NCBI GenBank assembly: GCA_054600435.1
Contig: BAAIJX010000104.1
Coordinates: 1-36,594, forward strand
DNA length: 36,594 nt
From: Neophaeotheca triangularis
Taxonomy: Eukaryota
Direction: 5' to 3'
Shown one piece after another: positions 1 to 36,594 of this stretch. The notes beneath the pieces were generated by a model. The model saw only the letters and a program-made list of their open reading frames with translations, ran no database searches and was not told the DNA's origin. Made by a program: the position numbers and the translations under genes. Each line of letters opens with the position of its first letter. Within the stretch, counting starts at the first letter, position 1.

Positions 1-75
1 CTTTGTTCCAAACCCTTTTTATAAAATAATTCCAAAAACTTTCGTTTATAATTTTTTTTTTTAAAAAAAAAAAAA

Positions 76-130
<55 letters not shown>
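1..130. repeat. Low-complexity poly-A/poly-T tract at window start (probably contig-end or low-quality sequence)
   Basis: Alternating homopolymer runs, ending in a 40-nt A run at 91-130. Confidence 0.7.
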
Positions 131-132
<2 letters not shown>

Positions 133-737
133 CCCCAAGCCCAACGCTGCCCCGCCCTGATAACAAGCTACCTTCCCTAACGAGATGCCCTGTAAAATCA
201 AAACCAAAGTACACAGTGAGACACGCACTCCAAACGACTATCAGACCAGCTCTCGCATCATCTGCACAGGTGGGGTAGTACTGTAGAAATCGGGGTCTTG
301 GCTTGAAACTTTTGCGGCCGGGGGGGATTGGGTGGGAGGTGGTGATGATGGAGGGGGGTCTCGGCCGGCGTGGTTGGGAAAGGGTTTCGAGAGCCGGGTT
401 GAGGGAGTGGGGGGCATGGTGGGTGGATGGATGGATGAATGATAGGTGTGGGTGGGAATTGTAAGGGAATGCTGGATGGGGCGAGTTGGGTGGACGGCTG
501 GGGGTTGAGAGGTTCTACGTACCTTACCTAGATAGTGCTGCTGGTGGGAAGGACGGCTGGTGGGGATGTTTTGGCTTCGGGAATGGTACTTTTGTTTTTG
601 GCGTTTTAAATCTCGAGGCTACAGTAGCCGGCTAGCTCTCGACCCGGGAGGGTCCTGACTGTCTATTCCTCGCCATCATCAGCATCATCAAACCAGACCT
701 TGGGAATTGTCGGGCAAGTCTCTCCCACCCCCCACGC

Positions 738-2024
738 TTACATAGCCAAAGCCCTCTTAGCCATTTCTAACGCGCCCTCAAAAGTCTTGTTCCCCCCGAT
801 AAAACCCCCTGCATGCACAAAGACACCCCCGGGCACGCCACTAACCTCACTCAACTGCTCATCCCTCACCCCCTTCCAGGCCTCGGGCAAACTCTTGCGG
901 TTCTCAAAACTGCCCGGTTCCAAGCTCACGGCCCGAATCCTCCATTTCGCATCCGGCTCGCCGTTTTCCGCGAAAAGCGCATACAGCACGTTGCCCTCTG
1001 CTTTGTTTTCGCTCTCGAGAGCGTATAGGTGGTCCATCCAGGGGACGCCGCCGTCGGGGCCTTGGGGGATGACGATGATGGATCCCGAGGCATCGTGGGA
1101 GTGGCGGGATTGGAATGCTTGCTGCACGATTTCGCGCGCCGGTAGCCAGGAGTGGAATTTGTCCAGTGTCTCTGCGAGGAATTGCTCGCCGACGAATTGG
1201 GAGGCTTTGAGGAAGCGGGCGTCTTCTTCGTCCTGCGTCTTGGGGGCTGGGATGGGAGCGCCGTTTGTCGAGGTTCCCGTCGTGGTTACGGAGGATTTGG
1301 CGGCGGCGAGGGGCGATGGGTGCGAGTAGTTGAAGCGGTTGACGACGCTGGCGATGCTGAAGCCTTTGTCCGAGTATTGTTTTTGGATGTTGGCGGAGCG
1401 GAGGGCGGCCGGGTCGTAGAGGGAGATGCCGTTGTCGTTTCCGTCGAAGGCTTCGATGAAGTCTTCGTAGAGTTTGTTCCAGAGGAGGGTGACGTTTGGG
1501 TCGGTCGAGGGGAGCTGCGTGACGGTGCCGATGATTTGCTGGCCGTAGTGCATCCAGACTAGACCGGCCGAGGAGAGTTTAGTCGGGCGGTTGGGGAAGG
1601 TTGCGGTGAATTCGCGTTGGTGGTGGTCGTAGCGGAATAGGGAGTGGTCGTGTACGCCGCCTACGTCGCAGACAATGTCGCAGGTCGCGAGGAGTTCGGG
1701 GTCACGGGTGCGGATAAGGCTGCTCTCGCGGTAGGTGGGGAGTAGGCGGAGTAGGTAGACGGCTAGGGCTTCGTCGGCGTGGAAGTGACCGTTGTGAGTA
1801 CCAATGACAGGAGGTTTGCCGGGGGTGGTGGTGGTGGTGGACATTTTGACGCGTTTGGTGTCGGGTTCGGACATGTATGTCGGGGTGGTGGTGGTGGTGG
1901 TGGTGGTGGGGGTGGTCAAGAAGGGTCGGCGGATGTAACAAGTGCAAGATATTGTAGAGGAGAGAAGAAAAGATGAATGGATTGATCGAAGAGTGGTCAC
2001 GTTTCGCAAAAGGCTTGTCTTCAT
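738..2024 (-). CDS. MYG1: MYG1 family 3'-5' exonuclease / metal-dependent hydrolase (UPF0160)
   Basis: Intronless ORF with IGTHNGHFHADEALA, DVGG, YDHHQREF, KLSSAGLVW, DGNDNGI, FENRKSLPEAWKG and FVHAGGFIGGNKT motifs. Alternative in-frame ATGs at 1874 and 1844. Confidence 0.93.
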   Translation of the reverse strand: MKTSLLRNVTTLRSIHSSFLLSSTISCTCYIRRPFLTTPTTTTTTTTPTYMSEPDTKRVKMSTTTTTPGKPPVIGTHNGHFHADEALAVYLLRLLPTYRESSLIRTRDPELLATCDIVCDVGGVHDHSLFRYDHHQREFTATFPNRPTKLSSAGLVWMHYGQQIIGTVTQLPSTDPNVTLLWNKLYEDFIEAFDGNDNGISLYDPAALRSANIQKQYSDKGFSIASVVNRFNYSHPSPLAAAKSSVTTTGTSTNGAPIPAPKTQDEEDARFLKASQFVGEQFLAETLDKFHSWLPAREIVQQAFQSRHSHDASGSIIVIPQGPDGGVPWMDHLYALESENKAEGNVLYALFAENGEPDAKWRIRAVSLEPGSFENRKSLPEAWKGVRDEQLSEVSGVPGGVFVHAGGFIGGNKTFEGALEMAKRALAM

Positions 2025-2458
2025 AGAATAGAGAGTGGTGAGGCTCTACCACCTTAGGTACTCTTTTTGCTGCAAGTTCGAAACCTTCAATGCGGCGGGG
2101 GGGAGACGACCCTGATGACATAATAACCTGCCCAGGCTGGGAGAGATCGCCAAGGCGTGAGAGTAGGTGACAGCGGGGCGGTAGAAAGTGTAAAGAGGTG
2201 CGCACGTGAAAGTTAGTGGCTCCTGCGTTCACGTGCTGTGAGTTGAGAATAATTCGAGAATAATTATAATATCAATAACGAGTGCAGTTGACTGAGGAAA
2301 TAACATTACAGAAATACAACAATTAACTCTAATCGCATACGTAGGCACCTATCTAGGCAGGACTCAACATATTACATTATAATGTACTGTACGCGTCGAT
2401 TAAGGGTCGCCAATTTAACGCGCTAGAGTGTGTAAATTGTACTTGATAGTACAGTACC

Positions 2459-2494
2459 TACTAGTAGGTAGTACTAGTAGGTAGTACTAGTAGG
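2459..2494. repeat. Short tandem repeat (TACTAGTAGGTAG) x~2.8 in a TpA-rich patch
   Basis: 13-bp unit visible at 2459, 2472 and 2485 (partial). Confidence 0.7.
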
Positions 2495-3007
2495 AGGTAG
2501 ACTAAGTTTGTACTAGTAGTAGTATCTACCACTTGTTACTGCTGCAGCTGTACAAGTGCAAGAAACCTGCACCTGCACCTGCACACGACACGACACGACT
2601 ACCTACCGTGTCTACCTACTACCTTACTTACCTTACACGACTACTACAACCGCCACCACCTTCCACTTCCTTCCTTGCCTGCGCATCTCGACTCTCCTTC
2701 CCATAACTACCTATAGGTTAAGAGGCCAAGTGGGTCTATACCAATCCACTGCAAAAGGAAGGACAAGGGCAAGGAGCGGTCAAGAACAACCTTGGGACAA
2801 CACATACGAATCTCCGCCCCGCCCTCACCGCGACACGTCCTCCCATCCTCCACCCCTCAACAACAACAAAACCTCGCCGTCTTCCACCTCCTTCTCCCCC
2901 CCCTTCGGCTGCGCATTGGTTCTACCAAAAAGCAACGGCGCACACGCGCCTTTCCCTCTTTAATACCACCACACCAACCAAGCCTCCGACATCCACCGCC
3001 GCCCCTC

Positions 3008-4366
3008 ATGGCTCTGCTTTTACGCGTCATCAGCGGCTCGCTCTTCCTCTTCGCCATCGTCTTCACCATTCCTTTGTCCTTTGATGTCGGCGGGCGCACA
3101 TGCGGTCTCGCCTTTAGTCTCTCACTCGCGAGCTACTACTTCATCCTCAGCTGTCTCAAGGTGTCCATCCCGGAACAATCGACATGGCGAAGAGCAGGAG
3201 TAGGGATAATAGCTTCCTTTCAACCCCTCGTCATTTCCGGCTTACTCATCTGGTGTCTGAACAAATTCAGTGTCGATAGCGCTGACGAAGCAAATTGGGT
3301 ATCGCGCGCCTTCTACAACGCAACCAAACCTCTACACCAAAATCCGAGCGTCAAGGACTGGGTGTTTGGTCCGGACGGTCTCCTACAGAGCGCCTTCATC
3401 GGTGGCTGGGACAACCTCCTCCGCTACTCCACTCCCGTCTTCCAACTCGTCGAAGGCTTCTGTTCCCTTCTGGTCATCCAAGCGAGTGGACAAGTAACCC
3501 GCTACCTCGTCAACGGCGAAGGCGGCGACGGCTGGATGATTGGCTTGCTCGTCCTCTCCGCCAGCATCATCAGCAGCTCCGTCTACTTCCTCTGGCGCAT
3601 CTCAACCTTTCCTGGCATCGACTCTCAAGACGCAATTCTAATCGGCATAGCCATAACCTGCGCCTTCTTTCTCTGCGCTTGGGGCACTGGTAGCGGCCGC
3701 GGCAACGTCGTCGAAAGCAGCCTCCTCTTCGCCTACATTACCCTCTGCATCTACCAAGTCTTCACCGACTACCAACCCTCCCCAGACTCCCCCCTAGCCA
3801 ACCCCAACGAGCCGGCCCTCCAACAACCCACAACCGATGACTTTCCACCCTTACCCCCCATCATCATGGCCTCCTACACGACCGTCCTCCAAGCCCTCTC
3901 TCAACTCCCCTCCACCCTACACACAACCTTTTTCTTCATCCTCGCCGCCTTCCGCACCATCACCCCCTCGGTCATCATAGCCCTGGCATACCGCCTTATG
4001 GTCCTCTACAGCGCCGCACGCATCATCCCGGCCATCCGCTCCCAAGGCGCCTCAGAGGCAAGCTTGCACACCCAACTCGACGACTCCGACGGTGTCAACA
4101 CCGCCATGACCCTGCTCTCCTCATTCTCTCCCAGCATCCTCATTGCCGTCTACACAAGCCTCTTAATGCAGCATTTTGCTTCCGCGGCTAGCGACTGGCC
4201 GGGTGAATCGTGGACTATGCAGGGCGGACAGGGTGGGGAGGGGAATGTCTGGCGCTGGGTCAATCTGGCTGGCACCATGTCGTTGTATGCGCTAGAGCTT
4301 TGGTTGGGTAAGAGGGGGGAAGATGGGTTGGGTGTCGGAGTTGGTGGACATTGGAAATTGGATTGA
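3008..4366 (+). CDS. ICE2: ICE2 family ER polytopic membrane protein
   Basis: First ATG at 3008 (MALLLRVISG). Motifs IPLSFDVGGRTCGLAFSLSL, LRYSTPVFQLVEGFCSLLVIQA, GRGNVVESSLLFAY, SPSILIAVYTSLLMQHF and C-terminal HWKLD; many hydrophobic segments. Confidence 0.88.
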   Translation: MALLLRVISGSLFLFAIVFTIPLSFDVGGRTCGLAFSLSLASYYFILSCLKVSIPEQSTWRRAGVGIIASFQPLVISGLLIWCLNKFSVDSADEANWVSRAFYNATKPLHQNPSVKDWVFGPDGLLQSAFIGGWDNLLRYSTPVFQLVEGFCSLLVIQASGQVTRYLVNGEGGDGWMIGLLVLSASIISSSVYFLWRISTFPGIDSQDAILIGIAITCAFFLCAWGTGSGRGNVVESSLLFAYITLCIYQVFTDYQPSPDSPLANPNEPALQQPTTDDFPPLPPIIMASYTTVLQALSQLPSTLHTTFFFILAAFRTITPSVIIALAYRLMVLYSAARIIPAIRSQGASEASLHTQLDDSDGVNTAMTLLSSFSPSILIAVYTSLLMQHFASAASDWPGESWTMQGGQGGEGNVWRWVNLAGTMSLYALELWLGKRGEDGLGVGVGGHWKLD

Positions 4367-4806
4367 TAGGTTGGGGGGGACAAATTTTGAGCATCAAGGA
4401 TTCCTGAGCCGACACGCTGGGTTGATATGGTGTCTAGGATTCAGCTGCGGTGAGGTATGGAGCTGCAGCGCAGCAGCAGGAGCATTACAGCCTACGACGT
4501 TTCGAGAACGTGCAACGACAATCGGCCTCATCGCCTACCCACCTACCTATCTTCCCATCTATCGACTCCCCACCCTCGGGAACCACAGGCCACTCGAACG
4601 GCAGCCGCGTACATACAAACGGAGAGTTAGTACGACCAGACGCCAGAACCAAGCATGGACCGAACGCAGATGAGCGCTCGGCAGCCCGCAGAGGTATCTT
4701 GCCGTCGATGCGCACAGCAAAGTCCGACAACGGCATTCAACTTGAACTCCCTGAGCCACAGGACGGTACGAACGATTGTGAACCCGTTCAGTCCTGCCCG
4801 CAAGCA

Positions 4807-5313
4807 TTAGCGAAGATGGACTTCATCCCTCTGGAGAAAGAGAGTAGCGAGCAAATCAGCACCGGCTGTAGCGGTTACGGTTGCAACAGGTTTGGGCTGT
4901 AGCTTCGCGACGGGCCTACGACGGATTTGCGGCAGAGCCTGAGCGTTGTGCGTCTTGATGGGTCGAGCTAATGGCAGTGCTCGTGCAATTGAATCGCGGG
5001 CTTCGTGGCTTTGGCGGATCTGTGTCTGTGGGAGGCTCTGAATCTGAGACCGAGACCGAACTAGAGTGTGAACTGGTTTCGAGAGGCAGTTTGCGCTCGG
5101 ATGGGTCTTTGATCTCGGGTGTTTGCGAACCGAAGGATCGTGTGGGGTTTTTATTGGGGAGTCGTGGAAGTTGCCTTTTTCGGAAAGGAATCCAAGGGGC
5201 CTTCGTCGGTTACGGGATCTCTTGGGGGATATGAGGCGACTTGTGCTTGGCATCAAGGGGCTGGGGTGCTGCTTGCAGGCTCGTCGCTCGCTGCTTATTC
5301 TGAATATCGCCAT
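4807..5313 (-). CDS. Possible orphan basic protein (168 aa), weakly supported
   Basis: ATG in good context (AGCATGG) downstream of a pyrimidine-rich promoter-like tract on the - strand (~5600-5720). No recognisable domain. Confidence 0.25.
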   Translation of the reverse strand: MAIFRISSERRACKQHPSPLMPSTSRLISPKRSRNRRRPLGFLSEKGNFHDSPIKTPHDPSVRKHPRSKTHPSANCLSKPVHTLVRSRSQIQSLPQTQIRQSHEARDSIARALPLARPIKTHNAQALPQIRRRPVAKLQPKPVATVTATAGADLLATLFLQRDEVHLR

Positions 5314-5918
5314 GCTGTGCTGAGTCGAACGAGTGGTGCAGGCCGTGGTGGTGGGGTGTTGGTGCCTGTTGTTGGTGCTTGTGTCGCTGCTGTTGGTGCC
5401 AGTGCAAAATAATCGGATCCGGTAAGCTAGTGATGCGGATTTGCGCTCGGTAGGAGCGTCGCACGGGGAAGACGGCGAGGAAGTTGAGATTGGGCGTGTA
5501 CAGAACAGATCGTTTTTGCAATTAGGGAATTCGAGGTGGCGTTCACTTGACACGCAAGCTAGTTTTGAGTGTTATGAGGGCATTGTTCGGAGGGGGCAGT
5601 GCAGTGGAGGAATGGGGGAAATCAGAGAAGAGAGAAGGGAGCACAGCGCGGGAGAGAAGAGGAGAAGCCAGAGGAAAAGCCAAAAGGCGGACGGTCAGGG
5701 AAGACAACCAAGGAAGATTGAAGGGCAGCTGAACTGAGCTTAGTACCTTACTTACCCAACCCTTGTCCAAACCTATGAAACCCACAACAAGGCCACTCGT
5801 CCGCATCGTCCGTTACCATGCTATCCGCGAAGTTCTACCAGTGTCCTAGCGCTTGCTGATGGTGGGAAAGGTGTGATTCAAGTATAGTATTAAGTACTCT
5901 TTTACACCTCTGTCTGCC

Positions 5919-6040
5919 AGATACGACCACAGCTCAATGAAAACTACAGCCGATCCCGTCCGCTCTCGGGTACTTAAGCATTGAAGCGGGTGACTAGTAC
6001 TGCGGTGGGTGACCACGTGGGAATCCCACCTGTTGTATCT
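5919..6040 (+). rRNA. Dispersed 5S rRNA gene (divergent variant)
   Basis: AGATACGACC...GAAAAC...GATCCCGTCCGCTCT...TAAGC...CTAGTAC...GGTGACC...GAATCC...TGTTGTATCT matches the Pezizomycotina 5S layout. The 5' AGATAC pairs with the 3' GTATCT. A TATA-like tract lies at ~5883-5894. Confidence 0.92.
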
Positions 6041-6053
6041 TTCAACTCTTTAC

Positions 6054-6065
6054 TTTTTTTTTTTT
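6054..6065 (+). terminator. Pol III terminator T-run for the 5S gene
   Basis: T12 run 13 nt after the 5S 3' end. Confidence 0.65.
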
Positions 6066-6443
6066 CCATCGTATCAATGCTTATTCCTGTCCAGCATTTG
6101 AAGCCGCCGTTGAGCATGGGGTTGGGTGCATTTGAAGCCTTCTTTTTTTTTTTTTTCCCTAGCTCTCCTCGTTTTGAATGCTCCTGCACGTAGTACTTAC
6201 TTGCCTTTCTCGCTTTTCACGTGTGACGGAATTGAAGACTTCTGGTTGCATTTACTGTTTGAGATGGAGCCCTACTGCACCCGCCTCGCTTTTTGCCCCC
6301 ATTCCTTTTTTGTTTCCTTCTTTTTTCTTTTTTTGTACACGGCAGATCTCGCAGACGAGAGGGGACAGTAGCGAGGCGGACAGGTTTTGAATTCTACCTG
6401 CGCAGGTTTATATAATGCAACTGTTGTTTCATTGGTGCCTTCA

Positions 6444-6444
<1 letters not shown>

Positions 6445-6474
<30 letters not shown>
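6445..6474. repeat. (CA)15 microsatellite
   Basis: Direct reading. Confidence 0.95.
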
Positions 6475-6477
<3 letters not shown>

Positions 6478-7116
6478 CGTGACTACTTCGGCGCCGATAC
6501 TATTCGGAGGAGCCATGCTAAAGCCGATCTGCGCAGGGGTCATCCCTTCTTCCATCAAACGTGATGCTAGAGCAGGCGACTACGTACTTGCGCCTTTCCC
6601 GATGCACTGCGGTGCTCTCGGCATTGGTGCGGTGCGTTTCTATCACCCAAACGATGTGCGCCCAACTCTCCTTTTGAGCCCGTAGTCCGTGTGAACCTTC
6701 ATCGGCCTTTGCGAGTAATCTACGACTTGTAGAGACTTGTGCTTTTTTGTATAGCTGAAGCGGACTGGCTAGAGCTCGCCGAAGTATCTGGAAGAAAGCT
6801 CCGGCTCGCTTGCTGGCGATGGCGCGGATACGTGCGAGGAAGGGTATTTGGCGACAAAGTTGAAGAAATTGTGGGTTGCGACGCCCGCTACGTCGGAATT
6901 TTCTGTTCGAAGTTCATCCAGGAGAGTGTTGATGGCGTGCCAGGCAAGAGTCCTTGGATTTGTCGCTCTCGGCCACTGTTGCCGCTCAAGCTAGCGACGC
7001 GAGTATGCAGCTAGTCTCGTAGATGGACTCAGGTAGGCCTCTTTCAGCGCGGGTCGAAAACTCCGCAGCAGTGTACATCGTCAACCCCACGTCCAGAAAG
7101 GGGTTTAGCATCAGCC

Positions 7117-8391
7117 TCAGTATTCTGACCAACCCTGCCGCGGTCCCACCCGCATAAGCCTGACACAAGGCTTCATAGCCGGAACGGAGGGTTGCCTGAC
7201 GGCAGCCAAGCGTCTCCAGAATCTCCCCGCCGCGAGACTGCTAACGAAGTACAGGGCAACGCCCGCAGGAAATTGTGGTATCACCCAGCAGAACAGGAGC
7301 GTGATGGTCAACCGCTGCTTCTCGCCCAAGGTCAGCGGCGCGCTCTTCTTACGTTTAGACACCTGATTGATCGCGCGGCCGGCTTCGGAGTTTGGATCGA
7401 TACCCGTGGGTAAAGGAGCGACGGTGGGATTTTGGGTAGCGTTGATGACGGCTGACCGACGGCGATGGGCAGCTGTGAGAATGGGGATGACGGTTAGAGC
7501 TGCCAGGGCTATGGGGAAGGTTATGAGGGCGGGGTCGGGGAGAGTCAGGTTTTGGAACCACAGCATGCCTTCTTGGGAGAGGGTGGGGTCGAAATAGGTG
7601 ATTGGGTTTGCTGAGACGAGGTTTCCGGGTGAGGTCGTGGGAAGTTGGGCGAGGGTCTCGCCGTCGGGGACGCTAATCGAGTCTTGGTTTTGAGCTGCTT
7701 TCCAGGCTTCGTGCTTTTGTACGTATTGTTCTTCCAAGGACAGGGATCTTTGAGGCGGAGTGTAGGAGATGACGCCTGGGGCGATGATGTTGCCAATCCA
7801 TTTTAAGTAATCGTTAATTGTAGAGAGGAGACCATGGCCTGCGCCAGCTTTGAGGCGGATAGCCTCGGTGAAGGCTATCAGGAGGAAAAAGCTAGAGCCT
7901 ACTTGCAACCATGTGCTAGGGACTTTGAACTTCTTCTTCAACTGCCGCATGGAACTGAACATCATCAACATCCTGTCCCATTGTAAGAGTGACTGTGGTC
8001 GCCGGCCTAGGTGACCAAGTGGGAGACGTTGTGAAAACTTTTGAGGATCGTTGCGCTGTTCTAGTGTCATCTTGACCGTGGCTAGGGGCATGAGATGGCG
8101 GATGATGTTTGGGTCGCTTCGGAAGTATAAGAGACTGCCTTGAACGAGGAAAGCCGAGGTTGGTATAGTAGCCCACCATGGAAGACCCATGGTATGCAAA
8201 CCATCAAGTACGCCATTGGGAATGGCGAGAATGATATCTGTGAGGTTTGTGGTGGATTCGACTGACTGGGCGGGAATGGAGGAGAAGAGTCGGTTGGGTA
8301 GCGAGCGGTTGTAGGTAGCGAGGCGGAGGTGTGGTGGGAGTAGTAAGAAGCCAGCACGCGATAGACGAGGAGACAGCCGCGAAGTGAGCAT
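7117..8391 (-). CDS. COX18: Oxa1/YidC-family mitochondrial inner-membrane insertase, Cox18/Oxa2-like
   Basis: Arg/Ser/Leu-rich presequence from ATG 8391 (MLTSRLSPRLSR). Motifs LHTMGLPWWATIP, EGMLWFQNLTLPDP and PAGVALYFVSS. No long C-terminal ribosome-binding tail. Confidence 0.75.
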   Translation of the reverse strand: MLTSRLSPRLSRAGFLLLPPHLRLATYNRSLPNRLFSSIPAQSVESTTNLTDIILAIPNGVLDGLHTMGLPWWATIPTSAFLVQGSLLYFRSDPNIIRHLMPLATVKMTLEQRNDPQKFSQRLPLGHLGRRPQSLLQWDRMLMMFSSMRQLKKKFKVPSTWLQVGSSFFLLIAFTEAIRLKAGAGHGLLSTINDYLKWIGNIIAPGVISYTPPQRSLSLEEQYVQKHEAWKAAQNQDSISVPDGETLAQLPTTSPGNLVSANPITYFDPTLSQEGMLWFQNLTLPDPALITFPIALAALTVIPILTAAHRRRSAVINATQNPTVAPLPTGIDPNSEAGRAINQVSKRKKSAPLTLGEKQRLTITLLFCWVIPQFPAGVALYFVSSLAAGRFWRRLAAVRQPSVPAMKPCVRLMRVGPRQGWSEY

Positions 8392-8729
8392 GGTGAGTAT
8401 ATCTCTCGTACCCGATCGAGGTAGAAGAAGAGAGAATGAGAAATCCAAGTGGTGTTCGGTGTCTATTCAAGGGTCGCGGCCGAGACGAGATGGGATGAAG
8501 TCGAGCTGGTGGCTGGGCTCACGGGTAGATCCGCTCTCCTCCGGCGCTAAAAGGCGGGAATACCCTACAGAAGGGTTGACGACGTCCGTGTGGGGGCGGG
8601 CAGCTGACGTGACACGCTGTTTCACATGATGGGAACTGTTACAGGCGCGTATCTACAACCCTGGAATTGTTACAACAACCTCAACTCTCCTTCCCCATTT
8701 CACCACCATTCCTCTCCTAACATGCCATC

Positions 8730-10773
8730 ATGAAGTGGGGCATTGGTCAGGGCAAAAGTCATGGCGAGCGCAAATACAACAGCGCCGACCCGGAAATGGC
8801 TTTAACTTATACTGTGGTCGGCCTGCTCTTTGGTGCCACTGTTGTTGCGAGCATTGTGCCATGGCTGCTTGCATTTGTGGGGAGACAAATGGGGAGTACG
8901 GTAACGAGTCGAACTCAGCAGCGCCGTGAGCTTCTCCTCGACCGGGCCACATCTGAGGAAAAAGATCAACCACCAAAGACGGAAATCGCCAGCAAGAAAC
9001 CCCCGTCCTCTACCTCTTTAGACTCGGAATGGGAAAAGGTTAGCCAAGCGTCGGCAACTCCTACTGCTAAATCCTTGTCCGAAGACGACAAAAGCTTCTC
9101 CGGAATCATAGGCTTCTTCCACCCCTTCTGTAACGCCGGTGGAGGCGGTGAACGTGTTCTCTTCGCCGCTATCCTCGCAACTCAACACCGCTATCCAAAC
9201 GCTCTTTGTGTGGTCTACACAGGCGACCATGAAGCCAACAAAGAAGAGATATTGACCAACGTGCGCAACCGCTTCAACATCCACCTCCACGCCCCTCGTG
9301 TCACCTTTCTCTACCTCAGCACGCGAGACTACGTCTTACCCAGCAAATGGCCGCACTTCACCCTGCTAGGACAGTCCCTCGGGAGTCTAGTGCTGGCCTG
9401 GGACGCCTTCAACCTCGTCGTGCCGGACATCTTCATCGATACCATGGGCTATGCCTTCACCCTCGCGGCATGCAAATGGCTCTTCCCCTCCATTCCCACC
9501 GGAGCCTACGTCCATTACCCCACAATCTCAACCGACATGCTCCGCTCTCTCCAAACAGATGTAAACTCGCACCAAGGTGGTGCCCACGCCGGTCTCGGAA
9601 GCGGCGTACGCGGTCGTCTAAAACAATTCTATTGGGAGCTCTTCGCCAAACTCTACAGCCGGGTAGGGGGCAACGTCGACATCGTCATGACCAATAGCAG
9701 CTGGACGCAAAACCACATGGCCTCCTTATGGGGCCCTTCTCGTACAGCCCAATGCAAGCCTCACGCCATTTCCGTTGTCTACCCGCCCTGCGCAGTATCC
9801 GAGCTCGCTGAGAAGATACCGGTGACGGCGGGAACCGAAGCTTCAAAACGCACAAAGGACATTCTCTACATAGCGCAATTCCGACCGGAGAAGAATCACT
9901 CCACCGTCATTGACGCTTTCCGATCCTACCTCTCCTCTCTACCAGAGTCAACACCCGTGTCCGAAAATCCAAAGTTGATACTCGTCGGCAGCGTTCGCGA
10001 TGACGCCGACGAAAAGCGTGTCTACAAGCTCCGACTCCAAGCACAAAGCATCAGGGACAGCGTGGAGTTCATCGTCAACGCCAAGTGGCCGAAGGTTTTG
10101 GACTTGCTGGCGACGTGTTCAGTAGGGGTGAATGGGATGTGGAACGAACATTTTGGGATTGGGGTTGTAGAATACCAGGCGGCCGGATTGGTGAGCGTAG
10201 TCAGTGATTCGGGAGGCCCTAAGAACGATATCGTCGTGCCGATTGATGGGAAAGAGACGGGTGAGTTCATTCCTTCCAGTCATGTTAATTTCACCTTCCC
10301 CCCCCCCCCCAACTCAAGTCTACTCTATCATCTTCCTGCCCTAGCACCTTACCGCTTCTCTTTCACTCTACACCGACGCCCCTGCGCTCTCTCTCGAGCC
10401 ATGGCCACAAGTCGCTCATCCCGAGCTTTCTTCCTCTACCACTTCTTCCGTCTCCGCTACACCAAGTAATCTACCCCTTACTCCGAGTCTCTGTCGAAGC
10501 TCAGCGCATGATCACTTCCTCCACTAACCTCAATCTACCTCCCCAGGCTACCACGCAACGACGCCTTCCGAATTTGCCGAGGGTTTCCGCAAAGCTCTCG
10601 CACTGCCCCAAGCCGAGATGCTCGCCCTTCGCCTCCGAGCGCGCGAGTCCGCTAAACGGTTCTCGGAAGACGTGTTTGACGAGGCGTGGAAGCGGCAGAT
10701 GGTTAGGTTGGTGGGCCTTGCTTCTGAGAAGTTGAAGAAAGAGGCAATGGAGGCGACCGGAGTTGGGCTTTAG
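8730..10773 (+). CDS. ALG11: GDP-Man:Man3GlcNAc2-PP-Dol alpha-1,2-mannosyltransferase (GT4)
   Basis: Motifs GFFHPFCNAGGGGERVL, HFTLLGQS, PDIFIDTMGYAF, YVHYPTISTDML, AQFRPEKNH, MWNEHFGIGVVEY and SGGPKNDIV. Exons 8730-10260 and 10547-10773 (intron GTGAGT...ACTAAC...CAG) restore TGYHATT...RFSEDVF. Alternative start at 8796. Confidence 0.95.
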
Positions 10774-11131
10774 AGAGGCTACTGGCTGTCAGTGGCGAGA
10801 CGCAACCGTCACTGCATAGGGAATGTTTCATGTGACTTTTCGGTGGGTAAGCACGCCAATGGGCACTCGCGACAGAGTCGACTCGGATCGACGTTTCTAG
10901 CGGATCAGAGAATATTCATGAACAGCATTGATTGAAGTTTCTTTTTCCCTCATAACGCACTAAACAGCTTGCTCAACAAGCAGTGCCCTAACACCCACCC
11001 CTATCGACGCGCACTCAGTAAACAGCCATGGCCTCTGGCAATCCCACAAACGCATCTCAGCCATAAGCAGTCAAGCAGCCTGTTTCTTTCTACGTGGACT
11101 CGCGTGTCACCTGCTTCACGTAACCATCCAC

Positions 11132-11782
11132 CTACTGCCGTATCGGCACCCCCTTCTCCTCGGCTTTCTTGACGTCTTCATCCACGCTCCGCGCCACCTC
11201 TTCAGGATCCTGCTCGTCGACACTCATGCCGCGGTGGAGAGTTGACTCCTTCACCGGGCTGCCTGCCTGACCCTGGCTGTTGCTGGGCTGCAGTTGGGGA
11301 GTGCCGGCCTGGCCGAGACTGCCACTGGGAGGGCCGGAAACAGAGCCGGAGTTCGAGTTTTGTTGGGACAGGTGAGGGATGGTGTCGGGGCTGTGGTGTA
11401 GAGGTGTCAGAGAGAAGAAGATGGGGATGCAAGCGTCAATGAAGAGGAGCTTACGAAGGGTGCTCACGACCCAGGCCGCCGACAAGACCGGCATCGGATT
11501 TGCCGGCCTTGCTCATGGCGTAATCGCCGCTGTCGAAATACTTGCGCTCCTGCGAGTCAAAGTCAGTGGGCTGCTGTAAGCGCCATAAGTAGTGAGTGGT
11601 TGTCTTACCTTCAGCTTGTTCTGGAGAAGGTCCTTCTTGTTCGGAAGCTTGCCATAGAGGCGGAATAGCTTCTGCTCTTCCTCCGTGAGGCTCTGTGGTG
11701 GTGGTAAGCATTCTGAGCGAGTGAGTCCACTTCCAGAGGCACTTACGCTAACATCGACCTTGTTCTGCTTGTGAGGGTTCAT
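11132..11782 (-). CDS. IGO1: Endosulfine / Igo1-type PP2A-B55 inhibitor
   Basis: Four exons (11782-11747, 11692-11609, 11549-11455, 11390-11132) with GTAAG donors and CAG acceptors. They join to MNPHKQNKVDVSSLTEEEQKLFRLYGKLP...ERKYFDSGDYA, carrying the Rim15/Greatwall FDSGDY motif. Confidence 0.93.
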
Positions 11783-13144
11783 ATTGACCGCTCTTTCGGA
11801 AGGTCCTGTGAGGGGAGGGTGCTACGGCGGAGGTGCCAGCCGGCCGCTGTGGGCGGCGAAGTTATTCTTTGTCCTAAGTTCCTCTTGGGAACCTTCTTGA
11901 ATTCCACAAAAGACTCGCGCTGCCACGAATGAGCTTCACCGTTCTTTCACCGTCTATATGCCGGCTAATCTTGTGCACCCGCTGCGTCGCTTTGTCGTAT
12001 CGCGCTCGCTCGTAAAGAAGTTCGCTTCTTGGCCGTTGTTCGGTAGGAAGCGCTGGATTACACTACGCTGTCTTTTGTGAGGATAGCGTACTCCAATGGC
12101 AGGACCGAAGGTGGACTTCCGGATGGTGGTGTTGTCGCGGCAGCTGGTTTCTGAGGGTGGGGCACGAGCGGGAGTGATCTTCTTGAAAGATACAGGCGTG
12201 CCGTGGGTGTTAGAAGCGCGAGGTGAAGCGAAGCAAGGCACACTTGGGTTATTGACTGAATCTGCAGAGCTCGTGACCAGAAGGGAAGCTGGAAGGGTAC
12301 GCAAGCTGTCTGCGATGAAGTTAATCAGCGCCAGGGAGCTTGGGCAGGTGTGGTGTAGTTAAAGTTATGGATCCTCCCGCTGCTAGCCGGTTCGAGATGC
12401 CCAATTCGACTGCAAAGGTCCTCTGCCAACATACGGATCGAGATAACACCTGCAAGATATCATAAGTAATTGACATCAGTTCGTCTGGTCGATGTCTTAT
12501 CGCTGAAGTAGAAGAAATCCATCCAATACCTAGATACCTACCGTCTTGGCGAACAATGCCCGTGGTCTGAAACTCGATACCTTATCAATACCTCCATTAC
12601 CCCGCACTAGGCTTCCCACTAGCAACATCAAGCATTGCGCAGGGTCCAAGACTCCAAAACTTGGATTTTTCTATTCGGCCAGATCAAGTATTAGTTGGCA
12701 TCAAAACTTCACTTGCAACCACAACGAACGCCTTTCTCACCATAGTGTTCTAATCTTTTGATTGGCGACGCAACCGCTGGTCAAACTAGAGCTCAATTTT
12801 GCGCACGGTAAGTCAGGACAAGAAACGCTATTTCGCTAGCACCTAATCTCTTCGGAAGCTCTTCATCCTTGATCTTGTTCTTTGTCTAATCATACCGATC
12901 CCGCGCCTAGCTCATCTTCATACGTACCAAGCAGCGTAGGTCTTGCCTTCTTGTCTTTTCGCAAGAGCTTTGCGGTATAGGGGGCTGCCCCAATGTCAAG
13001 AGAACCTTCCAGATAGATCTCTTTCACTTCTCCGTGAAGGCTTTGCCTCCGACCTCGTCGAGGCATCACGCCGAAGCCATATGTATCGCTCGAGCAACCA
13101 AGATGCTAACCAGATCCCCACCACATCCAGACAGCTCCCCCACA

Positions 13145-13965
13145 ATGTCGAAAAACTACGCCTACATCGTCGAGCATCTTGACCCTGAATTCGAAGCCTG
13201 GCAATCACTTGAATACAAAACAATTGCTCACGAATGCGCCACCAGCGGCATCGCGTCCTTCACGCTCTCCGGCTTGCAGCAAGAAGCCGTCGACAAAGCA
13301 CCAGCCTGGTGGAGGGAAACAATGCGCGAACACTGGACCAGCCGCAATGTCGAGGATCTCGTGACCGAGCGCTATGGCAGCTATGAGGAAGGCAAGAAGC
13401 GGGTCTGTCTTCTTGATCCCAAGGCGGAGAAGGATTTGGGTCCGGGTGACGGGGAGGACTTTGATGTTTTTGTTTTCGGCGGTATTTTGGGGGATGATCC
13501 GCCGAGGGGTGAGTTTCGGCTCGATTATCGACAGGCTTTTTGGGGGATATTAACGTGTGATTCTAGATCGTACTTCTGAGCTGAGGGCGAAGGGATTCGC
13601 GGGAAGAAGGTTGGGGGAGGAGCAGATGACCACGGATACGGCGGCGAGAGTTACGAGGATCGTTGTGCAGGACAAAGGTGGGTTGCCAGTTCCCTCCGTC
13701 TGGCTCAGGGAGCAGTTTTAACCAACTACAGTCGCCCTGAACGACATCAAGTACATCGACCGCCCCGACATCGAAGTCAACGCCAATGAGACGACATCGA
13801 TGCCCTTCAAGTACGTTGACAATGGCAAGGGTCAGCCTATCATGCCGGAGGTAAAGCTAGCAGTCTTCTGTCTCTCCAACGATCCTTGAAGCTCACAGAT
13901 ACTTCTAGGGAATGTTGGATTTACTGGCTTCGGACGCGGACAAGGGTATTCTGGATTTGCTTTGA
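13145..13965 (+). CDS. SFM1: SPOUT-family SAM-dependent methyltransferase Sfm1 (DUF431)
   Basis: Exons 13145-13508, 13567-13677, 13732-13850 and 13909-13965. Motifs YIVEHLDPE, VCLLDP, FGGILGDDPPRDRTSELR, RRLG..QMTTDTA, MPFKYV and PIMPEGML. Confidence 0.9.
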
Positions 13966-14283
13966 GCAGGGCTCCAACTCGACATCAACCGAATCCCGAT
14001 TTTTGCGATTACACCGGCTCTGAACGCTCATGTCATTCCCATCATGATATGCGCATCTTTCAGACGGGATATGTTCATGACCTCCCGATTCTTCGGCGCT
14101 CAAAAGCTTCTCACGAAGGAGTAAGACGGCTTTCGATCAACCTGTGCATACATTATTCCCACAGGCAGCCTTGAAGATTCCAGCATTTTTTCCGTAGTCT
14201 GCAAAATCTCTACAAATGATTCTGGTTACCGATCCCCAAGCGCTTTCTGCTAACATACGTAACACGATTTGTACCAATTATTC

Positions 14284-15840
14284 TCAAGCAGCCTTCCAAT
14301 CGTTACTCGTTTCCCAAGCATACGCAGCCTTGAAGATGCTGGCCTCATCCCAGTATTTACCGACGATCTGCAGACTTGCTGGAAGCTTTACGCTTAAGTC
14401 TCCCCTTGCTGGTACAAAGCCAATAGGCATAGCTAATGCCGGATGTCCGGTAATATTGAAAGGACAGGTGTTTTCGGTCTTACCACTCGAGCCAGCAACG
14501 AAATCCACCGGACTGGCGTCAGACGAGGGCAGAAGTTCTGCAGGTGATGCGGTCGTCGGCATTACGAGCAAGTCGCACTCTTTCAGTGCTGTGTCGTACG
14601 CATGCTTGAGCTTACGCCCTAGGTTGACAGATTTCGGGTAAGCGGTGGGAAAATTAGCCCAGGCGTATTCTCCGGAGACGAGGCCTTCTTTTGTCATGGC
14701 GCTCATCGTCTGCATTGATTCCGGACGCAGTAGACCTTTCTTCTCGTAAAGGTCCGTCAGCATCACTTGTCGTCTTCCAGTAGCCTGACCCTGCATCCCC
14801 ATGTGGTTGCCCATTTTCGAGACGACGCTATACAGCGGCCGCGAATGTTTGTGCATAGGGACGCTGACCTGGACAACCTCAGCGCCGAGCTTCTCAAACT
14901 CAGCGACGGCTTTGCGGAATATATCCTCAACCTCTCGACGCATTGAAGGTGACTCCAGACCCTCTTTCAGCACGCCAATCCTTAATCCCTTCACGCCCTG
15001 GCTCTTTGTCTCCAGAAGCATTTGTGGATAGTCGGGCACTTCTTCCGGCCAAGGGGCCCCAGCGATCTGTCTATCGTCCTCACCATCCACACCCGCCAGA
15101 GCTTGCAGAAGCATGGCACAATCCAACACCGTCTTCGTCATCGGCCCTACAGAATCCATACTAGCATCCAGACTCGCAATACCAGTATACGGCACCAGAC
15201 CAGTCGTAGCCTTGAACCCGTAAAGCCCACAAAGCGCCGCCGGAATCCGGATCGAACCGCCTTGATCGCAACCGATACCCAAATCTACTGCGCCGCTCGC
15301 CACCAGTGCCCCGGTCCCTGAACTGCTTCCACCGGCCGAATAGCCCCTGGCATAGGGATTGTGGACCGGCCCGGTAGCGGCTGTGGCACTGACGGCGCCG
15401 CGCGAGAGATTCTCGCAGACTGCTTTACCGGTGAGCACGCCGCCGGCTGCGAGAATGCGGGTCACGACTGTGGCGTCGGTTGTTGGCGTCCAGCCTGTGA
15501 AAGTGTCGGTGCCTAATAGGCATGGGACGGAGGCTACGGCGATGTTGTCTTTGAGGCATACGGTCCGTTTGGACAGGAGCGAGGAAGAAGGTTCTTTGTG
15601 CTCGCAGTGAAAACGGTAAGCCCAGGCGTTTTGAGAGTTCGCTGCTGCCGGCGGGAAGTGCACGTCTAGTCTAGGGGTGGAGGTGAAGTCGGGTAAGGGC
15701 TGGTAGTCTTCGCTTTCCATTACGGTTCTCAATGCCGCTTGGGTTTTCTCCATCAACGATGCATAGTCGGTGATCTGATCTTCTGGCAGCTGAAGGCCTA
15801 GTTTGTGGGCCGACTTGACGACGGCGTCCTTTGCAGACAT
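14284..15840 (-). CDS. Amidase-signature (AS) family amidase
   Basis: Intronless, 518 aa. Lys-cisSer-Ser triad motifs LKDNI, AGGSSSG and GCDQGGSIRIPAA; also NTCPFNITGHPALAMP. Confidence 0.92.
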   Translation of the reverse strand: MSAKDAVVKSAHKLGLQLPEDQITDYASLMEKTQAALRTVMESEDYQPLPDFTSTPRLDVHFPPAAANSQNAWAYRFHCEHKEPSSSLLSKRTVCLKDNIAVASVPCLLGTDTFTGWTPTTDATVVTRILAAGGVLTGKAVCENLSRGAVSATAATGPVHNPYARGYSAGGSSSGTGALVASGAVDLGIGCDQGGSIRIPAALCGLYGFKATTGLVPYTGIASLDASMDSVGPMTKTVLDCAMLLQALAGVDGEDDRQIAGAPWPEEVPDYPQMLLETKSQGVKGLRIGVLKEGLESPSMRREVEDIFRKAVAEFEKLGAEVVQVSVPMHKHSRPLYSVVSKMGNHMGMQGQATGRRQVMLTDLYEKKGLLRPESMQTMSAMTKEGLVSGEYAWANFPTAYPKSVNLGRKLKHAYDTALKECDLLVMPTTASPAELLPSSDASPVDFVAGSSGKTENTCPFNITGHPALAMPIGFVPARGDLSVKLPASLQIVGKYWDEASIFKAAYAWETSNDWKAA

Positions 15841-16059
15841 TACGTTTGCTTCGCAGAGTATCTAAGCCTGGTTGGAAAGGGGTATGAAGTGAACGATGTC
15901 CTTCCTAGTCGTTGTAAAGTAGCTCATGTCCGCGCTGCTCAAATCGATTTCGCTCAGGCACACAACTCCCACGGCAACACTTAGCCAATGCCGCATCCAC
16001 GAGTCGATGAGATTATGACCAAATCGCCAATGTGTCAAACAAACCCTCAATCGTCGAGG

Positions 16060-16270
16060 TTATCGTGACAAGATAACGAATGCATAACGCCAAGCTTTCG
16101 GCGGAGACGATGGTTTTGTCGGAGGGTCCGACGATAAACTCGCATTGCGGCAAATCCGACAAGATGGTCTATCCATCACAACCGCGTTATCGCTCGACGA
16201 ACTCTGACTGTAACGACCCCATCGCAGCATTTTGAAGATACGCAGCTCGAAGAACCATGTCGATAGATAA
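16060..16270. promoter_or_regulatory. Divergent amidase/NCS1 promoter with six HGATAR sites and two CGG-N5-CCG sites
   Basis: GATA sites at 16060(-), 16071, 16132, 16187(-), 16261 and 16265. GTCGGAGGGTCCGAC at 16118-16132 and CGGCAAATCCGAC at 16148-16160. Confidence 0.6.
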
Positions 16271-16362
16271 CGACTGCAGTGGCATTATGCGATTACAATA
16301 CATAGCGGTGTCTCCCTTCGAATTATTGAATCGTTCACATCAGCAAACGACAGGCCAAAATC

Positions 16363-18265
16363 ATGTATGCAGGCAGGCTGGCACTTCGCCACAAGATTGA
16401 CGACTTCAGCAATGGCGTTCGAACGGCTTTTTCGTCCAAGTCCAACTTCCACCGTGCCGTTCAAACCAAGGAAGCTCCGCCCGAAGGCACAGCTTACTAC
16501 AATGAAGACCTCTTACCTTCAACTCGCTGTAAGTCGGCTCTGTAGCGGAGATGGTACCAGGCAATAGCTAATTATCCCCCATTAAAGCCGCCAGGACCTG
16601 GAATGCCATGCACTTCTTCTCTTTCTACCTGACCGCTACCTTTTCGCCCAGCAGCTATAACCTGGGAGCCACGCTTATTACCATGGGTCTCCACTGGTGG
16701 CATTGCATTATAGCTGCCGTCATCGGGTCCGCAATCCTCACCGTCCTGGTCATCCTCAACTCCCGAGGCGCGACGCAATATCACATTGGGTTCCCGGTCT
16801 ACGTGCGCGCCTCATCTGGCATAGGCGGAGCCAAAGTCTTCATCATTGTGCGGGCGTCTGTGGCGACGATATATTTCGCAACGCAGACCTACTACGGAGG
16901 CATGCTGACGTCCGTCTGCCTACGCGCCATCTTCGGGGAGGCCTGGAACAGCGGCATCCCAAACATGCTACCGGACAGCGCGGGTATCACTAGCAAGAAC
17001 CTCTTGGCGTTCTTCATTTTCTGGATCCTCCAGTTTGGCGTCATGTTTGTGCATCCGATCGTTTTGCGGCACCTCTTCGTCGTCAAAGCTGTGTACACGA
17101 CGGTCGCCTTGTTGGCCGTGCTCGGCTGGGCGGTGCACATGAACGGTGGCTCGCTGGGAGACTTCTCGTTTGATATCCAAGTGCTATTGTCCGGCTCGGC
17201 ACTTGTCTGGCCCATGATCCAGGCTATCAACAGCGTCATGTCCGCGCTCTGTCCGATTCTGATCAACCAACCAGATGTGGCTCGATACGCCACCAGGCCT
17301 TCGCAAGCGACTTGGTCGCAAGGCACGGGCATCCTCATCAGCAAAGTGCTTGTCATGTTCATCAGTTGTGCTACAACTAGCGCCTGCACCGGCTTTCTCG
17401 GCGAGAGCTATTGGAACGTGTGGGATCTTTACGATGCCATCTTGACGCAGTATTGGAGTCCTGGGGCACGAGCAGGCATGTTTTTTGCTGGCTTGGTAAG
17501 TTGATTGACCCTGCACATGTATGATGTACTGCTAACCCCTCCATATAGGGCATGTTACTCGCAATCGTGGCGACGAACGCCGGCACAAACTCTTTACCGG
17601 TAGGCGCAGACATAAGTGGACTCGCTCCACGTTACATCAACATCGTGCGTGGCCAAATCCTATGTGCCACGCTCGCACCATTGCTTGTGCCATGGAAAAT
17701 CATCGCCTCGGCCCAGTCCTTCCTGACCTTCCTCGGTTCTTACACCGTTTTCCTGATGCCCATCTGTGGTATCATGGTGGTAGATTACTGGATTGTACGT
17801 CGGGGCAACTTCCACATTCCGTCGCTGTATACCAAAGCCCCCGGCTCGCCATACGCCTTCAAGGATGGATGGAACATTCGCGCAATGGTGGCTTGGGTTT
17901 GTGGTACCGCCTTTGTGGTGCACGGCGTAGCAGGCTCACTGAAGCCAGGAAGCGTCGGTACTGCTAGTGAGAACATGTACAAGCTTGGCTTTCTGCTCAG
18001 CTTCCTCATGGGCTCCGCGCTTTACTATATCTTTAGCCTGGTCTGGCCAATGCCAGTATATCCGGAGTGGGCAGAAGAAAAGTCGATGAGGTTTGAACAC
18101 ATGTCTGCGTCCGAGGGCTTCTTCCCCGGCGAGTCGGTAGACATGATTGCTGCTGATGTCCTCGGTGTGGAAACGTGTACGGCAAGTCTCCACGAGGACA
18201 AAGCCAGCAAGGACAAAAACGCCGCGAGGGAAAGATTGGCTGAGGAGCAGACCACCATGGTATAG
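16363..18265 (+). CDS. NCS1 nucleobase:cation symporter, Fur/Dal4 (uracil/allantoin) type
   Basis: Exons 16363-16528, 16588-17495 (AAG acceptor) and 17549-18265. Motifs NEDLLP..RTW, YHIGFPVYVRASSG, NQPDVARYA, WNVWDL, PRYINIVRG, PWKII..AQSFLTFLGSY..FLMPICGIMVVDYW and GWNIRA. Confidence 0.92.
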
Positions 18266-18352
18266 TTCTTGGGGAAATGGTCGAGGGACATACATAGACA
18301 AGAAATAGCTGTGACACGAAATGCGAGAATCGCATAGCTCACCGAAGCTATT

Positions 18353-20815
18353 CTACTGGGCCCAGTGTCTTCCGCCATTATCGAGTTGCTCGAAGTTAGG
18401 CATCCACACCGGCAGAGTAGAGTTTTGGTCCTGTTCGATCCATTGTGCCAATTCACCGACGATTCGCATGGCATCATCCTGACTGCCACCCCCTTCTGGT
18501 GGCCCATAAGCTGCGCCGTCGTCGAAGAAGACCTTCGACGGGGCGTTTGGCATATGTGAAACGTCCGAATTGTTGGGCAGCTGAGGGGCTGCTGCTGGGG
18601 GCCCGATGAAACTCTGCGTTCCCGATGTCGTTTCTGCTGGAAATCCATCGTTCCCATAGCCATGTCGAACGGCATTTTGGCGAGTAGTGCAAGGGTAATT
18701 GCTAGGTGAAACAATGTTTTGCACGCTAGGAGCGTTATCCCGATTTTGATTATTCTCGGTGGAAACATGGCTGTATAGCATGTTCGCACCTGCCGTTCGG
18801 GCAGCCTGTCTTGCGATGCTTTCATCACCGCTCCGTCGAGGGCCCTCGGTAATCCTATTCATGGCAGCACTGACGAGCAATTCAAAAGCGTCCCGATGCT
18901 TCTCTACCCAGGATGCTCGCTCAGACATCACGAAGAGCACAGAGGAGCATGCTCTTATGTCCTCTGCCAGTCTTGCGGACCATGTCTGCTGCGGATGTGA
19001 CCAAAGGCAATGAAGCATGGTAATACCGGCAACAAACACAGTCTGAACTGCGATGAAGCTGTGTCCATAGTTCGACTTTTGATGTAGTCGCTTGTGTGAC
19101 TGACAGATCTCGCCTGCGGAAAGCAAGCACCGTTGATAGTAGACATGGTCTGGTTGTAGAAGCGGCAGAAATGGCTCAATCAACAGCCGCACAGCGCGAT
19201 GGTAATGTAGGTTGAGGTAATCCAAATGACCCCCGGCAGCATTTTTGGAAGTTACAGCTTCTTTCCAGGCTTCCAACTTTCCATAAAGCGTTGGTAATTT
19301 GCGGAGGAGCGATGATCTAGGAACATCAAGCCTATACACAGAGTGACAGATCTGAGATTCTATGCGACGAAGGCGCACCAGGTCTACAGCTTGCGACGTA
19401 CGGGGAGACGATCCAGGATCGGCTCGTTCGAACGTAGCGACGGTTTCATTCGGGAGATCCACGTCAATCTGCCGGTCGGTGATACTGAAAGGTCTCCCGA
19501 GGGATATCGAGATGACTCGGTCTAGAGAATATACGCTCCAAAAGAGACGGCGGCGCAGCTGAGCGTCATGTTTAGAACATGTGCCCGAGGGTGGTTCTCG
19601 ATGCAAGTCAAGATCGATGCATGTCCGCATGGCCAAGCCTATCATGTACCACATCCCGTACGATGACGAAGAACGCAAGTGATAGAGCACTAGAAGTGTC
19701 ATCGCCTCGACGTTGTGGACACTCCTAGCTTCTCGCGCCGCCGAAACGTGCTGTAGTGCCGTCATGTAAAAGTTCTGTTCGAGACTCGCAGTCAGAGGCG
19801 GTAATACCCGAGACACGTTGCTTTTCCAAGGTAGAATTGTACATACCTCCGGACTGAACGCCGCAGCCTTTTGAGTCAATTGCAGAAGAGTAGACCCTAT
19901 TGCATACACCATACACAGCTTGAAGATTCCGAAACGCTCGTGTGCGGTTAAACGAGAGCTGTCAGATCCCAGAAGTCTACAGCGGTCTCCATGTAGCTTC
20001 CACAGAATCTCCTCGTCTAGGAAAGGATACCTCGTGTGCAGCATTGAGAGGTAGGAGGCGATCATACCATGGCTTTCAAAGTCGGTGGGCGTGGTTGTAT
20101 GGTGCTCTCGCAGCTCTTGTTGTGATATTGGGAGCCCATCCGAAGGTTGACGAGGTGTTACAAGTGATGCTGTCCTAGTCTGGTCTTCGAGAGCGTTCCC
20201 GGCTAGAGTTTTATTCCACACCGTGGCCTGCGCAATTTCGCTTAGGTTTGCTGCCAGAGACGTGCCTGTAGTGGTGGTTCCTGACGGAGCTGCAATGCCA
20301 TGATTTTGGAGTGCCGGCCTAGAGTCGACGGAAAAACGATGATTGCGGCAGATGCAACACGTATCGCCATGGGATTGCCTTTCCTCGCAACTCGTCTCGG
20401 CGGAGCGTTTCAAAGCTGCATTCTCGATCTCTAAGTGAGCGACTCGGTCTTCCAGGGTGCTGAGGTATCTTTGACACATATCAGCGAATGCACAGTGGGG
20501 GTGGATGCATGTATGTTTGTCCAGACGGACGGTCCTCTTACTCACTCCAACGGTATGCCCTCTTCTTCTCTCACGTTAGCGATGTCACATTGGAAGCCCG
20601 CCTTCTCGCAGTTGATGCAGTTCGGCCATTGCGCATCGCACTATATAAACCTGGAATGATCAGCGAGCGCAACATTGAATTATTGAAAGGTTCACCGAAG
20701 GGCATGGTGGACCGACACGTTTCTTCCTCGTCTTACATCGAGTACACGCCGTTCGTCCTCGCTTTTTCGGGTTGTCTTCGGCGTGGGCAGTCGTAGTCGT
20801 CGGTGGCGTTTCCAT
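18353..20815 (-). CDS. Zn(II)2Cys6 transcription factor with fungal middle-homology domain (Ppr1/UaY-like)
   Basis: Exons 20815-20717, 20640-20546, 20468-19847 and 19774-18353 rebuild RTACTRCKTRKKRCDAQWPNCINCEKAGFQC plus the coiled coil YLSTLEDRVAHLE. The middle domain has LAMRTCIDLDLHRE and RRRLFWSVYSLDRVISISLGRPF. Confidence 0.88.
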
Positions 20816-20983
20816 GATGAAGCAGCTTAAAGAGATTGGAAGACAACAATAACAACAACAACAACAACGACAGCACCCTTACATTGATTCGAGAATGTCA
20901 AGTTACCAAGCGCATATGGTCTTTCGAGGCAAACTTCACTTGACCGTGGCTACTACTTTGGAATCCCGTTCCCCTTCTGCCGT

Positions 20984-21091
20984 CTATCAAACCGGTCCGG
21001 GTGTCTGATAAGAGAGCCCAGTGTTGGTCACGGCTCAATATCTCACAAGATAAGCGTTGCATACTTCATATTATGTCAAGATATCTTATCT
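20984..21091. promoter_or_regulatory. GATA (AreA/NIT2-type) site cluster upstream of the Zn2Cys6 gene
   Basis: CTATCA at 20984, TGATAA at 21006, AGATAA at 21048 and TTATCT at 21086, all within ~110 bp. Confidence 0.55.
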
Positions 21092-21169
21092 CAACCACTC
21101 AGATCGATCCGTTGAGACAGTATGAGATGCATTTATTGCTTTCCCTTGGTATACACAAGCCATCCCATG

Positions 21170-22771
21170 CTAAACTCCAGCCTTTTCTGTCTTCGCGCCA
21201 GTCTCCCGTGCAGGCTCCTGTGGCACATCTGGCGCAACAGGCTCTTGCCTCTGCAGCCCAAAGTCTTTGATCAAGAAGCACCCGGCCAAACAGATACCCA
21301 TTAGCGGCACTTGCATAATGAAGACATTTCGACTGGCTGTTGCGTATGCATCCAGCACAATTTCCCTCTCCGGTCCATTCGCAATCGAGGACAGCGAGTA
21401 GGTATACTGCGACAAGTGCTTCAGCTCCTGGGGCAGAGCCGAACGGAGGCTGGCTTGCAACACGGCCGCCGAGACGGCCAGCCCACATGCTCCTCCACAG
21501 CATCTGAAGAAGTTTCTGTTCGACACAACTACGGCCCGTTGGGCTTTTGGTGAGTGAGCCTGAAGCGCCACCAGCGTTGGCTGAAAGATGTTGCCAACTC
21601 CGAGACCGACTATGGCCAGAATTACCGAGCACACGGCTGGATGCGTGGTTCGATCGAACAAGACGGTCAAACCGCAGCCCAAGGTCCAAGCCCCAAACCC
21701 CAGCCATAGCACCTCGATATATCGCCCTCGCCGTGATATGTACTGCCCCGACAGCACCGAAGACGTCGACTGGATCGCAAGCACTGGTATAGTGAGCGCT
21801 GCCGAGACGATGGGCGAGTATTGTCGAGCGTTCTGATAGTACAGAGGTAGATAGTAAAGGTAAGACTGATAGACCCAACCGAGTAGGAAGCTCTGTACCA
21901 AGAGCGTGCAGACCGCGCGGTTTGCAAACATCGAGAGTGGCATCATCGGTAGATCTGCGACTTTCCATTCAACCCCGACGTACAGCAACAACGCACAGGA
22001 GCCGATTGCCAACATGGCTATCACCATCGGACTAGCCCAAGGGAAATAAGCTCCCCCGCCGGATATCGGAATGAGGAGAAAAACGATCGCAACAGAAGAG
22101 GCGAGGACGCCCCAATGGTCGATTTTGCGTACGTTTTCCCAGAAGCCCGTTGTAGGCGGGCTTGAAGGGAGCATAAAGAAGGATATGACACCGCAAACGG
22201 TGACCAAAGGCGCCAAGAGCCAGAAGTGGCCTCGCCAGGTGGTACCCTGCACGAAGCCAGCCGCAACAAATGGGCCAACAATGTTACCGACACCAACACA
22301 GGCGCCGAGGATGCCCTGATACTTGCCTCGTTCCTGTAGCGAAACGACGTCTGACACAATGATCATGGTAAGGTTCGTGATGCCACCACCGGACAATCCA
22401 GCCACGGCTCGGAAAACGTAGAACATTGGAGCGTTTTGGGAAAGCCCGCAGAGTAGGTCTGCGACTGCGAGCATGCCGCATGCTGCCAGAAAAACCGGTT
22501 TGCGACCGAATATGTCGGAGAGTCGGCCGTAGAGGACGGAGAAGACTGTGTTGGCGATCAAGGAAGAGGTTCCGGCCCAGGAGATTGTTGCTTCCGCTGA
22601 TAGATCCGTTGCAATGGTTGGTAAGGCGACAGAGACGCCGTTCTGGTCTATAAAGCAAACGCAGAGGACGAGGGCAAGAGCCGAAAATAGTGACAAAAGT
22701 TGCGGCCTGGGGAGGAGGTTCTCTTGGTTGTGCAAGCTCTTCTCAGCTGCTGTCATTTCTTTGGCCGGCAT
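21170..22771 (-). CDS. MFS transporter, 14-TMS DHA2-like
   Basis: Intronless, 533 aa. Motifs FIDQNGVSVALPTIA, YGRLSDIFGRK (motif A), FRAVAGLSGGG, VSLQERGKYQG and YYLPLYYQ. Confidence 0.92.
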   Translation of the reverse strand: MPAKEMTAAEKSLHNQENLLPRPQLLSLFSALALVLCVCFIDQNGVSVALPTIATDLSAEATISWAGTSSLIANTVFSVLYGRLSDIFGRKPVFLAACGMLAVADLLCGLSQNAPMFYVFRAVAGLSGGGITNLTMIIVSDVVSLQERGKYQGILGACVGVGNIVGPFVAAGFVQGTTWRGHFWLLAPLVTVCGVISFFMLPSSPPTTGFWENVRKIDHWGVLASSVAIVFLLIPISGGGAYFPWASPMVIAMLAIGSCALLLYVGVEWKVADLPMMPLSMFANRAVCTLLVQSFLLGWVYQSYLYYLPLYYQNARQYSPIVSAALTIPVLAIQSTSSVLSGQYISRRGRYIEVLWLGFGAWTLGCGLTVLFDRTTHPAVCSVILAIVGLGVGNIFQPTLVALQAHSPKAQRAVVVSNRNFFRCCGGACGLAVSAAVLQASLRSALPQELKHLSQYTYSLSSIANGPEREIVLDAYATASRNVFIMQVPLMGICLAGCFLIKDFGLQRQEPVAPDVPQEPARETGAKTEKAGV

Positions 22772-22999
22772 TGCGACGAGTGATTGTTGGTATTAGGCCA
22801 AATAGCAGCTGAAGATGGTCAAGCCTTAAGGCGGGCGTATGTGAGAGTAATAAGAGTTCACATGTCGACTCTTCGCGATCGACTTGAATGCAGAAATCAC
22901 GTCCATTGACCCGGGGCAACTAACACACCCAGGTGGTGAAGTAGACGGGAGACTGTAAGTGGGTCAAGGGCGTGCGTGTCGCGGAAGTCGAGATGAGAT

Positions 23000-23166
23000 G
23001 TCGTTCTCGGGCTCATTGGGCCGAGAACGACTGTCGGAACTCCGCCCATCGGCTAAACCCGACATGCCTTCCGAAAGCGGACGCTCCGACAGCCTGTATC
23101 CAGATACCAGATAGCCGCCGGCGTAGTGTGGTGCAACCTATTATCACATTGGTCCTGACCTTATCA
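23000..23166. promoter_or_regulatory. Divergent MFS/PuuE-like promoter with several inverted CGG sites and GATA sites
   Basis: 11-bp inverted repeat at 23000-23031; GTCGGAACTCCG at 23033-23044; TCGG-N6-CCGA at 23049-23062; CGGACGCTCCGAC at 23078-23090. GATA sites at 23109, 23141(-) and 23161(-). Confidence 0.6.
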
Positions 23167-23364
23167 AGCCGCTCTACAATCAGCAGTCTTGAGCTCCACA
23201 TCCCACTTTGCGTGCGCTAGTCGACTGTGGTTGTAAGAGCATCATTCCCACTGTATACGGAAGATGTTATTTAGAGCTCTCGCAAGGTAGGAAAAGATGC
23301 GCCTTCGCTATCAAACCCGTTGTCATTTCTTCTCGTCCTCTCCGAGCACCTTGACCCGGCAAAA

Positions 23365-24497
23365 ATGGTGGTGATTGAAGAAAAATACCAAATCCCTCGA
23401 GACTTCGAAGGCAAGCCGCAGTCCTCCAATGGCGGACGACTTATTACCATCGACTGACCCAGTTTCACTTCTAGGGTTCGGTGAAGAAGGATTCGACCCG
23501 CAATGGCCCAATGGTGCGCGGATTGCCGTCTCCTTCATTCTCAACTACGAGGAAGGCGGTGAACGAAGTATCCTGGACGGCGATGCCCACAGCGAACCTT
23601 ACCTATGGGAGAAAGGCGCCTCAGGAGGCTACAAGGACGGCGCACGATATCTTAATGCCGAGCAAGACTTTGAATACGGCAGCCGCAGCGCTGCGTGGCG
23701 GTTCATTCGGCTATTCAAGGAGTTTGGGTGGAGATTTACGACGTACGCCGTGGCAGTGGCATTGAAGAAGAACCCCAATTTTGCCCAAGCTTTGGTTAGG
23801 GATGGGCATGAGATCGCGGCCCACGGTCTCCGGTGGTTGGATGTCTGGGAGTATGAGCTTGAGGAGGATAAAAAGTATATCAAGGACACTTTGACGATGC
23901 TTGAGCAAGTAACCGGTGTGATGCCAAAAGGAGCATACTTTGGCCGGGGTACACCGCAAACGCATGCTTTATTGCCCGAGTGCTGGCGAGAGATGGGATC
24001 GGAGCTTTCGTGGAGCTCGGAGTGCTACAACGACGATGTCCCGTATTGGCTGGACTTGCCCTGGGAGAAAAAGCTGCCTTTGGAGGATCGCAAAGGAATG
24101 CTGTTGATCCCTTACAACGTGAGTCCAGCGCCCATCTTTCTCATCGGTACCCAAATGCTCGTTTAGCGGAATGCTGATCTCAAAACCTTCACAGTACGAT
24201 TGCAACGACGGTAAATTCCACATGGCACCAGGCTTCGGCTCCTCGGTCGCTGAATCCTACACCAACTATCTCAAAAACACCTTCGACATGCTCTATCGAG
24301 AAGGTGGCAAGATGATGAACATACCTCTGCATACCCGCATCACAGGCAAACCTGGAAGGTGTGAGGCTTTGAGAAATTTCATGAAGTACATTTCCGAGAA
24401 GGAAGGAGTGTGGGTCTGCACGCGGCAAGACATTGCTGAGCATATGCGACACAAATTTCCGTACAAGCCAGAAGGTGGGTGGATGGAGGCTTCGTGA
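23365..24497 (+). CDS. PuuE-like metal-independent allantoinase / cyclic-amide hydrolase (polysaccharide deacetylase, CE4 fold)
   Basis: Exons 23365-23410 (GC donor), 23475-24118 and 24195-24497. Motifs PRDFEGFG..PQWPNGARIAVSFILNYEEGGE, FEYGSRSAAWR, HEIAAHGLRW, YNDDVPYW, IPYNYDCND, YLKNTFDMLYREG and PLHTRITGKPGR. Confidence 0.87.
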
Positions 24498-25391
24498 GAC
24501 TTGTCCAGTTATTCCCCAAAGCTTTCATTTCAATCGTCTTTTCAAGAGTATCCGTGAATTCAGCTTGACCCTTCCCCTGAGTCCCTAATCAGATGCCTCT
24601 TAAGTGCTTGGCGGTCTCTCAGCATGCGAAGCAGCTGCATATAGAGCGAGCCCGGTGCCAAAGTACAGTTACGCTTAGCTGTCGTAAATATAGAAGCACA
24701 ATTCATAACAGACTCTTGTGTCTATTCGTTGACCTTATGCTCCCACCGGTCGTGTGTCTAGCTGTCCAATTACTCTTTGCATCGCGTAAAATTCGTAAGT
24801 CATTTGGGCGCTCTTTGCCCTGCAGAGTTTCATACCGCTAGGGTTATGGAATTAGGAATGTAGTTTGCTGCAAAACAACTCGAAGTTATAGAGAAAGCTG
24901 CGCAGATGGAAAAAGTTGTTGAGGTACTACAAGGTAAGGTAGATAGAGATAGGAGGTAGACACGACTGAATGCGGGGATATATGCTCGCGCCGTAAACGT
25001 AGCAGTGGCCGTTCGCCGTCGGATGAACCCGTAGACTATATAGGTACGTTGTCGTCCCATATACCGGGCTGTTAACAATGTGTTTTAGTACCTATCTAAG
25101 GAGGCATCATTCAAGATGACAATGAGTTTAAATCTACCAAGTAGAATCATCTTTGCTACGACGCGAGTGAAAGCATCAAATGCACCTTCTAAGGACCCCT
25201 CTACACGCACGCGCATATGCAGACAGACGTCAGCAGCAACGGACCGAAGTGCGGTGAGACGACTGCTCTGACTTTTATCAAGCCAAAGCCAATAGAAGCA
25301 ACATAGCCATCCTTACAGCAGGCAGAACCTAGAAGTCTCTTACGTCCCATTGATTCTTGATCATATCCGAAGAGGGCGCAAATTTATCATC

Positions 25392-27290
25392 ATGTTCGGC
25401 GACTTCGCTGGGTTGGTCTCGCTAGCGAGCAGACTCTTCACTTTCGCTCTGCTCGCTGTATGTCTGCTTCTGCCATTATGGCGGTAGATTCTGGCTAATC
25501 TTGAAACCAGTGCATCGCTGCCATTATCCTCAAAGGCCTTTGGAACATCTCGCCTTTCAACCCTCTGTACAAGTATCCGGGCCCGTTACTGTGGCGCCTC
25601 TCTCGGCTACCAGCCTCCTACCACCACGCTACTGGAGATTTGTACATATGTATTTCTGCCATACATGAGAGATATGGTCCGACTGTGCGCGTCGCGCCGT
25701 AAGTTTTACCGAGTCGAAACGGGACCATTATGTTAAGTACTGACATGCCCGTTCGGCCTCTTCAGCGACGAGCTTTCCTTCACCGCACCAGAAGCATGGG
25801 CGCATATATACAATTCTCGCCCTCAACTGGAAAAATCAGCATACCACTTCCCCGGCGATGACCCTGATGGATTACCAGAGGGCATGGTCACGGCTCCTGA
25901 CGCCGAGCATATGCGTATCCGGCGCTTGGCCAGCCCGGCATTCCTCAACTCTGGAGTACTGGAGGTTGAGCCCATCTTGCAGCACTATTCAAACACACTG
26001 TGCTCGCAGCTAACTGCTGCCAGCGAAGAGGGGTCTCAGGACATGGTAGAATGGTCTCTCTGGACGCTCAATGATGTTATTGGTCATTTGGCCCTTGACC
26101 TACGCTTTGAATGTCTAGCGAAGCGGCGAATGCACCCGTGGCCCTCGTTTCTACTGGGAGCGCTGCGCCAGACAGCTGCGGTCAATCAATTTCGCCGATT
26201 CGGGTTTCCCCCAAGAATGCTGTATTCAGTAATGCCGCAGAGGATCCTTGACGCTAAGAGTGATTTTGTCAACTCAGCCAAGCTGGCGATTGATCAACGG
26301 TTGGAGCGGGAGAACTTGGGAAAGGGACAGAACGAGAAGAACCCCGACATCATGGGACTGATGCTGCGGGAGATGAAAGGCGGAGAGAGATTGAGCAGGC
26401 CTGATATCGCCTCCAACATGTCTCTGATTGTAGGTGCAGGGGCAGAGACGACGAGTATGTTATGATTTTGCCATTTTGGAAACGAAGCAACGACGTTGTG
26501 GCCAGACAATGGCTGTTTACTGGCCCCCTGATCACTATACATGTCGAGATCGATGGACGAGGAAGGCTGACACTCTCCTGATCTAGGCACCTGCATCAGC
26601 GCGACAATTTACCATCTCTGTAAAACGCCACGCGTGATGGAGAGGCTCAAAACTGAAATCCGCCGTTCTTTTGTCAAGAGCGAAGACATAACCGTTCGCG
26701 CAACCGCGGCGATGGCCTATCTCAAAGCCACCGTCGACGAATCGCTGCGCATCTTTCCCGTTGCGAGTTTCATCACACCGCGCAAGACACCTCCGGAAGG
26801 GCATGTGATCGATGGAGAGTTGGTGCCGGGTAACGTGAGTTGTACTCCCTGCTGCTCGCCTACGGCGCAAGACGAGGCCTCAGTCGGACTAGTGCTAAAC
26901 TGTCTCTTAGACCTATGTCTCCATGGGCCAGTGGCACATGGGTCGTTCCTCTGACTTTTTTGACTCGCCGGAGGACTTCAGACCGGAGCGATGGCTGGAT
27001 AAGGAAGGCCGCGAAGGTGTGCGGTCTGCCGCCGACGACATCCTTCGACCTTTCAGTCTGGGGCCCCGCAACTGCCTGGGGAAGCTGCTAGCATTGGCCG
27101 AGGCGCGACTCGTGATTGCAAAGCTTCTGTGGCACTTTGATATGCAACTCGACGGTCCGCATAACACATGGGTGGAGGATGCGAGGTTCTATGTGAGAAT
27201 GCCCTTCTTCAGTTGCTAATCCTGTGGACGAAATTGCTAACAGCATCCCCGGTGCAGATCCTGTGGCAGCTGCAACCTTTGAAAGTCTAA
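25392..27290 (+). CDS. Cytochrome P450, CYP65-like; C-terminus possibly truncated by a nonsense change
   Basis: Exons 25392-25457, 25511-25698, 25766-26454, 26587-26834, 26911-27192 and 27258-27290. N-terminal anchor, YPGP, YGPTVRVAPDELSF, I-helix AGAETTS, ESLR, FRPERW and heme motif FSLGPRNCLG. Confidence 0.88.
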
Positions 27291-27896
27291 CTGACACCGA
27301 TTCGGGGGCAGTAGCCACTTGAGGAAGATGCCCGGCGTAGTGTTGTCGATCGCGCAGCACCGAGGCGGCTGTTCACAACGCACATGACAAGATTGCTACG
27401 GTGGTGCCAACAGTGTTCAATACCACCGGGCGCCGAGCGCTAAGACAGAACGAGGTACTGATGTACATTTAAGTTTTGAGCCACTAGCTAAGACAACCAA
27501 ATCTTGCCGATCCCCCACACGTGCGTTACAGACTGCCGGTTTTTCCAATTAACTTCTTCACATTTTCCTCATTGGGAAAAGAAGCCGCCGCCATGTGACC
27601 GTGTGATGGAACACTTCGCATTCTTTGGACGTCCGGCACGCACCAAGCGCCTTGGGACGTCAGCTAACGGCTTGGTGGAATGCCACTCCGAGGTCTTGCC
27701 AGCACAACGGCTTTCTAGATTCCAACGGCGGGCTGACAGCAGCGAGACTGCGGGAAGGGAGGATAAGTTAATAAACAATCACATTTCCCTCGACATGTTG
27801 CGCCTTCGTCTCGCCCAACGAACAGCTCCTCGGGAGTTCGGTAGGACAGAACGACGGCATTTCCCTCGCTGACAATCGCCAACTACGCTCGTTAAG

Positions 27897-28653
27897 ATGT
27901 ACTCATCTCTCCTCTCGTTCCTCGCTCTCTTCCTCGCCATTACTACCGCTTCACCACTTCCGACTGAGCCCGAGCGTCGTCAAGCCATCACCTGCAGCAG
28001 AGGCGTTCATATCATTCACGCTCGCGGCTCGACCCAGACCTACGAAGCCTCATCTGTCAACCCCGTGGTCAACCGCATCCTCGCAGGCGTTCCTGGCTCA
28101 ACCGCGGAGCAGGTCCAATTCCCGGCGACAATCATCGCCGACGACTCTTTCTACTCGACGTCCGTCCGCGCGGGCATTGTTGACACGATCGATAAAATCG
28201 AACGCTACGTCGATGCTTGCGGCGACAGCTCCCGTATCGTCTTGCTCGGTTATAGTCAAGGCGGAAACGTCGTTACCAGTGCGCTCGCGGGTGGGCTGGT
28301 GAAGTGGCTTCCTTTGAATCCAAAGTACCGGGGAAATAGTACGTTGGGTGTAACGTTCCATGCACCGCGAAGACAGATTGCTGATATCGTGACCGCCAGT
28401 CCTTGCCGTGGCCTCCTTCGGCGACCCAACGCACACGAAGAAGAAAGACTACACGTTCGGCTCCGCTAGCGGGTCCGGCATTTTCAAGCGCGTGTGGCCG
28501 AGCACGACGCTGCTGAACACTTACAACGTGCGAAGCTACTGTTTAGCAACCGATTTCTTTTGCGACAATGGTTTCAGCTTGCAGGCGCACAGCGCTGAGA
28601 TGGCGACGTACGGGCCTGCCGCGGCGGACTGGATTATTGGGTTAGCTAGATAG
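27897..28653 (+). CDS. Secreted CE5 cutinase / acetylxylan esterase II-like hydrolase
   Basis: Signal peptide MYSSLLSFLALFLAITTASP. Motifs HIIHARGS, LLGYSQG (nucleophile), FGDP, CLATDFFC (Asp) and AHS (His). Intron 28339-28399. Confidence 0.9.
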
Positions 28654-28834
28654 CCCCTGACGATGATCTTTATCATGAACGACTATGTCTCATAGACGAT
28701 TGCATGTCTCACAGAAAGAAAGGTCCGACTCGAGGTCCTCATCGTCGAACACCTCTCTATGACGTCGTTCCTTCCACTGCCGAACAACCTACCTTGGAAC
28801 TCTAATCTACGGCCTAAACATCATCTAGACGTAG

Positions 28835-28842
28835 TATAAATA
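28835..28842 (+). promoter_or_regulatory. TATA box upstream of the SDR gene
   Basis: TATAAATA about 110 nt upstream of ATG 28945. Confidence 0.45.
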
Positions 28843-28944
28843 GTCTCATCGTACCATTACAAGCAGCGAAGAAACTAACCCTCCTTTCGTCAACAAAGAC
28901 TACCAGCTACAGTTCTTGCCAATACAAAAGACTCACCTGCAAAA

Positions 28945-29799
28945 ATGGCGCCTCAAGTCTTCTTCATTACCGGCACCTCAACTGGTTTTGGTTATCATTA
29001 CGTCGAAAGGTGCCTCAAAGAAGGCGACAAGGTCGTCGCGACCGCTCGGAACTCTTCCAAGCTCGACTTCACAGACGCCAACAAAGACAACTTTCTAGCC
29101 CTCGACTGCGATGTCACGAAGCAAGACTCAATCACAGTCGCTTTCGACAAAGCTCTCGCCCAATTCGGCCGCATCGATGTCGTCGTCAACAACGCCGGCT
29201 ACGGTCTCTCGGGCGAGTTCGAGAGCTTGAGTGACGCTCAAATCCGTACACAGATGGAAGTCAACTTCTTCGGTCTGCTGAACGTCACCCGCAAAGCGCT
29301 CGAGACCATGCGCGAGAAGAACTCGCCGCCTGGCGGCCGCATCCAGCAAATCACGTCTATCGGCGGCCAGCGCGGCGTGCCCACGTTTTCCGTCTACTGC
29401 GCCAGCAAGTGGGCGGTTGAAGGCTTCACCGAAGCGGTCGCTCAGGAGCTCAAACCGGAGTGGAACATTCAGCTCACGTGCATCGAGCCTGGCGGCTTTA
29501 GGACCGACTGGGCTGGCCGCTCAATGGATTTCGGCGAGGAGAAGAACCCCGCTTACGACCACATCGATGCGAAGAAGCAGATGGGTGAAAGGAATGGAAC
29601 GCAGGCGGGCGATCCGAAGAAGGGCGCGGATGCGATGTGGCAGGTAGCGAAGATGCAGGACCCGCCTTTGAGGCTGGTCATTGGGAGTGATGCTTACAAG
29701 GGCATAATGGATAAGATCAAGAAGTATGGGGAGCTGTACCCGAAGTACGAGAAGTTGGCGAACAGCTGTGACGTGGATGGGTACCAGCGTCCTCAGTAG
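28945..29799 (+). CDS. Classical short-chain dehydrogenase/reductase
   Basis: Motifs TGTSTGFG, NNAG, catalytic Ser and YCASK, IEPGGFRT and GDPKK. Confidence 0.93.
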   Translation: MAPQVFFITGTSTGFGYHYVERCLKEGDKVVATARNSSKLDFTDANKDNFLALDCDVTKQDSITVAFDKALAQFGRIDVVVNNAGYGLSGEFESLSDAQIRTQMEVNFFGLLNVTRKALETMREKNSPPGGRIQQITSIGGQRGVPTFSVYCASKWAVEGFTEAVAQELKPEWNIQLTCIEPGGFRTDWAGRSMDFGEEKNPAYDHIDAKKQMGERNGTQAGDPKKGADAMWQVAKMQDPPLRLVIGSDAYKGIMDKIKKYGELYPKYEKLANSCDVDGYQRPQ

Positions 29800-30221
29800 G
29801 GCTCCGGGTGAAGTGAACTGTGATAGGTACCACGCGTAGACGAGAAAGGAGGGAATCAGATGCGTTGCCAAGTCTGCGCGGCAAATGCCCAGCATAGCTT
29901 GAAGACATTCCAATGACTTGTATATAGCATTTACCCAGCCACGAGATAATCACTTACCTACTGTTTTCTGCTGCCTACAGACTCCCCCGTAACACGCCCT
30001 CATCATCCAGGGTTCCGTTGATTTTCACAGTCTCCAACATTTCGACATCGGCCTCCAATGCGCACTGATCTGATGGAAGATGAACATTCCATGGCATTCC
30101 TAAAAGAGTTCCGGGAGCAGGCGACTGAACGCATTGAGTTTCTGCTTTCGGTCACCAGGGTTCAGTCCACAGAGATCGAAGACTCAAGGGTCAAGCGGTC
30201 GTCGCTCCATGCGGCTGCCTT

Positions 30222-31127
30222 CTATGAAGAAGCCGCTGCCTTCGAGGGGTACTTTTGCGTGCCAATAGGCGTACGCTTGACCGGTGCTTTGCGCTGACCT
30301 GTGGACGGCGCAGTTTTCGATGCTGGCTTCGAATCACCTGAGCTCGCCGCTGCCGCTGGCCTTTTAGGGACTGGCGCTTTGTTTGACGGCGCCGGCTTCG
30401 ACACCGCGGCTTTCGCATCCGGTGCTTTTGCTGGGGCTTTCGCGGGTGTCTTTGCTGGTGCCTTCGCTGGCGCTTTGCTCGAAGGCTCTGGCTTCGACTG
30501 TGCCGCAGTCGCATTAGGTGCCTTCGCGGGTGCCTTCGCAGTTGACGATGCCTTGGCCGGGGGTGCCTTTGAGGCTGGAGCAGCTTTGGATGCTCCTCCC
30601 GCAGCGCCCTGACTCGCTGTTGGTGTCTTTCGCGTAAGCTTCGCAGGGGCTTTTTTCGCAGGTGGTTGCTTCGGTTCCGACTCCGCTGAGCCTCCGTTGG
30701 TCGCTGTCTTTGCCGTCGATGCGGCCTTCGCGGCAGGTGCATTGGCAGATCCAGCTGCCTCCGACGCAGATGCTTTCGCAGACCCAGCCGCTTCTTCCGC
30801 CTTTTTCTTCGCCGGCATCGGCTTGCCCGTGGTTTTGTTCATGGTCGAGTCCACCATGTCGCTGTATCCTTGCGCCTTCTGCTCTAGGCCCTCCCCGGTG
30901 TCCGTGACCGTCTTGCCATACTGCCGTGCGTAGTCACCCGCTGTCTGTCCTGCGTTGTCGAGGTTCCCAGTAACGTATTCGCCTGCGTCGTTCACGTATC
31001 CGTATGCTTGGTCGCGGTAGCCTGTTGCCGCGTTCGTTGCCGAGGAGGCATAGTCGTTCACCGTATCTTGCGCCGAAGTGACGTAGCCAGAGGCAGTGTC
31101 TTTTACGGAAGAGAGCATTCCTGACAT
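30222..31127 (-). CDS. Low-complexity protein: LEA/hydrophilin-like N-half plus Ala/Lys/Pro (AKAP) repeat C-half
   Basis: Uninterrupted 301-aa ORF from ATG 31127 (ATCATGT). Strong compositional bipartition; no Trp, Cys or Phe. Confidence 0.7.
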   Translation of the reverse strand: MSGMLSSVKDTASGYVTSAQDTVNDYASSATNAATGYRDQAYGYVNDAGEYVTGNLDNAGQTAGDYARQYGKTVTDTGEGLEQKAQGYSDMVDSTMNKTTGKPMPAKKKAEEAAGSAKASASEAAGSANAPAAKAASTAKTATNGGSAESEPKQPPAKKAPAKLTRKTPTASQGAAGGASKAAPASKAPPAKASSTAKAPAKAPNATAAQSKPEPSSKAPAKAPAKTPAKAPAKAPDAKAAVSKPAPSNKAPVPKRPAAAASSGDSKPASKTAPSTGQRKAPVKRTPIGTQKYPSKAAASS

Positions 31128-31422
31128 GATGGCAGTGTCTACTAGATTCGTATATCCGAGCAAGAGGTACGTGAAGGGGAGTAATAGCTAAAAAGAAGAG
31201 TTGGCACAGCGCGACGATACGACGCGACGGTTATGTCATAGTAGGAACCGGGCGTTCTTAGAAGCCGATACCTGCCTACGTTCTAGACTCGGTCTAAGTC
31301 GCTCGTAAAACTTCACTCGAGTCAGATACATTTTTGTATAGGTTAAGTGGATAGACTTTTATACCCATACCGGTCGTAAGTACTTTCCTCCTATTTACCT
31401 AGGTAGTTGCTGTCGTAGAAAT

Positions 31423-32100
31423 CTATCTCAGGCGCGGTAGTAATCATGGATTCTTTAATAAACGCTCCATGTCCCTAGCGCAAATATGATTAGAGACATC
31501 CAGTCCGCTATCGGTCCACGATGACCGAGACCTAGACGAAAATTCTCTAGAAGATGGGGGCGCTTCTTTGATGAGAATGATGCCGTCGAGGCTCGGCACG
31601 ACGCCGTCCGCGTACCGTACACATGAGCCAAAACCGAAGTCGACATCGCAAATGCCAGCGCGCGCCCAGGTCGTCACTAGGATATGCCGCCGACCGAGGG
31701 AGGAATGCTTGCCATATTCGATGAGGCGATTTCTCGTACGTAGCGCTATGAAGATGATCCATGAGATTTGTCGGGTCGATGGCTTTGAAGATCGTATGTG
31801 GAATCTTTTGCGCGATGGAAGCCATCGCCACCCTATCGTCACCTGATTGTTCGTAGCCAACTTCAGAGTCCGGCAGCTCGACGTTCATGATGATAATCGT
31901 AGAACCCATGAAGTCCTCACCCAGCTTGGGAGCAGACCGAACGCCAAGCACGAGATCACAATTAACAGGACCGTTGTCCTTCCCGAGTTGACGTGCACGC
32001 ATAATGCATCCATGGATGACTAAACGTGTGCCGACACGGCATCATGCCCGCTGATTCTTGGACCTTCACCGTCAGTACCGTTAGCAGCTTACTCTACAAA
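31423..32100 (-). pseudogene. CoA-dependent acyltransferase (BAHD/Tri101-like transferase family) pseudogene, C-terminal half only
   Basis: Reconstruction RISGHDAVSAHV*SCIMRAR...CDLVLGVR...EKSPHRIWQAFLGRRHILVTTWARAGICDVDFGFG...WTDSGLDV. It has two frameshifting insertions and a TGG>TAG stop; no HXXXD half is seen. Confidence 0.75.
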
Positions 32101-32329
32101 TCTCCCCAAAATGGAGGCAGGTCGAACGATGGAAAAGGAGTGGCTCAAAGCCGATCAAGAGACTCGTTTCGAACCATAATCACAACGACGGAAATGAATG
32201 TTGATGAATCGAGGAAGGAAGTCGCTTGTAGTATTTAATGATGAAACATCCTACGGTACATGTTACACTGCCGCCACTACCTACACTATCACTACCCGAA
32301 TCGCTACCCGCGCAGTCGATAATTTGCGC

Positions 32330-33917
32330 TTAGTAGTAGCTCTCCTCGACGGTGCCCTTAGACATAACACTATCGTCGGCGAGAAGCTCCTACGACTAGT
32401 AGTCCTCTAAGGTACCCGAGGGAGCGCTAGGGGCGCTATTAATAGGGTTACGCGTATTAAGTATCTTGTAGCTCTAGAACGAGCTACCGCTAGTATATGT
32501 CTAGTAGGCATATACCTACATGTCGTAGAGGGTCTTACGGCCCGTAAGAGTGTTATTAAAGTTACTCTATAGAGACTACTCGCCGATAAAGATAGGGAAC
32601 TTACTATTACCCTACCTAACGTACTAGGCTTAGCTATATATAGCTAGGCCGACGTATTACTAATAGATACTAGCTCTAGAGGAGAAGTAGATATAGCTAT
32701 CGATAACGAGGTTAGTGCCTTCGTTATAGAAGGGAGACTAGTATATCTCGCTAAAGAAGGAATCCTAAAGTATAATAGGGATATACTTATCGACCTAGAA
32801 GACCCTAGCGAGGTAAGCCTTAATCTAGGTATTAATCTAATTAGTACTAGTATTAGTAAGACTATTAGGTATAGCGAATCTAGTAAAGTTATTAGAAAAC
32901 TTATTGCCTAGACATAGAGTAAAAGCCTCTATATAGCTAGACTCCTAAATAAAGTCTAAGAGGGAGTCGAAGACTATAAGAGAGTGCCCGAAGTTCGTCG
33001 CGTTCTAGAACTACTCGTTATAGCTAAAAGCCTTACCGATTAGTAGGGTATTAATACTACTAGGTAGACTATATAGGCTAAGAATGATATATATACTATA
33101 TTTATCGATCGTATAGTTCGTTATAGTACGTAAATATTTGCGTTAGTTACTATAGTATAGCTAGCTTCTAGGGATTTCTACCTAGACTATATAGGTCGTA
33201 GGGATACGAAGAGTATTAATACTAAGCTTACCTATCTTGTCGACGTCATTAGTAGTAAAGAAACTTGTAAACCTGTCTTTAAGGATAGGGCTATAGACCT
33301 TAAACCCGACATTCTCGTACTAGCTCTACTCATTAGGGGACTCGCTAACATTATTCGCCTACTACTTGACGTCGTAGTTCTCCTTCTACTCTATCTATAT
33401 GCCGATTCCTATACCGTTAGACTTATAGGTCTTCTAATTAATAAAGGAAAGGTCATTACTATTACCTCTATTCCTATTTCTATTACCGTTATTACCGTTA
33501 CTATTACCGTTACTATTACCGTTACTATTACTATTACTATTACTATTACTATTACTATTACTATTATTACTATTACTATTATTACTATTACCGTTACCGT
33601 TATTACTATTACTATTACTATTACTATTATTACTATTACTATTACCGTTATTACTATTACTATTACTATTACTATTATTACTATTACTATTACCCTTACC
33701 CTTACTATTATTACTATTACTATCATTACTATTTCCGTTATTAGAGTTAGCCTAGACGTTAGTGTTAGCGTTACTTAGAAGTTTATACTTATTATTACTA
33801 CGAGTACTATTAACTATAGGGACGTCTAAGTCGAGGTAGCTAAAGGCCTAGCTATAGATCGTAGCGTTAGTCTCTAGCGTAGTACCGAGCTCTTCGACTT
33901 TTTTCGTAAGTCTACTA
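32330..33917 (-). pseudogene. RIP-inactivated GH5 beta-glucanase (Exg/ExgB-like) with N-terminal Gly-Asn repeat; 5' end cut by an insertion
   Basis: One frame for ~1.6 kb reads FIN*KTYKSNG...NTLRIPTTY...LYSLPSSIN...GNK...IPIIL*DSF...NLVIDSYIY...KFPIFIGE*SL*...SGSSF*S. All stops are TAG/TAA, consistent with mutated Trp/Gln codons. Confidence 0.8.
33481..33733. repeat. (ACT ATT / ACC GTT)n imperfect microsatellite within the GH5 pseudogene frame
   Basis: Direct reading; in frame with the GH5 relic. Confidence 0.9.
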
Positions 33918-36594
33918 CCCTGCTCGGTGGTAGAACTGACTTATACCGGCAAAAAACGGTCCGTTTTACCGGCAAATTTAAATTCTTGTTTTTTTAGTGG
34001 TAGAACCGGGAATTTTGATATTTTAAGGTAAGGAATCGATTCCTAAGGGCTTAAATACCCTAGAAAACATATTAAAACATTAGATTTACTTAAGTCTCTT
34101 AATAGGGTAGGGTAAAGGCCCTAGACCTTAGGGTATAACCCTAATTTCCAAAAAGGGTAATTTTGTAAAATCTAAAGTTATAGTCTTCTTCTTTAGGGTC
34201 TATATAGCTACTTTAGACTTAAAAGTATAGGAATACCTAGTATAGTAATTAAATAAGGGTGCTTTTAGATTAGAGTTAGAGATATTAAGGAACTTAGGAC
34301 TTATAAAATATAGGAGGGGTTTATACTTAATAGGAACTTTACCCTAGCCTTTTTTAGGGTTTAGGAAGTTATATACTAAGCCTATATAAGTATTAAAGGG
34401 TGTACTAAGGTTATTAAGTAATTAAATCTAGATTAAAGTAAATAATCTTAAGGATAACAAAAGCATTTTAGGACTAACTTCTAGTATATATAAGTAATAG
34501 TATTCTTAGGGTTTATATAGATCTTTAGCGATTAATAGAGTATATTAATAGTCTCTTTATAGTAGTAGAGGCCCCTAGTAGTACTAGTAAGACTAAATTA
34601 GAATAAGGTCTCTCTTACTAGTAAAGTACTTTAGGGACTATCTTTAGACTAGCGCTATTATATTAGACTACTACTACATTATAATAGTATTTAAAAGGTC
34701 TTTAGGCTCCTAAGTAACTTAGACTAAAGCTCTAGTAGTTTATTATAAGTTAAAGGGAAGTTAAGAAGTATAGTAAATAAGGTAAAGTAGAAATAATAGG
34801 GAGTAATGTATTATTATAAAGCAAATAAGATTAGGATATATATAAGGTAATATGAATATACTATTCTCTTTAGATATACTTAAGCTCTCTTTTAGCCAAA
34901 GGATTAGTCTATAAGTAGTAGTAATGTATATAGATAAGGATCCTTAGCCTAAAACTAAAATTTAGTATAGAGATAGTAGTAATAGGGGTATAACTATAAA
35001 ATCTTTAGGGTTAGCTCTATTAGAACCTATATATTCATAATATACCCTATTTTACTATTTTCTAGTATATATAGGTTATTATACCTTAATGTAAAGAAAG
35101 TACGTTTAACGTATACCTAGGTATAACAATATAGATAGTAACTATAAGGAAAGCTAAATAGCACAATCTATAGCTTATAATATATATATTAAGATGATAA
35201 TATTATACTTACTTAAAACTAATAGATCCTACTATAATAATAGAAAGTCTTATTTAGTTATTTCTCTCTTAGCTCCTTATTAAAGCTAGGGTCTAGATAA
35301 GGGTTTCTAAAGCTTTAGGTCTTATAAAACATAGTATTAAGAATAAAAAAGCTCTATATACCTAAGAGTATATAAGGCATTTAGGCCTTTATACCTAGCT
35401 ATCTATAGAATACTCTAAAATTAAAACCCTTATATTAGTACTATTAAGGATTTTTAGACTAATCTAAATAGAACAATTTACTTAATACTACTAATACTAG
35501 CTATGTATAAACTTTTATTACTATCGAGTAAGTACTTCCTTAGATATAGCCTTAAAGTATAGTAAAATCCTAGAAGTTTCTTGATTTTAGGTACTAGGTA
35601 CTTTAAGTTACCCTGGATTTTCTTAGGATAGAGCCTTCCCTTTCTAGACTACCCCACATTCTTAGAGATAAGATAGAGATGAATGAAGGGAGATATAAGG
35701 GCACTCCTTTCCCCCTTAAATTTCAAGGAAAGTAAGATACTTCTTTCTACAATCAAAATTCCCTACTACTACATCTACCTACACTTTTACCTTTTAAGTC
35801 TTCCTAGGCCTTTACCCTAACCCTACTTCTATAATGTCATCACCCTTTGTCTCTATTCCTATCTCTAAGCCTAGAGGTATTAGGAAAGGGGGGAAGAAAG
35901 GTACTAATAAGGGGATTTACATTAAGTAAGTTTTTTATCTTTTTTTTTTTTTTTAGCTAATACCTAATACTTATTAGGAACCCTACTTATCGTGCCGAAC
36001 GGATCGTAAATGCCGAGCTCCTTAAGACCTTAGAGAAGGTTAAAGAGGAGAAGAGAGTAATTTCTCTAGCTCTAGAAGAAGAGAAAGAAAAGAATAGAAA
36101 AAAGGATGAAATCATAAAAGGTATATTGCTTTCCCTTTTTTTATATCTTCTTTAACTAACTATTAATCTAGAGAAAGAAGAGGGTCTAGTCTTCTTAAAA
36201 GGAAGAGTAGAGACCCTAGAGCTAGAGGCTCTTACTAAGGAGATTAATAGGAATAATTTAGAGAGTAAATCTCTAAATCCTATAAATCCCTTAGAGTCTC
36301 TAGAAGATTACCCTCTAGATTTTGATTTTGATTTAAGTAGTAAGTAACTCCCTTTACCTTTAATAGAAACTTATCTAACTTAAGATTATAGATTTTCCTT
36401 ATGATGATTTTATATTAGATAACTAGGGAAGGGATAGGAGTTAGGAGTTAGGAGTTATATAAAGCTTTATTATTTTTTCTTTAATTTTATAACTCTCTTA
36501 TAGCTATTAAGAGTAAGTATTATAAAGAGATTAGGATATCTCTTAATAGATAAGAAGGTAAGGAGCTATATTAATAAATAGATATAAAAAGTAT
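33918..36594. mobile_element. Heavily RIP-mutated repetitive element, unclassified, running off the window
   Basis: Very AT-rich with TpA excess and CpA/TpG depletion. It begins abruptly at TA|CCCTGCTCGG, where the GH5 frame ends, with short subterminal direct repeats (GTGGTAGAAC x2, TACCGGCAAA x2). Confidence 0.65.
35834..36347 (+). CDS. Small three-exon basic/coiled-coil protein (136 aa) inside the RIP-ed element
   Basis: Exons 35834-35925, 35978-36120 and 36172-36347. Introns GTAAGT...GCTAAT...TAG and GTATAT...ACTAAC...TAG have matching phases and no in-frame stop. Confidence 0.55.

Follow-up and report, generated by a model that had tools for sequence, protein, structure and literature searches.

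The window, the 36,594-nucleotide stretch of Neophaeotheca triangularis DNA analysed here, contains five intact genes between positions 14284 and 24497. These encode, in order, an amidase signature (AS) amidase, a Fur-type NCS1 permease, a Zn2Cys6 factor, a DHA2-type MFS transporter and a PuuE-like hydrolase with a CE4/NodB fold (Table 1). As the first-pass annotation had described, the amidase and NCS1 genes form one divergent pair and the MFS and PuuE-like genes another, with the Zn2Cys6 gene between them; the successive intergenic gaps are 522, 87, 354 and 593 bases. The adopted model of the PuuE-like gene, identical to the public model P0001, shows a GC-AG border at the first intron. The earlier reading that a Dal1-type allantoinase and an allantoicase are missing from the window was also borne out, as neither domain was found among its ORFs of at least 110 amino acids. 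The genes flanking the cluster (MYG1, ICE2, ALG11, an SFM1-like gene and genes for a P450, a cutinase and an SDR) are unrelated to it. Three unassigned flanking ORFs and seven flanking genes other than MYG1 and ICE2, among them ALG11 and those for the SFM1-like protein, the SDR, the cutinase and the P450, were considered as cluster members; queried against 80 metagenome loci at E 1e-6, they gave no match and were rejected.

Table 1. Features of the five-gene locus (positions are those of the window).
Feature	Position	Strand	Description
AS amidase	14284-15840	-	single exon, 518 aa; PF01425 E 8e-80
Amidase/NCS1 divergent promoter	15841-16362		CGGNNNNTCCGAC and HGATAR sites
Fur-type NCS1 permease	16363-18265; exons 16363-16528, 16588-17495, 17549-18265	+	PF02133, TIGR00800
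Zn2Cys6 factor	18353-20815; exons 20815-20717, 20640-20546, 20468-18353	-	769 aa; PF04082 E 7e-28
Regulator gene upstream region	20816-21169		HGATAR sites
DHA2/TRI12-type MFS transporter	21170-22771	-	single ORF, 533 aa; PF07690 E 2e-48 and PF06609
MFS/PuuE-like divergent promoter	22772-23364		inverted repeat, CGGNNNNTCCGAC, CGG/CCG sites, HGATAR sites
PuuE-like CE4/NodB-fold hydrolase	23365-24497; exons 23365-23410, 23475-24118, 24195-24497	+	330 aa; PF01522

The hydrolase had been annotated as PuuE-type, and its kinship with this family is clear. Residues 11-209 of the large exon matched the solved PuuE structures 3cl6 and 1z7a in phmmer searches (E 1e-45 and E 5.5e-48, respectively), the protein is ∼45% identical to characterized PuuE over ∼300 residues, and a protein atlas search returned solely NodB-like and PuuE clusters. 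The signature motifs NYEEGGE and HG.RW, which we take to be the replacements of CE4 metal ligands seen in PuuE, are intact, align with PuuE and show little or no variation among 16 fungal members. Positions one and three of the CE4 metal-ligand set are replaced in the hydrolase, as in PuuE. PMC8092297 and PMC10269774 support this meaning of the two motifs. The N-terminus contains nothing resembling a signal peptide. An HxnM-type (HpPgdA-like) identity was also considered and rejected; a PDB sequence search at E ≤0.01 gave only 1z7a, 3cl6, 3s6o and 3rxz.

What did not hold is the assignment to PuuE proper. Against the PuuE equivalog model TIGR03212 the hydrolase scores 297 bits, short of the cut-off of 424.6; its relatives from Aspergillus nidulans, yeast and the second fungal clade score 257-313 bits, compared with 540 for Pseudomonas fluorescens PuuE. 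A phylogeny against bacterial homologues, as the first-pass annotation had proposed, places the protein in a fungal clade (clade 1) that is sister to bacterial PuuE. An alignment of 105 bacterial PuuE proteins has 137 columns with an invariance of 90% or more; clade 1 keeps 93 of these and differs in 44, the latter including residues of the GWYTGR, PYTLD, DMRF and SIGLHC..GRP.R motifs. According to PMC3084791, the loop that follows the first helix lies near the active site; in the fungal hydrolases it is rebuilt and carries a conserved YLWEKG.SGG. On sequence grounds, the hydrolase is a member of a fungal family sister to PuuE and is not a PuuE equivalog.

The translation of the amidase gene displays LKDN, GGSSSG and GGSIR, presumably the Lys, cis-Ser and Ser motifs of the amidase signature family, consistent with the PF01425 match. 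Orthologues with 59-73% identity occur in many Pezizomycotina. The closest solved structure is the Rhodococcus amidase 3a1k (E 3.9e-91) and the best NCBIfam model is PRK07235, at 477.8 bits under a cut-off of 545. By contrast, models for allophanate hydrolase and the ureide amidase AtzE gave only 134-146 bits, with cut-offs of 425-511. The annotation as an AS amidase is upheld; as judged from these model and structure matches, the enzyme is nearest to general monoamide amidases and not to amidases of the allophanate or AtzE type.

Both large exons of the permease gene are matched by PF02133 and TIGR00800; a sequence search with an exon matched no solved structure. The protein scores 52-78 bits against the allantoin-permease equivalogs, whose cut-offs are 620-800. 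Its orthologues in named fungi show 67-81% identity, frequently with the amidase or PuuE-like gene on the same contig; public records label them ‘allantoin permease’, by similarity. The best NCBIfam match of the MFS transporter is to the DHA2/EmrB model TIGR00711 (154.6 bits versus a cut-off of 230.2), and it exceeds the cut-off of the TRI12 model (46 versus 23.2 bits). Relatives of the transporter, with 50-62% identity, are present in six related loci.

The regulator contains the six-cysteine pattern C-X2-C-X6-C-X6-C-X2-C-X6-C at residues 24-51, visible only once the first intron is spliced out, together with the fungal-specific middle domain PF04082, and is thus a Zn2Cys6 factor. Relatives with 35-41% identity occur within the flanks of the metagenome loci L007, L012, L013 and L078. 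The statement that the two divergent promoters share motifs fared less evenly. They have no exact word of at least 10 bases in common, and a single common 9-mer is within chance. Both do, however, contain the CGG-N4-TCCGAC element CGGNNNNTCCGAC. Its four occurrences at three sites, compared with 0.23 expected in the window, all fall inside the two promoters, although the motif was defined post hoc from the same promoter sequences in which it was counted. In the amidase/NCS1 promoter it lies at 16118-16132 (palindromic) and 16148-16160, and in the MFS/PuuE-like promoter at 23078-23090. A relaxed form occurs in 3 of 16 orthologous cluster promoters (shuffle mean 0.28; at least three in 3 of 1,000 shuffles), with two matches in the other 169 kb of those loci. 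Most related promoters contain TCGG-N11-CCGA instead, a sequence not present in the window. In the MFS/PuuE-like promoter, two 11-base arms at 23000-23010 and 23021-23031 also form a perfect inverted repeat, which is of the CGG-N10-CCG type and is followed by CGG-N4-6-CCG sites at 23035 and 23050. With respect to GATA-type sites, six HGATAR sequences in 532 bases make the amidase/NCS1 promoter the densest 550-base stretch in the first 32 kb of the window; the region upstream of the regulator gene has four in 353 bases, against a shuffle mean of 1.3, and the MFS/PuuE-like promoter another four.

Linkage of the orthologues in related genomes, on which the first-pass annotation had made the cluster depend, is kept across classes of the Pezizomycotina. 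Nineteen clade-1 fungal metagenome contigs extend 1 kb or more beyond the 5' side of the PuuE-like gene, and in 16 of them (all but L002, L010 and L033) a divergent amidase gene lies 490-880 bases away, the contigs being partly non-independent as many derive from closely related fungi; identical or near-identical hydrolases occur in L016/L018, L012/L013, L011/L078/L019 and L045/L046. Of all 26 clade-1 loci, 11 contain the NCS1 gene (55-71% identity), six the MFS gene and four the factor, and the five families occur together in L012 and L078. Locus tags also put cluster members one to four genes apart in nine named genomes, which include Sporothrix thermara (007081/007082), S. bragantina (000772/770), Talaromyces amestolkiae (BHQ10_006625/27), T. 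atroroseus (UA08_03183/81), Apiospora phragmitis (PG994_003860/57), Aspergillus nanangensis (FE257_002548/51), Penicillium psychrofluorescens (LOCUS6126/29) and Paraphaeosphaeria minitans (PMIN02_011065/61). In A. nidulans the PuuE-like gene is AN3354, and AN3352 is given as an NCS1 gene in PMC5371717. The NCS1 orthogroup of the window takes in neighbours of AN3354-type genes and may include AN3352. The linkage of the cluster families is beyond chance, and the same families are linked across distant genomes, as in fungal catabolic gene clusters. Literature searches found no publication on this cluster.

Most related loci contain a paralogue of the window amidase (43-54% identity) in place of its orthologue, and three separate amidase lineages are paired with the hydrolase. 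The pairing in the window, amidase with NCS1 and MFS with hydrolase, is unlike the common amidase-hydrolase pair. A paralogous cluster also exists, as hydrolases of fungal clade 2 are adjoined by their own MFS transporter, Zn2Cys6 factor, NCS1 permease and a very divergent AS amidase; some of these loci additionally hold an Old Yellow Enzyme. When 80 bacterial PuuE loci were queried with the amidase, no full-length amidase neighbour was found, the one match being a 48-residue fragment in L083. On the metagenome contig L050, PuuE is paired with a PRK07235 amidase, and the bacterial PuuE genes nearest to it, in L048 and L100, lie in non-purine contexts that lack an amidase.

With moderate confidence, we interpret the locus as a nitrogen-catabolic cluster that is self-contained and conserved among filamentous ascomycetes. 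Controlled by a regulator of its own, it would import a cyclic imide or ureide, open the ring and then carry out a deamidation. From the chemistry of the families, the Fur-type NCS1 symporter would import a small heterocycle containing a -CO-NH-CO- unit, namely an imide or ureide ring akin to hydantoin, allantoin or succinimide, and the cytosolic, metal-independent hydrolase of the PuuE family would cut one ring amide bond. The AS amidase would then release ammonia by hydrolysing the terminal carboxamide or ureido group that ring opening exposes, while the DHA2-type transporter may remove or relocate the acid product or a toxic intermediate. The Zn2Cys6 protein is predicted to activate both divergent promoters via CGG-type palindromes, and the GATA sites would place the cluster under general nitrogen control. 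This uptake, ring-opening and deamidation logic is supported by the usual head-to-head arrangement of the hydrolase and amidase genes, by the pairing of three amidase lineages with the hydrolase and by the recurrence of all five families in the paralogous cluster. A substrate other than allantoin is somewhat more likely.

Allantoin itself nevertheless deserves consideration. The permease could import it, the PuuE-like protein could be a true metal-independent allantoinase, and the AS amidase could deamidate allantoate or a later ureide, replacing allantoicase or allantoate amidohydrolase. The identity to characterized PuuE and the preserved signature motifs agree with this, as do the similarity-based names of the NCS1 orthologues and the suggestion, made in passing in PMC8092297 and PMC10269774, that fungal PuuE-like proteins may be allantoinases. 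The TIGR03212 score, the changed columns and the rebuilt loop argue against it, as does the nearness of the amidase to monoamide rather than ureide amidases. Furthermore, neither the window nor five long related loci yielded a gene for urate, allantoin, ureidoglycolate or other purine catabolism. A. nidulans has AN3354, and in classical genetics its alX mutants, deficient in the Dal1-type allantoinase, are unable to grow on allantoin as a nitrogen source. An allantoin route is considered unlikely.

It is distinctly improbable that the locus is a detoxification or resistance cluster whose target would be a toxic compound, either a cyclic imide or a nucleobase-like antimetabolite, and in which the MFS pump would be the main actor, both hydrolases would inactivate the compound and any nitrogen gain would be incidental. 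The transporter is indeed of the DHA2/TRI12 drug-efflux type and is kept in both paralogous clusters, and PMC9304392 describes nicotinate-pathway intermediates upstream of the imidase and amidase as toxic. A dedicated importer with such well-conserved orthologues, however, makes little sense for a toxin, and the density of GATA sites fits nitrogen-catabolic control. Finally, database names such as ‘chitin deacetylase 1’ would make the PuuE-like gene a chitin deacetylase with chance neighbours. These names reflect name transfer only, and the reading, which has a very slight probability, was rejected in view of the N-terminus, the two replaced metal ligands and a linkage that is kept over many genomes and in the paralogous cluster.

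Tentatively, and at a little below even likelihood, the locus could represent an ancient, duplicated five-gene cassette with which filamentous ascomycetes recover nitrogen from heterocycles and in which the PuuE fold was retuned from allantoin to one or more unrecognized natural cyclic imides or ureides. Candidate substrates would be hydantoins or rings of the succinimide or maleimide type; an unsaturated imide would fit the Old Yellow Enzyme of the sister cluster. If true, this would constitute a new eukaryotic catabolic pathway and provide the first physiological substrate for a Fur-type permease orthogroup for which we found no assigned function. Fungal PuuE-like proteins commonly bear the wrong label ‘chitin deacetylase 1’, and studies of the cell wall have passed them over; their place in a conserved cluster suggests a metabolic role that can be tested. 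The cluster also points to a nitrogen source probably usable by many moulds, black yeasts and plant pathogens, the pair of paralogous clusters offers a clean system for the study of catabolic-cassette duplication and specificity change, and the enzymes could serve as metal-free biocatalysts of the hydantoinase or imidase type.

Several known systems resemble the cluster in part. The yeast DAL cluster is likewise a fungal nitrogen-catabolic cluster with a Fur-type NCS1 permease and GATA-factor control, but it relies on the Dal1 metallo-allantoinase and allantoicase, whose domains are not in the window. Two bacterial systems, the hydantoin-utilization (hyu) operons, whose NCS1 permease is Mhp1, and the cyclic-imide route, with an imidase and a half-amidase, share the logic of an NCS1-type importer, a ring-opening amidohydrolase and deamidation of the open-chain product; they differ in the metal-dependent hydantoinase, the nitrilase- or M20-type carbamoylase, the regulation and the host kingdom. 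Bacterial PuuE (3cl6, TIGR03212), encoded in purine-catabolic operons, has the same fold and metal-free signature, whereas the window hydrolase falls below the equivalog cut-off in its separate fungal clade, with 44 of the 137 invariant columns changed, and an amidase neighbour of full length is a feature of none of the 80 bacterial loci.

The characterized fungal precedent for a CE4-type cyclic imidase followed by an AS amidase is HxnM/HxnN of the A. nidulans nicotinate pathway, described in PMC8478523 and PMC9304392. According to these papers, HxnM falls in the metal-binding, HpPgdA-like subfamily and shares >60% identity with the Pseudomonas putida imidase, whereas the window hydrolase groups with PuuE and its structure search at E ≤0.01 did not return HpPgdA. 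The window cluster has none of the regulator, transporters and oxidoreductases of hxn, and its importer is an NCS1 protein rather than an MFS protein as in hxn. In hxn, a CE4-fold ring-amide hydrolase precedes an AS amidase that frees the ring nitrogen, as is proposed for the window cluster. In both systems the two genes are adjacent and divergent in some fungi (for hxn, Lipomyces, for example), and transporter genes and the gene for a pathway-specific factor, a putative one in the window, lie in the same cluster. The cluster described here would be the second fungal case, after the nicotinate pathway, in which a CE4-type ring hydrolase is coupled to an AS amidase.

All five genes of the cluster are intact and lie where the first-pass annotation had placed them, with gaps of 522, 87, 354 and 593 bases between neighbours. 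The six-cysteine pattern of the Zn2Cys6 factor is visible only once the first intron is spliced out. In the PuuE-like gene, intron 1 is bordered by GC-AG, not GT-AG, as both the public model and the N-terminus conserved among 16 fungal hydrolase relatives require. An alignment of these relatives was used to scan metagenome contigs, and the 80 loci returned were then searched with the proteins of the window. Seven neighbouring genes other than MYG1 and ICE2, among them the P450, cutinase and short-chain dehydrogenase genes, and three unassigned ORFs in the flanks gave no match in the 80 loci, and the boundaries proposed earlier therefore hold for the neighbours queried; the unit is the five genes originally named. 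The contig end is AT-rich (GC 31% versus 54% elsewhere), with a TpA/ApT of 1.87 and a (CpA+TpG)/(ApC+GpT) of 0.19, indices expected of repeat-induced point mutation.

Features of the cluster and its surroundings in the Neophaeotheca triangularis window
Feature	Position	Strand	Description
MYG1, ICE2, ALG11, SFM1-like methyltransferase			left flank, housekeeping
Five-gene cluster	14284-24497		10.2 kb in all
AS amidase		-	single exon; PF01425, E 8e-80
Amidase/NCS1 promoter	15841-16362		divergent
CGG-N4-TCCGAC sites	16118-16132, 16148-16160, 23078-23090		
Fur-type NCS1 permease		+	three exons
Zn2Cys6 factor		-	three exons
Regulator upstream region	20816-21169		
MFS transporter		-	DHA2/TRI12 type
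MFS/PuuE-like promoter	22772-23364		divergent
Inverted repeat	23000-23031		perfect, 11 bases, 10-base spacer; CGG-N10-CCG type
PuuE-like CE4 hydrolase	23365-24497	+	three exons; identical to public model P0001
PuuE-like gene, intron 1	23411-23474		GC-AG border
P450	25737-27000		right flank; at least two exons
Cutinase	27873-28466		right flank
Short-chain dehydrogenase	28879-29796		right flank
AT-rich contig end	32500-36594		
205-aa ORF	33161-33775		no Pfam match

The expectation that the five families co-occur in other fungi was borne out. Among the 80 metagenome loci, 26 carry a hydrolase of the same clade as that of the window (clade 1, 59-69% identity), to which the tree adds L033, on a long branch. 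For 19 clade-1 loci, L033 included, the contig reaches 1 kb or more upstream of the hydrolase, and in 16 of them a divergent amidase gene lies upstream, with a start-to-start distance of 490-880 bases; the exceptions are L010, L033 and L002, the last having a weaker amidase-like match in the opposite orientation. NCS1 (55-71% identity), MFS (50-62%) and factor (35-41%) genes were found in 11, 6 and 4 of the 26 loci, respectively, counts limited by the many short contigs, and all five families occur together in L012 and L078. These contigs are partly non-independent: the hydrolases of several pairs are identical, and the majority group with Dothideomycetes in the tree. Independent support for the linkage is provided by named genomes, with cluster members one to four locus tags apart, on contigs of matching length, in Sporothrix thermara, S. 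bragantina, Talaromyces amestolkiae, T. atroroseus, Apiospora phragmitis, Aspergillus nanangensis, Penicillium psychrofluorescens and Paraphaeosphaeria minitans; in about 12 further species they are likewise on contigs of matching length. The A. nidulans hydrolase is AN3354, and PMC5371717 tabulates AN3352 among the NCS1 transporters. The public model AN3354.2 has unrelated residues in place of the conserved NYEEGGER...YLWEKG stretch, suggesting that an intron was mispredicted or that the gene is damaged.

A second fungal group of hydrolases (clade 2), 41-49% identical to that of the window, was found at 19 other loci, including L021-L028, L031, L034-L036, L038, L040, L041 and L044. Around these genes lie a distinct DHA2-type MFS transporter (11 loci), a Zn2Cys6 factor (11), an NCS1 permease (5) and an AS amidase (9) too divergent for detection by the amidase of the window; the five families thus recur around both paralogues. 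An Old Yellow Enzyme gene is at the edge of three clade-2 loci (L024, L026 and L028), two of them near-identical, and it may be speculated that this hints at an unsaturated ring in the sister pathway. Unrelated P450 genes adjoin the clusters in L078 and in the sister-cluster locus L022.

In a midpoint-rooted tree of 89 hydrolases, built by a quick method with SH-aLRT support, bacterial PuuE (33 rows) and the fungal proteins (56 rows) each form one group with a support of 98, and the latter divides into clade 1 (39 rows, support 99) and clade 2 (16 rows, support 98). The closest bacterial sequence is at most 44% identical to the hydrolase of the window. In the amidase tree (46 sequences), the partners of the hydrolase fall into three lineages: the first includes the amidase of the window and its S. 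thermara counterpart beside the hydrolase; the second, 43-54% identical to the amidase of the window, accompanies the hydrolase in the metagenome clade-1 loci; and the third, very distant, accompanies clade 2. That the hydrolase pairs repeatedly with distinct amidases is an argument that both predicted activities would be needed together.

The assignment of the hydrolase to a PuuE type stands for the fold and motifs. The protein aligns to the solved PuuE across ∼200 residues (E 1e-45) and retains the motifs that in PuuE replace the CE4 metal ligands. Passages in PMC8092297 and PMC10269774 back this meaning of the motifs; they also mention in passing that fungal proteins of this kind resemble PuuE, and then set them aside. 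The hydrolase may act as an allantoinase, but it scores 297 bits, under the NCBI PuuE equivalog cut-off of 424.6 (Pseudomonas fluorescens PuuE reaches 540). An alignment of 105 bacterial PuuE sequences has 137 columns that are 90% invariant or more; 93 of these are retained in clade 1 and 104 in clade 2. The changes in clade 1 include GWYTGR to GAYFGR, PYTLD to PYNYDC, DMRF to DGKF and SIGLHC..GRP.R to NIPLHS..GKPGR, and the long loop following helix 1, which a passage in PMC3084791 places near the PuuE active site, is remade as a conserved YLWEKG.SGG. The protein is thus read as a putative ring-amide hydrolase of the PuuE family with altered specificity. Membership of the HxnM/HpPgdA subfamily, as defined in passages of PMC8478523 and PMC9304392, was rejected by a PDB sequence search.

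For the amidase, the AS motifs are present in the translation. The protein is distant from allophanate hydrolase and AtzE, and its closest relatives are the broad-range Rhodococcus amidase 3a1k and the PRK07235 group. As the likely target, these relatives mildly favour a terminal carboxamide, for example a cyclic-imide half-amide, rather than a ureido group. A search of 80 bacterial PuuE loci with the amidase found no full-length neighbour, the only match being a 48-residue fragment in L083. On one bacterial metagenome contig (L050, 800-14900) a PuuE at 442 bits, slightly over the cut-off, is flanked by a divergent PRK07235 amidase and a second amidase of PRK07488 type, together with a caprolactamase/hydantoinase-like subunit, a polyamine-type ABC importer and a HisD-like dehydrogenase, an arrangement that is no classical purine operon; its tree neighbours, L048 and L100, are also in non-purine contexts.

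The view that both divergent promoters share motifs was upheld in part: CGGNNNNTCCGAC occurs in both, but comparison of the two revealed no long exact common word. All three CGGNNNNTCCGAC sites in the window are in these promoters, against 0.23 expected; the motif was defined post hoc, after inspection of the promoters. As an independent check, a relaxed form was sought in 16 orthologous cluster promoters and found in 3 (shuffle mean 0.28; 3 of 1,000 shuffles reached 3), with only two occurrences in the remaining 169 kb of those loci. Zn2Cys6 proteins use CGG palindromes, and CGG-N11-CCG is present in 9 of 19 related promoters (2.6 expected), mostly as TCGG-N11-CCGA ∼200-340 bases upstream of the hydrolase gene; neither form is present in the cluster promoters of the window, where the MFS/PuuE-like promoter contains the CGG-N10-CCG-type inverted repeat. 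HGATAR, which serves the nitrogen GATA factor, occurs six times in the amidase/NCS1 promoter, the densest 550-base stretch in the first 32 kb of the window (window average 2.06 per kb), and four times each in the MFS/PuuE-like promoter and upstream of the regulator.

The most economical reading, in which we infer both chemistry and regulation, is a four-part scheme of import, ring opening and deamidation. The NCS1 permease would take up a small ring bearing an imide or ureide group, the hydrolase would open the ring, the amidase would free ammonia from the open-chain amide, and the MFS transporter would deal with the product or a toxic intermediate; both promoters would be driven by the Zn2Cys6 factor and nitrogen control. 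Within the reach of sequence and synteny, the earlier interpretation of uptake, ring opening and deamidation is supported. The literature search turned up no publication on the cluster, a combination that the first-pass annotation did not recognize as a characterized fungal pathway. A precedent for the logic of the whole pathway is provided by bacterial operons for hydantoin use that include an NCS1 permease. For the two enzyme steps, the characterized fungal precedent is HxnM/HxnN of the nicotinate pathway, as described in passages of PMC8478523 and PMC9304392.
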